Shown piece after piece: positions 1-64,000 of a stretch of 64,000 bases of DNA. The notes under the pieces are model-generated. The model did not search any database. It had not been told where the DNA came from and saw only the letters and a program-made list of their open reading frames with translations. Location: assembly GCA_020630065.1 (NCBI GenBank), contig JAHDCC010000012.1, forward strand, positions 6,171-70,170, written 5' to 3'. This DNA is from Acidimicrobiales bacterium. Lineage in GTDB: Bacteria > Actinomycetota > Acidimicrobiia > Acidimicrobiales > SZUA-35. A program made the position numbers and the translations under genes. Every line of letters begins with the position of its first letter. Position 1 is the stretch's first letter.

Positions 1-515
1 TCTTTGTAGAGCGCGTAGAAGGCATGTCGAACAGCGGTGGCGCACATGTCATCCATGGTGAACCTAAGTCGATCCCAATCGCAGGAAGCCCCCATCTCTT
101 TCAACTGGTCGACGATAACAGCCTCGTATTCGTCTTTCCAGCGCTGGGTATGAGCAACAAATTCCTCACGACCGATATCGAGGCGTTTGATGCCCTCACT
201 TAGCAGCCGTTTTTCGACAACGGTTTGGGTAGCTATCCCTGCGTGGTCGGTCCCGGCGATCCACAATGTTTCGTCCCCGCTCATTCGATGGAATCGAACG
301 AGAACGTCCTGCAACGTGTTGTTGAGCGCGTGGCCTAGATGAAGCGCTGCGGTGACATTTGGTGGAGGAATGACGACAGAAAACGTCTTCTTATCAGGAT
401 CAGGATTTGATACAGCCGAGAACGCGTTGCTATCAGCCCAGCGTTGAGCCACAACTGACTCGGATTCTGACGGAATGTAGGTCTTTGGCAGTTCAGGAGT
501 TGATTCAGAAGACAT
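1..515 (-). CDS. valS: Valine--tRNA ligase, N-terminal fragment (gene continues beyond the window edge)
   Basis: My own minus-strand translation from the ATG at 515..513 gives MSSESTPELPKTYIPSESESVVAQRWADSNAF...FSVVIPPPNVTAALHLGHALNNTLQDVLVRFHRMSGDETLWIAGTDHAGIATQ. It has the class I HIGH motif (HLGH) in the context typical of ValRS. It is absent from the ORF track because it is open at the edge. Confidence 0.9.
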   Translation of the reverse strand, partial: MSSESTPELPKTYIPSESESVVAQRWADSNAFSAVSNPDPDKKTFSVVIPPPNVTAALHLGHALNNTLQDVLVRFHRMSGDETLWIAGTDHAGIATQTVVEKRLLSEGIKRLDIGREEFVAHTQRWKDEYEAVIVDQLKEMGASCDWDRLRFTMDDMCATAVRHAFYALYK

Positions 516-766
516 TACTTAGTGAGACTACTCTCTCGTTCCATATGTGATGGGAAATTTTCGCTTACTCTAATAAAGGCTATGGCCGATCAAACAGATC
601 AAACCACGCATCAGCAGTATATTAAGACCTCATCTCGGGACTACGAGAGTCACGCTCCTGGTATGTAGCTCAAGCAACGAATAGCGAACTTGGCTAGGTC
701 GAAACTAGTGCAAATTCTCGTTCGAGACAGGCTTCGAAGATTTCGTATCGCCCTAGACTACGGCTT

Positions 767-1456
767 ATGGCTGGCTTGCGGACACAAACACACTACGAGG
801 TTCTAGGTGTGCATCCCCTGTCGACCTTGGAGGAGCTGCGGGCGGCATATCGAAGTCGAGCCCGTGAATGCCATCCAGATATTGCGGCGGACCAATCCAA
901 ACCGGTATCGGGTATCGACATGGTTCGTCTCAACGAAGCTTGGCGGGTTTTGTCGGACGAACAACGTCGTCACGCATATGACCTATCGGTCCGTATGCCG
1001 GTGCCGGAGCCTCAACCGGCTCCTCAAACGGCACGAAGCAAGCGGGAATCTTGGGTCGCCGGTATCCGTGCCCAAGTGATAAGGCTTGCTCGATTGGCCG
1101 GTCGAAGTGCTACACAAACAATGTTGACTCGACATCCACTGGGCCCCCGTGCAAGCTACGACGAAGTCGTAGAGCAGCTAGTTGCCGTGTTGGCCGAAGA
1201 CACCGAAGCACGAGTTAGGTCAGCCCGAGCAGCAGGTGTCGCTCCCCTCGATCTCGGAGTCGCCGCGGTACTAGTTGGCATCCGCAGCGAGGCCGACCAG
1301 ATTCGCCGACGGTCGTCGTTGGGTATCGACGTTGAAATGCAGATGGCCGCCGAAATTCTTGACCGGATGTGGGATGTCTTAGCCCACGAATTACCGAACA
1401 ATATTCCAGCCGCGCTCGGCGGTAACCCCAATTTGTCGCGGTACTTGACCCGTTAA
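767..1456 (+). CDS. J-domain (DnaJ-like) protein with an uncharacterised C-terminal region
   Basis: The N-terminus HYEVLGVHPLSTLEELRAAYRSRARECHPD is a canonical J-domain with the HPD tripeptide. It has no Gly/Phe or zinc-finger region. Confidence 0.75.
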   Translation: MAGLRTQTHYEVLGVHPLSTLEELRAAYRSRARECHPDIAADQSKPVSGIDMVRLNEAWRVLSDEQRRHAYDLSVRMPVPEPQPAPQTARSKRESWVAGIRAQVIRLARLAGRSATQTMLTRHPLGPRASYDEVVEQLVAVLAEDTEARVRSARAAGVAPLDLGVAAVLVGIRSEADQIRRRSSLGIDVEMQMAAEILDRMWDVLAHELPNNIPAALGGNPNLSRYLTR

Positions 1457-2298
1457 AGCTTCACGACTTCGGTTCTGTCTCCCCCGCTGGTTTTAGCTCT
1501 GTTCGCTGCAGCTTCAAGCAATGCCATCACCCGGCCAATGCTTGGTGTCTCAGATTCGATGTTACCAATGGCGAGGCTGGTAGTGAACGAAATAAGTTTG
1601 TCGTTTAGTTGGACCGGAAACGCTATCTCGTCTCGTAGACGGTCGCCGATCTCGGCTAATTGATTGATATCAACGTCAGAGCGTAGAACGGTTACAAAGC
1701 CAGTATTGTCGAATCTGCCAAGTAAGTCAGGGCCACGGAGTTTTGTCTCTAGCCGCTTCGCTACCTCGGTTAGAATTTGGTCGCCAACAGGTCCACCGTT
1801 GCTCTCGTCTAACGCTTCAAGGTCGTCGATCCATATTGCCACGATTGAAGTCGGGCGTTTCATAGTGGTTCTAAAGTGACGTTCTAGTTCAGAGAGCACG
1901 TAGTAGCGGTTAGGCAGCCCCGTTACTTGGTCATGGGTCAGGTCACCCTTGGCGGCTGCTGAATAGTACGACTCTTGCAGAAGCGAACGTACTCCTACCG
2001 AGACGGTTCCTTCTTCTAAGCTTCTAGCGGCCAACTCGATTGGAGTTGCTCTACGTGCGAGACGGACCTGCACATACGATGTCTTGTCGTCAGCGTCTTC
2101 TAATAATTTTCTGCACTGTTGTTCAAATTCCGGCAACAACAGATTTTCAAGAGGTACTCCTAGAAGCCTTCCGTTTGGAATGCCCATAGTGTCTACGGCA
2201 TCCGGATTCGTGGCTACCACTACCCCATTCGTGGTGACCAAACATCCGCCCGGCATGTGCCGCAGCAGGTCACTATAAATCTGTTTGGCTGTCGACAT
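1453..2298 (-). CDS. PAS domain plus degenerate GGDEF domain protein (A-site lost, RxxD I-site kept)
   Basis: The GGDEF-domain start DQVTGLPNRYY is present. At the GG(D/E)EF position the sequence reads DNTGF (LRGPDLLGRFDNTGFVTVL), with RGPD at the canonical RxxD spacing. The N-terminus is PAS-like. Confidence 0.8.
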   Translation of the reverse strand: MSTAKQIYSDLLRHMPGGCLVTTNGVVVATNPDAVDTMGIPNGRLLGVPLENLLLPEFEQQCRKLLEDADDKTSYVQVRLARRATPIELAARSLEEGTVSVGVRSLLQESYYSAAAKGDLTHDQVTGLPNRYYVLSELERHFRTTMKRPTSIVAIWIDDLEALDESNGGPVGDQILTEVAKRLETKLRGPDLLGRFDNTGFVTVLRSDVDINQLAEIGDRLRDEIAFPVQLNDKLISFTTSLAIGNIESETPSIGRVMALLEAAANRAKTSGGDRTEVVKL

Positions 2299-2410
2299 TA
2301 CTAACCCCCTACTCCGATATCGGCGCTATCTGGCACTTGTTGAGCAGAGATCAACCTTTACCAGTCCACTTTTGGCGGGTTGCGTTAGTTATTGGTTGTT
2401 GGCGCGTTGT

Positions 2411-3769
2411 CTATAAACCGTCGAGAGCGTCGAGAAGCGCATTTTCGACCACTTCGGTCAGCGCAGGATGAATGTAGAAGACGTCCTTGGCTACTTCGTC
2501 TGCCGGTTGGCCAAAATGCATCGCCTGAATAAGCGGCTGAATTAACGTCGCAGCTTGCGGCCCGATAATGTGGCCGCCAACAATTTTCTTTGAACTGCGC
2601 TCTATTAGCACTTTGGCGAACGATTCGGAGTCTTCGAGCGCCCATCCATAAGCGGTGCCGCCGTAGTCTCGGCGGCCGACAACGTAGTCGACGCCGTCAG
2701 CCTTAGCTTGTTCTTCGGTTAGGCCCACTGACGCTACTTGAGGGTTGCTGAACACTGCGTGAGGCACCGCTGAATAGTTGGTTTGCCGCGGCTGATCCGA
2801 ATTTGCGATATTCCAAAAGGCCACACTCGTCTCAGCGTTTGCTAGGTGTTTCAGCTGATAGGAGTTGGTGATGTCTCCTGTGGCCCAAATACCTTCAACT
2901 GAAGTTTGCATCGAAGCGTCGGTAACGACCCGGCCATCTTCGCTCAGCTCGAGTCCGGCGACTTCTGCGGCTAGCAGATCAGAGTTAGGTCGTCGTCCTG
3001 TCGCCACCAAAAGTTCATCGAACTCGTGATCCTCACCGTTCGCTGTGACCGCAATACCAGTTTCGGTGGTCCGGACTTCGGTAATGTCAGCGTTGAGGAC
3101 GAGATCTACTCGACGACCAAAAATTTCGGTAAACCGACGCGCTACTTCAGCATCCTGGGTTCGCAGAAGGGAATCGGAACGGTTGAACATAGTTACCTGC
3201 GAGCCATAGCTACTGAAGACGTGACCCAGTTCAACTGCGATGAACCCGGCACCGATGACACCAAGCCTTTTGGGTAATGTATCAAGGCGCATGATCGAGT
3301 CGGACGTTTGGTATGCAACTTCATCAAGACCAGGAATAGGTGCGGCGTATGGGCGAGCGCCAGCTGCAAGCAGGATCTTCGGCGCAGTGATTTGCCGCCC
3401 CTCAACCTCGAACGTGTGGCTATCAACGAAGACCGCGGTGCCTCGAATCAACTCGATATTGGGGTTGCCGGTGGCCCTGTACTCTTCACCGCCAGCACTT
3501 ATCGGATCGATTCGCCCGAATACACGATCCCTAATCTGAGCCCAATCGACACCGTCAACGTGGCTGTCAACACCAAGTTTGGTGCCGTTGCGGGCTGACT
3601 CAGCCAGGTCCGCAGGAACGATGAACATCTTCGACGGGATACATCCAACATTGAGGCAGGTGCCCCCGAATACGCCTCGTTCTACGATTGCGATTCGCCA
3701 ATCCTTCAAATAGTCAGGAATTGAATTTCCGGAACCAGAGCCAACAATAATCAAGTCGAAGGAATCCAT
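2411..3769 (-). CDS. mtr: Mycothione reductase (pyridine nucleotide-disulfide oxidoreductase)
   Basis: MDSFDLIIVGSGSGNSI...GGTCLNVGCIPSKMF...RVFGRIDPIS closely follows the Mtr N-terminus and redox CxxxxC motif. I chose the start at the internal ATG (3769..3767) by analogy. The ORF is open to 3811. Confidence 0.85.
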   Translation of the reverse strand: MDSFDLIIVGSGSGNSIPDYLKDWRIAIVERGVFGGTCLNVGCIPSKMFIVPADLAESARNGTKLGVDSHVDGVDWAQIRDRVFGRIDPISAGGEEYRATGNPNIELIRGTAVFVDSHTFEVEGRQITAPKILLAAGARPYAAPIPGLDEVAYQTSDSIMRLDTLPKRLGVIGAGFIAVELGHVFSSYGSQVTMFNRSDSLLRTQDAEVARRFTEIFGRRVDLVLNADITEVRTTETGIAVTANGEDHEFDELLVATGRRPNSDLLAAEVAGLELSEDGRVVTDASMQTSVEGIWATGDITNSYQLKHLANAETSVAFWNIANSDQPRQTNYSAVPHAVFSNPQVASVGLTEEQAKADGVDYVVGRRDYGGTAYGWALEDSESFAKVLIERSSKKIVGGHIIGPQAATLIQPLIQAMHFGQPADEVAKDVFYIHPALTEVVENALLDALDGL

Positions 3770-3833
3770 AGCGCCCAGACTAGACCGAGGATCCCGGATC
3801 GACTCGGCCATTGGTAAACCTAAAGATTAAATC

Positions 3834-4220
3834 TCATTCGAAGGATTCCCAGTCGACTTCATCTTCCTCTAACGGACGCATTGCGATGTCGATGGCGGTC
3901 CAGAGTGTTCGGCTAATGGGGAAGAAAAGAAGCGGGACAACAACCGCTGTGCCAACATTGACCGCAATCAGCAAGCCGATTGGAAATTCAGGGAACGTGA
4001 CGATCAGGCCAATAACGAGGACCAGCAACAAGGTTCCGAAACTCACAATCGTATTCAGACCAAGCGAGCCAGACCAGTGGCCTTCGATTCGCTCAAACTG
4101 CAAGTTGCATGTTGGGCATCGTTCGATCATCGTGAACCACTTTTTGAACAGTCGTCGGTCACCACATACTGGACACGCCTTGGTTGAACCGCGGAACAGC
4201 AATCTAGATACCGGAATCAC
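3834..4220 (-). CDS. DUF983-type small membrane protein with a zinc ribbon
   Basis: CPVCGDRRLF...CPTCNLQF is followed by two hydrophobic helices. Its start overlaps the stop of the upstream ABC ATPase gene by 4 nt. Confidence 0.65.
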   Translation of the reverse strand: MIPVSRLLFRGSTKACPVCGDRRLFKKWFTMIERCPTCNLQFERIEGHWSGSLGLNTIVSFGTLLLVLVIGLIVTFPEFPIGLLIAVNVGTAVVVPLLFFPISRTLWTAIDIAMRPLEEDEVDWESFE

Positions 4221-5062
4221 TGACGAATCCTTAGGTTTGCGTCGACCAATTCCTGGGTATGAGGATGTTCGGGACTGTTGAATAACTCTGCGGTGGGCCC
4301 ATACTCAACTATTTGTCCGTTATACATAACGGCCGTCGATTCACAAAGCTCGCTAATAACATCCAGGTCATGGCTCACAAACAGGATCGAGAGACCGTCG
4401 CGAACTAGCTTTTTGAGGGTTTCAACGACCTGTGAGGATGTGACCGGGTCCAACGACGACAATATCTCGTCTGCTATCAGCAGCCTAGGTCGCGTTACTA
4501 GCGCCTGGGCTAGACAAACCCGTTGGGCTTCTCCACCTGATAGTTCGTGCGGGTACTTTCGCAAGAGATCCAGCGGATTCTGTACACCGGCTTGACGCAG
4601 AGCCTGTTCTCCTCGTGTAGCCGCCTGGGCCTTGGTCAAGTTTTCGTGCACTCGTAGGTGCTCGGTTATTTGGCGTCCGGTCTTGTGTAGCGGGTGCAAC
4701 ATGTCTTTAGGGTTTTGCCAAACAAAGGCCATCGACGACCCTCGTAAGCTTGCTGTCACGACTCGATCGACTTGGCCATTTTGCACGAGATCAACATCGT
4801 CAAAACTAACCCAACCCGACGTCGTATATTTTGAATCGATCAATCCCATTATCGACCGTAGCAGTGTTGATTTTCCGGCTCCGGAACGGCCGGTGATTCC
4901 AACCGCTTGCCCTCGGGGAACGTCGATGGACACGTTGTTTAGGATCTTTGACACGTCGTGACCCTTATCGGAAGCTTGTTCAGATGGTGAAACGACAGAG
5001 AGATCCCGGACCGACAATATTTTCTCGTCCATCACAGAACCATCAGGCATGAGAACTACCAT
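4217..5062 (-). CDS. ABC transporter ATP-binding protein (Dpp/Opp-type ATPase) with no permease gene adjacent
   Basis: Walker A is GRSGAGKST, the ABC signature is LSGGEAQRV, and Walker B is LLIADE. Confidence 0.85.
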   Translation of the reverse strand: MVVLMPDGSVMDEKILSVRDLSVVSPSEQASDKGHDVSKILNNVSIDVPRGQAVGITGRSGAGKSTLLRSIMGLIDSKYTTSGWVSFDDVDLVQNGQVDRVVTASLRGSSMAFVWQNPKDMLHPLHKTGRQITEHLRVHENLTKAQAATRGEQALRQAGVQNPLDLLRKYPHELSGGEAQRVCLAQALVTRPRLLIADEILSSLDPVTSSQVVETLKKLVRDGLSILFVSHDLDVISELCESTAVMYNGQIVEYGPTAELFNSPEHPHTQELVDANLRIRQ

Positions 5063-5117
5063 ACATTTTCTGGCATCCGTTGGGAGTACCAGACGGTAAC
5101 CACCCTTGATCGCTTTG

Positions 5118-6077
5118 TCAGAGTCGACGAAGCCGCACTGCGTCGACCGTGTGGTCGCTACGTTTATGAAGGATGAGGTCTGCGCGTTCTCGGGTGGCCA
5201 GAATATTCTCGAATAGATTCGGTTGGTTTATGGTGTCCCACAACTCGGCTCCAGTCGCTCGGGCTTCATCGTCGCTAAGAGTCGAGAATTTGTGGAAGTA
5301 CGAGTCGGGGTCTTGGAAGGCCGTCGAACGAAGTTGAAGAAACCTCTGGATATACCACGTCCGTATATCTTCAGGTTCTGCGTCCAGATAAATTGAGAAA
5401 TCGAAATAGTCGGACACAAAGACTGGATGTTCCTGATCCACGGCTCCTGTTTGCAATACTGTCAGCCCTTCAACGATCAAAATATCAGGCTGTTCGATGC
5501 AGACTTCTTCGTTTGGGATGATGTCGTAGAGTAGATGTGAGTAGCAGGGCGCCGAAACTGAAGGTGTCCCAGATTTGACTTCGGCTAAGAATGCTAGCAG
5601 TCGACGCCGATCGTAGCTTTCGGGGAATCCTTTACGGTTCATCAACCCACGCTTGGTTAACTCGGCGTTGTCGTAGAGGAAGCCGTCGGTTGTAATCAGG
5701 TCAACCTTCGGATGATTTGGCCATTGAGCCAGCGATTTCTGAAGCACACGGGCAACCGTTGATTTGCCTACAGCAACCGATCCTGCCATCCCGATAACAA
5801 AAGGGACCTTAGCTGGTAACTCACCTAAGAAGGTTGAACTGGTCCGGTGGAGCTCTTGGGATGCTCCGACATAGAGATTCAGCAGTCTCGAAAGCGGTAA
5901 AAAAATCCTGCGGACTTCTTCGATTCCAAGCTCAACATTTAGACCTCGCATCTGTTGGAGGTCGTCTTCGGCGATCGCTAGCCGAGTCGACGCCCGAAGA
6001 CGGCTCCATTGTTCGGCTGAAAGTTTTACATATGGCGAAAGTAGATTGGCGCTGGTGCCAGAATCAGAAGTCGGCAT
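5118..6077 (-). CDS. coaA: Type I pantothenate kinase
   Basis: [34 protein letters not shown] and PDILIVEGL are collinear with CoaA of E. coli. Confidence 0.9.
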
Positions 6078-6582
6078 CTTCGCCTAGTATCACGACAACG
6101 TCGGCTGTGTCGACATCAACTCCAGGGTCTTCCGGTAGTGGTTGGACTTGTTGAGAACTAATTGCCAGAACGTCAGCTATGAGGAAAGCATCAGCCTCGA
6201 AACCTTCAGTGAAATACACGTTACTAGTTTCAACCGTTTGGCCTTGCTTAGTTTGCCCCCGTAACATGTTGTAGCCGTTTTGAGAGAGAAGACGCGTGCC
6301 AGAAGTAGCGAGACCAGATTTGTTGGCTCCATTCCCAACTCGGACAATCACATCACCGGGTTCTTTCGCCGGTGCGACTTCTTCGACTTCCTCTTCTGGC
6401 TCGGCTTCTGGTGCGGCCGTTGTTGTGGTCTCTGCCACTTTTTTCTCGCCTTGTGAGACGCTTCGTAACGAAGATGAGCAACTCCATGCTCCCAAAAGAA
6501 TGAGCATCAACAGAAACAGCAGGACGCCAGCTAGAGCAAGCCCGTTAACGAAATCTTGACGTTCGAATTTTTCGTTTCCCAC
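6064..6582 (-). CDS. Membrane-anchored LytR_C (LytR/CpsA/Psr C-terminal) domain protein
   Basis: It has an N-terminal TM helix, an acidic linker, then [17 protein letters not shown]...LLSQNGYN, which is typical of LytR_C. Confidence 0.6.
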
Positions 6583-6735
6583 TACCTACTCCAGAACTTT
6601 CGACTACTACTTCAACCGTGTGCAGCCCGGTGGCCGACTTTTGGGCGGAAAAGCTAGAACGAAGCTAGCTTAGCCAACGTCTTGGAGTCACTAACGAGTA
6701 AACGCTATATTTGCGTCGCCATGTAACGCCGACGA

Positions 6736-7524
6736 CTATTGATGTAACAATCGTGCCCGAGTGAGAAAACCGGTGTGTGCCACCATCCGATGGTCGGGCC
6801 TCACAGACGTTCCGGCTATGTTCCACCCTCGGTGAAGAACCTCAGTGGTTTTCAGCTCTCCAAACCCTGAACGTTTCAATGTGTGCGTGGTTTGTACTGA
6901 TTGGGTGATTGACGGGCTGTACGAGACAAATATGCCTCCAGGTTTGAGGCTTGATGCTGCGTGTTCGACTACGTTCCACGGCTCTGGAAGATCTAAGACG
7001 ACACGGTCGAAGCCGGTTTCCTCAATCCCGTCATAACAATCACGGATCTGTACTTGGTAGCGGTTTAAGACCTCTTCGCCCAGAAATTTGGTGACGTTGT
7101 TTTTAGCGCGTCCTGCGAAGTCTTCCCTAATCTCGTAGCCGACGATCGATGCGCCAGCTTGAAGCATCGCCATCGAGAGTGCGCCGGAGCCGACCCCCGA
7201 TTCGAGTACTTTCATGTTTGGCCCGATGTCGGCCATCATCAAGATAGGTCCGATATCTTTTGGATAAATGACCTGGGCACCGCGCGGCATCGAGAGTATG
7301 AAGTCAGATAGTGTCGGACGGAAAGCTCGTAGGCCTTGGCCGAGGCTTGTGGCGACTTCTGAGCCTTCGTCTACGCCCACCAAGTCGGCGTGGAGCAGTG
7401 ATCCAGCGTGGTTCTGAAATGATCCGTTTTCTTCGAGGGTGACGAGATACCGCCTGTCCTTTGGGTCGATTAACAGAACCAATTCGCCCATTTTGAAGGC
7501 GTAAGGAGATGGTTCAGCTGTCAC
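6736..7524 (-). CDS. trmI: tRNA (adenine58-N1)-methyltransferase
   Basis: GAQVIYPKDIGPILMMADI...VLESGVGSGALSMAML...VLDLPEPW matches the GCD14/TrmI family signature. Confidence 0.85.
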   Translation of the reverse strand: MTAEPSPYAFKMGELVLLIDPKDRRYLVTLEENGSFQNHAGSLLHADLVGVDEGSEVATSLGQGLRAFRPTLSDFILSMPRGAQVIYPKDIGPILMMADIGPNMKVLESGVGSGALSMAMLQAGASIVGYEIREDFAGRAKNNVTKFLGEEVLNRYQVQIRDCYDGIEETGFDRVVLDLPEPWNVVEHAASSLKPGGIFVSYSPSITQSVQTTHTLKRSGFGELKTTEVLHRGWNIAGTSVRPDHRMVAHTGFLTRARLLHQ

Positions 7525-7795
7525 TGTTGCGTGATTTCCACAAAGAAAACTCTGTTCGTTTGGACCCTGATTTGGGTTTCTTTTCGTTCTTTATCTGGGA
7601 TCGATGTGATGTTGTCAGATGTTCGATCACTAGCCGCTGGCCTGGTTTGACGTTTGAGAGGTCGACAAGTTCTTTCCGCCCGAAAAACGATTTACCAGCT
7701 TTGAGTAGGAAAGCTATCACCGACACGATTAGCCAGGATTTTTGTCGGCCTCCGAAGTAGGTTCTGGCCGCCCACAAAATCAGTTTCGATATCAA
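7514..7795 (-). CDS. Hypothetical small membrane protein
   Basis: This ORF has one hydrophobic segment and a basic tail. It lies in the same orientation as two other small membrane-protein ORFs and directly follows them. Confidence 0.3.
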   Translation of the reverse strand: MISKLILWAARTYFGGRQKSWLIVSVIAFLLKAGKSFFGRKELVDLSNVKPGQRLVIEHLTTSHRSQIKNEKKPKSGSKRTEFSLWKSRNSDS

Positions 7796-7798
7796 GAG

Positions 7799-8005
7799 CT
7801 ACATCCGTCGTATTTCAAGAACCGTGCTCTTCTTCTTACCTGACTTGCGTCCAAGAACATAGATGATGAGCAGAAGGATGAGGGCTATGGCGCCGCCTGC
7901 CATCGCCTTTTTCTTTGGGCCTTCTGTAACGACATCAACCTGGTCCTGAATCGAACGGAACTTTGATTCGATGTCAGCGGGCGTTATTCCAGTTGTTTCG
8001 GTCAC
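7799..8005 (-). CDS. Hypothetical tail-anchored small protein
   Basis: The C-terminal TM is GGAIALILLLIIYVLG. Its start overlaps the stop of the upstream ORF by 1 nt. Confidence 0.4.
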   Translation of the reverse strand: MTETTGITPADIESKFRSIQDQVDVVTEGPKKKAMAGGAIALILLLIIYVLGRKSGKKKSTVLEIRRM

Positions 8006-8388
8006 TATTTAACACTTTCTTTTGCTCGTATGAGGGCCCGATAGATCACAAAAAGCGCCAGGCCGAGTGTGACTATCGCTGCCAGGTACGGGATCGTTGA
8101 TCCCCAGGTAGCGGACTGTTCGGTCGTAACGGTGGTGGAATCGCTGACCGAATCGAACGGGTCGAGTGTTTGCAGGAATCGCAATACCCCGAACCCCATG
8201 AATGAAACCCCAAGGAAGATCATGATCGATCCACACACCCCCAAACCGACGTACCGGCCCAAAGATTTCAGTGGGTCGAGTGTCTCTTGTTTGGCGTAGT
8301 CAACCACCATCTTCTGGAGTTCTTGGACTTCTTCTATAGGACTTTTATTGGCCACGAAGGCTCCAATTCTGGAAGTAAAACAAAGCAA
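8005..8388 (-). CDS. Two-TM small membrane protein (Holin-X / DUF1469-like actinobacterial family, tentative)
   Basis: It has two long hydrophobic helices (GLGVCGSIMIFLGVSFMGFGVL and IPYLAAIVTLGLALFVIY). The family call rests on overall architecture only. Confidence 0.4.
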   Translation of the reverse strand: MLCFTSRIGAFVANKSPIEEVQELQKMVVDYAKQETLDPLKSLGRYVGLGVCGSIMIFLGVSFMGFGVLRFLQTLDPFDSVSDSTTVTTEQSATWGSTIPYLAAIVTLGLALFVIYRALIRAKESVK

Positions 8389-8447
8389 ATGTTACGCCGA
8401 ACGGTGATGTAAAACAACCACGGAACACTCTTGTCGACGGAGGAAAC

Positions 8448-9146
8448 TTACTCATTGAGATTTGTGTCAGATGATAGCCGAAATCGCATTACATCTAGGG
8501 CAGTATCGAGATGGTCGTCCAACAGATCTAGGCGGCGCGACGTGGAAACCTCAGATAGTAATGTGTGTTTGTCGACCATGTTTATCGGCGCTAAGGCTGC
8601 CATCTGGTAGCTAGCCGTTGATTGATCACCAAGTTCGGAAGGTACTGCGCCGACGTCGATTCCGGCCTCAGAGGCTAATGCCATCAGTCGTTCAAATTTG
8701 GAGAGTACCGATTCGAAATTGTCGCTCTCGTCCACCTGGCTGGGTTCATCGATGTAGGTGATCTCTGCTCGAGGGTAGGGTTGGTCATCTAACCAGTTGT
8801 CGACTTGGAACCGCTGAGTTCCTACTGCGACGATGCTCCACCGGCCGTCGACGAATTCTTCGGCCTTTACAATTTTCGCTACGGTCCCAAAGTCAGAGCG
8901 GACGTCTTGTCCCCCAACTTCTGAACCTCGTTCAATAAGAACTACTCCAAAGCTTCCGTCATTTTCGAGGGCGTCGGCTATCAAGCTGCGGTATCTCGGT
9001 TCAAACACGTGTAGCGGAAGCACCATCGTCGGGAAAAGCACGGACCCGAGAGGGAACTGAGGCAATACTGGCATGTCCATGACAGTATCTAGTTTGGACG
9101 CCGAATGAAGGGTCGGAGACCCAAATTCTTGACGAGATACTGGCAA
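8448..9146 (-). CDS. LON N-terminal (substrate-binding) domain protein
   Basis: FPLGSVLFPTMVLPLHVFEPRYRSLI is the hallmark LON_substr_bdg start. The true start may be the internal MDMPV. Confidence 0.8.
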   Translation of the reverse strand: MPVSRQEFGSPTLHSASKLDTVMDMPVLPQFPLGSVLFPTMVLPLHVFEPRYRSLIADALENDGSFGVVLIERGSEVGGQDVRSDFGTVAKIVKAEEFVDGRWSIVAVGTQRFQVDNWLDDQPYPRAEITYIDEPSQVDESDNFESVLSKFERLMALASEAGIDVGAVPSELGDQSTASYQMAALAPINMVDKHTLLSEVSTSRRLDLLDDHLDTALDVMRFRLSSDTNLNE

Positions 9147-9182
9147 ACCTGCTGGTAAGCGAGATGCTTACATCGATGCTGG

Positions 9183-10637
9183 TTACCTTTTAACCGGTAG
9201 AGGCGAGAGTTCCTCTAGGCCCGGTCCCTCTGGGTAGTCGGCGATTGAAAGCACCAGAGCGTCGCGAGCGGCACGAGTGTTTGGGTCGGCGGCGATAGCT
9301 GGCCCGTTTGCCACGAATACGAAGAGGATGGAATCTCCCCCATTTCGTTCAGGTTTGATGTAACCGGACAACGAAATAACACCGTTCAAGGTGCCGGTTT
9401 TGGCCCAAACGTTACCTTCTGCCGCGGTGCCGAGGTAGTTGGCTGCGAGACTGCCGCGTTCGCCGCCTATCGAGAAAGAGTCCACAAAGGCCGAATCTGC
9501 ACCGGCGGCTTGGAGCACACCCGACAAGGTCGAACAAGTCAGCCGGTTTTCTTCGGAAAGTCCCGAACCGTCGCGTACAGACAGTTGAGATTCACTATTG
9601 TCGATGCCGAACTCTTCTAAGGTGTCTTCGATTCCGGCGATTCCGTCCTGGGCGGTGCCGAATCCGGAGGCTTGGACACCGATTTGTTTCAACAGCAGTT
9701 CAGCCCCGATGTTTGAGCTAAAGCTGTTGACGTGAGTAATCGTGTCAGTGAGCGGAGGAGATTCGACCGCTGCTCTCACGACTGCTTCTTCTGGCGCGAT
9801 TCCGGTTCCAACATCGGATGTTTGGATGCCCCGCTCGGCGAGAAGTTGGTTGAAGATCGTCGCTGAGTGCAGTGCTGGGTCGTCGGTTGGTGAACGTTGG
9901 GCCGATGAGCCCGGGAACTTTTCTGGCCAGTCGACAAATCCTTCGTTTACGGTGAGTGCCGATAGCGGTCCTGATTGGTTACTGTCGATGAGTCTGGTGG
10001 CCCATGGGCCGGTTCGTTCTGAATCGAATAGTGACTCATCACCGATGATTGAGCCTTCGATCTCGGTGATCCCTAATTCGACGATTGCGTCGGCCAGATC
10101 TTCAAGCCTTGTTCGGGACCGTCCCTCGTTGCTGTCGTATTGTGTCCACCAGTTGTCGGTTGTGAGGAATGGGTCGCCGCTACCAACTAGATAGAGGTCG
10201 CCGGCGAGTCGTCCGTCTGTGACCTCTGCCTGACTCTTGACGGTCGTTCTAAATCGAAAATTTGGGCCGAGTCGATCTAGGGCCACGAAGGTCGTGATGA
10301 CTTTTTGGTTCGAAGCGGGTACAAACAGATCGTCTACGTTGTGTTGTCGTCCGATAACACGATTTCCGGCTCGTACCAGAACGCAGGAGTCGCCAGGGGT
10401 CTGTTGGATGGCCTCATTGATTCGTGGTTCTAGGGCTCGATCGGCAAATGGTGCCTGTATAGATCGGGGCATGCGTCGGGCCGACAACACCGGGGTTTCG
10501 ATATTCTCGACATAGATGACCGGTGTTTTGCTGACGGTGTCTGTGTCGGTTGTCAGCGCCGCCCACCAGCCGATGAGCGCTAGTGTGCCTAAAAGTAGTC
10601 CTGGGCCCCAGCGTTTGATGTGTGTTGCTGTCGACAT
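9183..10637 (-). CDS. dacB: D-alanyl-D-alanine carboxypeptidase/endopeptidase (PBP4, peptidase S13)
   Basis: It has an N-terminal signal/anchor, the SxxK motif PASNQKVITT, and KTGTL near the C-terminus. Confidence 0.85.
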   Translation of the reverse strand: MSTATHIKRWGPGLLLGTLALIGWWAALTTDTDTVSKTPVIYVENIETPVLSARRMPRSIQAPFADRALEPRINEAIQQTPGDSCVLVRAGNRVIGRQHNVDDLFVPASNQKVITTFVALDRLGPNFRFRTTVKSQAEVTDGRLAGDLYLVGSGDPFLTTDNWWTQYDSNEGRSRTRLEDLADAIVELGITEIEGSIIGDESLFDSERTGPWATRLIDSNQSGPLSALTVNEGFVDWPEKFPGSSAQRSPTDDPALHSATIFNQLLAERGIQTSDVGTGIAPEEAVVRAAVESPPLTDTITHVNSFSSNIGAELLLKQIGVQASGFGTAQDGIAGIEDTLEEFGIDNSESQLSVRDGSGLSEENRLTCSTLSGVLQAAGADSAFVDSFSIGGERGSLAANYLGTAAEGNVWAKTGTLNGVISLSGYIKPERNGGDSILFVFVANGPAIAADPNTRAARDALVLSIADYPEGPGLEELSPLPVKR

Positions 10638-10699
10638 TGGTTCTCACCCTAGCTGAGCTTGCATCTTGGTAGTAGTCAACCGGCTGCAATGATAGCTGG

Positions 10700-11188
10700 T
10701 TGATACGACGATCGCGGGTAGCGGCAGCTACGGTGTATGGCGTGAGTGAATCGAACCAAGCTGTTGCCGGAGCCGAGTATCTACCTTCGAGTGATATGCA
10801 GATCGTCGCGGCAGTGTTCGCTGAAAATATCGATCTTAAGCCGGCTCCGGGCCCATCGACCAAAATTGATTTGACGGACATCCAATTTTCGATGGCGGCA
10901 GAACAGGCTGTTCCGGCCAAACTTACCCCTCATTTAGTGATTCTGGTCTGGAATCCGCCGACTGGTAAGCCTATGGGGGCGCTTGAGGTTCAGTTCTTTC
11001 GGCAAGACTCCAGCGAGCAGATTGCCAGAAATGTACAGCCGTTGCAGATTGAGCCTGGCAAGTTCAATTACCGGCTTGTCCGTGCTGAGCTTGAGTTTAC
11101 CGAGTACGGGACAGTTGTCGCAGTGTGCCGTGTCGATGCGGGAGACGTTGTCGAGGTTCCGTTCACGCTTTTACCGCCAGCTGAGTGA
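10700..11188 (+). CDS. Hypothetical protein
   Basis: This long ORF has no recognisable motif. The start is uncertain and may be the internal MQIVAAVF. Confidence 0.4.
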   Translation: MIRRSRVAAATVYGVSESNQAVAGAEYLPSSDMQIVAAVFAENIDLKPAPGPSTKIDLTDIQFSMAAEQAVPAKLTPHLVILVWNPPTGKPMGALEVQFFRQDSSEQIARNVQPLQIEPGKFNYRLVRAELEFTEYGTVVAVCRVDAGDVVEVPFTLLPPAE

Positions 11189-11452
11189 CCTAAGACCTCG
11201 AGTATTGGCCAGCCACTGACTGGCCAGCCTTGTCATGAGGACGGCTCTTCTGGGTGTTATCCCTAGCAACAGTGATGTCGCTAGTAGTTCCGTGACGACT
11301 TACTCGCAAGTTGTTACCTACTCCAGATGGCGATCTTGATATTATATCTACTTGCCAGTCATCGTTTTTCGGCCATTTGGGGAGCATAGGGCCAATATAA
11401 TGTGACTGGATCAGCATTTTGTCATATACCCCAACAACAAAAGGTAATTTGA

Positions 11453-13426
11453 GTGGATACAAGTCAGATTGACCGCGAGGAACTAGGCGTTAACGTCATC
11501 CGCGCCCTAGGCATGGACGGTCCTCGCAAAGCAAACTCAGGCCATCAAGGCACTGCCATGGCGTTAGCCCCATTAGCGCACGTTCTATTTACTCGAATAA
11601 TGCGATACGACGCATCAAACCCAGAATGGCCAGACCGAGACCGGTTTGTACTTTCAGCAGGGCATGCATCGATCCTTCTTTACTCGATGCTGTACCTCAC
11701 CGGCTACGGACTCGAACTCGACGACCTAAAGGAGTTCCGTCAATGGAACTCGGCCACGCCAGGTCATCCAGAAGCCGAACACACAGATGGTGTTGAAGTA
11801 ACCACTGGTCCACTCGGTCAAGGAATCGCAAACTCGGTCGGCCTAGCTATGGCTGAAAGCCACCTGCGAGCCAAATTTGGTCCAGAACTCTGTGATCACT
11901 ACACCTATGTAATCGCCGGCGACGGAGACCTTTCTGAAGGTGTCAGCCACGAGGCTGCCTCTTTGGCTGGTCACCTCGGCCTTGGCCGACTGGTCGTTAT
12001 CTATGATGACAACCACATCTCTATCGATGGACCGACCGAGCTTTCACTGTCGGACGACGCCGAAGCCCGATTTGCCTCCTACGGATGGCACGTCGAAAAC
12101 ATTGGCGAAGTAGCCAACGACCTTGACGCCATCGAAGCGGCGATCAACCGAGCAAAAGATGTTTCCGATAAGCCATCTCTCGTTATTCTACGAACCCATA
12201 TCGGCTACCCGTCAGAGAAGTTCATGGACACTTCCAAGGCGCATGGTCTCGCATTTGACGACGAAGAAATAGCGGCGGTAAAAGAGACACTTGGCCTTCC
12301 AAACGAGCCTTTCTGGGTTCCTGACGAAGTCGTTGACATGTACCGCGAAGCTGGAGCCCGCGGAAAATCTGAAGTCGAAGCTTGGAATAAACGAGTCGAC
12401 TCCTTCGAAGGCGACAAAGAAGCTTGGAAACTAGCGCTTTCAGGAGACTACGGTTCCGACTGGCAAAATAAAGTCGAAGTCGTTGCCCCCGGCACAAAGA
12501 ACGCCACCCGCCAGACATCTCAGAAGTGTGTAACCGCGCTAGCGGCCGCCATTCCTGGGTTTATCGGTGGATCCGCTGACCTAACCGGCAGCAACGGCGC
12601 ATCGATTGGTGGCGACCCACTCAGCAAAGAGAACCCGGCTGGACGCCAAATCCACTTCGGTATTCGTGAGCACGGCATGGGTTCTGCCCTCGTCGGTATG
12701 GCAAAACACGGTGGCGTGCTTCCATTCGGTGGAACGTTCCTTGTGTTCGCCGACTACATGCGACCACCAGTTCGTATCGCAGCGATGTCGGAAGCAAAGT
12801 GTGTCTTTGTTTGGACCCACGATTCGGTCGGTGTCGGCGAAGATGGCCCAACTCACCAACCGGTCGAACATGTCATGAGCCTTCGAGCTATCCCAGGCCT
12901 GCAACTCATACGACCCGCTGACTTGAGCGAATCGATCGGAGCATGGCAAGCGGCTATCGACACCGACGGCCCGACAGCTTTGATCTTGTCACGCCAAGGT
13001 GTTCCCGAACTTGAAGGAACGTCAGTCGAGGGTGTACTTAACGGTGGTTACATCGTTCAAGATGCCTCCGATCCCGACATCGTTCTTATCGGAACCGGCA
13101 CTGAGCTACATCTATGCATTGAGGCCGCGGAAACACTCAAAGCTGACGGAATTTCAGCTCGAGTGGTTTCAATGCCTTGTTGGGAAAGGTTCGACGCTCT
13201 CGAATTTGCTGACCAAGAACTCGTACTTCCATCGAACGTTCCGGCGCTGTCGATCGAAGCTGGTGTAACACTCGGCTGGGAACGATACGCCGATGTCGCG
13301 ATCGGCATCGATCGATTCGGCATGTCGGCGCCAGGTGGCATGGTCATGGAAAATCTAGGAATCAACACCGACAATATTGTCGACACTACGAAACAGTTAC
13401 TCGACGTCATCAAAGAAGCGAGCTAG
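11453..13426 (+). CDS. tkt: Transketolase
   Basis: [44 protein letters not shown]. The start codon is GTG. Confidence 0.95.
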
Positions 13427-13436
13427 GAGAACAAAC

Positions 13437-14369
13437 ATGGACAAGCTCAAACAGTTAAGTGAAATGACAGTCGTAGTGGCTGATACAGGTGACTTGGCGG
13501 CCATCAAAGAATACATGCCGCAAGACGCGACAACGAACCCGTCGTTACTACTCAAAGTTGCACAAGATCCGAATTATGCCCATTACCTCGATGAGGCGTT
13601 GAAGGCAGCCAACGGCGACGTTGAAGATGCCGTTGACCGGTTCGGTGTGCACATCGGGCTCGAAATTCTGAAGATCATTCCTGGTCGTGTATCAACTGAA
13701 GTTGACGCCCGCCTATCGTTCGACAAAGAAGCCACAATCGCAAAAGCCCATAAGATCATCGGGCTGTACGAAGAGGCTGGCGTCGATAAGGATCGGGTAC
13801 TCATCAAGGTTTCTTCAACTTGGGAAGGGATTCAGGCAGCAGCAGAGCTAGAAAAAGAGGGCATCAAGTGTAACCTCACGCTGCTATTTGGATTCGCTCA
13901 AGCAGTCGCTTGTGCGGAGGCAAACGTATTCTTGATTTCGCCATTCGTGGGCAGAATCCTAGATTGGTTCAAAGCCAACGGCGGGCAAGCGGAATACACC
14001 GCTAGCGAAGACCCAGGCGTGCTGTCAGTAACCAAAATCTACAACTACTACAAGCAGCACGGCTACAAAACCATCGTTATGGGCGCTAGCTTCAGAAACG
14101 TCGGTGAAGTCGAGGCATTGGCGGGTTGTGACTACCTCACAATCGGACCTAAATATCTCGAAGAGCTCCGACAAGACAGTAGTGAACTAACTCGACAGCT
14201 GAGCGCCGACAATACCGGCGATGCTCAAGAGAAAGTCACGATGGACGAGAATCAATTCCGTTGGCTCATGAACGAAGACGCGATGGCAAGCGACAAACTC
14301 GCTGAAGGCATCCGTGGTTTCGCAGTAGCACAAGAGACCCTTATCGAGCTAGTAACAGCCCGAGCATAG
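13437..14369 (+). CDS. tal: Transaldolase (TalB type)
   Basis: [19 protein letters not shown]...[11 protein letters not shown]...[17 protein letters not shown] lies 6 nt upstream of the ATG at 13437. The ORF-track start at 13377 would overlap tkt. Confidence 0.95.
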
Positions 14370-14399
14370 TTTCTTAGCTCACTGAGCAGTCAAAGTTAA

Positions 14400-14428
14400 G
14401 AGCCTAGGCAGCCCGGCTGCCTAGGCTC
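14400..14428 (+). terminator. Stem-loop immediately downstream of tal (candidate terminator)
   Basis: GAGCCTAGGCAGC-CCG-GCTGCCTAGGCTC forms a perfect stem of about 13 bp, 31 nt after the tal stop. The trailing T-tract is weak (CTTGTC). Confidence 0.55.
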
Positions 14429-14539
14429 TTGTCATGTCTGACCGTGTTCTGGCTGAACGAGGTCCACTTCGGTTTAATCGAACCGTTCGGTGAACCAACC
14501 AGTGGGTTTACAAAATAAACCTTCTGCTAGGGTTGGGGT

Positions 14540-15013
14540 ATGAATCCAAAGTCGAAGACGACGGCGATCACCGGCGACCCATCTAGTGCGTGCTCGATTG
14601 AGGCGACCCTTGACGTGATCGGAGATCGGTGGTCGTTACTGGTTTTACGATCTGTGTTTCGAGGAAACCACCAGTTCAGCACTCTTCAAACAGAGCTGGG
14701 CATCGCCCGCAATCTGCTGTCGAGTAGACTCGCTCGCCTCGTTGAGAACGAAGTCTTAACCAAGGTTGAGTATCAGCGACGACCCAAACGATACGAATAC
14801 CGGCTGACCGGTAAAGGAGCCGACCTCTCCCAAGCATTGATTGCTCTAATGAACTGGGGAGACCGATGGTACGCATCAGGCAAAGCTCCAACCATCTTGA
14901 CACACCGCTCGTGCGATGCAGCACTTGAACAAGTAGTCGTTTGTACTGCATGTGGAACAGACGTAGGCCCAACAGCGATTTCTAGCCGACCAGGCCCCGG
15001 ACGGAGAACCTGA
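14540..15013 (+). CDS. HxlR-family winged-helix transcriptional regulator
   Basis: CSIEATLDVIGDRWSLLVLRSVF...FSTLQTELGIARNLLSSRLARLVENEVL...YRLTGKG. The stop overlaps the fbiC ATG (TGATG). Confidence 0.85.
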   Translation: MNPKSKTTAITGDPSSACSIEATLDVIGDRWSLLVLRSVFRGNHQFSTLQTELGIARNLLSSRLARLVENEVLTKVEYQRRPKRYEYRLTGKGADLSQALIALMNWGDRWYASGKAPTILTHRSCDAALEQVVVCTACGTDVGPTAISSRPGPGRRT

Positions 15014-17370
15014 TGAAACAATGCATCACGACATTACCAACACCACAAATAGGCGAGTTAGAAACCGCTGAACTACGACAACTAGCACGTGAGCGGCGGG
15101 AAACCCTATTCGGAACACGTATCTCCTACTCCCCCAAAGTGTTCCTTCCATTAACTACCTTGTGTCGAGATCAATGCAAATACTGCACATTCGCTCAACC
15201 CCCGGGCAAGGTCGAATCCCTTTTTTTGAGCCCAGATGATGTGCTGGACATCGCTAAGAAAGGTACTCAAGCGGGATGCCACGAAGCGCTCTTTACATTG
15301 GGAGAACGTCCTGAGTTGAGGTATCCGGCTGCTGCCGATTGGTTAAACGACCACGGTTATTCCTCAACAGTCGATTACTTAGTCGCCATGTGCGAACTAG
15401 TTCGTTCCGAAACAGGCCTGCTACCACACGCCAACCCGGGTGCCATGACCAGCGATGAGCTCGCCCAGCTCCGGACGGTTGCAGCGAGCCAAGGGATGAT
15501 GGTCGAAAGCCTACGGGCTGACCTCGACTGTCACAGTCAAGCACCAGACAAAGAACCGGCACGGCGTCTTGAAACACTTCACGCCGCAGGACGGCTCTCG
15601 ATCGTATACACCACCGGCATCCTCGTCGGGATCGGCGAAAACGAACCTGACCGGATTGAAGCCCTACGCGAGATCGCATCGATCGCAAAGAAATACGGCC
15701 ACATACAAGAAGTCATCGTGCAGAACTTTCGCCCAAAACCAGGGACGGCGATGTGGAAGTCGCCGGCCGCCGATGACGAGGACTTCTACCGGGCAATCGC
15801 TCTAGCCCGACTCATTCTTCCCTCAGACGTTCATGTGCAGGCACCACCGAACCTAAGCGACGACATCACGCCGCTTCTGGAATCAGGCATTGACGATCTT
15901 GGTGGAATCTCTCCAGTTACCCTAGACCACGTTAACCCTGAACGGCCGTGGCCAGAAATTGGCCAACTCGATTCAACATTAGCTGCATCCGGCTATCAGC
16001 TTGTACCGCGTCTGACCATCTATCCGGAATTCGCCAAAGATCCAGAAACCTGGATCGACCCAAATCTTAGGTTCAATGTCCTCGACCATAGCGATTCGGA
16101 GTATTTGGCGAGAGATGACGTAGGGCCGTTTGTACCTCATCGCTCTAGGCCAACAGTCGAACCCGACGATGGCGCTGAGGTTACGTTGCAGTCCAAACCA
16201 AAGTCAACATGGTATTCCGGGGTTGCCGGTACTCCCCGACGGTTGATAACGGACTCCGAACCTTACTTGTCTGCTCCTATCGCCGAGATTCTGACCGCCG
16301 TTGAGTCGGGGTTGTCCCCTGGATTTGATGAACTTCTTAGAATGTTTAAAGCCCGTGGAGATGAGATTACCCACATAGCTCGATCCGCTGACCGTTTGCG
16401 GCGCCAAGTGTCCGGTGACGACATTACGTACGTGAAGAACCGAAATATCAACTACACAAACGTCTGCACATTCAAGTGCCGGTTCTGTGGGTTTTCAAAA
16501 GGGCCGCTCAGCTTAAACCTTCGAGGCGCTCCGTATCTTCTGTCGATGAACGAAATTCAGCAACGGGTAGCCGAAGCCGCAGAAGCTGGCGCGACCGAGG
16601 TATGCCTTCAAGGCGGGATACACCCCGACTTTGACGGCGACTACTACATTGACGTCTGTCGAGCGGTTCATGATGCCGCCCCAGCTATTCACATTCACGG
16701 TTTCACTGCTCTTGAAGTTACCGAGGGAGCACGCCGATCGGCGGTATCGCTAAGAGACTACCTCACGGAACTCAAGTCAGTCGGATTACGGTCACTGCCG
16801 GGAACAGCGGCAGAAATCCTTGACGACAAGGTACGCGAAGTATTGTGCCCGGACAAGATCTCAACCGAGGAATGGCTCGAGGCTCATCGGGTCGCTCACC
16901 GTGTCGGCCTCCGTTCGAACATAACCATGATGTTCGGGTCGGTCGAAGAACCAGAGTCGTGGGTCCGTCATCTGCTCGTCACCCGAAAACTACAGCAGGA
17001 AACAGGTGGGTTTACCGAATTTGTAGGTCTCCCGTTCGTTCACATGGCTTCACCTATTTATCTTCAACGCAAGGCCCGAAGAGGACCGACCTTTCGCGAA
17101 ACCCTACTCGTTCACGCTGTCGCTCGACTTGCCTACCACGGCGTCGTTGACAACATCCAAGCCAGTTGGGTCAAGATTGGATTTGACGGTGTCGCCCAAC
17201 TTCTCCAGTCGGGGTGCAACGATATTGGTGGCACACTCACCAATGAGAATATTTCCCGAGCTGCTGGGGCAAAACACGGCCAGTCGGCGTCGTTGGACGA
17301 CTTTGCCAGACTAACTGAGCCTTTAGCTAGGCCGCTCAAACAGCGAACTACCGTGTACGGCAGGTTGTGA
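15013..17370 (+). CDS. fbiC: Bifunctional FO synthase (CofG+CofH fusion), F420 chromophore biosynthesis
   Basis: It has two radical-SAM CxxxCxxC motifs (CRDQCKYCTF and CTFKCRFCGF) in a 785-aa protein, which is the FbiC architecture. Confidence 0.95.
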   Translation: MKQCITTLPTPQIGELETAELRQLARERRETLFGTRISYSPKVFLPLTTLCRDQCKYCTFAQPPGKVESLFLSPDDVLDIAKKGTQAGCHEALFTLGERPELRYPAAADWLNDHGYSSTVDYLVAMCELVRSETGLLPHANPGAMTSDELAQLRTVAASQGMMVESLRADLDCHSQAPDKEPARRLETLHAAGRLSIVYTTGILVGIGENEPDRIEALREIASIAKKYGHIQEVIVQNFRPKPGTAMWKSPAADDEDFYRAIALARLILPSDVHVQAPPNLSDDITPLLESGIDDLGGISPVTLDHVNPERPWPEIGQLDSTLAASGYQLVPRLTIYPEFAKDPETWIDPNLRFNVLDHSDSEYLARDDVGPFVPHRSRPTVEPDDGAEVTLQSKPKSTWYSGVAGTPRRLITDSEPYLSAPIAEILTAVESGLSPGFDELLRMFKARGDEITHIARSADRLRRQVSGDDITYVKNRNINYTNVCTFKCRFCGFSKGPLSLNLRGAPYLLSMNEIQQRVAEAAEAGATEVCLQGGIHPDFDGDYYIDVCRAVHDAAPAIHIHGFTALEVTEGARRSAVSLRDYLTELKSVGLRSLPGTAAEILDDKVREVLCPDKISTEEWLEAHRVAHRVGLRSNITMMFGSVEEPESWVRHLLVTRKLQQETGGFTEFVGLPFVHMASPIYLQRKARRGPTFRETLLVHAVARLAYHGVVDNIQASWVKIGFDGVAQLLQSGCNDIGGTLTNENISRAAGAKHGQSASLDDFARLTEPLARPLKQRTTVYGRL

Positions 17371-17501
17371 CACTAGATTTGACCTAAATTTTTTCGCTCT
17401 TTTTACCCGGTCCTATGTCGATTGAGCAATACTCGTTCGTAGTAGGTATGTCAGTATCGTACTGGCGACGCAATAGCGTCTAACCAAGAAGGACAATACT
17501 C

Positions 17502-17807
17502 ATGTCAAAGGTTTCTGTATTCGGAAAGTTCAATTGCGCTGAAGGCAAAGAAGAAGAGATGCAAGTTGCGCTCACGACCATGGTGGAAGCCAGCAAAGAC
17601 ATCGACGGCGTTGAATCGTATTCCTATCACAAAGATGACAGCGGCACCTACTGGTTTTTCGGCATCATGCGCGATTCAGAGTCAGCTCAACAACACGGCC
17701 AAAGCGAATCTATGAAAGAGGCAATGGCTTCTTTCATGCCACTTCTTGCCGGTCCTCCTGAGATGGGGATGGCCTCCACGGTCGCTTCATATGGCCTTGA
17801 CCTTTAG
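17502..17807 (+). CDS. Antibiotic-biosynthesis-monooxygenase (ABM) domain protein
   Basis: It is about 100 aa with a ferredoxin-like ABM pattern (VSVFGKF...EEMQVAL...ESYSYHKDDSGTYWFFGIM). Confidence 0.65.
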   Translation: MSKVSVFGKFNCAEGKEEEMQVALTTMVEASKDIDGVESYSYHKDDSGTYWFFGIMRDSESAQQHGQSESMKEAMASFMPLLAGPPEMGMASTVASYGLDL

Positions 17808-17810
17808 ACG

Positions 17811-18173
17811 ATGCCTAAATATCTGTTAGCTACGTTTCAGGACGAAGTCAGAAGCCCGATGCCACAGGGTGAAGATGTCGCCAAAATCTACAACCAAGTT
17901 GCTGCCCTTCAAGAATCTATGGTCGAGGCGGGTGTATGGGTGTTTTCTGGTGCGTTGACGGCTGCGGATTCTGCCACCGTTGTGGTGGCAGAAAACGACG
18001 CCATGTCGATGACCGATGGACCCTATGCCGAAGCCAAAGAGCAAATCGGTGGGTTCAGCGTCATCGAAGTCGATCACCTCGACGAAGCACTGGAATGGGC
18101 GCGACGTGGCTCGACAGCATGTGGAGGCTGGCCGATTGAGGTCCGACCGTTTATGGATGGACCCCCATCGTAA
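17811..18173 (+). CDS. YCII-related (DGPF) domain protein
   Basis: MPKYLL...TDGPYAEAKEQIGGFSVIEVDHLDEALEWARR is the classical YCII/DGPF signature. Confidence 0.8.
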   Translation: MPKYLLATFQDEVRSPMPQGEDVAKIYNQVAALQESMVEAGVWVFSGALTAADSATVVVAENDAMSMTDGPYAEAKEQIGGFSVIEVDHLDEALEWARRGSTACGGWPIEVRPFMDGPPS

Positions 18174-18202
18174 AACCTGGGAAACAGCCGTACAACGACG
18201 AG

Positions 18203-19429
18203 TTGTTTGCCGATATCTATCGACGTGAAGTAGGTCGGTGCACTGCCACTTTAGTCCGTGTTCTTGGAGACATCGATGCGGCTGAAGAGGCAGTTGCCGA
18301 CGCGTTTGCTGCGGCTGCTGAACGTTGGAACGCTAACGGCATCCCGCAAAATCCTGGAGGTTGGATAACAACCACATCCCGTAACAAGGCGATCGACCGT
18401 TACCGGAGAGATTCAAATCGACGCCAGCAGCAGCGAAATGCTTCTTATCTGGAGAAAGGAGAACCCACGATGGCTCCCGAGCTAGGCAATCTTGACGTGG
18501 TAGAAGATGACCAACTTCGCTTGATGTTTCTTTGCTGCCATCCCGCTCTTAGCCCTGATGCACAAGTCGCGTTGACGCTTCGTCTGCTGGGCGGGTTGCA
18601 GACAACCGAAATCGCTCGGGCGTTTCTGCTGCCAGAGTCGACGTTAGCCCAACGGCTAGTGCGAGCAAAACGCAAAATCCGTGATACACACATGTCGCAT
18701 AGGTTGCCGACTCCACATGACTTGCCTGCTCGGCTCCCCTCTGTTCTCGGCGCTATCTACCTCATTTTCAACGAAGGCTATACGGCTAGTGAAGGGGAAG
18801 ACCTCGCTCGGCCTGCATTAGCTCAAGAAGCGATCAGATTAGGTCGTCTTTTGGCAAGATTCCTCCCCAACGTTCCTGAAACTTCCGGATTATTGGCGTT
18901 GATGTTATTAACCGAAGCACGGCGTCTGGCAAGGACAGACCGAGACGGCCAACTGGTCCGGTTGGCGGATCAAGACCGTTCAAGCTGGGACCAGGCTCTT
19001 ATTGCGGAAGGGCATGGTATTGTGCGCCGTTGCCTACAGCTACGCGAACCAGGCGTATATCAGATCCAGGCTGCGATCGCCGCCGTGCACACCGATGCGC
19101 TGGTAGCCGCCGACACCGACTGGCCTCAAATCTTGGCCCTATACAACCAGCTTCTAATTTTCCGGCCACACGACATTGTGAAACTCAACAGAGCCATCGT
19201 GGTTGCCGAGATCGAGGGACCAAAGGCAGGTCTGGAAGCGATAGATTCCTTACAACTCGATCGGTACTATCTATTTCATGCCACGAGGGCAGAATTCTTG
19301 GTGGCGCTGGGTGACCAAAACGCAGCATTAACATCGATGCGCCGCGCCATCGAGTTAACTAAAAACCAGTCGGAACGCCTGCACCTACAGAGAAGACATG
19401 CTGCGGTCTCAAAGCAACTTTCCCAATGA
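18203..19429 (+). CDS. ECF-like RNA polymerase sigma factor with a long C-terminal (DUF6596/TPR-like) extension
   Basis: Region 2 is AEEAVADAF...WITTTSRNKAIDRYRR. Region 4 is ALTLRLLGGLQTTEIARAFLLPESTLAQRLVRAKRKI. It is about 400 aa and follows a YCII gene, which is the typical pairing. The start is TTG and uncertain. Confidence 0.8.
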   Translation: MFADIYRREVGRCTATLVRVLGDIDAAEEAVADAFAAAAERWNANGIPQNPGGWITTTSRNKAIDRYRRDSNRRQQQRNASYLEKGEPTMAPELGNLDVVEDDQLRLMFLCCHPALSPDAQVALTLRLLGGLQTTEIARAFLLPESTLAQRLVRAKRKIRDTHMSHRLPTPHDLPARLPSVLGAIYLIFNEGYTASEGEDLARPALAQEAIRLGRLLARFLPNVPETSGLLALMLLTEARRLARTDRDGQLVRLADQDRSSWDQALIAEGHGIVRRCLQLREPGVYQIQAAIAAVHTDALVAADTDWPQILALYNQLLIFRPHDIVKLNRAIVVAEIEGPKAGLEAIDSLQLDRYYLFHATRAEFLVALGDQNAALTSMRRAIELTKNQSERLHLQRRHAAVSKQLSQ

Positions 19430-19636
19430 GAACTTATACTGATAGTTCGCCGGCAAACCACTCAGGATCTTCGACCTGCAGCACGACGGATCCGAACTGG
19501 TGATCTATCAGATCGACTTGTAGCTATCCCTCGGCGTCTTCAAGTTGGTGAGAATCGTTGCCGTTCTATTGTATTGCATCATAGAGTGCGAGTAAGCAAC
19601 ACTTCAATCTACATTCCTACCACGCAGAGGACGTTA

Positions 19637-20755
19637 ATGAGCGCTCCGAGACCACGAGCAACCTTTGGTACCGCAAAGATCGACCAAATGTTGACCGAAA
19701 TATTGAGTTCAACCGGCGTAGACCAGAACGATGATCTGATTCGGTCTCTTATCGTCACCGCACTAGATATGGATGACGCTGACGTTGATCGTCGAGAGCT
19801 CAAGATAGCGTCTCAGGCCTTAGCCGAGATCCTTCATTCTTGGGAAGTGTTTGCTCCGTACAACGATCGTGCCAAGGTCACCGTCTTCGGTTCAGCTCGC
19901 ACCAAACCCAAAACGCCCGATTACCAATTGGCCGCCGACTTTGGTCGAGCGATGAGTGATCAGAATTGGATGACGATCACGGGGGCCGGTCCAGGCATCA
20001 TGACCGCCGGTATCGAAGGTGCCAAAATCGAAAACTCGATCGGCGTAAGCATCGTTTTGCCTTTCGAAGAAAAAGCGGCCGAAATAATTGAGGGTGATCC
20101 CAAACTTGCCACTTTCCGTTACTTCTTCACCCGAAAACTAGCGTTCATGAAAGAAACAGATGCGTTTGCGCTGTTCCCGGGCGGCTTCGGAACAATGGAC
20201 GAAGCTTTTGAACTACTGACGTTGATGCAAACCGGCAAGAGCTATCCGGCCCCTGTGGTTCTTTTAGACCACCCGGGTTCTAATTATTGGACCGGTTGGA
20301 AAGAGTTCGTGACCAATGAATTGCTCGAGACTGGCATGATCAGTCCGGCGGACATGAACCTCTTTTTCCATACACACGATCCGCAAGAAGCAGCGGCCCA
20401 TATCTGTGAGTTCTATTCGACGTATCACTCCCTGCGTTTTGTGGGAAATCAACTACTACTCCGCCTGCAATGCGAGCTTTCTTCTGAAGCTATTGAAACC
20501 TTGAACGCCGAGTTCAGCGGCATCTTAAAGAAAGGCAAGATCGAGCCAGCAACCGCAACCAAGGTCGAGCGTCGCGATGATGACGTCGCCGATCTCCCCC
20601 GGCTATCTATGTTCTTTGACCGGTATGCCTGGGCAGAACTTATACGGATGATTCATCGGATCAACGAACTTGGACAGCAACCGGATCAACAAGAGTTGTC
20701 CGGCCTGATTCACGACGTCGATCCACAAATACCGTCAGACCCGTTTGTCGAGTAG
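19637..20755 (+). CDS. LOG-family (TIGR00730) nucleotide-binding protein with N- and C-terminal extensions (PpnN-like)
   Basis: VTVFGSAR...ITGAGPGIMTAGIEGA...PGGFGTMDEAFELLTLMQTGK. I chose the start at ATG 19637 with AGAGGA upstream. The ORF is open from 19574. Confidence 0.8.
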   Translation: MSAPRPRATFGTAKIDQMLTEILSSTGVDQNDDLIRSLIVTALDMDDADVDRRELKIASQALAEILHSWEVFAPYNDRAKVTVFGSARTKPKTPDYQLAADFGRAMSDQNWMTITGAGPGIMTAGIEGAKIENSIGVSIVLPFEEKAAEIIEGDPKLATFRYFFTRKLAFMKETDAFALFPGGFGTMDEAFELLTLMQTGKSYPAPVVLLDHPGSNYWTGWKEFVTNELLETGMISPADMNLFFHTHDPQEAAAHICEFYSTYHSLRFVGNQLLLRLQCELSSEAIETLNAEFSGILKKGKIEPATATKVERRDDDVADLPRLSMFFDRYAWAELIRMIHRINELGQQPDQQELSGLIHDVDPQIPSDPFVE

Positions 20756-20756
20756 T

Positions 20757-20954
20757 TCATTCGATAGTTTCAAGCAGCCGTATTGCTTTTTCAACCGATC
20801 GTCTGGCTTGCAGAATTTTCTTGTCTTGTTCAGGGCGTTTAACTTCACCTTGTTCGACGGCTTCTCTGAGGGTGGCGATTGACTCGTCAGTCAGATCAAC
20901 AACAATCGATGCAAGCCGTTCTCGGACATCGAGTACTCGGTCACTGGCAGTCAT
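20757..20954 (-). CDS. Hypothetical small helical protein
   Basis: This is a 65-aa ORF convergent with the LOG gene, with no motif. Confidence 0.3.
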   Translation of the reverse strand: MTASDRVLDVRERLASIVVDLTDESIATLREAVEQGEVKRPEQDKKILQARRSVEKAIRLLETIE

Positions 20955-21047
20955 AGTCTCTCTCTTTTGGTAACCGTGAAAGAAGGATGTAATGAAAGCG
21001 TCTAGAACTTCATTGCATATCTAACCGTAACTGCCGATATTCTAGCC

Positions 21048-21773
21048 ATGGTGCGACCCAAAGATGATGGTCATGACTGGCTCTCGCTGAAAGAAGAAGA
21101 CGGAACGGACTGGCTGTTTGATGTCACGTTCTTGCTTTCTGGCTTTCGGTGTATTTATGGCGATGGTTGTGAATCGATCGCCCCTGAGCCATCGGTGGCA
21201 ACCAATATGCTCGGGTGTTGTACCCATGGAGCACATCTAGTCGACAAAGAAGATCTCAAGTCGGTGAGGTCGGCCATAGCCAAACTGACCGAAGCTGATT
21301 GGCAGTTTAAGGATCGAGCCGCGGAGAAGGGCGGCCCGCTGAAGCGAAAGAAGTCTGGGGACTGGGTCACGAGAAAAGCTAAGGGCGCATGTATCTTTCT
21401 GAATCGCCCTGACTTTCCAGGCGGTGCCGGATGTGCCCTTCATCGGGCTGCACTACGAGAAGGTGCCCGACCTTTGGATTGGAAACCCGACGTGTGTTGG
21501 CAGGTTCCGATCAGGCTCGATGTTCACGAAGACGACTATGGCAAACAAACTATTCTGATTCGTGCGTGGCAACGAAGTGACTGGGGCCCTGGCGGAGACG
21601 AATTCGGATGGTGGTGTATCGAAGACCACAAGCCATACGAAGGGGCGCTCCCGCTCTACAAGTCAGCCCGCGACGAACTAAAAGAAATGATAGGGCCGGA
21701 ACTTTATGAGCGACTTTCTGAAGAGTTGCGTCGACGGGAGACAGAAACTCCCGTCGAGTTAACTAACGTCTAG
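21048..21773 (+). CDS. Conserved Cys-rich protein (DUF3109 / YkgJ-like metal-binding, tentative)
   Basis: The Cys clusters are FRCIYGDGCES, LGCCTHGAHL and KGACIFLNRPDFPGGAGCALH. The family call comes from the pattern only. Confidence 0.45.
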   Translation: MVRPKDDGHDWLSLKEEDGTDWLFDVTFLLSGFRCIYGDGCESIAPEPSVATNMLGCCTHGAHLVDKEDLKSVRSAIAKLTEADWQFKDRAAEKGGPLKRKKSGDWVTRKAKGACIFLNRPDFPGGAGCALHRAALREGARPLDWKPDVCWQVPIRLDVHEDDYGKQTILIRAWQRSDWGPGGDEFGWWCIEDHKPYEGALPLYKSARDELKEMIGPELYERLSEELRRRETETPVELTNV

Positions 21774-21949
21774 TCGGTCTCTTCACTTTCGTCCGCTGGA
21801 GACTCGCTCAAAGACGCGGCCTCAGCCGTCTTTGGGAGATCAAAAGGATCATCCTCGAGACGGTCCATCAAGGACTCGATGTTTTCCCCATCTCGGGAAC
21901 GCTTTAATGACCTAGCTTCTTCATATCGACGATGGCGCCCCTTCTTCAT
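21770..21949 (-). CDS. Small (59 aa) basic-N / acidic-C protein, below the ORF-track size cut-off
   Basis: My own translation is MKKGRHRRYEEARSLKRSRDGENIESLMDRLEDDPFDLPKTAEAASLSESPADESEETD. AGGAG lies 6 nt upstream of the ATG (21956..21960 on the plus strand). It fills an otherwise empty gap of about 310 bp. Confidence 0.5.
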   Translation of the reverse strand: MKKGRHRRYEEARSLKRSRDGENIESLMDRLEDDPFDLPKTAEAASLSESPADESEETD

Positions 21950-22082
21950 GGGATACTCCTGGAAAATCTAACTGGCCAAGAAGGCATCATACGGTCGCCC
22001 CAAGGCTCATGGCGTGAAATCTTCAGTCTAGGCGATTATGCGACGAATTGGCGAATGGTACGCCAAGATCACAACAGTGTTG

Positions 22083-23285
22083 TTATGAAATTTCCGTGTG
22101 ACTTCTTGTTTCGAGGACTAGTCGGCCGTCGCCGTCAAAAGCGACGGCGGCCTCACCCGAAATCAGCTTGTTTACAGGGTATCCGACCAGATCAGAACGC
22201 CAGCCAGAGTCGAGACGAGTCGGTTCGGCACGTAAGAATTGTTCAACATCTGCACGGGTAGCTAACAGGGCCGGATCGATTTGGTTATCGCGAGCTATTT
22301 GCGAGATCCATGCAGTTATTAGCGTAATAACCGGTCGAAGATGTTTTGGCAGGCCGACGCCCTTTCTGGGTGCAGGTGCCACCGCTGTTTGGGACTTTCC
22401 TTGTTGCACGACTTTGAGCAGCTCGTCTGATGCCCCACCTCGCAGATGCCGACGATCGACACCGCGTAGGTTTTTTAACTGTTCTTGGCTTGTTGGTTGG
22501 CGTTGCGCCAATGCCACTATTCCGAGATCTGACAGTACTTGCCGTACCGGAACGTCAATTTCAGATGCCTTAATCTCACGCCATGTGGCAATCGCTGCTG
22601 CTACTTGACGGGCACTACCCTTCAAGGAACGAGCTTCTTTTATTCGGTTGATTGCCTCTTCGGGTGGCCGTCTTGTTGGTTTCGCCCGCATTAGAGCACT
22701 TTCGTCGAGCGCCCACTGGACCCTACCCAACGCTTCGAGCTCTGTTTCGAGGATTCGCGCCAACTCCAACAAGTTGTCTACATCGGCGGCTGCGTATGTG
22801 AGTTGGTCGTCGCTTAACGGTCGATGTAACCAATCGGTCAATCGATCACCTTTGGCGAGTGTAATATTCATGTAGCGATCGAGAAGGCTTGCTAAAGATG
22901 CGGTTGAAAGGCCAAGAAAACCTGCCGCAAGTTGCGTATCGAAAACTCGGGATGGTATTTCACCACAAGCCAGTTCGAGGACTTCAAGATCTTGCACACC
23001 AGCGTGGAGCACACACAAGCCGTCTCCTTTGAGCAGATCGCCAAAGGGCATCAAGTCAACGGCTAGTGGATCGATTAGAACCACGTTGTCTTCCCAAGCT
23101 AGCTGTACCAACGCTATCTGCGGGTAGTACGTCTTTTCTCGGTGAAACTCGGTATCGATGGCATAACGCTCGGACTGAGCCGCTGACACTAAAGCGTCTT
23201 CTGCTCGTTGCTGGGTGACAATATGTTCAAACACGGTTGCGTATCCTAGACTGTCCGGCCTCAGATGAGGCTTCCGGACTGGCAT
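22083..23285 (-). CDS. rnd: Ribonuclease D (DEDDy 3'-5' exonuclease plus HRDC domains)
   Basis: AIDTEFHREKTYYPQIALVQLA...YAAADV. The start as listed overlaps the mobA 3' end by 59 nt, so the true start is uncertain. Confidence 0.85.
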   Translation of the reverse strand: MPVRKPHLRPDSLGYATVFEHIVTQQRAEDALVSAAQSERYAIDTEFHREKTYYPQIALVQLAWEDNVVLIDPLAVDLMPFGDLLKGDGLCVLHAGVQDLEVLELACGEIPSRVFDTQLAAGFLGLSTASLASLLDRYMNITLAKGDRLTDWLHRPLSDDQLTYAAADVDNLLELARILETELEALGRVQWALDESALMRAKPTRRPPEEAINRIKEARSLKGSARQVAAAIATWREIKASEIDVPVRQVLSDLGIVALAQRQPTSQEQLKNLRGVDRRHLRGGASDELLKVVQQGKSQTAVAPAPRKGVGLPKHLRPVITLITAWISQIARDNQIDPALLATRADVEQFLRAEPTRLDSGWRSDLVGYPVNKLISGEAAVAFDGDGRLVLETRSHTEIS

Positions 23286-23835
23286 TATGGTCGATCTGGG
23301 TGAGGGTGATCAGTTTTTCGGGCGTATCGGCGTCGGCTACCGCTTCTGCTGGCACTGGAACCAGGTTGTATGGACCGACATCGAGAATATCGCGGAGGCG
23401 AGTTTTGCCCGCTCGTATATCGGGGACGAGCCGCTTGCCCCATGAGCGTGGCCATATCCCGAGGATAGGTTCTGCTTTGCCGTCGATTTGTGCAATCACT
23501 GCGGATTGTCCATCGATGTTGTCGATCAGCGGAGTGATATGTTCGGCCTGCAAAAGCGGCACATCACAAGGAGTCACGATGACGTGGTCTTGAGTTGCGT
23601 AGAGCAAGACAGAGGCAAGACCGGCGAGCGGTCCGGCGTTAGGCCAACGGTCGGCAACGGTGGGTACCCCGAGTTTGGCACTCGTGTTTCCGCCGACAGC
23701 GACAACTGGGTCCACGCCAGCGTCTCTCAAAGCTCTAACCGCGACGCCACCGAGATACGACCCGCCTGAGAGCTGTGCGGTCGCTTTGTCGGACCCAAAT
23801 CTTTGGGATTGTCCCCCACAAAGAACCGCGCCCAT
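23227..23835 (-). CDS. mobA: Molybdenum cofactor guanylyltransferase
   Basis: MGAVLCGGQSQRFGSDKA...TPCDVP. I chose the start at the internal ATG 23835..23833, which avoids overlap with the upstream DUF3151 gene. Confidence 0.8.
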   Translation of the reverse strand: MGAVLCGGQSQRFGSDKATAQLSGGSYLGGVAVRALRDAGVDPVVAVGGNTSAKLGVPTVADRWPNAGPLAGLASVLLYATQDHVIVTPCDVPLLQAEHITPLIDNIDGQSAVIAQIDGKAEPILGIWPRSWGKRLVPDIRAGKTRLRDILDVGPYNLVPVPAEAVADADTPEKLITLTQIDHNASPEASSEAGQSRIRNRV

Positions 23836-23867
23836 TATTGTATGCGAGTTCGGAATGCTCAAGTTCC

Positions 23868-24305
23868 TTACGGCCAGTTGGCCGATTGCCATTGAGGGTC
23901 GAGCTGTAACAGAAAGAGTCTGCAACGCTCGGCCTCGTCGTCTTCTTGTATAGCTTTGGCCGATATTTCTAACCCGCGAAGAGCCCTCAAGAAACCTCGG
24001 TTGGTTTCGTGATCCCATTTAACGTACCCTGAGCCTCGCCAGCCGCTTTGACGGAGGCGGTCTAGACCTCGGTGATAGCCGACTCGGTACGCTGAATATG
24101 CCTCTACGTCGTCTCGGGCCAATTTGCCGAGATGAGCCCAAGCATCCAAAAACGTGGGCCATGTAGCTACAACCGCTGACACAGCATCTCGCTGTTCCGC
24201 CTCCGGCTTGGTTAGAGCTTCAGACAGCGCAGCAAGCGCATCGGGCGCCTCTGCCGTTAGAACGGTTTCTGGAACGCCACTTGGGCTAAAGGATATGTTA
24301 GACAC
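23868..24305 (-). CDS. DUF3151 domain protein
   Basis: LDAWAHLG...AYRVGYHRGLDRLRQSGWRGSGYVKW...NRGFLRAL is the conserved actinobacterial DUF3151 pattern. Confidence 0.7.
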   Translation of the reverse strand: MSNISFSPSGVPETVLTAEAPDALAALSEALTKPEAEQRDAVSAVVATWPTFLDAWAHLGKLARDDVEAYSAYRVGYHRGLDRLRQSGWRGSGYVKWDHETNRGFLRALRGLEISAKAIQEDDEAERCRLFLLQLDPQWQSANWP

Positions 24306-24373
24306 GTTGGTATCTTACTCGAAGCAAACACCGGTGTGCACGTGAACTCCGGTGCACACCGGCATAGGAAGTC

Positions 24374-25801
24374 TTACGGGCAACGTACCAATCGTAGACT
24401 GTCGGTCGCTGCGCTTTTGCCGTCCATGCCTGCTAACACTGCAACGGTGTCACCGCTACGTATGTGGCCTTGTGCCTTGGCTAGGGCGAGAACTTCTTCA
24501 ACAGTGGTCCGGTTGTCGTCGATACGGTCGATCTTCATTGGGTTTGCACCCCAACTCATCGTGAGCTGACGTAGGGTTCGGTCTTCTGGGCTGAAGGCCA
24601 GAATTGGAGTGTCAGGACGGAAACGGGCGATTGCTCGAACCGTAAACCCGGAACGGGTGATACAAACGATGGCTGAAGCGTTTATCGATCGTGCCGCTTC
24701 CCAGGTGGCCAATGTCATCGTGTCGGTGACGGCTGCATCTTCACTTTGTGGTTCTAACATGCCTGAACGCTTCAGATTGCGAGCCCAACCGTCGTAGTTG
24801 AACTTTCGGTCGGCTTCTTCTGCGATCTGAGCCATTGTTGCGATAACGTGTGCTGGGTCGTGGCCGATTGCGGTTTCTCCCGAAAGCATTACGGCCGATG
24901 TCCCGTCGAATACGGCGTTGGCAACGTCGGACGCTTCTGCTCGAGTCGGGGCGGGTGCCTTGATCATCGACTCCAACATTTGTGTCGCCGTGATTGCCGG
25001 TCGTCCGAGGGCGACACAGCGGGCGATAATGTCTTTTTGTAGGTGCGGCAGCTGATGGAGGCTGCATTCGGTACCCAAGTCGCCACGTGCGACCATGATT
25101 GCGCCTGACTCCGAGATAATCGCATCGAGGTTTTCGATTGCCGCTTTGGTTTCGATCTTGGCGACTACTAAAGGTCCTCGTGGAGCTGGTTCTAAGCCCA
25201 CTCGACGAACATCATGTGCGGATCGGACAAACGATAACGCAACCATGTCGATGTCGTTTTCGACCATAGCGTCGAGCAACTTCAGGTCATGTGGTGTTGG
25301 TGTGGTCAGCTGAAGTCGGTCGGATGGGATGTGCAGGCCGGGACGACCTTGAACTATTCCCCCGTACAAGACTTTGCTCTTGAGCGCATTTGGTGTACTC
25401 TCGACGACCTCGAGAATCATTGATCCGTCACCAATTGACAGTCGGTCTCCGACACGAACGTCTATAAGTAGTCGTTCGTAGTCGACTGTGAACGTCCCCT
25501 TCTTGCTCGGTTCGTGACCGGGAACGAGGTCGATATGGTCGTCGACCTGAATTTCGAGTGCGGGCTCAACTTTTCCGATACGGACTTTTGGTCCAGGCAA
25601 GTCGGCCATGACGCCGACCTCTCGACCGAGGGTGGCCGATATTTTTCGTAGCTGTTTGAGTCGCTCAATTGAGTCATCGACAGAACCATGCGAGAGGTTA
25701 AGACGGGCCACGTCCATTCCTGCTTCGACCATAGCCTTCATAGTGGCTTCGTCCGAAGAAGCAGGACCGATTGTGGCAATTATTTTTGTGCACCTAGACA
25801 T
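24374..25801 (-). CDS. pyk: Pyruvate kinase
   Basis: TKIIATIGPAS...ARLNLSHG...MVARGDLG...ATQMLESM. Confidence 0.95.
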   Translation of the reverse strand: MSRCTKIIATIGPASSDEATMKAMVEAGMDVARLNLSHGSVDDSIERLKQLRKISATLGREVGVMADLPGPKVRIGKVEPALEIQVDDHIDLVPGHEPSKKGTFTVDYERLLIDVRVGDRLSIGDGSMILEVVESTPNALKSKVLYGGIVQGRPGLHIPSDRLQLTTPTPHDLKLLDAMVENDIDMVALSFVRSAHDVRRVGLEPAPRGPLVVAKIETKAAIENLDAIISESGAIMVARGDLGTECSLHQLPHLQKDIIARCVALGRPAITATQMLESMIKAPAPTRAEASDVANAVFDGTSAVMLSGETAIGHDPAHVIATMAQIAEEADRKFNYDGWARNLKRSGMLEPQSEDAAVTDTMTLATWEAARSINASAIVCITRSGFTVRAIARFRPDTPILAFSPEDRTLRQLTMSWGANPMKIDRIDDNRTTVEEVLALAKAQGHIRSGDTVAVLAGMDGKSAATDSLRLVRCP

Positions 25802-25929
25802 AGCTGTCAGGGTATCAACCCCGGTTCAACACAGAGCGCCCACATCCCGGTATGTGACGTAGTTGCGCATCCAGAATATAGTTCACAACTATACCTCACA
25901 TCACATTTTTAGATGGAGAGGTTTGAGGC

Positions 25930-26481
25930 TTACGTTTCTTCTGATTCAGCCACCCGTGCGAGTAACTCGTCACGCACCGATCGGCCCTTTTCTCGGGCGT
26001 TGTCACCGGTAACACGCCATCCATGACGGGCCGAATACAGCAATGGTGGCGCTTTAAGTCGACCTTCCGAAACGGTCTCGACCGTCGCTAAGAACAAATC
26101 ATGATCAAACCTCTCGATACGGTCAAATATCTCGCATCGAAACCACGCAATTGAGTTCGGGACATATGGTTCGCCCGTATCGCTGAATGCGATGTACTCA
26201 GGGGCGACATACTTGAATTTATGACCCGGGTAGGAGAAGTACTGCCCTTCGCTGATCTGATCGGACGCCAAAAGCGAAACCGTAAACCAACCTTGCTCTC
26301 TCATCAACGGATACGTGTCATGTTTCGGGCTAACCGAAGCCAACACAATCGGCTCATCAAACGAAACTTGGGTCACCCAATGCGACGTGTACGCCCGGGT
26401 AAGTTCGCCGTCGGTAGCAGCCACGATTTGAACGCCCTTGATCATCTGACCTAGGCATCTCTTTATTTCTCTATCGATCAT
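25930..26481 (-). CDS. Flavin reductase-like (FMN-binding split-barrel) domain protein
   Basis: VQIVAATDGELTRAYTSHWVTQVSFDEPIVLASV matches the pattern of the flavin_reduct family. Confidence 0.7.
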   Translation of the reverse strand: MIDREIKRCLGQMIKGVQIVAATDGELTRAYTSHWVTQVSFDEPIVLASVSPKHDTYPLMREQGWFTVSLLASDQISEGQYFSYPGHKFKYVAPEYIAFSDTGEPYVPNSIAWFRCEIFDRIERFDHDLFLATVETVSEGRLKAPPLLYSARHGWRVTGDNAREKGRSVRDELLARVAESEET

Positions 26482-27260
26482 CAGTTACGACGATACCGAT
26501 GTTTCGTCGCAGCTTGAAGGTGAATGTCAGCGTTTTGTGGGAATGTGGCCGCCAAATGTTCGCGTTGGACAGCCGCCAACTCGTAGCGACCAAGAGCGTT
26601 CAACATGTCGGCGAGTTCAACTTGTTCCTGCTCAGAGGTTTCCGACATATTGGCCCTCAACGTTAAGACCTTCACCAGTTGCGAGACTTCACCCGTGCGG
26701 AGGTATGACACCCTAAGGTTCATAAGCATCCGGCGAGAGACCGCTCGGGCATCAAGCGAGTCCAACATCGAAACCGAGAACTCTTGCTGGGGATTCAGTA
26801 TTGAAAATAGCTGAGCGCACGATTCGATATCGAGTTCAGATCCGTTCGAAAATGGGTCGAACCAGCGAATAGGGTGCAAGCCATCCCCTATTAGAACGTG
26901 TCCGGGTAGACCGACCACACTGGATTCGATACCAATGCGTCGTGCAACCTCGAATACGATCGAAGCCAGGGATAAGGGGTTTCCTAGGCGCCGGCTGAGA
27001 ACCCGGTGCACAAGAGAGTTGCTGGGGTTGTAGTATCCGGCCTTGTCTCCAGCGAAGGTCTCCTCACCGAAGAAATGAATCAAGAGCCCCGGCAAATCAA
27101 CATCGTTAGGGGCGTTCTCGGCTAATTGATCTAGCGACCTAGCCACAGACTCTTCAGTCGGGGCGTCCTCGGCAATTGAAGCTACCGTTGCCATTACCGC
27201 GTCGAGGCGTCCATCTGCGTTGGATACTAGTTCGTTCAGTCGCTCAATTTGTGGAATCAT
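26481..27260 (-). CDS. Transglutaminase-like / SirB1-family protein with a C-terminal TPR-like region
   Basis: GNPLSLASIVFEVARRIGIESSVVGLPGHVLIG is the Transglut_core2-type core. There is a 1-nt stop/start overlap with the downstream gene. Confidence 0.6.
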   Translation of the reverse strand: MIPQIERLNELVSNADGRLDAVMATVASIAEDAPTEESVARSLDQLAENAPNDVDLPGLLIHFFGEETFAGDKAGYYNPSNSLVHRVLSRRLGNPLSLASIVFEVARRIGIESSVVGLPGHVLIGDGLHPIRWFDPFSNGSELDIESCAQLFSILNPQQEFSVSMLDSLDARAVSRRMLMNLRVSYLRTGEVSQLVKVLTLRANMSETSEQEQVELADMLNALGRYELAAVQREHLAATFPQNADIHLQAATKHRYRRN

Positions 27261-27474
27261 TTACTTCCCGCCACGTTGCCACAAGCTTCTACTTCGGCCG
27301 CCCCGCTGCCAACGCTTAAAATTAGTCCAGATCAGCCTAAATTAGTAGTTCGGATCGATATCTCATTAGCTGTAACCCCATCTAGAAAACAGATCCACCC
27401 TGCTTTATCTGGGGATACGGGGAAATTTGATATCAGATTTCACTGAACGTCGTTATGTGAAATAACCTACTCAC

Positions 27475-28230
27475 ATGGAATGGCCGTTTCTTAACACCAA
27501 TGTGTTACCACTTTCACTCGCCCATAGAGGCGGCAATATGGCCACTGAGAACACGCTCGAAGCTTTTAGGGCCGCCCAGGCTATTGGATACTGTTATATA
27601 GAGGTAGATGTGCAACTTACTAGAGACAACGTCGTCGTTGTCTTTCACGATTCCACACTCAATCGCCTCGCAGGGCGACCAGACTACATATCAGACCTCA
27701 CCTGGGCTGAAATTAAGGACATTGAACTTCGAGGCGGCGGAACCATTCCTCGATTAGACGAGGTCTTAGAGCAATTTCCAGACCTGAAGTTCAACATCGA
27801 TCCAAAAACGTCCCGTGCGGTTTCCCCGTTAGCATCCATACTTCAGAACACTGAATCGGTTGACCGAGTTTGTATCGGGTCCTTTTCGAGTAGTAGAGTC
27901 CGAGCGATGCAGCGGCTTGTCGGCCCTCGCTTATGTACCTCACCTGGTTGGTCGGCCATCCCTTGGGTGCTCGTTCGAGCAATTCTGGCCCCAAGACGAC
28001 CATCACGTTATGCATGCGTGCAGATTCCGAACATCCTTCGAGCTAGGCGTTTGGCGAAATGGTTTGTCCAACGCGTCCAACAAGCTGGCCTTCAAGTCCA
28101 TCTCTGGACACCAAACACAGAACAGGAATTACAACAAGCGATCAGCATTGGGGTCGACGGGATCATAACCGACGAAATAGAACTTCTGCAGCGAGTTCTC
28201 GAATCGAAGCCAATTACGAGCAGTAAATAA
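27475..28230 (+). CDS. Glycerophosphodiester phosphodiesterase family protein
   Basis: LAHRGG...ENTLEAFRAA...YIEVDVQLTRDNVVVVFHD. Confidence 0.85.
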   Translation: MEWPFLNTNVLPLSLAHRGGNMATENTLEAFRAAQAIGYCYIEVDVQLTRDNVVVVFHDSTLNRLAGRPDYISDLTWAEIKDIELRGGGTIPRLDEVLEQFPDLKFNIDPKTSRAVSPLASILQNTESVDRVCIGSFSSSRVRAMQRLVGPRLCTSPGWSAIPWVLVRAILAPRRPSRYACVQIPNILRARRLAKWFVQRVQQAGLQVHLWTPNTEQELQQAISIGVDGIITDEIELLQRVLESKPITSSK

Positions 28231-28353
28231 GATGTGCCTTTAGTTACTCCTAACCGCAAGTTCATCCTAAATAGCCCGTGTCGAATGTCTCCTTTCGTTG
28301 AATAGGCAGGCAGACTCATTGGTCCAAGCGCACCTAATCGGTATGGTGTCGAA

Positions 28354-29463
28354 ATGCATCGTATTGGTCTTGTTGGCGTTGGGAAGATGGGTCTCTCCCA
28401 CCTCGCTTTAGTTCGTGCCCATCCCGAACTTGATTGTGTCGCCGTGTGCGATAGTCAAGCATTTATGCTCGCCGGAGTTCGCTCCCAGGTAGGTGTCGAC
28501 ACGTATAAGAGCTTCGACACCATGATCGAAGAGGCGAACCTTGATGCGGTGATCATCTCGACACCAACATCTTCCCACTTCAATCTGGCAAAGACGGCGC
28601 TCGAAAATGATCTGTCGGTGTTCGTCGAAAAGCCGCTAACGCTGACAACTGCACAGTCTCGCGAGCTCGCAGAACTGGCTGAACGTAAAGGTTTAGCCAA
28701 CCAAGTCGGCTACCACAACCGTTTTATTGGCACATTCCGCGAAACCGCCAGACTGGTTGAAGCAGGCGCAATCGGACGTGTTCACCACATTGACGGCCGA
28801 GCATTTGGTCAAGTTGTGACCAAAGCAGACGGAGGAGGCCGAACCTGGCGAGCAAAAAAAACAGAGGGTGGAGGCTGTCTTCACGACTATGCGTGTCACG
28901 TCATCGACCTCATGAATTTCGTAGCCGGCCCACCTGACGAGGTTGTCAGTGGTCGTCTAGGTCAAGTTCACTCAACCGATGTTGAGGACTCCGTGTACGC
29001 CCTGTTCGGATATTCTGACGGTGCCGTCGGCACTCTCGAGACTAACTGGAGCGACGAGTCGTACCGAAAGATGTCCACCTCGGTAACCATCTACGGAACA
29101 CATGGCAAGATTTTCGCTGATCGACAAGAATGCCGCCTCTACCTCAAACCAGGGCACAGCTTCGAGAAGTTCGAAGATGGGTGGAACATCCGCTACATCA
29201 CCGAACTCCAAGAACCGGTCGACTTCTACATTCGAGGCGAAGAGTACTCTTCGCAGATCGACGCCTTTGCAGCTGCGATTGGTGGTAACCCAAGCCCACA
29301 AGCGGGTACGTTCACAACCGCCGCTCAGGCCGACCACATCGTCGAGGAGATCGCTCGTCTTCACGAAACAGGCCCCATTGTTGCCGACCCAACCACACAA
29401 GCCGAACCCGCTGGCACCAAAGCCAGCAAGGGCATCTTCAGAAAACTCAAGGACCGAGTATGA
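28354..29463 (+). CDS. Gfo/Idh/MocA family NAD(P)-dependent oxidoreductase
   Basis: The Rossmann start is IGLVGVGKMG and the EKP motif is FVEKPLT. It is the first gene of a four-gene overlapping operon. Confidence 0.85.
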   Translation: MHRIGLVGVGKMGLSHLALVRAHPELDCVAVCDSQAFMLAGVRSQVGVDTYKSFDTMIEEANLDAVIISTPTSSHFNLAKTALENDLSVFVEKPLTLTTAQSRELAELAERKGLANQVGYHNRFIGTFRETARLVEAGAIGRVHHIDGRAFGQVVTKADGGGRTWRAKKTEGGGCLHDYACHVIDLMNFVAGPPDEVVSGRLGQVHSTDVEDSVYALFGYSDGAVGTLETNWSDESYRKMSTSVTIYGTHGKIFADRQECRLYLKPGHSFEKFEDGWNIRYITELQEPVDFYIRGEEYSSQIDAFAAAIGGNPSPQAGTFTTAAQADHIVEEIARLHETGPIVADPTTQAEPAGTKASKGIFRKLKDRV

Positions 29464-30344
29464 CCCCCATCGATCGTATTCTTTTTGGTGACAACCAGTT
29501 CTTTGGGGTCAACCACATGTCGGAAGAAAAAGCCCGCTCTCAGCAGATGCGGTTCCGCGACACTGAATCAATTATCAAAGTTCTTGACAACGCCTACGAT
29601 CGTGGCATCCGCAGTTTTATGTGCACCACCCACGACGAGATCGGCAAAATTGCTGACCACGTGGCCGCAAACCCAGATCGCTACGAGGGCTTCAAATTTC
29701 TACCCGGCATGCCGTATGCCCACAAATACAACAACATGGTCGGCGAGCTTGGTGTCATCGACACCATCAAAGCTGTTGCCCCCGGCGGTGTTATGGAAGC
29801 GATGGTGCGCGGCGCCAAATCTGCCGTTGGACGGGACGTCGGCCAGCTGATGCGGATGCTTGTCGACGCCGAAATGGCGCGATTTGCCAACGTCGATACA
29901 CCAGTCGTGTTTCTCCAAAACGTTGTTGCCGATCTCCTATTGGGGCTCGGTAACTATCAGATCTTCGCCGACTTCGTTCAATACGTGAACGAAAAGTACG
30001 AGGCTGAGGCAGGGTTTTTCTCTATGAATATGCCGGCCATGGTCGACGCTCTCGAGTCAGTCGACATCACGAACCCGATCATTGCCTGCAACTACAACAA
30101 GATCGGTTTCCGCATGTCTGGCGGTATCGAAGCATACGACCGCAAACTCGAAGAGAAACCAGTTCGTTGTGTAGCTATGTCGGTTCTCGCTTCAGGTGCT
30201 ATTCCCCCAGCTGAGGCGTTGGAATGGGTTTGTGAGCGCCCATTGATTGAGTCGATAGTATTTGGAGCTTCCTCCGATGCAAATATTTCCTCTACGGTCA
30301 GTCTTATCACCGAGTTTGATTCGACACGAGCTTCGGCCGCCTAA
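29460..30344 (+). CDS. Uncharacterised protein (possibly a TIM-barrel fold), operonic with the Alg14/Alg13-like genes
   Basis: This 294-aa ORF has no motif I can name. It has an ATGA overlap with the upstream gene and a TAATG overlap with the downstream gene. Confidence 0.55.
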   Translation: MTPIDRILFGDNQFFGVNHMSEEKARSQQMRFRDTESIIKVLDNAYDRGIRSFMCTTHDEIGKIADHVAANPDRYEGFKFLPGMPYAHKYNNMVGELGVIDTIKAVAPGGVMEAMVRGAKSAVGRDVGQLMRMLVDAEMARFANVDTPVVFLQNVVADLLLGLGNYQIFADFVQYVNEKYEAEAGFFSMNMPAMVDALESVDITNPIIACNYNKIGFRMSGGIEAYDRKLEEKPVRCVAMSVLASGAIPPAEALEWVCERPLIESIVFGASSDANISSTVSLITEFDSTRASAA

Positions 30345-30838
30345 TGGAAGGCGCCTCCTCCGGCCACAATATACGATCTGACATCAGGCTCTGTGTCGGT
30401 GCTTCCTCAGGTGGTCACACCAACGAATTGATGCAGTTGCTTGCCCATGCCGAGTCGTGGCCCGAGGCTACCTTTGCGGTTACAACACTCGAAATTTTGC
30501 GCCCACAGTTCGAACGACTTGGCCCTACAACCGTTATCGGTGAATGCCACCGATTCAAGCCGTGGGCCGCTGTGGGCGTATTTGGCAGAGCATTCTGGTT
30601 CGCGGTGAGGAATAGACCCGACGTCATCGTCACGACAGGTTCACTTCCATTAGCAATGGTATGTATTTTCGTCAAACTCTTTGGCGGCAAGGTCGTGTGG
30701 ATCGATAGCGTTGCCCAGATGGAGGAACTTTCGATGAGCGGCAACTTGGTCAGACGGTTTGCCGACCGCTGCTACGCCCAATGGCCATCGGTCGCCGACA
30801 AGTATGACAACGTTTCCTATGCAGGTGAGCTTCTGTGA
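30344..30838 (+). CDS. Alg14-like glycosyltransferase subunit (PssD/EpsE/Cps14F type)
   Basis: The GASSGGHTNELMQL motif corresponds to GSGGHT in Alg14-family proteins, and DVIVTTGS is also present. Confidence 0.75.
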   Translation: MEGASSGHNIRSDIRLCVGASSGGHTNELMQLLAHAESWPEATFAVTTLEILRPQFERLGPTTVIGECHRFKPWAAVGVFGRAFWFAVRNRPDVIVTTGSLPLAMVCIFVKLFGGKVVWIDSVAQMEELSMSGNLVRRFADRCYAQWPSVADKYDNVSYAGELL

Positions 30839-31308
30839 TCTTCGTTGCTGTTGGCAGTCTCTATCCGTTTGATCGACTCATTCAGGCATGTGATCGGATC
30901 GCGGCCGATAACCCTGATCAGGAATGGATCGCTCAGATACACGAGGGCGAATACGAGCCGAAACACATGAAATTTGAACGTTTCATGGACAAAGACACGT
31001 TTAGCACAACTATCGGCAACGCCGAGTTGTTAGTTGGTCACGCTGGGATGGGACTCATCAATGACGCGCTAACGGCCCAAAAACCGTTGCTAATCGTTCC
31101 TCGGAGACACGCGCTCGGCGAACACGTGAACGACCATCAAGTATCCGGCGCAGAACTTTTCCGATCAGGCGGTCATGTTTTGGTGGCCGAGAATCCGGAC
31201 GATATCTCTTCAATGCTGGACGAAGTTCGAGATTTTGTCCCGAAACCTCGACAGATTCGCGCTGCCGGTCTCGCTAACGACATCGGTGATTTTCTTTCAA
31301 CCTGCTAA
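30835..31308 (+). CDS. Alg13-like glycosyltransferase subunit (GT28 C-terminal domain, PssE/Cps14G type)
   Basis: MIFVAVGSLYPFDRL...VGHAGMGLINDAL...NDHQ. The GTG start overlaps the upstream stop (GTGA). Confidence 0.75.
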   Translation: MIFVAVGSLYPFDRLIQACDRIAADNPDQEWIAQIHEGEYEPKHMKFERFMDKDTFSTTIGNAELLVGHAGMGLINDALTAQKPLLIVPRRHALGEHVNDHQVSGAELFRSGGHVLVAENPDDISSMLDEVRDFVPKPRQIRAAGLANDIGDFLSTC

Positions 31309-31453
31309 CCCACAGGCCACTCTCCGATCTGTCGCAGATTCGCTCTCTTTCTGTGGAAAAATTCTTAAATCCACAGGGTTACTCCCCTAGTACCTCACAG
31401 GCCAGTCGTTCTAAAGTATCCCTAGACAGCGCAACACTCTTTAGGAGAACACG

Positions 31454-31705
31454 ATGGCCCTTTTCGCCGTAACCCTTTCCGATAACACCACCGATGTAGT
31501 CGACGGAGCCGACGCATACCAACAAGAAGGCCCAATGACGACGTTCTTCGCCCATGGAGAGGGCCGACAAGTGATCGACTCGTGGAGTAGCCGCCTTGCC
31601 AGTTATAGAACCGCCGACGTTGTAGCGGTCAGAAGAAGCGCAGCACAAACAGCCGAATTTGATCGTCCGGTCAACACGTCAGAAACGCTCCTGCAGTCGG
31701 CCTGA
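31454..31705 (+). CDS. Hypothetical small protein
   Basis: This is an 83-aa ORF with AGGAGA 7 nt upstream of the ATG. Confidence 0.35.
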   Translation: MALFAVTLSDNTTDVVDGADAYQQEGPMTTFFAHGEGRQVIDSWSSRLASYRTADVVAVRRSAAQTAEFDRPVNTSETLLQSA

Positions 31706-31733
31706 GAGCCAACCAGGATGTTTGAGGACACGC

Positions 31734-32513
31734 TCAGGTGTGCTGAGCTGTCATTCCGCCGTCGACGACCACGACTGTCCCGTTTATGTACGACGACGCC
31801 GGGAGCACAAGCGAAAGCACGATCTGGGCAACTTCTTCTGGTTCGCCGTATCGTCCGACCGGAACTCGCCGATCAGCGAACAGAACTTTGTCCTCTTCAG
31901 AAATGGCGGCATTCATACCGGTGCGAATCGTTCCAGGAGCAACACAATTGACGGTGACCCCTTTACGTCCGAGCTCTACTGCCAGTCCCCTGGTCAAGCC
32001 AATGACGCCGTGCTTAGACGCGGTGTATGGTGTCATTTCCGGCGTTGCGCCGAAACCTTCGGTCGACGCAATATTAACTATCCGACCCTCGCCAGAACGC
32101 ATAAGATCTTTAAGACATGCTCGAGTCAACAACGTGTGGGCTTCGAGATTGACGCCCAACGTTGTCGTCCAAGCCTCGTCGTAATCTTCGTCGTCTATGG
32201 GTGCGGTCACGCTGACCCCGGCGTTGTTGATGAGGAGGTCTACCGGACCTAGTTCGGTACGGATAACGTCAACCGCAGATGCAACCGCGTCTCTGTCAGA
32301 AACGTCGGCGACCTGGCCAACCACCGGATACCCCGCTTCTTCGATTTCGGTAGCAACTAAATGAATTCCGCCGCTGGTGCGGTCGATCAACCCCACTTTG
32401 GCTCCTTCGTCGGCCAGGAGATGAGCTATTGATCGACCGAGTCCAGACGCTGCGCCGGTTATTACTGCAACTTTTCCGTCGATCGAACGATTGAGATGGG
32501 TGAGACGAGCCAT
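31734..32513 (-). CDS. Short-chain dehydrogenase/reductase (FabG-like)
   Basis: VAVITGAASGLGRSIA, NNAG, YTASKHGVIGLT. Confidence 0.9.
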   Translation of the reverse strand: MARLTHLNRSIDGKVAVITGAASGLGRSIAHLLADEGAKVGLIDRTSGGIHLVATEIEEAGYPVVGQVADVSDRDAVASAVDVIRTELGPVDLLINNAGVSVTAPIDDEDYDEAWTTTLGVNLEAHTLLTRACLKDLMRSGEGRIVNIASTEGFGATPEMTPYTASKHGVIGLTRGLAVELGRKGVTVNCVAPGTIRTGMNAAISEEDKVLFADRRVPVGRYGEPEEVAQIVLSLVLPASSYINGTVVVVDGGMTAQHT

Positions 32514-32585
32514 CGAAGCAGCCTAGTAGGAAAATTTGGTCTAAATTCTAACGCAGCCAAATGTTCGATCATATTCTTACGAGCC

Positions 32586-32957
32586 CTACATCAGTTCTTG
32601 AGGTTCGACTGAGAAGCCGTCTAAGTTGCCAACACCTCGAAAGACATGGGTACGACCATCGGAACGGACGACCACTGCCGGTCCTGATAGTTCATCGGCA
32701 GGCCCGTGCATAACAAGATCACACACTTGTTGTTCAAGGTGCCACTCTTCAGACGAACGATGAATAAGCTCCCAATCGATATCCGAACCTTCGTTACGGA
32801 CAACAACGATCAGGTCGCCTCCAGCAGACGGAACCGCTAGACCTGACACCCACAACGACGTGATCAAATACTGGTAGTGGTGCATAGTCGTGTTTACCAA
32901 GCCTTGGAATATGTCGTAATTCGCATGTGGTTTGTGTAGTCGGCCACACTCTGACAT
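32586..32957 (-). CDS. Hypothetical protein
   Basis: This is an ORF only, with an uncertain start (an internal MHHYQYL is possible). Confidence 0.3.
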   Translation of the reverse strand: MSECGRLHKPHANYDIFQGLVNTTMHHYQYLITSLWVSGLAVPSAGGDLIVVVRNEGSDIDWELIHRSSEEWHLEQQVCDLVMHGPADELSGPAVVVRSDGRTHVFRGVGNLDGFSVEPQELM

Positions 32958-33001
32958 GTAAGCTTAACTCCAGACCGACCACATAAACTCTAGGAGTTGC
33001 G

Positions 33002-33982
33002 ATGACGCAGCCTGTTGTTCCTGATCGTAACCTTGCACTTGAATTGGTACGAACGACTGAGGCCGCCGCTATGGCTTCGTCTCGCTGGATGGGTAGAGGC
33101 GATAAGATCAGCGCCGACCAAGCTGCGGTAGATGCAATGCGAAGCGTCTTAGCTGGCGTCGACATGCAAGGAACCGTCGTCATCGGTGAAGGTGAAAAAG
33201 ACGAAGCCCCGATGCTGTACAACGGTGAGTCGGTTGGAACCGGTTCAGGACCAGCGGCCGATATTGCCGTTGACCCAATCGACGGTACGACGCTGACAGC
33301 CAACGGCCTTTCCGGCGCCATAGCGGTTATCGCTGCCGCCGAAGCAGGGTCTATGTTCGATCCAGGACCAGCGGTCTACATGGAAAAAATCGCAGTTGGC
33401 CCTTCTGGCGCCGGGATCGTCGACATTCGGCTTCCAGTAGAAAAAAACTTACGGGCGTTAGCCAAAGCTAAAGATCAGGCAGTAGCCGACTTAAACGTGA
33501 TGGTTCTCAACCGGCCTCGTCACGAAGAGTTAGTAGCTCGAGTACGAAAAGCAGGCGCACGAATCACCTTGATTCCCGATGGCGATGTCGCTGGTGCGAT
33601 CGCAACAGCTTGGCCAGAATCTGGTGTAGACATCCTTCTAGGCATCGGGGGCACCCCGGAAGGCGTAATTACGGCCGCTGCCCTTAAATGTATGGGCGGA
33701 GATCTTCAGGGCCGTCTCTGGATGCGTAACGACGAAGACCGGGCCGCGGTGCTTGAAGCCGGAATTGACCCGGACAAAATTATTGGCCTGAACGATCTCG
33801 TAGCTTCTGATGATTGTTTCTTCGCCGCAACCGGTATCAGCTCAGGGTCTCTGCTTCGAGGCGTCCGATACTCTTCAGGTCGAATTGAAACCCAATCACT
33901 CGTGATGCGCGGGCGGTCCGGAACGGTACGTCTTATCAACGGTACGCACCGGGCGACCAAGCTAAAAGATCTATACGGATAG
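33002..33982 (+). CDS. glpX: Class II fructose-1,6-bisphosphatase
   Basis: LALELVRTTEAAAMASSRWMGRGDK...AVDPIDGT...GIGGTPEGV. Confidence 0.95.
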   Translation: MTQPVVPDRNLALELVRTTEAAAMASSRWMGRGDKISADQAAVDAMRSVLAGVDMQGTVVIGEGEKDEAPMLYNGESVGTGSGPAADIAVDPIDGTTLTANGLSGAIAVIAAAEAGSMFDPGPAVYMEKIAVGPSGAGIVDIRLPVEKNLRALAKAKDQAVADLNVMVLNRPRHEELVARVRKAGARITLIPDGDVAGAIATAWPESGVDILLGIGGTPEGVITAAALKCMGGDLQGRLWMRNDEDRAAVLEAGIDPDKIIGLNDLVASDDCFFAATGISSGSLLRGVRYSSGRIETQSLVMRGRSGTVRLINGTHRATKLKDLYG

Positions 33983-34002
33983 GTCGTCTACGGCCCTAGG
34001 GG

Positions 34003-34563
34003 TTACCCCACCGGTGCCGATGCGTTCATGAGCGCCCGTCTGACTAAGTGGACAAGTGTGTCGCGCACGGCGTACTTGTTCCGAGCGTCTGTCACGACAA
34101 CCGGTACCTGCTCTGGTATCGAGAGAGCTTCACGAATTTCTTCCGGATGGTAGTGAAGTTCGCCTTCGAACGCATTCACGGCAACAACGAACGGAACACC
34201 TGTCTGTTCCATGTAGTCGATCGCCGGGAAGCAGGCGTCGATTCGATCGGTGTCGACTAGTACAACTGCGCCTATGGCTCCGCGAACGAGTTCGTCCCAC
34301 ATGAAATGGAAGCGGTCTTGTCCGGGGGTTCCGAAAAGATAGAGCATCAGTTCGTCACTTAGGGCAACTCGCCCAAAGTCCATGGCAACTGTGGTTCCGC
34401 CTTTTTTTGTGGCTTGGCCAAGATCATCGACATCTTCGCTGACCTTGGTCATGTTGGCTTCGGTAGTCAGTGGCTCAATATCTGAGATCGAACCAACGAA
34501 TGTGGTTTTGCCAACGGCGAACCCGCCGGCTACCACGATCTTTACTGGAATAGGGTTACTCAT
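34003..34563 (-). CDS. Ras/MglA-like small GTPase (conservon CvnD-like ATP/GTP-binding protein)
   Basis: The P-loop is AGGFAVGKTTF, with LFGTPGQDRF. It is the last gene of the kinase / roadblock / DUF742 / GTPase array. Confidence 0.85.
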   Translation of the reverse strand: MSNPIPVKIVVAGGFAVGKTTFVGSISDIEPLTTEANMTKVSEDVDDLGQATKKGGTTVAMDFGRVALSDELMLYLFGTPGQDRFHFMWDELVRGAIGAVVLVDTDRIDACFPAIDYMEQTGVPFVVAVNAFEGELHYHPEEIREALSIPEQVPVVVTDARNKYAVRDTLVHLVRRALMNASAPVG

Positions 34564-34569
34564 TGTTCC

Positions 34570-34944
34570 TCACAAGTTCTGTAGGCCGTCGAGGACCCGT
34601 TCAAGTAGCTGTAAATCTGGTCTGTTGTCCGGGCCGGACGTGTCTAAAGAGTGGCTTGTTAAATCGTCGGATTGAATCAGGTCCCCAACAAGAATCTTGG
34701 CTGTCTGAAGCGGAATGGAGAGGTGTGCTGATACCTCAGCGATTGAGATCGCTTCAGACGTAAGCTCAAGAATTGTCCGGAATTTACGGGGTTGGCTAGC
34801 TATGCCAGCTGTCCCCTGGGGCGTCGACACTACAAGTGTCTCTAGCGGAAGATCAACTTCGGCAATTGTTCGCCCACCGGTGAGCAGATACGGTCTGACT
34901 TTACGAGCCTTCCGTTCTCGGGGGGTTGGGGTCGAATCGGCCAT
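34570..34944 (-). CDS. DUF742 protein (CvnC-like)
   Basis: VRPYLLTGGRT... together with a C-terminal HTH-like SIAEVSAHLSIPLQTAKILVGDL. Confidence 0.75.
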   Translation of the reverse strand: MADSTPTPRERKARKVRPYLLTGGRTIAEVDLPLETLVVSTPQGTAGIASQPRKFRTILELTSEAISIAEVSAHLSIPLQTAKILVGDLIQSDDLTSHSLDTSGPDNRPDLQLLERVLDGLQNL

Positions 34945-34947
34945 GGA

Positions 34948-35367
34948 TTAGCTAAGAACCGCGGCCTGAAGTTCAGCTCGAAGTTCTGGGGTAAGTGACG
35001 CTCCGGCTTTCTCAACCAGCACCGCCATTTCGTACCCGACTAAGCCGATGTCGGCAGAGGATTCTGCCATTACTGCTAGCAATGAACCATCACTAATGCC
35101 TGTTACGAACAGAAACGCATTCTCCATCTCAACGATGACTTCGTTCACTGCGCCACCGCCGAAACGTCCAGCGGCGCCGTAGCTCAGTCCTATCAGGCCC
35201 GAGGCGACCGCCGCGAACCGGTCAACGGCATCGCGGTCCATCCCGGACGAAGCTGCTAGTGGGAGACCGTCAGAAGACACTACCACTGCATCTGAAACGC
35301 CCGATACCTCTGAGGCAAAGCTATCGACGAGCCAGTTGAGATTGGATGCTTCATCACTTAAGGTCAT
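34948..35367 (-). CDS. Roadblock/LC7 domain protein (CvnB-like)
   Basis: NLNWLVDSFASEVSGVSDAVVVSSDGLPLA... is the typical Robl_LC7 pattern. Confidence 0.85.
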   Translation of the reverse strand: MTLSDEASNLNWLVDSFASEVSGVSDAVVVSSDGLPLAASSGMDRDAVDRFAAVASGLIGLSYGAAGRFGGGAVNEVIVEMENAFLFVTGISDGSLLAVMAESSADIGLVGYEMAVLVEKAGASLTPELRAELQAAVLS

Positions 35368-35509
35368 TGTGTTCTCCTACATGTATTCATTCAGGTCGAA
35401 TGATCAGATCTTTGCCGTTCGGCAGTTGGGTGTGCGTTGTGAGTTTGTTGCCCGGGGGTAACCGAGCAGGTGGTGGATGGAAAGTTTCGGCGGAATCTGG
35501 CAGTAAGAC

Positions 35510-37135
35510 TTATTCTTGTGACTTGATACCTTCGCGGTATTTAGACAGCATCGAACGAATCTCTTCGGGCTTGCGGCTGCTGGCCTTGGTCGGCCGCTCC
35601 GGAATCTTTTCCGAAGTTTCTTTCGGAATTGGATTTCGGATCTTTGCGTCTGGTTTGCTGGTGCCTGGTTGGCGGCGAGCGAGTGTGGCCCTTCCAGAAT
35701 CCTTAGAGTCGTCGAGGAGTCCTTTCAGCCCGTCATCGAAGTCTTCACCCGATGGGACTGCGTCTTCCAACTTTGCAGGCGCCTTCGGGGTTACCGTTGG
35801 CGGAATCCATGTCTCGGCTGGGGTCTGTTTGGTATTTGAACCAAACTTGCCTTTCGTAGCCTTCTTGGATGCTTTATCTGCAGCGTCATCGCCGTTACCT
35901 AAGAGTTTCGAAAGTTGGTCTTCGTCGGCTTCTTGTCGGAATTTCGCCAACGGATCGGCTATCGGAGCCTCTACGTTTCTTGAATCTTCAGACTGAGATG
36001 GTTTGGCAGATTCTTCAGGAGCCGACTCTTCTGGCGTTGGGTCTGCAGGAGCAGACGATGAATCATCGATTCCGGTGAAGAGGCCGGCTGGCAATTCGAG
36101 AATCGCCGACATGCCTTTTCCTTGTTTGTTTCGAACAAGTGTTACGTCGACTTCGAGTCGTTCCGCTAATTTGCCAATTACGGCGAATCCAAGGGTTCGA
36201 CCCATGTTGAGGCCAAGGTCTGGCGGTTCAAGCAGTAGCTTGTTTGCGATTTTGAGTTGAGCTTCGTCGATCCCGATTCCATGATCGACGATGGACAGTA
36301 CGTAGGTGCCTGAATCGTTTAGTGCCCCTGTTACCACTACGTTCTTCTCCGGTGGCGAGAATGAACAAGCGTTTTCTAAAAGCTCTGAGATGAGGTGCGC
36401 CAGGTCGCCTGCGGCACTTCCTTCGACCATGATTGGTTCGACTTTTCGGATGTCGATACGTCGATAGTCTTCGATCTCACCCATCGCTACTTGAATGACA
36501 TCTTCAACTTCTTCGTTTCCGCTACCTCGGCGAGGAGATTCAGAATCAGCTAGAACCAGAAGGCTTTCTTGGTTCCGTTTCATTCTGGTCGCCATGTGGT
36601 CTAGCGAAAATAGCTGTTCGAGCCGATCGGGGTTTTGCTCGGTGTCTTCCATCTCGTCGACGAGCTCGATTTGACGGTCTAGGAGATTCTGGTTTCGTCT
36701 CGCTAGGTTCGACACAACTTGAGAAAGTCCTTTTCGTACTTTCTCTTGCTGCTCATAGAAAGATGATGCTGAATGGGAATGTATCTTCTCGATGGACTCA
36801 GCGATTCGGTCAAGGTCGGGGTCTCCGGTTGGCCGAACGTTAAGTTGTTCGAATCCATAGGTGCTTTCCTCCCCGTTTAGCATCGCCGGGAGCCGTCGGT
36901 CTGACAGGTCTTCAGCGGCGTCGGTTACGGTTTTTACCGCCCGTAGGGTTGGCGTTACGATGAAGAACCCGACAAGGGCACATACTATGGCGCCAAGGAG
37001 AGCGACGATGCCCATGCCTGTGGCGAGTCCGGAGTCGTTCGAGAAGAACAGACCCATTGCTGCGATTATCAACAGGAGGGCAGCCGGGATTCCCACCGCG
37101 GCTACCAGCTTTAGTTGAAGTCTAAGATTTTGCAA
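35510..37135 (-). CDS. Membrane sensor histidine-kinase-like ATPase (CvnA-like) with a long Lys/Pro/Glu-rich C-terminal tail
   Basis: It has two N-terminal TM helices and a HAMP-like linker. The motif RRNQNLLDRQIELVDEME...FSLDHMATRMKRNQESLLVLA and the HATPase_c boxes (ELLENACSFSP, DHGIGI) are present. Confidence 0.8.
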   Translation of the reverse strand: MQNLRLQLKLVAAVGIPAALLLIIAAMGLFFSNDSGLATGMGIVALLGAIVCALVGFFIVTPTLRAVKTVTDAAEDLSDRRLPAMLNGEESTYGFEQLNVRPTGDPDLDRIAESIEKIHSHSASSFYEQQEKVRKGLSQVVSNLARRNQNLLDRQIELVDEMEDTEQNPDRLEQLFSLDHMATRMKRNQESLLVLADSESPRRGSGNEEVEDVIQVAMGEIEDYRRIDIRKVEPIMVEGSAAGDLAHLISELLENACSFSPPEKNVVVTGALNDSGTYVLSIVDHGIGIDEAQLKIANKLLLEPPDLGLNMGRTLGFAVIGKLAERLEVDVTLVRNKQGKGMSAILELPAGLFTGIDDSSSAPADPTPEESAPEESAKPSQSEDSRNVEAPIADPLAKFRQEADEDQLSKLLGNGDDAADKASKKATKGKFGSNTKQTPAETWIPPTVTPKAPAKLEDAVPSGEDFDDGLKGLLDDSKDSGRATLARRQPGTSKPDAKIRNPIPKETSEKIPERPTKASSRKPEEIRSMLSKYREGIKSQE

Positions 37136-37241
37136 GACTGTCCTCTCTAAAGTTCATGTAAGAAACTAATCGGCGGGAATTCCCGGCACTTGAGTTGAAG
37201 AAATCCTGCACGCGCCGTGGCAGGTACGCTACGGTTGTGGG

Positions 37242-37949
37242 GTGACCGTCGAAACTGAAATCCACGGAACGCTTGCAGCGTCGCCTCTGCCCGAAGTTCT
37301 GCACACGCTCGAATCCCAAAACGCCACTGGTGTTTTGAATCTCGCCGGAGGAGGCGAGATCTGGTTAAGTGCTGGTCAGACCTATCTCGTCAACTCTCCG
37401 ACCGCCCCTGCGTTGGGTGCAGTATTGTTTGCTGCCGATGTCGGTTCTCTCGAAGAGATCAACAATCTTTTAACGTTGTCAGAACCTGGTAGCAGCGCGT
37501 TAGACCATATTTGTAGTGAGTATCCTGATTCGGTTGTTGGAGTTCAACGACTGATTCATGAGCACAATCTGAATGGTTTGTTCGAAATGATGGTGCCCTC
37601 TGACCAACAATACTCGTTCCGTTCAGACGTAGTGAATCCTCTCGGAGTTAGATTTGCCGAGCCAACGTCAGAGCTATTATCCAAGGCGTCGACCAGGGTT
37701 GATACCTGGCGCAAGATCGCCACACAGATACCGTCAACTAGCGCCGTATTTCAACTTGTTCATAGTTTGCCAGCTAGGGCCGAGGAGCGTCTGGTCACGG
37801 CCGAAGAGTGGCGCTACATTTCGTATATCGATGGTCGAACGTCTGTATCGAGCGTTATTACCGCTACAGGTGAAAGCGCTTTCCGGGTCACCTCAGCCCT
37901 GTATCGACTTCTTCTAGAGGGCCTTATCGAAGAGAAAAAGGCGACGTAG
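37242..37949 (+). CDS. DUF4388 domain protein
   Basis: GTLAASPLPEVLHTLESQNATGVLNL is the DUF4388 signature. The start is GTG. It lies divergent to the conservon. Confidence 0.65.
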   Translation: MTVETEIHGTLAASPLPEVLHTLESQNATGVLNLAGGGEIWLSAGQTYLVNSPTAPALGAVLFAADVGSLEEINNLLTLSEPGSSALDHICSEYPDSVVGVQRLIHEHNLNGLFEMMVPSDQQYSFRSDVVNPLGVRFAEPTSELLSKASTRVDTWRKIATQIPSTSAVFQLVHSLPARAEERLVTAEEWRYISYIDGRTSVSSVITATGESAFRVTSALYRLLLEGLIEEKKAT

Positions 37950-38047
37950 CGCTATTTGTTTATTGCTGGCAGTCTTGAGTTATTGGCGACTAGATTAGCT
38001 AACGCTGGACTTGGTGTAACTTGGGCTGCGCTACCATCAACTGGTGT

Positions 38048-39364
38048 ATGACCAAAGATCTTTTTTCAGTCACCCCTGACAATGTTTCGTCTCTAGTCGA
38101 TCATTTTGTCGCTTCGCCGACCCCCTATCATGCTGTTCAGCAGGCGGCTGAACTTTTGTCCGCCGCCGGGTTTGTCGAGATAGATAGAGGCGATCGATTG
38201 CCGTCGTCGGCTGGCGGATACTTTCTGGCCGTTGGCGGCACATTGTTCGCCTGGATTCAGCCTGAGAGTTGGGACGGATTTGTGGTCGTCGGCGCTCATA
38301 CCGACTCGCCTAATCTCCGTGTACGGAAAAACCCGAAGATCGAGGCCGCCGGGATCGGCCAAATTGGTATGGAGGTCTACGGGGGTGTTCTGCTAAATTC
38401 TTGGTTGGATCGTGACCTGGGTCTTGCTGGCCGTGTCCAGATTCTTTCTGATGACGGAACGATCGAAGAACGATTGGTCATGGACAATCGTCCGTTGCTC
38501 CGTATCCCCCAGCTGGCTATTCATCTGGACAGAAACATCCGTAAGGATGGTCTAAAACTCGACCCTCAACATCATGTGATACCGATGTGGACAACGTCGC
38601 CCGATGAGGGCAGTTCGATTAAGGACTACATTGCTGAGCTAGCGTCTTGTAAACAAAAGCAAATCTTGTCGTGGGATTTGATGGCTTTCGACACTCAACG
38701 GCCAACGCTGGCTGGGCGGGACAACGAACTTTTTGTATCGGCTCGCATCGATAATCTGTATTCATCTTTTGCTGGCTTGTATGCAATGTGTGCGTTGGGG
38801 CCTACCCCAACCTTTGATTCAGATGATGTACGCATGCCTGTACTTGCACTATTCGACCACGAGGAAGTGGGTTCAACAAGTGCGACTGGAGCAGACGGTT
38901 CCCTGCTGATCGCGACTCTGGAGCGGATCGCCACCGCCTCGGGCCAAGATCGAGAAGCTTTTCTAACCGGGATGGCCAAGAGCTTTGTATTGTCGACCGA
39001 TGGCGCCCACGCGACACACCCGAACTACCAAAGCAAGCACGATTCGGCCCACCCTATACGGCTCAATGGTGGCGTCGTAATCAAACGGAACGCTAACCAG
39101 CGTTATGCGACTGACGCGTTGGGCGAAGCTGCTGTTGTCAAAGTCTGTCGACAGGCCGACATCGCCCACCAGTTCTATATCCATCGCAACGACATACCGT
39201 GCGGTTCGACGATCGGTCCGGTCACCGCAGCCAAGCTTGGCGCCACCACCGTTGACGTTGGGGCACCGCAGTTAGCGATGCATAGCATCAGAGAAACTGC
39301 CGGAATCGAAGATTTCGAGCATCTTTGTCGTCTGATCGGGAGTACCTGGAAAATACAGCCCTAG
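38048..39364 (+). CDS. M18-family aminopeptidase (aspartyl aminopeptidase-like)
   Basis: FVVVGAHTDSP, FDHEEVGS and GAPQLAMHS carry the metal ligands typical of M18. I chose the start at ATG 38048. The ORF is open from 38021. Confidence 0.85.
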   Translation: MTKDLFSVTPDNVSSLVDHFVASPTPYHAVQQAAELLSAAGFVEIDRGDRLPSSAGGYFLAVGGTLFAWIQPESWDGFVVVGAHTDSPNLRVRKNPKIEAAGIGQIGMEVYGGVLLNSWLDRDLGLAGRVQILSDDGTIEERLVMDNRPLLRIPQLAIHLDRNIRKDGLKLDPQHHVIPMWTTSPDEGSSIKDYIAELASCKQKQILSWDLMAFDTQRPTLAGRDNELFVSARIDNLYSSFAGLYAMCALGPTPTFDSDDVRMPVLALFDHEEVGSTSATGADGSLLIATLERIATASGQDREAFLTGMAKSFVLSTDGAHATHPNYQSKHDSAHPIRLNGGVVIKRNANQRYATDALGEAAVVKVCRQADIAHQFYIHRNDIPCGSTIGPVTAAKLGATTVDVGAPQLAMHSIRETAGIEDFEHLCRLIGSTWKIQP

Positions 39365-39513
39365 ACTAAGGCAGCTGACAAAATGGGGATTTAAAGCCGG
39401 ACGCCTCTAGACCTTAGGTTTAGATGTTCGGTCGTTAGCTATCTGGGTAATCCAGTTTGAGGGATCAACAGCGGTTACCTGTTTTCAATTCGATACTTAA
39501 CGAGGAGAGACAC

Positions 39514-41688
39514 GTGGAGTTGATTCCATATCTTGCCTTGGGTTCTGCATTGGCAGGCCTAGCGCTTGCTGCATTTTTTTACACGAACGTGAAAAAAGCT
39601 AGCCCAGGTAACGATCGCATGGTTTACCTGATGGAGGAGATACAGAAGGGTGCTAAAGCGTTCCTGAAACAGGAATACACCTGGGTATCAGGCTTCGTTG
39701 TTGTGATGGCAATACTGATAGCCGTGCTGATTAGCGGCTACGGTGCGTTCACCTACGTGATAGGTGCGATCTTGTCTGGCTTGGCCGGATACGTCGGCAT
39801 GACAGTTGCAACAATGGCGAATGCCCGAACGACTGAGGCAGCGAAGGACGGTCCGAGTAAGGCGCTCCCAATAGCCTTCCGGGGAGGCGCCGTTATGGGG
39901 TTCTCCGTAGCTGGTTTTGCCCTCGGTGGCCTCATGCTGGTCTACCTTTTGATGGTTGACGTATTCGCTCTGGCCGACGGCTTCGAAGTAGTGACCTCCT
40001 ATGGTCTGGGTGCCTCATCAATTGCGCTGTTCTCTCGTGTTGGTGGAGGAATTTTCACCAAGGCGGCAGACGTTGGCGCTGACCTGGTCGGCAAGGTCGA
40101 AGCTGGCATTCCAGAAGATGACCCTCGTAACCCCGCCACTATTGCTGACAATGTGGGCGATAACGTCGGCGATGTTGCCGGTATGGGCGCCGACTTGTTT
40201 GAAAGCTATGCAGGTTCGGTTATTGCGCCGATTGCGTTGACTGCGTTTGCGCTTCAACTGGACCCATCGGCCAGCTCCGGCGAAGACGGCTATATCGGTA
40301 CCGGCGGTGCGTTTTCTCTACTGATGTTCCCTATGTTTGTTGCCTTCATCGGTATGGTGTCGTCGATTGTTGGTTCATTCTTCGTACGTAGCGGAAGTTC
40401 GACCGATTCACGTGCGTTAAGTCGTGCACTTCATATGGGAACCAACATCGCTATGGGGCTGACTATCGTTGGGACTGTCGCTGGTGCGTACTGGCTGTTT
40501 GGCGATGCTGAAGTATTCGATCAGCCAGCCGGTCTAGCCATCTCTGTTGTTGGTGGCCTCATCGTGGGCTGGGCCCTTGGTAAATCAGCCGAATATTATA
40601 CGTCAGATCATTTCAAGCCAGTTAAGCAAATCGCCGAGCAGTCTGAAACCGGGCCTGCCACTACCGTTCTTAAAGGTATTTCGATAGGTATGGTGTCGGT
40701 CGCAGCTTCGGTCGCCTTGCTGGTTATCGGTATTGGAGTCGCCTATTGGGGTGGCGACCTGGCCTTCGGTGATACCGCCTTGGGCGCTAACGGGTTTGGC
40801 GGCATTTACGGTGTGGCTGTAGCCGCAATCGGTATGCTCGCTACTACCGGCGTTGTTGTGTCAGTCGACGCTTATGGCCCAATCGCCGATAACGCGGGTG
40901 GCATTGCGGAAATGGCGGAACTTGATCCGTCGGTTCGTGAAGTCACAGACGCCCTCGATGCTCTCGGAAACACGACTGCGGCTGTAGCTAAGGGCTTTGC
41001 TGTAGGTTCGGCTGCGCTGACTGCGCTTGCGTTGTTCAAGAGTTTCGAATTTGCGCTTAACAAGGCGGCCGAGTCGGACGGGCAAATTTCTCGAGCTCAG
41101 CTCGATGCCGGTGAGACGATTCTCAACCTGAACATCGGTGACATCGAAGTTTTTGTCGGATTGTTCCTGGGGGCGATGTTACCGTTCCTGTTTGCTGCTT
41201 TGACCATCGACGCTGTTGGTCGGGCCGCATATCAGATGATCGAAGAAGTCCGACGGCAGTTCCGTGAGATTGACGGTCTTCGTGAGGGACGTGAAGGGGT
41301 GAATCCCGATTCGGCTCGCTGTGTCGCTATCTCTACAAACGCTTCACTGAAGGAAATGATTATTCCTGGTGCGCTAGCCGTAATCGTTCCTATGGTTATC
41401 GGTTTTGTGAGTATTGATGCTTTGGGTGGCTTCCTCGCTGGCTCGTTGGTCACCGGTTTTGCTCTAGCGATCTTTATGGCGAACGCTGGTGGAGCTTGGG
41501 ACAATGCGAAGAAGTACATCGAAGGTGGCGCCCATGGTGGCAAGGGTTCCGATCCGCATAAGGCTGCCGTCGTTGGTGACACCGTTGGTGATCCATTTAA
41601 GGACACTTCTGGTCCAGCGATGAACATTTTGCTGAAGGTGATGACAATTGTTTCGCTGGTCTTTGCATCAGCATTCGTCTCTCTTTAA
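39514..41688 (+). CDS. hppA: Membrane-bound proton/sodium-translocating pyrophosphatase
   Basis: GGGIFTKAADVGADLVGKVE, DNVGDNVGD, GDTVGDPFKDTSGP. I chose the GTG start at 39514, preceded by GAGGAGA. Confidence 0.95.
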   Translation: MELIPYLALGSALAGLALAAFFYTNVKKASPGNDRMVYLMEEIQKGAKAFLKQEYTWVSGFVVVMAILIAVLISGYGAFTYVIGAILSGLAGYVGMTVATMANARTTEAAKDGPSKALPIAFRGGAVMGFSVAGFALGGLMLVYLLMVDVFALADGFEVVTSYGLGASSIALFSRVGGGIFTKAADVGADLVGKVEAGIPEDDPRNPATIADNVGDNVGDVAGMGADLFESYAGSVIAPIALTAFALQLDPSASSGEDGYIGTGGAFSLLMFPMFVAFIGMVSSIVGSFFVRSGSSTDSRALSRALHMGTNIAMGLTIVGTVAGAYWLFGDAEVFDQPAGLAISVVGGLIVGWALGKSAEYYTSDHFKPVKQIAEQSETGPATTVLKGISIGMVSVAASVALLVIGIGVAYWGGDLAFGDTALGANGFGGIYGVAVAAIGMLATTGVVVSVDAYGPIADNAGGIAEMAELDPSVREVTDALDALGNTTAAVAKGFAVGSAALTALALFKSFEFALNKAAESDGQISRAQLDAGETILNLNIGDIEVFVGLFLGAMLPFLFAALTIDAVGRAAYQMIEEVRRQFREIDGLREGREGVNPDSARCVAISTNASLKEMIIPGALAVIVPMVIGFVSIDALGGFLAGSLVTGFALAIFMANAGGAWDNAKKYIEGGAHGGKGSDPHKAAVVGDTVGDPFKDTSGPAMNILLKVMTIVSLVFASAFVSL

Positions 41689-41716
41689 CCACCACATCTT
41701 CTTCTAACTATTTGGT

Positions 41717-41754
41717 TTGACTCCCGGCGTATCAACGTCGGGAGTCAACTTTTT
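41717..41754 (+). terminator. Intrinsic terminator downstream of hppA
   Basis: TTGACTCCCG-12 nt loop-CGGGAGTCAA forms a 10-bp stem followed by CTTTTT, starting 29 nt after the hppA stop. Confidence 0.7.
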
Positions 41755-41905
41755 CGCCAGCGATGTTGGCTGGTTTTGTCTGTTCGACCGTGGGCAGAAC
41801 ACCCTCCAGACGAAAAATGGCATGAAAACAACTAGGATGAACGGGTGCGAGTTGCATCACTGCATGTGGCTGTACCGACTTATCCGGGCGAGTATGGAGA
41901 GATAA

Positions 41906-42826
41906 ATGGTCCGTTACGACAAGAAAAGCGCTGACGCAGGCCGTAAATATATTCAGGACCGGCGAGGACGACGTACCGGAGCAAAGGCAGCCGGCGGTGT
42001 GGGTGGAATTGGCGCAATTCTGGTCATCCTCTTTCAACTGTTCGTTGGCGGCGGCGACCCGAGCGCTATCAACTTCGACCAAGGAGCGTTTGGCGGCCAG
42101 TCCGCTGCTGTTGATCAAGGTGCCGGTCAGGCGATTGATCCCGCTTCAGACCCTGAGGCTGACACGGTTGAATACATGGGCTTTTTGATGGGCGACATTC
42201 AGCAAACCTGGCAACAAATATTCGACGATGCTGGCCTTGACTACCAGGAAACCTCACTCGTTATCTTCACCGACAACGTCAGTACTAACGGCTGTGGTAG
42301 TGCTAGTTCCGCTGTTGGGCCGTTCTATTGCCCGGCTCCGGCGGATCGTACCGTCTACATTGATTTGGCATTCTTTAACGAACTGAGTACCCGTTTTGGC
42401 GCACCCGGTGACTTTGCACAGGCTTACGTTGTCGCTCATGAAATCGGGCACCATATACAGTCGGTGACCAACGTGAGTGATCAGGTACGTCAAGCTAAAG
42501 AACAAGATCCTGCAAACAAGAACTCGTACGCTATTCTGCAGGAGCTTCAGGCAGATTGTTATGCCGGTATTTGGGCCAGTTCGGCTAGCGCCCGCACGAC
42601 GATCAGTGGTGACCCAATTATCGAAGTCGGCGATATTCAAGAGGGTCTGCGAGCGGCTCAAGCTGTTGGAGACGACAGTATTCAGGGCCAATCCGGCATG
42701 GGAATTAACCCTGAAACTTGGACACATGGTTCGGCTGATCAGCGTCAAAAGTGGTTCACGGTTGGCCTCGAATCAGGTAACCCTGGCGACTGTGACCTCG
42801 CTGAAATCAGCCGACAGGAGTCCTGA
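41906..42826 (+). CDS. Neutral zinc metallopeptidase (YpfJ family)
   Basis: It has an N-terminal TM, FYCPAPADRTVYIDLAFF and AYVVAHEIGHHIQ (HExxH). Confidence 0.85.
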   Translation: MVRYDKKSADAGRKYIQDRRGRRTGAKAAGGVGGIGAILVILFQLFVGGGDPSAINFDQGAFGGQSAAVDQGAGQAIDPASDPEADTVEYMGFLMGDIQQTWQQIFDDAGLDYQETSLVIFTDNVSTNGCGSASSAVGPFYCPAPADRTVYIDLAFFNELSTRFGAPGDFAQAYVVAHEIGHHIQSVTNVSDQVRQAKEQDPANKNSYAILQELQADCYAGIWASSASARTTISGDPIIEVGDIQEGLRAAQAVGDDSIQGQSGMGINPETWTHGSADQRQKWFTVGLESGNPGDCDLAEISRQES

Positions 42827-42845
42827 CCACAGGGACTTAACGCTG

Positions 42846-43247
42846 CTAGCTAGCGGATCCGATAAATATGTAGTCTTGGACGATTCTGTTGGAATCGTCC
42901 CGGTGCAACAGGTTTGATCCGGTCATAACAACTTGTTGATCAGGTGTTGTCATCTGCCACGACACCTTCATTAGATCATGGTTGACCGATACCGCTGTTT
43001 TCTCTGTAGACAGACCTTTCTCCTGGACGAGTCGCTTGTTCACGTCAGAGATATTGGCCGTGATCTTGGCTAGTCCGTGTAATTCGACCGGCTGGTCCCC
43101 TGGTTCGTTGGCAAAAAAAATCGCGTCAGGGGCATAGGTCAGAGCGACAAGTTCGGTCCGGGTTGTCAGGTCAGTGGTGCTCCAGGCCGCTATGTAGTTA
43201 TCGGCGAATAGTCCGTCAGTTTCTGTTGACATTTCTTTTTCCTTCAA
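42846..43247 (-). CDS. NTF2/SnoaL-like fold protein
   Basis: The call rests on size and pattern (DNYIAAWSTTDL...). It is divergent to an HxlR regulator gene. Confidence 0.45.
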   Translation of the reverse strand: MKEKEMSTETDGLFADNYIAAWSTTDLTTRTELVALTYAPDAIFFANEPGDQPVELHGLAKITANISDVNKRLVQEKGLSTEKTAVSVNHDLMKVSWQMTTPDQQVVMTGSNLLHRDDSNRIVQDYIFIGSAS

Positions 43248-43318
43248 TGCTGGTGTGATTTCACCATACTCCTATCACTTGCATAATGCAATTATTATTT
43301 TGGACGTACACTTATTCC

Positions 43319-43777
43319 ATGAAGCGAGCCGACCAGAAGTCTCATTGCGCCGTCAACTTTGCGCTCGAAGCTATTGGAGACCCCTGGTCGCTCCTGATCG
43401 TTCGTGACATTGCCTTCGACGGAAAACACACCTTTAAAGAATTTCTAGGCTCAGAAGAACGGATAGCAACCAACGTCTTAACTGACCGCTTGAACCGGCT
43501 CCAACAGATCGACGTGATTAGTAAACATCAAGACCCGACCGATCGACGAGTGTCGGTATACACACTTACCGAAAAGGGAATCGATCTGATCCCATCTTTG
43601 TTTGAACTCTCCAAATGGAGTTACAAATACGACCCTAAAAGCGCAGCTAGCAAGGAATTCGCAGCCCTCTACGACGAAGATCCCCAAGGCACCATTAAGC
43701 GAGCCCAGACCACTGTCCGGGAAGGCCGCGCCCTGTTCGCCCCGGAAGAGGCCAAGACGAACCCAACCCTAGATTGA
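43319..43777 (+). CDS. HxlR-family transcriptional regulator
   Basis: CAVNFALEAIGDPWSLLIVRDIAF...FKEF...YTLTEKG. I chose the start at ATG 43319. The ORF is open from 43286. Confidence 0.8.
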   Translation: MKRADQKSHCAVNFALEAIGDPWSLLIVRDIAFDGKHTFKEFLGSEERIATNVLTDRLNRLQQIDVISKHQDPTDRRVSVYTLTEKGIDLIPSLFELSKWSYKYDPKSAASKEFAALYDEDPQGTIKRAQTTVREGRALFAPEEAKTNPTLD

Positions 43778-43787
43778 CGAAGTCTGG

Positions 43788-45017
43788 TCAGTCGCCGATC
43801 GAGTTGAGTCGCGATTCTACATGTGTGCGCTCGGTTTCGTTAACTGACAATGCCGCTGCTTGTTCTAATGCAGTTCTGGCTTCACTCCGATTCCCGACCG
43901 CCAAAAAGAACTCCCCCCGACAAGCGTGAAAGTACGGGTACGAGGCCAAGCGGTTACGATCTCGGTCTGACAAGTCAGCAATCGCCTTCAACCCTGCTTT
44001 CGCACCCTTGAGATGTCCGATTGCGGCAGCACGGTTCAACGAAATTACCGCATCATCGTTATCTACCAGGAGAAGGTCATACAGGCTGATAATACGCAAC
44101 CAGTCTGTGTCTTCAAAACTTGGAGCAGTCGAATGAAGAGCAGAGATAGCAGCTTGAATTTGGAACGGTCCGAGCCGACCCCGAGAGTGAGCGCTAGCTA
44201 GACACCTAAGCCCCCGGTCGATCTTAGTAGTGTCCCATGAACTACGGTCTTGCTCGGCCAGAATAGCAAGTGATCCGTAATTCGTAACACGGCCTGGCTG
44301 TCTAGCATCAGAGAGCAGCAAGAGAGCGTGAAGTCCCGACACCTCAGGTTCCTGAGGAACAAGCTCTTCCAATAGCCCAGCAAGCCACAAAGCTTCCTGG
44401 CATAGATCGCCTCGGGTACCTTCCGGCCCAGTAATGTTCCTGTGTCCTTCGTTGTAAATCGAATAGATCACAGAGCAGACCGAACCCAACCGGGTCAACA
44501 GATGTCGCCGGTCGGCAGAAAACACAATATTCGCACCCGCAATCTTTTGCTTTGCTCGGGAGATTCGACGAGTCATTGTTGACTCCGAAACCAAAAACGC
44601 CTCTGCGATCTGCCGTGTAGACAATCCTGCCACGATGCGAAGTGTTAACGCTACCTGGCCCTCTGGAGCTAACGCCGGATGGCAACATCCAAGAATTAGC
44701 GCAAGCCGATCGTCTACTAACCCGTGGTCGCTAGCGCCAGCCGACAGAGCAGACACTTCCAGCTGACGGCGAAGTTCAGGTATCCGCTGGTCGAAGTTCT
44801 GCGTCCGACGAATACGATCGATAGCAATGCGTCGCGCAGCCGTAACTAGCCAGGCCCCTGGAGACGCTGGCCACTCCCCTGAGGACCAGTGTTTCGCCGC
44901 CTTCAGAAAGGCGTCTTGAGTAACATCTGATGCGAGGTCGAGATCCTTAAGATCCCGCATCAACGTAGCAACTACCTTTGGCCACTCGTGTTTATATACC
45001 TCGTCGAAGTCTCGCAT
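43788..45017 (-). CDS. ECF-like sigma factor with a long C-terminal extension (paralogue of 18203..19429)
   Basis: DVTQDAFLKA...WLVTAARRIAIDRIRR...ALTLRIVAGLSTRQIAEAFLVSESTMTRRISRAKQKI. Confidence 0.8.
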   Translation of the reverse strand: MRDFDEVYKHEWPKVVATLMRDLKDLDLASDVTQDAFLKAAKHWSSGEWPASPGAWLVTAARRIAIDRIRRTQNFDQRIPELRRQLEVSALSAGASDHGLVDDRLALILGCCHPALAPEGQVALTLRIVAGLSTRQIAEAFLVSESTMTRRISRAKQKIAGANIVFSADRRHLLTRLGSVCSVIYSIYNEGHRNITGPEGTRGDLCQEALWLAGLLEELVPQEPEVSGLHALLLLSDARQPGRVTNYGSLAILAEQDRSSWDTTKIDRGLRCLASAHSRGRLGPFQIQAAISALHSTAPSFEDTDWLRIISLYDLLLVDNDDAVISLNRAAAIGHLKGAKAGLKAIADLSDRDRNRLASYPYFHACRGEFFLAVGNRSEARTALEQAAALSVNETERTHVESRLNSIGD

Positions 45018-45046
45018 CAGATATACCGCAGTCAGACGCCCGAGGT

Positions 45047-45403
45047 TTACCCTTCTACCGGCATCTCCAGCACAGGACGAACTTCAACCAACCCGTGAGG
45101 ATGCACTGGGCTTCGCTCCGCCCACGCGATCGCCTCATCTAGGTCTTCAACATCGATAATCTCGAATCCCCCGAAGCTTTCTTTCGTATCAGCAAACGGA
45201 CCGTCGGTCGTCACCGTTGCGCAGCCCTCGACTTTGACGACTGTAGCGGTAGCGCTGGGCTGTAAGGCTTCGCCTGATACCCATACGCCAGCCGAAACCA
45301 ACGCCTCGCTGTAAGCGATCCAAGCTTCCATTTCGGCCTGCTCAGACTCGGGGTCGGTAGCCGATCGGTTCTCATCATCGCAAAATAGCAGCATGAACTT
45401 CAT
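45047..45403 (-). CDS. YCII-related (DGPF) domain protein (paralogue of 17811..18173)
   Basis: MKFMLLFC...TDGPFADTKESFGGFEIIDVEDLDEAIAWAER. Confidence 0.8.
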   Translation of the reverse strand: MKFMLLFCDDENRSATDPESEQAEMEAWIAYSEALVSAGVWVSGEALQPSATATVVKVEGCATVTTDGPFADTKESFGGFEIIDVEDLDEAIAWAERSPVHPHGLVEVRPVLEMPVEG

Positions 45404-45518
45404 AGAAATCTCCTTGTGGTAGCAGCGATATCACAGTTGCTCAATACCGCTTGTTGAGATGTCGACGAACGAAACGTACTAGATCGGACAGGTTGATGTT
45501 ATTTATTTGCCGTTTTTC

Positions 45519-45974
45519 TTATACGGATGCTTCGACCAGCTCGTTTGAGTCCGAAACTAACTGAGAAAGCAGCCGGGCGGTGAATTCCCCCGCACCCTCT
45601 TCGACCCGTTTTCGGTGGATGGCGTAGCCACCAACAACATCGCCACCTCGACGACGAACAATGGATCCAAGTTTTGGTAGCGTCTTACCCGGATCAATTG
45701 CGTAGGTACAGAACACTGCCGCTTTTTTGCCATGGATCATTGGGAGCATGGAGGCTAATTTAGATTCTTTAGCAGGTTTCTGCCCGAAGAAGAAGATCCC
45801 ATCTGTCCAACTACCAACAATGACAACATCGGCGGATTTGAGCTCAGCCAAGTCAATACGGGACATCGGCGACGTTGAAGCTAACCATCCATGGGAACGC
45901 AGAGAACGAGCGATTGCTTCACCAGCTTCTTTAGTCGTCCCGGTTAAACTCTCGTAAATAACAATCGCTTTCAT
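45519..45974 (-). CDS. Flavodoxin-domain protein
   Basis: MKAIVIYESLTGTTKEAGEAIA is the flavodoxin FMN-phosphate loop. Confidence 0.75.
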   Translation of the reverse strand: MKAIVIYESLTGTTKEAGEAIARSLRSHGWLASTSPMSRIDLAELKSADVVIVGSWTDGIFFFGQKPAKESKLASMLPMIHGKKAAVFCTYAIDPGKTLPKLGSIVRRRGGDVVGGYAIHRKRVEEGAGEFTARLLSQLVSDSNELVEASV

Positions 45975-46025
45975 GAGTCTGACATTCCCGTTTCTATCGT
46001 TAAAGGTACCGATAAGATCATAGCT

Positions 46026-46295
46026 ATGGAATTCAGCATAGACATCACGTACTGCACCGCTTGAAACTATTTAGGGCGTGCCGTGAGCACAGCCAACGAC
46101 ATCCTAGACAACTACCAGCATCTGATTGCCGAGCTCCGTCTTGTCCCTGGTTCTAAAGGCGTATTTGATGTGAACGTGAACGGCGAGCTGATATTCAGTA
46201 AATACGACGTTGATCGTCATGCTCATGAGGGTGAAGTACTAAGCATCCTCACCGAGCATATCGGTCCCGACGTACCGAAATACCACGACAAATAG
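46026..46295 (+). CDS. SelW/Rdx-family thioredoxin-like protein with an in-frame TGA at the CxxU position (candidate selenoprotein; the alternative is a pseudogene or sequencing error)
   Basis: My own translation is MEFSIDITYCTA[TGA 46062..46064]NYLGRAVSTANDIL...LVPGSKGVFDVNVNGELIFSKYD... The ORF track only has the GTG-started C-terminal 70 aa (46083..46295), which would lack the redox motif. Confidence 0.6.
46075..46094 (+). promoter_or_regulatory. SECIS-like hairpin downstream of the in-frame TGA
   Basis: GGCGTGC / loop CGTGA / GCAC(A)GCC forms a 7-bp stem with a one-base bulge. The apical loop starts 17 nt after the TGA and contains G/GT. Confidence 0.35.
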
Positions 46296-46304
46296 CGCTT
46301 CGCT

Positions 46305-46874
46305 TTGAGTCAACCAGAGCGGGCGTCAACTCGCAGGATAAACGCCACTGCCAAACTGTTAAGCGCACACCCTGAAGACGTCATCGCCACATTAGAACAG
46401 ATGAAGCCCGACGCGCTTCACAACCTCGCGGCCGCAGTCGAACAAGTTCAAGTCGAACGAGCCTTGAAACGTGGGGATCTCGACACCATAATCGACGTCG
46501 CATTTGAAACCGGATTCGGCCGGGATGGGCTAGCCGTTCTTCCTTGGATAGAACACGATGTGATCGTTTGTCCCGGTGGACTTATCGCCAAAAGTAAAAC
46601 CAATCATAAATGTCGCTTTGTCAGCGTCAACAATTGCTGGATTTGGGAATCGGACGAACTTATCAGGGAAGACAAAAGATCTTCGCCTGGCAAACTCGAC
46701 GGTTTCAGAGCGGTAGCACTACTTCCAGTTCATCAATCGATGACGCTCGATGTAGTTACTGGTAAGGCACGCGCAGGACAGCACAGTCTTGATCGTGTGA
46801 CGTCGCTCGAAGTCCAAAACGGATCTTTGGTCGAGGTCGCCCAGCGGTCAGTTTCATCTGGCGGGATGCACTGA
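46305..46874 (+). CDS. Hypothetical protein (no recognisable family)
   Basis: This is a 189-aa ORF starting 9 nt after the SelW-like stop. The start is TTG and uncertain. Confidence 0.4.
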   Translation: MSQPERASTRRINATAKLLSAHPEDVIATLEQMKPDALHNLAAAVEQVQVERALKRGDLDTIIDVAFETGFGRDGLAVLPWIEHDVIVCPGGLIAKSKTNHKCRFVSVNNCWIWESDELIREDKRSSPGKLDGFRAVALLPVHQSMTLDVVTGKARAGQHSLDRVTSLEVQNGSLVEVAQRSVSSGGMH

Positions 46875-46875
46875 T

Positions 46876-47406
46876 CTACCACAGCCGCCGTTGTCTACTT
46901 TCTAAGTCCAAGAGAAACCCTTTAGCTCCAAGCCCCCCAGCGAACCCTGTCAACTCGCCAGAGGCGCCAACCACTCGATGGCAGGGAACGACTATGGATA
47001 ACGGGTTTCGGCCGTTGGCGGCTCCGACTGCTCTCGCAGCTGTTGGACGACCGAGCGCAGCTGCCTGTTCCCCGTATGTTTTGGTCTCCCCATATGGGAT
47101 CGATTGAAGTGTCGCCCAGACTTCTCGCTGAAAGTCGGTTCCTATTGGGTCGATTGGGAGGTCAAAACTGGTTCTCAAACCGTCAAAGTACTCGCCGAGT
47201 TGATGTTTGACCCTGGCAAAAAGCCGTTCTACCTCAACGGGAGGTTTCCCTGAGACAATTTCCTCCGGATTGATATTGACCAGGCCTTCAGGATGTTCGG
47301 GCCACAAAATCGCCCGCAACGCAAGCGACGTCGCAGTTACCTGAAGGTCACCAATCGGGGTAGGCATGTCTCGTTGGAACAGTCTCGACATCGTTCTCCT
47401 CTCCAC
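46876..47406 (-). CDS. ogt: Methylated-DNA--protein-cysteine methyltransferase
   Basis: The active site is IVVPCHRVVGASGELTGFAGG. Confidence 0.9.
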   Translation of the reverse strand: MERRTMSRLFQRDMPTPIGDLQVTATSLALRAILWPEHPEGLVNINPEEIVSGKPPVEVERLFARVKHQLGEYFDGLRTSFDLPIDPIGTDFQREVWATLQSIPYGETKTYGEQAAALGRPTAARAVGAANGRNPLSIVVPCHRVVGASGELTGFAGGLGAKGFLLDLESRQRRLW

Positions 47407-47412
47407 TTGTGT

Positions 47413-48849
47413 TCAAGTCAAGCTCGATTCTTTTGTATAGTCGGCTGCCGCTTCCCATAGCAACGCTGCAGCGACTGAACGATACGGGCGCCAGCGTTGC
47501 GCGTACTGAGCCAACTCGGATTCCTTTATTAAAGACCGCATTCCTAGTGCTGCTGTTGCACCTTTTCGAATCCCAAGATCACCCGACGGGAAGGCGTCGC
47601 CTAAGCCAAATGCTCTCATAGCGATCAGATTAGACGTCCACGGCCCAACTCCAGGTATTTGTTCAAGTTCGACGACGACCTCTTCGCTGTCGACTACTTT
47701 TTCTGGGGCAGGAAGACGCCCTTGAACTGCCCATTCGGCGTAGGTTCGAAGAGTCTGTTGTCGTTTTCTAGGCATCCCGAGCGACGAAAGGTCAGTTTCC
47801 GCTATTTGGTTTGGGGTCGGAAAACACCGACTCAGTCCGAATCGTTCGAGTTCCGGGGTTTTGGTTCCACACAACGACGCCAATTGACCGGTCACCGTGC
47901 TCGCGCCGAGAACCGACACCTGTTGGCCAACGATTATCCGTATCGCTGATTCGAACGGATCCCAGGCCCCTGGGATGAAAACAGATGGCGAATCGATGTA
48001 GCGCTGTAGAGCAGGGTCACTGTTCAGGGCGTCGACGGCTTTCAAGTTGGACGAGCGGAGCCCGAAAAGCTTCCTAGTACGACCTACGATATCTAGAAGC
48101 TCGACAAGTGTCGGGAGATGAGCTGTGATAGCAAGCTCATGGTTTTCTACATTGCCTTCGACCTCAACAACACCAACATGGCCACAGGACACAGTCGTTC
48201 GACGATACAGCAATCCATCTACCAGCTCTGTTCCCGGTGTCGCTCGTTGCGCTAAGAACGTAAAGACTTGTTTCACCGGATAGTTCGGGGGAAGCGGGAT
48301 CCGAAGTCGTACTCCGCCGTCTAAGTCCACAGCAGACCCCCGACGTCGACGCTTCCTAAGCTCAGATGGAGAGAATTGGAACGTATCTCGCACTACTCGA
48401 CGGAACTGACGCACACTACGAAATCCTGAAGCGTAGGCGACATCGTCCATAGACAGGTTAGTTTCGTCGAGTAGACGTCGAGCAAAATGAGCCCGACGCG
48501 ACACGGCTACTTTGGTGGCTGTCGCCCCAACATGTTCTGAAAATATTCGTCGTAACTGTCGGTGGTGAATTCCAATGGCAGCTCCAAGATCTTCTTCAGA
48601 TCCGGTGTCCAAAAAGCCATCATTGATTAGTTCTAGCGCCTTACTTACAACGTCAGGAACAGACGGATCTGTTTCCGGGACTGGAAGCTGATCTGGCCGA
48701 CAACGCAGACAAGCCCGATATCCAGCAGATTCTGCTGCTGCCCGATGAGTGAAAAGCTCGACGTTTTGGATTTTGGGACGACCAGCGCAGCCGGATCGGC
48801 AGTAGATACCGGTCGTGCGTACTGCAGTGAGCTGATCCATAGGTTCCAT
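47413..48849 (-). CDS. alkA: Ada N-terminal (Zn, AraC-HTH) fused to AlkA-type DNA-3-methyladenine glycosylase II
   Basis: The Cys4 Ada zinc site is YCRSGCAGRP...CLRCRP. An AraC-type HTH follows, then an HhH-GPD region (IPGVGPWTSNLIAMRAFGLGDAFPSGD). Confidence 0.85.
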   Translation of the reverse strand: MEPMDQLTAVRTTGIYCRSGCAGRPKIQNVELFTHRAAAESAGYRACLRCRPDQLPVPETDPSVPDVVSKALELINDGFLDTGSEEDLGAAIGIHHRQLRRIFSEHVGATATKVAVSRRAHFARRLLDETNLSMDDVAYASGFRSVRQFRRVVRDTFQFSPSELRKRRRRGSAVDLDGGVRLRIPLPPNYPVKQVFTFLAQRATPGTELVDGLLYRRTTVSCGHVGVVEVEGNVENHELAITAHLPTLVELLDIVGRTRKLFGLRSSNLKAVDALNSDPALQRYIDSPSVFIPGAWDPFESAIRIIVGQQVSVLGASTVTGQLASLCGTKTPELERFGLSRCFPTPNQIAETDLSSLGMPRKRQQTLRTYAEWAVQGRLPAPEKVVDSEEVVVELEQIPGVGPWTSNLIAMRAFGLGDAFPSGDLGIRKGATAALGMRSLIKESELAQYAQRWRPYRSVAAALLWEAAADYTKESSLT

Positions 48850-48921
48850 TCTGGACGAACAAGCAGCGAAACGTTCGGCCAGATTAGGACATCTACAGTT
48901 CGATTTACAGAACCCTGTGGG

Positions 48922-49575
48922 TTAGAACCGATCGACCAGAGTTTCCTGAGGCTCTTGAGATATTTTCTGCTTCGCAATCTTGAGTTCTTGGGTTCGAAAG
49001 TCCTTGTACTTTTTCGCTTGGCGACTCCCGATTACGCGTGCAATCGTGCTCATAACTATCGCAGCTAACAACGAAGCTCCGAGGGACAACACGAGTACGT
49101 TATCGGCCTCAGAACCGGTATCGAATCCGTGATAGGCACCCATGAAAACCACGACAAACGAGAAGAGGTGGATCGCATGCCAGAACCGGTGGGGAAAGTA
49201 GTCTTTAAAGACCGACGTCAACTGCACAACCAGCATCAACCAACCAGATAAAACACCGAATGAGATACCCAACGTCGTGTAATTCGGGACAGCGGTTCCC
49301 GGGATAAATAGTTCTTCGACACCAAAGTCAACAAAATCGTCAAGCCAAAGTGTTAGTAGGTGCACGCCTAGGAATACCAAGGCCATTGCGCTCAGGTATC
49401 GATGGAGGTCTAGAAGCCAAGGTTGGCCCGGGCGCCGACCAAACATTTTCGACCCCATCAAAAGCCCGACAAGAATCGAACCGCAGGCCGCCAACCACGT
49501 CATCAACCCGGCGCTGCGGGTGAGGTACCAATAAATTTGGTCCGTGTTTATGTATTCGTCAAACAACTCCGCCAC
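48922..49575 (-). CDS. Ferric-reductase-like / MsrQ-like transmembrane haem-binding domain protein
   Basis: It has about six TM helices with conserved His residues (LHRYLS..., FLGVHLL..., FWHAIHLF...). Confidence 0.7.
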   Translation of the reverse strand: MAELFDEYINTDQIYWYLTRSAGLMTWLAACGSILVGLLMGSKMFGRRPGQPWLLDLHRYLSAMALVFLGVHLLTLWLDDFVDFGVEELFIPGTAVPNYTTLGISFGVLSGWLMLVVQLTSVFKDYFPHRFWHAIHLFSFVVVFMGAYHGFDTGSEADNVLVLSLGASLLAAIVMSTIARVIGSRQAKKYKDFRTQELKIAKQKISQEPQETLVDRF

Positions 49576-49578
49576 TTC

Positions 49579-50505
49579 CTAGCTTGTGAACGAGTCAAAG
49601 CCGTCTAGAGCTTCAACCATCCCGTCATCGTGCACCATCACACCGGTTATACCGTGTTTGGTAAAGATCTCTTGCGCATTTTCTCGTCCAGCAAGAAAAG
49701 CTGCTTTTGCCAATACCTCGCCCTGTAATGCTCTGGCACAAACTACCGTGACTGATTGTAAACCGGTCTCGGCAGCAGAACCGTCATCGGGATGCCGTAA
49801 ATGATGCTGCTCCCCCACGGTACTTGACCAGACACGTTTTGACTTTGTTGAGGTACAAACCGCGCCCCTCTCGACATGAATTCGTTGCTGCGAGTCGGCG
49901 CCCGGATACTCGAGATCGATCGGCCAGCCGTCACTGGTTGGAGGTGATCCATCGATCTTCATATCGCCACCTAGGTTAACCACACATCCTTGCACTCCGT
50001 CTGAGATCAGCTGCGACGCAACCATGTCAGCGGCAGCACCTTTTCCGATTCCCCCAAGATCTAGTGTCACTCCTTCCGGAAGGCAAACAGCGTTTATCGA
50101 CTGGTCTAAGACGACCCCCTCGGGCGTGGGAGACGACTGAATACCCAAAATTGGGTGGACGGCAGTGGTGCGCTCGACTTCCGAATAGTCCTTGGTATAT
50201 CCAGCAGCCATCATCGCGGCCTCAATTGTTGGATCAAACAAACCGTCGGTCAGCATCCACGCATCGATGGCCGCCTTGATCACCGCGAATGTGTCAGGCG
50301 AAACGACAAATAGTTCTCCGGGTGCATTGTTTAACTGGGAGATCTCAGATGTCGGCAAGAACCGACTCCAGCGGTCCTCTAAGTTTCGAATCTGGTCCTC
50401 GGCGCTTTTGTGGTGATGTGGTTGCCCGCCAAAGAGCAAAACGTGAACATCGGTTCCCATGGCGCGGAACCGGTGCTCGCGTACTGATGAAAGGCTAGCT
50501 GCCAC
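49579..50505 (-). CDS. apbE: FAD:protein FMN transferase
   Basis: FRAMGTDVHVLL...DPTIEAA...LGGIGKGAAAD... I chose the GTG start at 50505..50503, which overlaps the TAG of the upstream gene. The ORF-track N-terminus (to 50874) is an out-of-frame reading of the repeat region. Confidence 0.85.
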   Translation of the reverse strand: MAASLSSVREHRFRAMGTDVHVLLFGGQPHHHKSAEDQIRNLEDRWSRFLPTSEISQLNNAPGELFVVSPDTFAVIKAAIDAWMLTDGLFDPTIEAAMMAAGYTKDYSEVERTTAVHPILGIQSSPTPEGVVLDQSINAVCLPEGVTLDLGGIGKGAAADMVASQLISDGVQGCVVNLGGDMKIDGSPPTSDGWPIDLEYPGADSQQRIHVERGAVCTSTKSKRVWSSTVGEQHHLRHPDDGSAAETGLQSVTVVCARALQGEVLAKAAFLAGRENAQEIFTKHGITGVMVHDDGMVEALDGFDSFTS

Positions 50506-51094
50506 CGCTTGAAGGAGGCTCAGGAGCTGGAGGCTCAGGAGCCGGAGGTTCAGGAGCCGGAGGCTGTGGGGCGGGAGGCTCAGGAGCTGGAGGTTCTGGA
50601 GCCGGAGGTTCAGGAGCCGGTTGCTGCGGTGCTGGAGGTTGTGGGGCAGGCTGTTGCGGCGCAGGTGTCGGATTCTGTGGAGCAGGCTGTTGCGGCGCAG
50701 GCGTTGGGTTCTGTGGGGCAGGCTGTTGCGGCGCAGGTGTCGGATTCTGCGGAGCAGGCTGCTCTTGCGCTGGCTGGTTCGCCTCAGCAGCTGGCTGTTG
50801 GCTCGCCACCTGATCAGCTTCTGAGGATTCTTCGACCGGGGCCACGTCGGTTGGGTTATCGGCAGGATTAGCAATGTCAGTACCTACAGCGGCTGCGCCA
50901 CCATCAAGACTGAGGTCAACTTCACCCAATGATGCATCTACATCAGCTGCACTGGAGGCATCGGTGGAATCCACCGCACTTGCCTTCGCTTGTTGCACAC
51001 CGATAGTTCCAGTAGCTACCACAAAGGTAGACGTACCAACACAACCAGCTATCCAACGCGCACGACGCGCTGGATGATTTCGCCTAGAGAACAT
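50495..51094 (-). CDS. Membrane-anchored/secreted acidic, proline-rich tandem-repeat protein
   Basis: The N-terminus is RRNHPARRARWIAGCVGTSTFVVATGTIGV (signal or anchor), followed by an acidic region. Then come three complete copies of PAPQQPAPQNPT plus flanking partial copies, and 7 to 8 copies of P(E/Q)PPA. Confidence 0.6.
   Translation of the reverse strand: MFSRRNHPARRARWIAGCVGTSTFVVATGTIGVQQAKASAVDSTDASSAADVDASLGEVDLSLDGGAAAVGTDIANPADNPTDVAPVEESSEADQVASQQPAAEANQPAQEQPAPQNPTPAPQQPAPQNPTPAPQQPAPQNPTPAPQQPAPQPPAPQQPAPEPPAPEPPAPEPPAPQPPAPEPPAPEPPAPEPPSSGGS
50514..50756. repeat. In-frame coding tandem repeats: a 15-bp unit array (50514..50648, about 9 units) followed by a 36-bp unit array (50649..50756, 3 units)
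   Basis: Read directly from the sequence: GGAGGCTCAGGAGCY-type 15-mers, and GGCTGTTGCGGCGCAGGTGTCGGATTCTGTGGAGCA-type 36-mers with a few substitutions. Confidence 0.85.
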
Positions 51095-51208
51095 ATTTCC
51101 GCCTTAAAAACGAAGCTCGACTACAAAGATGTCTGCTGCGCCTGCGGAAGTAATAGTACAGGAAAATTACCTACGCGGTAACCTAAACGAAAGATTAATT
51201 GTATAAAT

Positions 51209-51427
51209 CTACCCAACCGAGTAAGGCTGGGCGGCAAAGACCCGTCCCGAGTGGCCGCCACCACCTGGAAGGTCGGTATCGCCGCGTTCTTGTGAGATTA
51301 GATAGAGAAACGTTCCGAACAGGGCCAACGCGATAACAAGAGCTACTGCGAACCATTGGATAGACGCGCGGCGCTGCTGCTTTCTCTGCAACATTGCCCC
51401 TTCAACCCCTGATTTTCCGGCCTTCAC
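51209..51427 (-). CDS. Hypothetical single-TM small protein
   Basis: This is a 72-aa ORF with the TM segment WFAVALVIALALFGTFLYLI. Confidence 0.35.
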   Translation of the reverse strand: MKAGKSGVEGAMLQRKQQRRASIQWFAVALVIALALFGTFLYLISQERGDTDLPGGGGHSGRVFAAQPYSVG

Positions 51428-51599
51428 TGTCTTCCTCGATCCGATTGACTACTGTGACAAGTGTTATCCATGTTAGTCCCCCATTCTTGGGGATGAACGA
51501 CATGTAGCGAAACCCGACCCGAAACTAAGAAATTCCTGGCAGTGTCCGACTGATCCCTATAGATCTAATTCGTATTCGGCCATAGCAGTAGGCAACCAG

Positions 51600-52943
51600 A
51601 TGACAACACCTGAACACGACAATGAATCAGCGCAGAATGCCGCCACCAAACTGGCAACCTCCGAGCTCGATAATGTACGCACCAGACGAGCCAAGTTAGT
51701 CGACCGGTTCGAAGAGGAACTGACAATGGCAGTCCTCGAAAGCCAAACAGATAACACACAAACAGTTGTCTTCTTATTGGAGGCAGAAATAATCACATTG
51801 AAGATCTGGGACGAGACACCACAGACCCTGCCGACATTGGTTTCAGAGGCGATCACCGAAACAATCTCTGGGCTACATGAGCAGCTGTCCTGTTCTATTG
51901 TAGGAGCCGACAGTTTCGTTGGGTTCGTTCGAACTATGCCCGACAAACAGTCGATCGTAGATCTAGGCAACCGAATCATAGCCACACTAAGTAACCCTGT
52001 GGAGATAGATGGCGTGTTGCATCATCTAAGTGCCCGACTAGGCATGTCGGTCGTTGACGACTCGATGAGAAGCCCCGGATTAGCACTCGAGAACGCTCGT
52101 AAGGCTCTACAAGAAACCAGCGACGAACAACAAAGCGTCCTCTTCAGCCAAACAATCGAACGACGACGCGAACACGACGCTGGCCTCGAATATGACCTTA
52201 AGCTCGCTATTAGTGGCGGACAACTAGACGTCGTCTATCAGCCAATAGTGTCACTTACCGAAAGCAGAATTTCTGGTGTTGAAGCCTTCGCCAGATGGAC
52301 TCATCCCGAACTTGGGGAGATACTTCCCCCTCAGTTCCTAACGGTCGCTGAACGATCCGGCACAATCCGGCAATTGGGGGAACAGGTTTTAGTAAAGGCA
52401 ATGAAGTCCGCAGATCATTGGGCCCGCCATGATGGCCTGACCAACATTGTTCTCTGGGTCAACTTCTCGCCCACCGAGATCGCCTACCCCGACTTCGAAC
52501 CCATGATCAAGAGCCTTATACAACAATACCCACGTGTACAACTCGGACTAGAAGTCGCCGAGAGCAACATAATTGAAGAACGAATAGTATCTACGACACT
52601 CAAACATCTACGAGCATTCGGGGTTCGCACATCCGTCGACGACTTCTCCTCGAAGGACACAGCTGTCTCCCGGCTGCGTACGCTGCCGTTCGATAACGTC
52701 AAGATCGGAAGAAAACTGATCAGTACACTTCCAAGTAACGAAGACGACCAGTCAATCGTCGAGCTACTTACCGAGCTTGGCTCCCGATCCGATTTCACCG
52801 TGTCAGCTGTCGGAGTCGAGACTGAGGAACAACTAGCTTTGCTTCGAAGTTTAGGCGTTGATTCCGCCCAAGGCTATCTGTTAGCCCGACCCGCTACGGC
52901 CGAAGAGATCGACACACTCCTAGAGGCCACACTAGCTACCTAA
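51600..52943 (+). CDS. Degenerate GGDEF-like domain plus EAL domain protein (c-di-GMP phosphodiesterase family)
   Basis: The EAL-domain landmarks are YQPIV...GVEAFARW, VNFSP, LEVAES, DDF, VKIG, GVETEEQ and AQGYLLARP. The upstream segment has GADSF in place of GGDEF. Confidence 0.8.
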   Translation: MTTPEHDNESAQNAATKLATSELDNVRTRRAKLVDRFEEELTMAVLESQTDNTQTVVFLLEAEIITLKIWDETPQTLPTLVSEAITETISGLHEQLSCSIVGADSFVGFVRTMPDKQSIVDLGNRIIATLSNPVEIDGVLHHLSARLGMSVVDDSMRSPGLALENARKALQETSDEQQSVLFSQTIERRREHDAGLEYDLKLAISGGQLDVVYQPIVSLTESRISGVEAFARWTHPELGEILPPQFLTVAERSGTIRQLGEQVLVKAMKSADHWARHDGLTNIVLWVNFSPTEIAYPDFEPMIKSLIQQYPRVQLGLEVAESNIIEERIVSTTLKHLRAFGVRTSVDDFSSKDTAVSRLRTLPFDNVKIGRKLISTLPSNEDDQSIVELLTELGSRSDFTVSAVGVETEEQLALLRSLGVDSAQGYLLARPATAEEIDTLLEATLAT

Positions 52944-52947
52944 CTAG

Positions 52948-53259
52948 TCAGGCTTGATCTTCTGATGGGTCGATCAAGTCGCCGGCGGCAGCAAGTGCGC
53001 CTGACAACGCGGCTGCACGAGCATAAACAGCCTGAAAGTACACTTCGCCTGCGCTTTGGTGGCTCAACAAAGGCGGGCCGCCAAGAGACTGAACCACCGA
53101 CGTTGCGTCCTGCGCCAGAATAACATCATGTTCTAGGTCGATAGTGGTACCCTCGGCACCCCAAAATTCGGCGGCTTTAGCGCCCTCAGATTTTTTCGAC
53201 TTACGTCGCCGACGTCCTTTACGGCGACTCTGACCATTGTTCGACTTATTGCCACTCAT
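52948..53259 (-). CDS. Hypothetical small protein with a highly basic N-terminus
   Basis: NNGQSRRKGRRRRKSKKSEG... It begins 28 nt downstream of the SNF2 helicase stop on the same strand. Confidence 0.4.
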   Translation of the reverse strand: MSGNKSNNGQSRRKGRRRRKSKKSEGAKAAEFWGAEGTTIDLEHDVILAQDATSVVQSLGGPPLLSHQSAGEVYFQAVYARAAALSGALAAAGDLIDPSEDQA

Positions 53260-53286
53260 AGTGAGACCAACTCAGCTTTCGGGACG

Positions 53287-56200
53287 CTATTCAACCGCGT
53301 CGGTATCTGTCATTACCAGCTCGGGGTCGATTCCAAGCGCAACCTGTAATTGTGCGGCGTCCAAATCCCCAACCGAACTGGACTTCGGCAGCACCATATC
53401 TGCGATACGACGCTTACCTGCAACCACTTCTTCGACCCGTTCGTCGACTGTTCCCGGGCACACCAAACGGTGGCATATCACCGTATTCTTTTGACCAATA
53501 CGCCACACTCGGTCTCGAGCCTGGTCCTCAACAGCTGGGTTCCACCATCGGTCGTAGAGAACGACGTGGCTCGCCGCTGTTAGATTAAGCCCAGTCCCCC
53601 CGGCCTTAAGCGACAGTACCATCGCCCCGGCACCTGAGTTACTTTGGAACTCGTCGACTAGACGATCCCTTGCTCCTCGGGCCAGACCACCGTGATAACA
53701 GGCAATTTTTTTCCCGGTTCGATTCGATAGATAGTCAGCTAGCTTCTCGCCCCAACTCGCAAAGTGAGTAAATATGAGAATGCGCTCATCGGCCGCAAAC
53801 ACGCGGTCGATTATCTCGTTCAGACGTTCGAGCTTGCCTGATCGGCCGTCGAGAGGCTCGTCGTCGTCTTGGTAAGCCGATGGATGGTTACATATCTGTT
53901 TGAGAGCGGTTATGGCAGCAAGGACTGCACCTTTACGCTGGTTTCCAGGTCCCTCGTCGTCTGGCTCGGCTACTAATCCATCCAATACCGCCTGATATAG
54001 ACCAATTTGTTCCGGCGTCATTGCACAATGGTCAAGCTCATCGATCCGGTCCGGAAGTTCGGCGGCAATCGCTGGTTCTGACTTGGTACGACGGAAGACC
54101 AATAGTCCGTTGAGGGCACGTAGCGCCTGTTCACCGTCTGCCGGGGTCGACCGGTCACCCGATAGTTGAGAAACAAACGAGGCGCGATCTCCGACAAGAC
54201 CAGGGTTGGTGAAGTCGGTGATGGCCCATAGATCTCCAAGGCCGTTCTCGATCGGAGTACCGGTTAGAGCAATTCTGGATCGACCATTCAACTTACGAAG
54301 TTGCTGCGCTGTCTCTGAAGTTGGGTTCTTGATTGCCTGTGCTTCATCAAGAACTACCTTGTTGAGTTCAAAGCTCTCAAGCTGCTCGATATCTCGAACC
54401 GCTGTTCCATAGGTGGTGATAATTAGATCGTGTTTCCGAACCTGGGCTTTCAAGTCCGCCCCAGAGGCACGATTCGAACCATGATGAACGATTACTGAAA
54501 GATCCGGCACAAATTTTTGTGCCTCTGCTGCCCAGTTGCCCACCACGGCGGGTGGAGCAATAACTAGGCTCGTACCTCTTTTCACCGTGGCTCTGATATG
54601 CGCCAACATGGTGGGCGTCTTACCTAAGCCCATGTCAAGCGCTAGACAACCACCAAGACCAGCATCATCTAAGAACCCAAGCCACGCATAGGCCTCTGAT
54701 TGATAACTACGTAGTTGTCCTTCAAACCCTTCGGGCGAGTCGACGAGGTGATCTGACACCGCCTCGGCACTACGCAACAGGTCGGCCGCCCAACCAGCAC
54801 CAGCGATTGAGACTCCGCCAGCGAGCGTTGCCCCTTCAAGGCCGAGAGCGGTTCGCAACATGTCGGCACCCGACATACGGGTTTTGTCGGCTCGTTCAGC
54901 TAAAGCGGCTGCTGCTTCTGCCAGATCCGCCTTATCGAGCTCAACCCATTTGCCGTGGGACTTAACCAGAGGGCGAGCTTCTGAGGCGAGTCGTCGAATG
55001 TCATCGGCTGAAAGCTCGATTTCGTCGAAAACTACCGACCATCGAACATTGGCGAGCTGTTGAGCTCCAACGACCGATTCCTGAGCTTCCTCTGAGGTCA
55101 ACCGTAAACTCGGAGTCGGCTTTTTCTTCGACAAGGCCGGGGCTCGCACATCAAATCCGGCATCGACTAACGCCGGGCCGACAACGGTCATCAAGTTCCA
55201 GGCCTCATCTTGGCTTAAGATCACCTCTCCCCTTCTACGAGCGCCGGGGCGGAGTAGCTCTGGAAACATGCGCTCAAGTCGAGAAAGTTCTTCCTCAACC
55301 TCTCGTCGTCTCGAGTTGGATGAGTTGACAATTACTTGCTCAATCGGCTGAAGCCGTTTCTGGCTGCTCATGCCGAGCACCGCCAGATACCAGGCTCCTT
55401 GATCATCTGGTGGGTCGAGCTGAAGGACCAACGGAGACTTCTGTTGGCCAACAACCGTCCGCGACCATTGATCTAATTTACGAGCGAGCTCTGAACCGTG
55501 ACGAGATGGTGCCTGAAACGAACCACCATCGAGATTAGCTAAGAAAAGTTCGGCGACGTCTGATTTGGTTTGTGGGTCTGGAGGACCGGCTGGGACATCC
55601 ATTCGTCCCGCAGCTTCAACACATAGAGCATGAACGATGTCGGCCAGAAGCGACAGGGTAAAGGCAGCTTTATCAGCCCGACGTTCAAGCACCGCCACAG
55701 ATCCGGGCTGGGTTTGATTCAAGACCGTCAGCTCTGCGTGATCAACTAAGGCTGGAATCCATCGAACCTGAAATTCCGAAACGGGAATACCATCTTGACC
55801 AGATTCGGCTTTCTTTCGACGAGATCGTCTTAGTTTCTTCAGTTGAGGAACGACCCGCCCTTGGGCCACCAGCCGTACGGCAAGCGCTGCTACGTTACCG
55901 ACCCACACGGCGCTGAGGCCGACGCTGTCGTCGCTCGCCAACTGATTTAGTCCAACCAGCCAACCAAGGCTCGCTCCGATCGGGGCGACCATCGACGGAG
56001 ATTTTCGGCCATCTGGAAGTTTGACAGGTGAATGGCTGTCCCATCCAATAGCACTGGCGCCAGCCTCTTCGAGCCTGATCTGAAGGCGTTCATCGGGCTC
56101 TACCCCAGCGTGAGGGCCTGCGGCCCAGGCGACAACCGATCCGTGTTTCCATGACAGCTGTAGTTGAGCCTCATGATTAACTGAAACCTCAGATGAACCG

Positions 56201-56541
56201 CTTGAAGCGGGAGGGCCAACCAGCCGAGTGAGCATGGCGTCGATCTTGGCTGATTCTGATTCGAAATCTGCTAAGACAACTTTTCGCTCAGCTCCGCGTA
56301 CTGTGCGTCGAACTTCCTCTAACGATCGGTCGACCTCGTCCAGCAGAAACAACAACGCGGCAACCCACGAGCGCTTGTTCGCCTCTAGGTATGCGACGTC
56401 TTCAGACGATGCTAAACCGTCGAGGTGGGCCTGGACAAGCAGCTTAAACTCAGCCGATGACAGGGCAGGTGCATTCGGGGCCGTAATAGTAATTGCAAAA
56501 CTCCATTTCATGCGTTCCAAATAGGTGATGGAAGCAATCAA
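53287..56541 (-). CDS. SNF2-family helicase/ATPase with a long N-terminal bacterial SNF2-associated region
   Basis: The helicase motifs are LALDMGLGKT, VLDEAQAIKN, LTGTPIEN, and the C-terminal SLKAGGTGLNLTAASHV...WWNPAVEDQARDRVWRIGQ. Confidence 0.9.
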   Translation of the reverse strand: MIASITYLERMKWSFAITITAPNAPALSSAEFKLLVQAHLDGLASSEDVAYLEANKRSWVAALLFLLDEVDRSLEEVRRTVRGAERKVVLADFESESAKIDAMLTRLVGPPASSGSSEVSVNHEAQLQLSWKHGSVVAWAAGPHAGVEPDERLQIRLEEAGASAIGWDSHSPVKLPDGRKSPSMVAPIGASLGWLVGLNQLASDDSVGLSAVWVGNVAALAVRLVAQGRVVPQLKKLRRSRRKKAESGQDGIPVSEFQVRWIPALVDHAELTVLNQTQPGSVAVLERRADKAAFTLSLLADIVHALCVEAAGRMDVPAGPPDPQTKSDVAELFLANLDGGSFQAPSRHGSELARKLDQWSRTVVGQQKSPLVLQLDPPDDQGAWYLAVLGMSSQKRLQPIEQVIVNSSNSRRREVEEELSRLERMFPELLRPGARRRGEVILSQDEAWNLMTVVGPALVDAGFDVRAPALSKKKPTPSLRLTSEEAQESVVGAQQLANVRWSVVFDEIELSADDIRRLASEARPLVKSHGKWVELDKADLAEAAAALAERADKTRMSGADMLRTALGLEGATLAGGVSIAGAGWAADLLRSAEAVSDHLVDSPEGFEGQLRSYQSEAYAWLGFLDDAGLGGCLALDMGLGKTPTMLAHIRATVKRGTSLVIAPPAVVGNWAAEAQKFVPDLSVIVHHGSNRASGADLKAQVRKHDLIITTYGTAVRDIEQLESFELNKVVLDEAQAIKNPTSETAQQLRKLNGRSRIALTGTPIENGLGDLWAITDFTNPGLVGDRASFVSQLSGDRSTPADGEQALRALNGLLVFRRTKSEPAIAAELPDRIDELDHCAMTPEQIGLYQAVLDGLVAEPDDEGPGNQRKGAVLAAITALKQICNHPSAYQDDDEPLDGRSGKLERLNEIIDRVFAADERILIFTHFASWGEKLADYLSNRTGKKIACYHGGLARGARDRLVDEFQSNSGAGAMVLSLKAGGTGLNLTAASHVVLYDRWWNPAVEDQARDRVWRIGQKNTVICHRLVCPGTVDERVEEVVAGKRRIADMVLPKSSSVGDLDAAQLQVALGIDPELVMTDTDAVE

Positions 56542-56751
56542 ACCGCTGATAACTAGGATTTTTTCAACTCGTGGTGAGATATCCTAGAAGCATGTTCGAC
56601 CTCTCGCGAGGTGGAACAAGACGCCAAACCCGGCGATGTGCAACGATTATACCCGCCACTTTGATATCCGGCACAGATGCCCAGCTATATTCCGCCAACA
56701 TGGCTAGACGCTGCCCCACGTGACATACACCTAGTGGGCTAACGAGTACTG

Positions 56752-58299
56752 CTATGAGCGCCCGATCTCAAGCCAATCGACCGAGATGCCGCCGTTACCC
56801 GACCAATCAAGCCGAATTTGATGTTTACCTGGACTAAGTTCGACTTCGCCAACAACCTGTTTTGTAAAGTCAAACTCGGTTAACGAGCGCTCTCCGTAAA
56901 ATGTTCCAATGCGGTTTCCGTCTACAGACACGTCTAGTGAACCGGGCTCATCGATCGACGATGACACTCCGGTTGTCACCACAAATACTCCGGGTTCATC
57001 GACTGTGAATGAATATGTCAGCCACTCACCACCAGTTGTATCGACCACAGCGAGTTTAACGTCTTGTCCTGGAACGGCTACGATGTCGACTCCGTCGTCA
57101 CGGTAAACGCCACCAGAGTTAGCGTCATCTGAATCTTGGAATGATACACCCACTCCATCGTTGTCATAATCTTCTGCTTGGAGAACCCCAGGCGCTACTA
57201 TCAGACTCTCTGAGGGCACGAAATCTACCACGTCAACCCGAGAGGTTGATTGCCCGGACGTTGGCTCGGATGCGGTGTTCACGATCAGCCAAACACACAG
57301 CACCACAAACGCCACTAGGGTTACCAAACCAACCAGCAACAAAGCAAACCTCGAATCAAACCGAGTATTTCGTCTGGTGGAAGTGGTTGAACCCTGACTA
57401 GCCATCGGACTTGCAGCTGCGTTTACCACAGCGGGATTCGATGGACTAGACGGTATTTCTGTTGGTTTTGTTGGTTCAGGTTTGGTGTCTGGCTTTGGCC
57501 GGGCGAAAGGCGTAGCCAACGGAGCTAGAGAGTTCGGTTGGGGTTGGTGATCCGAAGCAGGCCCAGCTGGCTTCACTAGATTAACTACCGACTTCGGCCG
57601 GATAGCTGTTGGTTCCGATTCCGGTTGTGGCCACAAGATGGGATCGACGGTCGAGTCTTTCTCCCGGGGAATCAAAATTGAACGTTCGCCCTTGAAGACT
57701 TCTGAGTCTTGTTCAACAGGCACCTCAACCGGTGAAAGCTGTTGTTCTGGCACCAAGATGTTTTCAATAATCGTGTCATCTTGAACCAAGATGTCTAAAT
57801 CTTCACCATGAGGCTCGGAGTTAACGTCGACCGAGTCACCCAACGGGAGAGATGGCCCGATCTTATCTGGAGCTTCAAATCTCGACAGCTCCGAAATTGC
57901 CTCGGCTGCACTAATCGAAGGAGCCGATTTCGGGCGAGCAAGATCGATCTTCGATATTTCGGTTTCGACTGTGATGATAAAGTCAGGTGATACCGGGACC
58001 GGCTCGAGGGTAACTTCGTCGGGTGGAGGTTCGCCTACCCCAAAATTGCCAGTATCTTCAGCCTCTGGCAGGTCGCCAAGAGTGCCAGCGCCCCCTTGGC
58101 TTGATTCAGCGTAAGTTGACGATACGAACTGGCGGGCCAACTGACCAGGGGTTACCGCCTCTAGTTCTTGTTTGACTTCCCGCAAACTGTGTATCAGCTG
58201 TATCGCAGGCGATGATGATAACCGGGTACTGGCGTGCCCGGCAAGGGCAAAATCAAACTCAGTAGAAGATTTGGCGGTATCTTCCGTTACATCACTCAT
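56752..58299 (-). CDS. Single-pass membrane protein, candidate anti-sigma factor with an extracytoplasmic CBM6-like (galactose-binding-like) domain
   Basis: ATGA overlaps the upstream sigma gene. The TM is FALLLVGLVTLVAFVVLCVWLIV (residues about 317-340). The C-terminal 150 aa read LQAEDYDNDG...GEWLTYSFTV...LDVSVDGNRIG...GKHQIRLDW...VDWLEI. Confidence 0.55.
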   Translation of the reverse strand: MSDVTEDTAKSSTEFDFALAGHASTRLSSSPAIQLIHSLREVKQELEAVTPGQLARQFVSSTYAESSQGGAGTLGDLPEAEDTGNFGVGEPPPDEVTLEPVPVSPDFIITVETEISKIDLARPKSAPSISAAEAISELSRFEAPDKIGPSLPLGDSVDVNSEPHGEDLDILVQDDTIIENILVPEQQLSPVEVPVEQDSEVFKGERSILIPREKDSTVDPILWPQPESEPTAIRPKSVVNLVKPAGPASDHQPQPNSLAPLATPFARPKPDTKPEPTKPTEIPSSPSNPAVVNAAASPMASQGSTTSTRRNTRFDSRFALLLVGLVTLVAFVVLCVWLIVNTASEPTSGQSTSRVDVVDFVPSESLIVAPGVLQAEDYDNDGVGVSFQDSDDANSGGVYRDDGVDIVAVPGQDVKLAVVDTTGGEWLTYSFTVDEPGVFVVTTGVSSSIDEPGSLDVSVDGNRIGTFYGERSLTEFDFTKQVVGEVELSPGKHQIRLDWSGNGGISVDWLEIGRS

Positions 58300-58928
58300 G
58301 AGGGTATCGATACCTTGGTTCCGGCACCTGACAGCTCAGCTTCGACAACGGGATCGGGGTTGGAATCTGTCAGTGTGCGTTCGACTGAGGCCTGCACCGC
58401 TCTTGCTTCTGGTATCGACACGTCGAGAACGCGAGCCGCTTGCAGCAAATTCAACCCGAAGGTCAGGCGCAGATGAAGCATTTTCCGCTCGTCAAAGGAA
58501 AGCCAGTGCAAACCGTCGTGTAGTTCAACTATGCGTTCAGACGCCACGTGTTCATCGAAATTGGCTTGCCCACAACTCACATGTTCATCCGGTTCAAGTC
58601 CGTACGCTGCACGCTCGTTGACTATTTGTTCCATGGATAGTTTGAACAAAAGACCGGCGAATGCTGGTTCGCTGCCAACGAAACTTCTGATCTGCTCAAA
58701 CGCCTGAGACATCACGATGTCAACAAGTGACTCCGGTTCTGAATAGCATTCGCAAGCGCCAAGCAAATAGACTTCTTGAGCAAACCGCTCAAACAGCAGA
58801 TCAAACCCGCCAGACTCGCCTGAACGCGCGCTGGCAAGTGCTGCCACGAAAACGAACGTCTCTGTATTCTCATCAATCGTCATGAGCCGGTCTCCGCCGA
58901 TTTCCAACCTTGTCACATTGTAGACCAA
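58296..58928 (-). CDS. Divergent ECF-type sigma-70 family factor
   Basis: Region 4.2 is recognisable (LSFDERKMLHLRLTFGLNLLQAARVLDVSIPEARAVQASVERTL). Region 2 is weak (FDLLFERFAQEVY...LVDIVMSQAFEQI). The start is uncertain. Confidence 0.6.
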   Translation of the reverse strand: MVYNVTRLEIGGDRLMTIDENTETFVFVAALASARSGESGGFDLLFERFAQEVYLLGACECYSEPESLVDIVMSQAFEQIRSFVGSEPAFAGLLFKLSMEQIVNERAAYGLEPDEHVSCGQANFDEHVASERIVELHDGLHWLSFDERKMLHLRLTFGLNLLQAARVLDVSIPEARAVQASVERTLTDSNPDPVVEAELSGAGTKVSIPS

Positions 58929-58978
58929 GATTGAACAATAAGCCCCATGCTTCGACAGTCTTCGGAAACTTCCCGACC

Positions 58979-61630
58979 TTAGCCGTCTATCGACGTGATC
59001 TCGAAGGTTGTTGTAGCTGTATCACTTGAGGCGCCGGACGAGACAGTGATAGTGGCAGAATATGTTCCGGTAGCAAGGTTCTCAAAGACAACACTGATGG
59101 GTGCGCCGTCCTGACATTGTCCGGCCTTCGGTGTAGATCCGCCTGCTGGAGCCAACTCGACGGAGTAGGTATTGCAGTCTGTGGCTGTGAAACTAACTGT
59201 TGCCTGTTGATCATCCACGGTCGATGATGCGTCGGCAAGAGTCGCTCCTGTGGCCGGCTCAATAGCCAACATGATGGGCGTTCCTTGCTGGCCTTCAACA
59301 GACTTGGTTCTGATCACGGCTGAATATTCGGCGTTGGCGTCAAGTCCGTTGATGACTACGGGGTGAGACTTGGCACAGTTCGAATCAGACGGCGCTTCCC
59401 AGTTGCCTACATCGATAACTCGGCTATCGATTTCGACCCGAACGACCATACATACATCGGATTTGACCTCAAGTGTGACCGCTTCTGAGCTGGTTGAAAC
59501 GATTGTGGCGGTTGGCCTTGGCACTGCGCTCACTCCGCCGGTTGTGAATACCAAAGCCTTGGTTGATTTCGCAGTTTGTCCACGTTCGGAGGCGTCCCGA
59601 GCTTCGACCTCGACGGTATATTCGGTGCCTGGTTTCAACGCGGTATAGGTATAGCTATGGCGGTTGGAACATTCGGCATTCGGGTTGTTCCAACCTTCTT
59701 CGAAGTATGATCCGGCCGACCCGTAGAATCTGGCATGTGAACATCGACTCGTGACAAACGAGACCGTAGCTTGAGCATCACTAACGGAACTAACGGTGAA
59801 TTGTGAGATCGCGAAGTTTGCGTTCGGGGTAACAAACTCGACCGGAACGCGGGTACGACGGCCTTCTCGATCCAAGATATTCACTTCGATCGTATAACTC
59901 GTAGCCGAGTCAAGCCCTTCGAATTGATGGCGGTGCGTTTCTGAACACCCGACGTTGGCGTCTGGCCAGCCGTTTTCGGCGAAACGTTCAAGGCCCTCAC
60001 CGCTGTATTCAACGACCGTGCACGTCGACGTTGTGAACTCAATTGTTGCCGTTGATTTGGTGATTCCAACCACCGTTGGCGAACCCTCGATAGCCGCGAA
60101 TCCGGCGGTGAACTCAATCGTCTCCGACGACAGGCCTAAGCCTTCGCTCGCAGCCTCGATCATGACTGTGTAGACATTGCCCAGTTCAAGGTCGGTGAAC
60201 GTATGACTGTGTTGAGTCGAACAATCGGTAAAGTCGTCTGGCCAACCCTGAGTGGACACCGTATCTAGACCTTCACCGGCAAATGAAACAACACTGCACA
60301 CATCGGTAGAAAATTCGATTGTTATGGAGTCTTCGGTAACTTCAGTCGTCGACAGACCAATTATTTGAGGACCGGCCAAATCCTGTTCATCGTCTTGTGT
60401 TTCTCGCACACCGGCGACAGAACTGTCGTCTTGGCGATTGGGTAGAAGAATCACTGCAAGAAAGGTGAGTACTACTAACAGGCAAACGCCAAACACTAAG
60501 AACTTCGACGAATTCTCTTGCCAAAATGCTCGATCGAGGATCGCCGATACCCCGCTCTTAGGTGGTGTCTCCAGGCGACGTGGGCGACGCGCTACCGGTG
60601 GCGCTACCGATGGACGTGTGCTCGACCGTTGAGGGCGTCGAGGTGGGAGAACTACATCGCTGGCCTTTTTTGACGGTAACGAAGATACTGTGGCCGCCGG
60701 TGTCGGCTCACCGTCAGCCGGGTGACTCAACGCTATTGTCGATTCCACAAGCGTGGGCGAGCCTACTGAAGCAAGCGAACCAGCAGAAACTGGTTCTCGT
60801 TCCGCTTGCCCGATAGCGATCTTTAACTCGGCCAGAAATTCGTCGGCGTCCTGTGGACGTTCGGCTGGCGTCTTTGCCATAGCGCGCTCGATCAATGTAC
60901 AAATTGAGTCAGGAACTAGATGACGGAGGTCCCCAACCGGATCGTTCGCCACCCTGGAAAACACGGTGATCATGTCGACCTTTTCGCCCTTTGATTTAAA
61001 CGGAGCGTGGCCGGACAACAGCGCCCAAAAGGTAGAACCAAGGCCGTAAACGTCGATCGTGGGAGTAGCAGTATTCTCAGAGAAGGACTCAGGAGCTGAA
61101 TAAGCTGGTGTGAACAGTGGCGTCGATGCGTGATTCGCCAGTTGTTCGTCGGCTATGTGTCGAGCAATCCCAAAGTCACTTACCCGGGGCTTACCATCGT
61201 TTCCGACGAGTAGATTTGCTGGCTTGATATCGCGGTGGATCACGCCACTCTCATTAGCAGCCGCAATAGTTTCCGCGACTGCCTGAATATGTTCTGATGC
61301 TTCTCTCCATCGGAATGCCCCGTTGCGATTCATCTCATCTTGGAGGGATCCTGCCGGATAGTACGGCATAACAATGTACGGGGCTCCGGTCGAGGTCTCA
61401 CCAGACTCGTAGATAGGTACCACGCCTAGGTCGTCTGAGAGCTTCCCCATCGAGCGGCATTCGCGGTCAAACCTGCGTCGTACGTCTACGTCCCATGCCG
61501 ACATCAGAACCTTGACAGCGACAACTCGATCTAGCGCGATCTGACGGGCTCGATAAACAGCAGCGGAACCGCCACGCCCGATGGTCTCGATGTCTGCTAG
61601 CCCTGCTATCCCAAGATCGATTTCGCTCAT
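58979..61630 (-). CDS. Transmembrane Ser/Thr protein kinase with five tandem extracellular beta-sandwich (FN3-like) repeats
   Basis: The kinase motifs are GRGGSAAVY, VAVK, HRDIKPANLL, DFG and SAPE. The TM is at about residues 377-396. Residues about 421-879 are 5 repeats of about 90 aa. Confidence 0.9.
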   Translation of the reverse strand: MSEIDLGIAGLADIETIGRGGSAAVYRARQIALDRVVAVKVLMSAWDVDVRRRFDRECRSMGKLSDDLGVVPIYESGETSTGAPYIVMPYYPAGSLQDEMNRNGAFRWREASEHIQAVAETIAAANESGVIHRDIKPANLLVGNDGKPRVSDFGIARHIADEQLANHASTPLFTPAYSAPESFSENTATPTIDVYGLGSTFWALLSGHAPFKSKGEKVDMITVFSRVANDPVGDLRHLVPDSICTLIERAMAKTPAERPQDADEFLAELKIAIGQAEREPVSAGSLASVGSPTLVESTIALSHPADGEPTPAATVSSLPSKKASDVVLPPRRPQRSSTRPSVAPPVARRPRRLETPPKSGVSAILDRAFWQENSSKFLVFGVCLLVVLTFLAVILLPNRQDDSSVAGVRETQDDEQDLAGPQIIGLSTTEVTEDSITIEFSTDVCSVVSFAGEGLDTVSTQGWPDDFTDCSTQHSHTFTDLELGNVYTVMIEAASEGLGLSSETIEFTAGFAAIEGSPTVVGITKSTATIEFTTSTCTVVEYSGEGLERFAENGWPDANVGCSETHRHQFEGLDSATSYTIEVNILDREGRRTRVPVEFVTPNANFAISQFTVSSVSDAQATVSFVTSRCSHARFYGSAGSYFEEGWNNPNAECSNRHSYTYTALKPGTEYTVEVEARDASERGQTAKSTKALVFTTGGVSAVPRPTATIVSTSSEAVTLEVKSDVCMVVRVEIDSRVIDVGNWEAPSDSNCAKSHPVVINGLDANAEYSAVIRTKSVEGQQGTPIMLAIEPATGATLADASSTVDDQQATVSFTATDCNTYSVELAPAGGSTPKAGQCQDGAPISVVFENLATGTYSATITVSSGASSDTATTTFEITSIDG

Positions 61631-61935
61631 CTAGAATTGATCCTGTTGCAAGTTCTCGAATATAAGTAGCAAAGCTAAACCCACTCCCACCATTCCGGGA
61701 GGAGGAGGCGGGTAACAAAACGATCCTAGCGCGAACCTAGCCTATTAATCCTAGCTGCGGCAGATCTGGCGGACCAAACGGTGTGAACCAAATAACAACA
61801 ACGTATGTTATCATACGCTGATAGCGACACAAGTCGCTGATACCGCTGTCGTGGCGCGGCAACAAAATTGGTATCGCGAAGAACGATACCCACTAGCAAC
61901 AACAAGTTTGAAAAGATGGCGCTACAAAGAAGAGG

Positions 61936-62439
61936 ATGGAAAAACCGCTACCAGCAATCGGTTGGCGAGAATGGCTCGCCCTACCAGATTTTGACGTCGA
62001 TTGGATCAAGGCCAAGGTAGATACCGGCGCTCGATCATCGGCGCTTCATGTCGTTGACTTAGAACTGTCTACCGATGAGGCTGGAATTGAATGGGCGAGT
62101 TTCCGGGTACTCCCCCGCCAGCGTTCGGGCCGAGGAGCCGTCGATGCCCGCTTACCTCTCTTAGGCCGGCGTCTAGTACGTAGCTCATCGGGTGCAGTTG
62201 AGCACCGTCCCGTTGTCTCGATTTCTGCGATCGTCGCCGAAACCAAGATCAAGTTAGAACTAACACTTACGAGCCGAGACGATATGGGTTTCCGCATGTT
62301 GCTAGGACGCCAAGCGATTCGTCACCAATTTATTGTCAATCCGGCCCGGTCCTATCTCGGGGCTAAACCGCCTCGAAAGATCATCGCTCAAAACTGGCAG
62401 ACCGCCAACAAGAAGAAAAAAACGCCACCAAATGACTAG
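61936..62439 (+). CDS. Retropepsin-like aspartic protease (PF05618, annotated as ATP-dependent zinc protease; RimB-like)
   Basis: GWREWLALPDFDVDWIKAKVDTGARSSALH contains the DTGA catalytic motif. Confidence 0.8.
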   Translation: MEKPLPAIGWREWLALPDFDVDWIKAKVDTGARSSALHVVDLELSTDEAGIEWASFRVLPRQRSGRGAVDARLPLLGRRLVRSSSGAVEHRPVVSISAIVAETKIKLELTLTSRDDMGFRMLLGRQAIRHQFIVNPARSYLGAKPPRKIIAQNWQTANKKKKTPPND

Positions 62440-63463
62440 ACCTTCGTTTTCAATCGGGGCGTACGACATCGCACCTGGCACACGAAAAGACATCGACCTT
62501 CCGCTAGCCCGGCTTGTAACGGGAACACCAGTTTCGTTGCCTGTGCTTGTTTTCCACGGCAGCGAAGACGGGCCAACCATTTGGATCAATGCTGCATTAC
62601 ATGGTGATGAGGTATCCGGTATCGAAATTATTCGTCGAGTCACCGAACTACTTAACCCTGAATCTCTTCGCGGAACCTTTATTGCTGCTCCTATCGTGAA
62701 CGTCCACGGCTTTCTAACGGGCGATAGATATTTGCCAGATCGTCGAGACCTAAACCGCAGCTTTCCTGGCACCTCAAAAGGCTCGTTGGCGGGCCGTATA
62801 GCGAACCTCGTTATGACCGAGATAGTGTCACGCTGTTCGGTCGGTATCGATCTGCATTCCGGCTCAGACCATCGAACAAACCTCGCTCAAATTCGAGCGG
62901 ATCTAGATGACGAAAAGACCGCCGAACTCGCAGCCACCTTCGCCGCTCCGTTAATGATCCATTCAAAGACTCGTGACGGTTCGCTTCGCCAAGAGGCAGC
63001 AAAATCTGGTGCGACTGTGCTGGTGTTCGAAGGTGGAGAGGCTTGGAGGCTCGATCAGGCGTCTATCCGGTCTGGGGTCGACGGGGTTCTGCGAGTGTTG
63101 GCTCATGAAGGCATGATCGACCTTCCCCCCGGGGACGAACCGCCGCCGACGTCAAAGCTCAGCCGCAAGACTCGATGGATGCGTGCCCCGGAGAGCGGAA
63201 TTGGCCGGCTCCGAGTGGGGTTGGGCGACTCGGTAGCCGAAGGTCAGTTGATCGGAGAAATCTACGACGCATTTGGGACTCGCCTTGGAAAGGTGACCTC
63301 TCGAACCGATGGAGTAGTTGTCGGGTTGGCCCTCGACGCAATAGTGAATCGAGGCGATGCCGTTGTGAATGTGGCAGAGCTTTTTGAAGAGAAGGAAACT
63401 GGTACCGGCGTGGAACGTGATGTGAGTGAATCAGCAGATCAAAAGATAGAGAGTGATAGCTAA
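62432..63463 (+). CDS. Succinylglutamate desuccinylase / aspartoacylase (AstE/AspA) family zinc deacylase
   Basis: INAALHGDEVSG (HxxE zinc site), DLNRSFPG, and a C-terminal barrel. I chose the ATG at 62432, which overlaps the upstream stop by 8 nt. Confidence 0.8.
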   Translation: MTRPSFSIGAYDIAPGTRKDIDLPLARLVTGTPVSLPVLVFHGSEDGPTIWINAALHGDEVSGIEIIRRVTELLNPESLRGTFIAAPIVNVHGFLTGDRYLPDRRDLNRSFPGTSKGSLAGRIANLVMTEIVSRCSVGIDLHSGSDHRTNLAQIRADLDDEKTAELAATFAAPLMIHSKTRDGSLRQEAAKSGATVLVFEGGEAWRLDQASIRSGVDGVLRVLAHEGMIDLPPGDEPPPTSKLSRKTRWMRAPESGIGRLRVGLGDSVAEGQLIGEIYDAFGTRLGKVTSRTDGVVVGLALDAIVNRGDAVVNVAELFEEKETGTGVERDVSESADQKIESDS

Positions 63464-63467
63464 GCGA

Positions 63468-64000
63468 ATGGATCTGGCCATACTTTCTCGCTCTCCGACG
63501 AGCTATAGCACCCGGCGACTGGCGGTCGCCGCAGCCGACAGGGGTCACGAAGTGCGAGTGATGGACACACTCGGTTTCGCGATCGATCTGTCTCGAAATA
63601 CCCCCGACCTCCAGTACCGGGGTCGACCGATTTGGGATATTGATGCAGTGCTTCCCAGAATCGGAGCGTCGATCACCTACTTTGGTACGGCTGTCGTTCG
63701 CCAATTCGAACAGATGGATGTGTATACGCCCAATACATCTTTTGGAATCACAAACTCTCGCGACAAGCTACGTTCACTTCAGATTCTCTCTCGGCACGAT
63801 ATTGGGATTCCTGCGTCTACGTTTGTCAGCGACCGTAAAGGGGTTCGTGCCGGGATTCGTAGAGTTGGCGGCGCCCCCGTTGTAATCAAACTCCGCGAGG
63901 GAACACAAGGCATCGGCGTCATTTTGGCTCGCGATACAAACACGGCTGAGGCGATTGTTGAGACACTCCAAAGCACCGGAACCAACGTCATCGTCCAGCG
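63468..64000 (+). CDS. rimK: RimK-type ATP-grasp alpha-L-glutamate ligase, N-terminal part (runs off the window)
   Basis: My own translation is MDLAILSRSPTSYSTRRLAVAAADRGHEVRVMDTL...DAVLPRIGASITYFGTAVVRQFE...NSRDKLRSLQILSRHDIGIPAS...GAPVVIKLREGTQGIGVILA. Confidence 0.9.
   Translation, partial: MDLAILSRSPTSYSTRRLAVAAADRGHEVRVMDTLGFAIDLSRNTPDLQYRGRPIWDIDAVLPRIGASITYFGTAVVRQFEQMDVYTPNTSFGITNSRDKLRSLQILSRHDIGIPASTFVSDRKGVRAGIRRVGGAPVVIKLREGTQGIGVILARDTNTAEAIVETLQSTGTNVIVQ

What the first reader, a model, noticed from the sequence alone, without database searches (positions are those of the whole stretch)
46026..46295. Hidden SelW/Rdx-type selenoprotein candidate: in-frame TGA at the CxxU redox position plus a SECIS-like hairpin
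The ORF track shows only a 70-aa GTG-started ORF (46083..46295). Reading the same frame upstream gives ATG(46026) MEFSIDITYCTA-TGA(46062..46064)-NYLGRAVSTANDIL...LVPGSKGVFDVNVNGELIFSK. The Rdx family (SelW/SelT/SelH) has an N-terminal strand, then CxxC or CxxU, then a conserved RA, and a C-terminal G.FEV.V.G.L.FSK-like segment. Here the TGA falls exactly on the second redox position (C-T-A-U). Ten nt after the TGA there is a 7-bp stem / 5-nt loop hairpin (46075..46094). Its G-containing apical loop starts 17 nt after the UGA, which is the geometry expected of a bacterial SECIS. Without read-through the product would lack its redox centre, and gene callers would truncate or miss the gene.
Basis: partly seen in the sequence, partly recalled or inferred. 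Interest (0 to 1): 0.75.

Follow-up and report, generated by a model that had tools for sequence, protein, structure and literature searches.

The report
Unannotated SelW-like selenoprotein gene, confirmed
This is a real but ordinary member of the well-known bacterial SelW-like (Rdx) selenoprotein family: its in-frame TGA almost certainly encodes selenocysteine, and gene callers truncate the gene to 70 aa because they read that TGA as a stop.

Summary
ATG 46026 opens a frame that runs through TGA 46062-64 to TAG 46293-95. With U read as C, the 89-aa product scores 62.7 bits on Pfam Rdx, against 33.6 for the 70-aa ORF. The TGA aligns with the second Cys of CxxC in full-length homologues and in solved Rdx structures. 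TGA is a normal stop in this window (13 of 39 long ORFs).

All 80 metagenomic loci, retrieved with patterns lying only downstream of the TGA, carry TGA at that codon, as do 5 closer relatives. Amino acids are conserved and synonymous sites vary on both sides.

The hairpin is conserved at a fixed offset (consensus CCGCGC-CGUGA-GCGCGG, 11 nt after UGA). It shows compensatory changes and almost frozen synonymous sites. Four Cys-form homologues lack it.

A TAnnnT box 6-9 nt before the start codon in 60 of 75 upstream regions suggests leaderless mRNAs and supports ATG 46026 as the start.

selA, selB, selC and selD are not in the window, and the rest of the genome could not be examined.

SelW-like CxxU proteins are the most abundant marine prokaryotic selenoprotein family, described since 2005.

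The parts
46013..46018 (+). TAAGAT, a -10-like box 7 nt before the ATG. It is the putative promoter of a leaderless mRNA; there is no Shine-Dalgarno sequence between it and the ATG.
   Evidence: Sequence. The box is conserved in L001, L003 and L004. A TAnnnT box 6-9 nt before the start occurs in 60 of 75 distinct upstream regions of the clade, against 2.9 +/- 1.7 in shuffles. The stricter sigma-70 scan did not call it. Leaderless transcription is inferred, not shown.
46026..46295 (+). Full coding sequence of an 89-residue SelW-like (Rdx family) selenoprotein: MEFSIDITYCTA-U-NYLGRAV...KYHDK, stop TAG 46293-95.
   Evidence: Pfam PF10262 scores 62.7 bits (cutoff 22.6) and TIGR02174 scores 52.3 bits (cutoff 34.2) with U read as C. 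PDB Rdx-family matches 2OJL, 2FA8 and 3DEX.
46053..46055 (+). TGC, Cys10, the first residue of the CxxU redox motif.
   Evidence: Cys is invariant at this position in 80 of 80 distinct homologous sequences.
46062..46064 (+). In-frame TGA, the predicted selenocysteine codon (residue 13), at the second position of the CxxC/CxxU motif.
   Evidence: It aligns with the second Cys in full-length homologues and PDB chains. TGA is present in 80 of 80 metagenome loci and in L001-L006. TGA is otherwise a normal stop in the window.
46075..46094 (+). SECIS-like hairpin: 5' arm 46075-81, loop CGUGA 46082-86, 3' arm 46087-94 with bulged A46091. The conserved core is 46078-81 paired with 46087-90.
   Evidence: Folds at -9.7 kcal/mol. 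The family consensus CCGCGC-CGUGA-GCGCGG lies at the same position. Pair counts and covariation are, and RNAalifold finds the core independently. Synonymous sites are frozen at codons +5 to +9. The hairpin is absent in this register from Cys forms.
46083..46085 (+). GTG (Val20) inside the hairpin loop. It is the spurious start codon that ORF finders use for the truncated 70-aa ORF.
   Evidence: GTG is invariant in 80 of 80 homologues. Database homologues of 69-71 aa begin here.
45519..45974 (-). Divergently transcribed flavodoxin-like gene (context only; a possible but unproven redox partner).
   Evidence: Pfam Flavodoxin_3, 37.2 bits. It lies in the same divergent position in 12 of 86 loci.

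Best explanation
Positions 46026-46295 encode an 89-residue SelW-like (Rdx family) thioredoxin-fold protein whose redox motif is Cys10-Thr-Ala-Sec13. The UGA at 46062-64 is decoded as selenocysteine. As the ribosome nears the UGA, the hairpin 10-11 nt downstream (core stem plus a loop with invariant GUG) would bind SelB carrying Sec-tRNA(Sec), which would deliver Sec in place of termination. The mature protein would cycle between a selenol/thiol form and a selenenylsulfide (Cys10-Sec13) form, acting as a small redox protein; its substrate is unknown. The mRNA is probably leaderless and starts at A46026. What is shown: family membership, alignment of the TGA with Cys, conservation of the TGA, the conserved hairpin, and coding constraint on both sides of the TGA. 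What is inferred: SelB/tRNA-Sec decoding, because the machinery was not seen; the redox chemistry, by analogy with the family; and leaderless transcription, from a motif.
For: Frame and TGA.

Family membership: adding the 19 residues upstream of the GTG raises the Pfam Rdx score from 33.6 to 62.7 bits. TIGR02174 'CXXU_selWTH' scores 52.3 against a cutoff of 34.2.

The TGA column holds the second Cys of CxxC in 20 of 28 full-length homologues; 6 of the rest read 'W' there, which is TGA called under another code (verified as TGA in L006). The same Cys aligns in PDB 2OJL and 2FA8.

TGA ends 13 of 39 long ORFs in the window, so the code is not reassigned.

Conservation: 80 of 80 loci retrieved with peptide patterns lying only downstream of the TGA have TGA at this codon, preceded by YC-x-x. 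L001-L006 have it too.

Coding constraint on both sides: codons -8 to -1 and +1 to +4 keep their amino acids while synonymous codons vary.

Hairpin: in the 8-pair test structure 79% of cells are paired, against 17-60% when partners are slid. Double changes occur at pairs 15-31 (6), 17-29 (1), 18-28 (5) and 19-27 (4). There are 23 double-change cells against 10.8 +/- 2.5 in shuffles, 0 of 500 reaching the observed value. RNAalifold finds the core independently. Codons +5 to +9 use 1.0-1.45 effective codons (GCC 76/76, GTG 80/80), against 2.3-3.8 at equally conserved residues elsewhere. Four Cys-form homologues have TGC and form only 1-4 of 6 pairs in that register.

Start codon: a TAnnnT box 6-9 nt upstream in 60 of 75 regions.

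Literature: SelW-like CxxU is an established bacterial selenoprotein family (PMC1088965, PMC2398784, PMC1794560). A 5/6-bp hairpin a few nt after the UGA is the common bacterial SECIS core (PMC4607533). Sec machinery is present in all Actinomarina genomes, which belong to the same class, Acidimicrobiia (bioRxiv 10.64898/2026.04.03.716425).
Against: No tRNA-Sec, selA, selB or selD was found in the 64-kb window or in 292 kb of homologous loci. The rest of the genome could not be examined. The window's own hairpin is a weaker, bulged variant, and on its own it is not distinguishable from shuffled sequence. There is no Rfam SECIS hit, although Rfam represents bacterial SECIS elements poorly. The covariation counts are not corrected for relatedness. 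The Cys-form negative control has only four sequences. There are no protein-level data.
Confidence: 0.92

Rival explanations
1. The TGA is a true stop. The real gene would be the 70-aa GTG-started ORF (46083-46295), perhaps translationally coupled to a 12-codon upstream leader peptide, giving an Rdx-like protein without a redox centre.
For: This is what ORF finders and public gene calls produce. The 70-aa fragment alone still passes the Pfam Rdx cutoff with 33.6 bits. The GTG is invariant.
Against: The six codons between the TGA and the GTG (N-Y-L-G-R-A) would then be untranslated. Yet they are conserved as amino acids (Y 100%, R 91%, A 95%) with synonymous variation at +1 and +3, and they align with the family's conserved 'RA' segment. 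The upstream 12 codons add 29 bits to the profile score. The TGA sits exactly on the catalytic Cys column. The invariance of the GTG is explained by its place in the hairpin loop, since the neighbouring GCC is equally frozen. No SD-like sequence is evident by eye in the 15 nt before the GTG.
Confidence: 0.03
2. The gene is a pseudogene, or the TGA is a sequencing or assembly error for TGC/TGT.
For: A single in-frame stop in a short gene is the usual signature of either.
Against: The same TGA appears in independent assemblies from different samples at 96%, 77%, 66-70% and about 50-63% protein identity, 85 of 85 loci in all. Purifying selection acts on both sides.
Confidence: 0.01
3. The UGA is recoded, but not as Sec. 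It could be read by a suppressor or near-cognate tRNA (Trp or Cys), or under a reassigned genetic code (table 4/25).
For: Six database homologues are deposited with W at this position. Sec machinery was not observed in the available sequence.
Against: TGA terminates 13 of 39 long ORFs in the window, so the code is standard. The 'W' entries are gene-caller artefacts: L006 has a plain TGA and does not translate to the deposited protein under table 11. The position is the redox Cys/Sec column. A conserved hairpin at SECIS distance, with frozen synonymous sites, has no role in simple suppression.
Confidence: 0.04

Closest known systems
Bacterial SelW-like selenoproteins (Rdx family, Pfam PF10262 / former PF05169; NCBIfam TIGR02174 'CXXU_selWTH')
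   Same: Small protein of about 80-100 aa. An N-terminal beta-strand is followed by CxxU, then a conserved RA, then a G-x-F-[ED]-V...FSK segment. The UGA lies at the second redox position and a hairpin follows immediately. The family is abundant in marine metagenomes (PMC1088965: 48 genes in the Sargasso Sea; PMC2398784: 427 genes in GOS). One homologous locus found here, L073 = AACY020178629.1, carries the AACY accession prefix of the Sargasso Sea WGS project.
   Different: Nothing essential. This clade, apparently actinobacterial/Acidimicrobiia-like, has the motif C-[VT]-[PA]-U and a C-terminal GPDVP-x-Y tail, and it seems to be expressed from leaderless mRNAs. The window's hairpin is a bulged variant of the clade consensus.
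Cys-form bacterial Rdx proteins with solved structures (PDB 2OJL, 2FA8 Atu0228, 3DEX SAV_2001, 2OKA, 2OBK, 2P0G)
   Same: The sequences align over residues 5-87, E = 5e-9 to 1e-3. The YCTQC motif aligns with YCTA-U.
   Different: They have Cys (CxxC) instead of Sec and no recoding signal. They are somewhat longer (103-108 aa).
Minimal E. coli fdhF SECIS (upper stem-loop placed 11 nt after the UGA; from my own knowledge of Liu et al. 1998, which is cited in PMC4607533)
   Same: A short hairpin (6 bp in the clade consensus) begins 11 nt after the UGA, or 10 nt in the window. It has a small apical loop with conserved G and U.
   Different: The sequence is different (loop CGUGA against GGUC in fdhF, from memory). 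There is no long lower stem enclosing the UGA. Binding to SelB has not been tested.
NF041051 SelTWH_Campy (Campylobacter SelT/SelW/SelH (seleno)protein equivalog)
   Same: This is the best-scoring NCBIfam model, 81.3 bits over residues 5-75.
   Different: The score is below the curated cutoff of 88, so the protein is not a member of that equivalog. It is a related subfamily only.

Membership tests
Rdx / SelT-SelW-SelH family (PF10262, TIGR02174) | Profile HMM match above the curated cutoff over the whole domain | tested here: met
   PF10262 scores 62.7 bits (cutoff 22.6), residues 5-75 on profile positions 2-72 of 74. TIGR02174 scores 52.3 bits (cutoff 34.2).
Rdx / SelT-SelW-SelH family (PF10262, TIGR02174) | N-terminal CxxC/CxxU redox motif directly after the first strand, with the Sec/Cys column at the second position | tested here: met
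   C10-T-A-U13. In the 28 full-length homologues the TGA column is C in 20 and W (a mis-called TGA) in 6. It aligns with CTQC of 2OJL and 2FA8.
Rdx / SelT-SelW-SelH family (PF10262, TIGR02174) | Thioredoxin-like fold | not tested
   No structure was predicted, because the U-to-C sequence is not accepted by the structure tool. The only support is sequence homology to solved Rdx-family chains.
Bacterial selenoprotein gene (Sec-UGA recoding) | In-frame UGA aligned with Cys in homologues, conserved among orthologues, with coding constraint on both sides | tested here: met
   80 of 80 plus 5 of 5 loci carry the TGA. Cys forms use TGC.
Bacterial selenoprotein gene (Sec-UGA recoding) | SECIS: a stem-loop immediately downstream of the UGA with a small apical loop containing G | tested here: met
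   Window hairpin 46075-94, loop CGUGA, -9.7 kcal/mol. The clade consensus has a 6-bp stem 11 nt after the UGA. Covariation and frozen synonymous sites support it. The criteria come from PMC1088965 and PMC4607533. bSECISearch itself could not be run.
Bacterial selenoprotein gene (Sec-UGA recoding) | The genome encodes selA, selB, selC (tRNA-Sec) and selD | not testable with these tools
   None in the 64-kb window and none in 292 kb of related loci. Class-level support exists only from Actinomarina (bioRxiv 10.64898/2026.04.03.716425).
Bacterial selenoprotein gene (Sec-UGA recoding) | Selenium is actually incorporated into the protein | not testable with these tools
   This needs 75Se labelling or mass spectrometry.
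NF041051 SelTWH_Campy equivalog | Score at or above the curated cutoff (88 bits) | tested here: not met
   81.3 bits.
Rfam SECIS families | Covariance-model match | tested here: not met
   No hit at gathering threshold in the window, and none at E <= 10 in 45950-46350. The cited preprint describes bacterial in-frame SECIS elements as poorly represented in Rfam.

The most novel reading that the evidence does not exclude
This SelW-like clade, apparently actinobacterial, may be obligately Sec-containing (85 of 85 loci). It may be translated from leaderless mRNAs, so that Sec-UGA decoding happens only 10-16 codons from the 5' end with a minimal 6-bp SECIS placed 11 nt after the UGA. That would make it a compact natural system for studying SelB/SECIS recoding on leaderless transcripts. 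In one sub-lineage a conserved divergent flavodoxin-like gene might be its redox partner.
Probability: 0.5. Interest if true: 0.35.

Novelty: new member of a known kind. Interest (0 to 1): 0.22.

Why it matters
The main value is for annotation. The gene is mis-called as a 70-aa fragment lacking its redox centre, both here and in many public protein sets (69-71-aa entries, or entries with 'W' at the Sec position). The analysis also explains the systematic truncation: the invariant GUG in the SECIS loop is mistaken for a start codon. The gene is strong indirect evidence that this organism, probably a member of the Acidimicrobiia, decodes UGA as Sec. It does not change what is known about selenoproteins or about SelW function, which remains undefined in bacteria.

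Tried and rejected
I used the exact 76-aa post-TGA translation instead.

2. The word-index homology search found only two truncated relatives.

3. The first metagenome scan, using N-terminal patterns of which one required a Cys codon, found nothing. A 15-sequence alignment was too diverse to search with. A 4-sequence post-TGA alignment worked.

4. Rfam gave no hit at gathering threshold or at E <= 10.

5. ARAGORN found no tRNA-Sec in the window or the loci.

6. Pfam annotation of the 20 largest ORFs found no selA, selB or selD. That is a weak test, because the queries were not verified.

7. A search of the window for other genes split by a single TGA found only adjacent gene pairs and no second selenoprotein.

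8. Folding the single sequence in longer contexts does not recover the hairpin as the minimum-energy fold, and z-scores are unremarkable. The single-sequence argument was therefore dropped in favour of comparative evidence.

9. The sigma-70 consensus scan did not call a promoter upstream of the gene. The TAnnnT/leaderless reading rests on the comparative count.

10. I could not find the numeric bSECISearch criteria in the accessible texts, so I used the qualitative criteria from PMC1088965 and PMC4607533.

Full report
**1. Observation**

ATG 46026 opens a frame reading MEFSIDITYCTA, then TGA (46062-64), then NYLGRAVSTANDIL...PKYHDK, ending at TAG 46293-95. The mechanical ORF list contains only the GTG-started 70-aa ORF 46083..46295.

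The hairpin at 46075-46094 folds at -9.7 kcal/mol, with seven pairs and a 5-nt loop CGUGA. On its own the hairpin is not statistically remarkable: z is -1.2 to -1.7, and it is not the minimum-energy fold in longer contexts. The single-sequence SECIS argument is therefore weak, and the case has to rest on comparison with homologues.

**2. Family membership and the position of the TGA**

- With U replaced by C, the 89-aa product scores 62.7 bits on Pfam Rdx (PF10262, cutoff 22.6) over almost the whole model. The 70-aa ORF scores 33.6 bits, so the upstream 19 residues add 29 bits.
- NCBIfam TIGR02174 'CXXU_selWTH' scores 52.3 bits against a cutoff of 34.2. The Campylobacter equivalog NF041051 scores 81.3 bits, below its cutoff of 88.
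- An exhaustive HMMER search with the exact 76 residues after the TGA found 175 relatives in two length classes: about 60-71 aa and about 85-100 aa.
- In an alignment of 28 full-length homologues, the TGA column is the second Cys of CxxC in 20 and 'W' in 6.
- The 'W' entries are gene-caller artefacts. The one locus checked, L006, has a plain TGA and does not translate to the deposited protein under table 11.
- Solved Rdx-family structures (2OJL, 2FA8, 3DEX, 2OKA, 2OBK, 2P0G) match at E = 5e-9 to 1e-3, with YCTQC aligned to YCTA-U.

**3. Is TGA a stop in this organism?**

Yes. TGA terminates 13 of the 39 ORFs of at least 200 aa in the window, alongside 14 TAA and 12 TAG. A reassigned genetic code is excluded.

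**4. Conservation of the TGA**

- Close relatives carry TGA at the same codon, with the upstream frame conserved and differing partly by synonymous changes. They are L001/L002 (96% identical, syntenic), L004 (77%, from a MAG labelled uncultured Acidimicrobiaceae) and L003 (66-70%).
- The more distant L005 and L006 also have the TGA.
- I then scanned the metagenome collection with peptide patterns lying only downstream of the TGA (A[NS]D[IL]L..YQ and [VT][DG]RHA...GE), so the search was not conditioned on the codon. All 80 loci returned have TGA there, preceded by (I/L)-x-Y-C-x-x.
- One of these loci, L073, is AACY020178629.1, which carries the AACY accession prefix of the Sargasso Sea WGS project.
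- Across 80 distinct sequences, codons -8 to -1 and +1 to +4 keep their amino acids while synonymous codons vary. For example, Val-2 uses GTC 34, GTT 26, GTG 13 and GTA 2, and Ser+3 uses TCG, TCA and TCC.
- Both sides of the TGA are therefore translated in this frame, including the six codons between the TGA and the GTG that gene callers take as the start. This rules out a sequencing error, a pseudogene, and the model of a leader peptide followed by reinitiation at the GTG.

**5. The hairpin as a SECIS**

- In 68 distinct sequences aligned without gaps from the TGA (A5), the consensus is CCGCGC-CGUGA-GCGCGG, with columns 15-20 pairing with columns 26-31. The stem begins 11 nt after the UGA.
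- For an 8-pair test structure, 79% of cells are paired, against 17-60% when the 3' partners are slid by 1-3 columns. The four inner pairs are paired in 93-100% of sequences.
- Double (compensatory) changes occur at 15-31 (6 sequences), 17-29 (1), 18-28 (5) and 19-27 (4). There are 23 double-change cells against 10.8 +/- 2.5 in shuffles, and 0 of 500 shuffles reach that number.
- RNAalifold independently predicts the 4-bp core.
- These counts are not corrected for relatedness, so I looked for a second line of evidence in synonymous sites. Codons +5 to +9 (R-A-V-S-A), which form the hairpin, use only 1.0-1.45 effective codons: Ala GCC 76/76, Val GTG 80/80, Ser AGC/AGT only. Equally conserved Gly, Val, Ser, Arg, Ala and Leu positions elsewhere use 2.3-3.8.
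- As a negative control, four Cys-form homologues (L088-L091) use TGC and form only 1-4 of the 6 consensus pairs. Among Sec forms, 66 of 73 form 5-6 pairs. Mean local folding energy is about -6.5 kcal/mol for the Cys forms and -12.0 for the Sec forms. With only four sequences this control is small.
- The window's own hairpin is a variant. Pair 18-28 is U-A, which is compensated relative to the usual C-G. A46091 is bulged and the lower three pairs are shifted by one. L003 and L004 share this form, with U at the bulge.
[quoted passage not shown] The figure of 11 nt for fdhF is from my own memory of Liu et al. 1998.
- Rfam has no match. That carries little weight, because Rfam represents bacterial in-frame SECIS elements poorly (noted in bioRxiv 10.64898/2026.04.03.716425).

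**6. Start codon**

The intergenic region to the divergent flavodoxin-like gene is 51 nt and has no Shine-Dalgarno sequence. TAAGAT (46013-18) lies 7 nt before the ATG.

In 60 of 75 distinct upstream regions of the clade, a TAnnnT box lies 6-9 nt before the start codon. Shuffles give 2.9 +/- 1.7, and other offsets give 0-10. This is the actinobacterial signature of a leaderless mRNA, an interpretation from my general knowledge. It independently places the translation start upstream of the TGA. The signal is a motif, not a mapped transcription start, and the strict sigma-70 scan did not call it.

**7. Sec machinery**

None is present in the window. There is no tRNA at all, and there is no selA, selB or selD among the 20 largest ORFs, which are ordinary core genes: tkt, tal, pyk, glpX, H+-PPase, a CofGH-like radical-SAM gene, two ECF sigma factors, an SNF2 helicase and a Ser/Thr kinase. 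None was found in 292 kb of homologous loci either.

No other TGA-interrupted gene in the window looks like a selenoprotein. The window's proteins occur on unnamed Logan contigs.

Indirect support comes from three points. Actinobacteria are one of three selenoprotein-rich phyla (PMC1794560). All 84 complete Actinomarina genomes (class Acidimicrobiia) carry selA, selB, selC and selD (bioRxiv 10.64898/2026.04.03.716425). And an in-frame stop cannot stay fixed at a catalytic position across such divergence unless it is decoded.

**8. Mechanism**

The best explanation, with confidence about 0.92, is standard bacterial Sec recoding. SelB carrying GTP and Sec-tRNA(Sec) binds the hairpin and decodes UGA 46062-64. 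The product is an 89-residue thioredoxin-fold protein with a Cys10-x-x-Sec13 centre that cycles through a selenenylsulfide.

Family membership, Cys/TGA alignment, TGA conservation and the RNA-level constraint are shown. SelB dependence, selenium incorporation and the redox chemistry are inferred by analogy. The physiological substrate is unknown for all bacterial SelW-like proteins. A divergent flavodoxin-like gene is conserved in 12 of 86 loci, which is only a hint of a partner.

**9. Comparison with what is known, and novelty**

[quoted passage not shown] They have few Cys homologues in Sec-using organisms (PMC1794560). Annotation often misses them entirely (PMC4607533).

This gene is therefore a correctly spotted but ordinary new member of a known kind. 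Two minor points came out of the analysis:
- The invariant GUG in the SECIS loop explains the systematic 69-71-aa truncated database entries.
- The clade appears to use leaderless mRNAs, which puts the Sec codon 10-16 codons from the 5' end.

**10. Verdict**

Novelty is low and interest is about 0.2.

Noticed in passing
window 46013-46028; upstream regions of L001-L086: A TAnnnT box lies 6-9 nt before the start codon in 60 of 75 distinct upstream regions of this SelW-like clade (shuffles 2.9 +/- 1.7). An SD-like 4-mer is present in only 16 of 75. This suggests the genes are transcribed as leaderless mRNAs, with the Sec-UGA only 10-16 codons from the 5' end.
   Followed up: partly
window 46083-46085; proteins P0001-P0003, P0007-P0009, P0013: The GTG in the SECIS loop is invariant (80/80) and is what gene callers take as the start codon. 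This produces a large population of 69-71-aa truncated Rdx entries in public protein sets. Six other entries (P0004, P0011, P0020, P0037, P0057, P0070) carry 'W' at the Sec position, apparently called under genetic code 4.
   Followed up: partly
window 45519-45974 (-): A flavodoxin-like gene (PF12641) is transcribed divergently from the selenoprotein gene with a 51-nt spacer. The same arrangement occurs in 12 of 86 homologous loci at 47-99% identity. It may be a redox partner, or it may only be lineage synteny.
   Followed up: partly
window 46305-46874 (+): The 189-aa ORF immediately downstream has no Pfam match but is conserved next to the gene in L001/L002, L004 and L003 (79-99% identity). 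Its function is unknown. Public gene calls start it later, giving 157 aa.
   Followed up: partly
window 18203-19429 (+) and 43788-45017 (-), with 45047-45403 (-): There are two paralogous ECF-type sigma factors with a C-terminal DUF6596 domain. The second is preceded by a YCII-domain gene, and HxlR-type regulator and SnoaL-like genes lie nearby.
   Followed up: no
window 34003-34944 (-): Two adjacent ORFs of 124 and 188 codons are joined in frame by a single TGA. The second has a P-loop (GGFAVGKTT, by eye). They look like neighbouring genes of an actinobacterial conservon-type cluster, not a selenoprotein. I did not check them with Pfam.
   Followed up: no
window 15013-17370 (+): A 785-aa protein has two radical-SAM stretches and a CofH C-terminal region (an FbiC/CofGH-like F420 biosynthesis enzyme). 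This is consistent with an actinobacterial origin of the window, as is the nearest named relative, an uncultured Acidimicrobiaceae MAG (L004).
   Followed up: no
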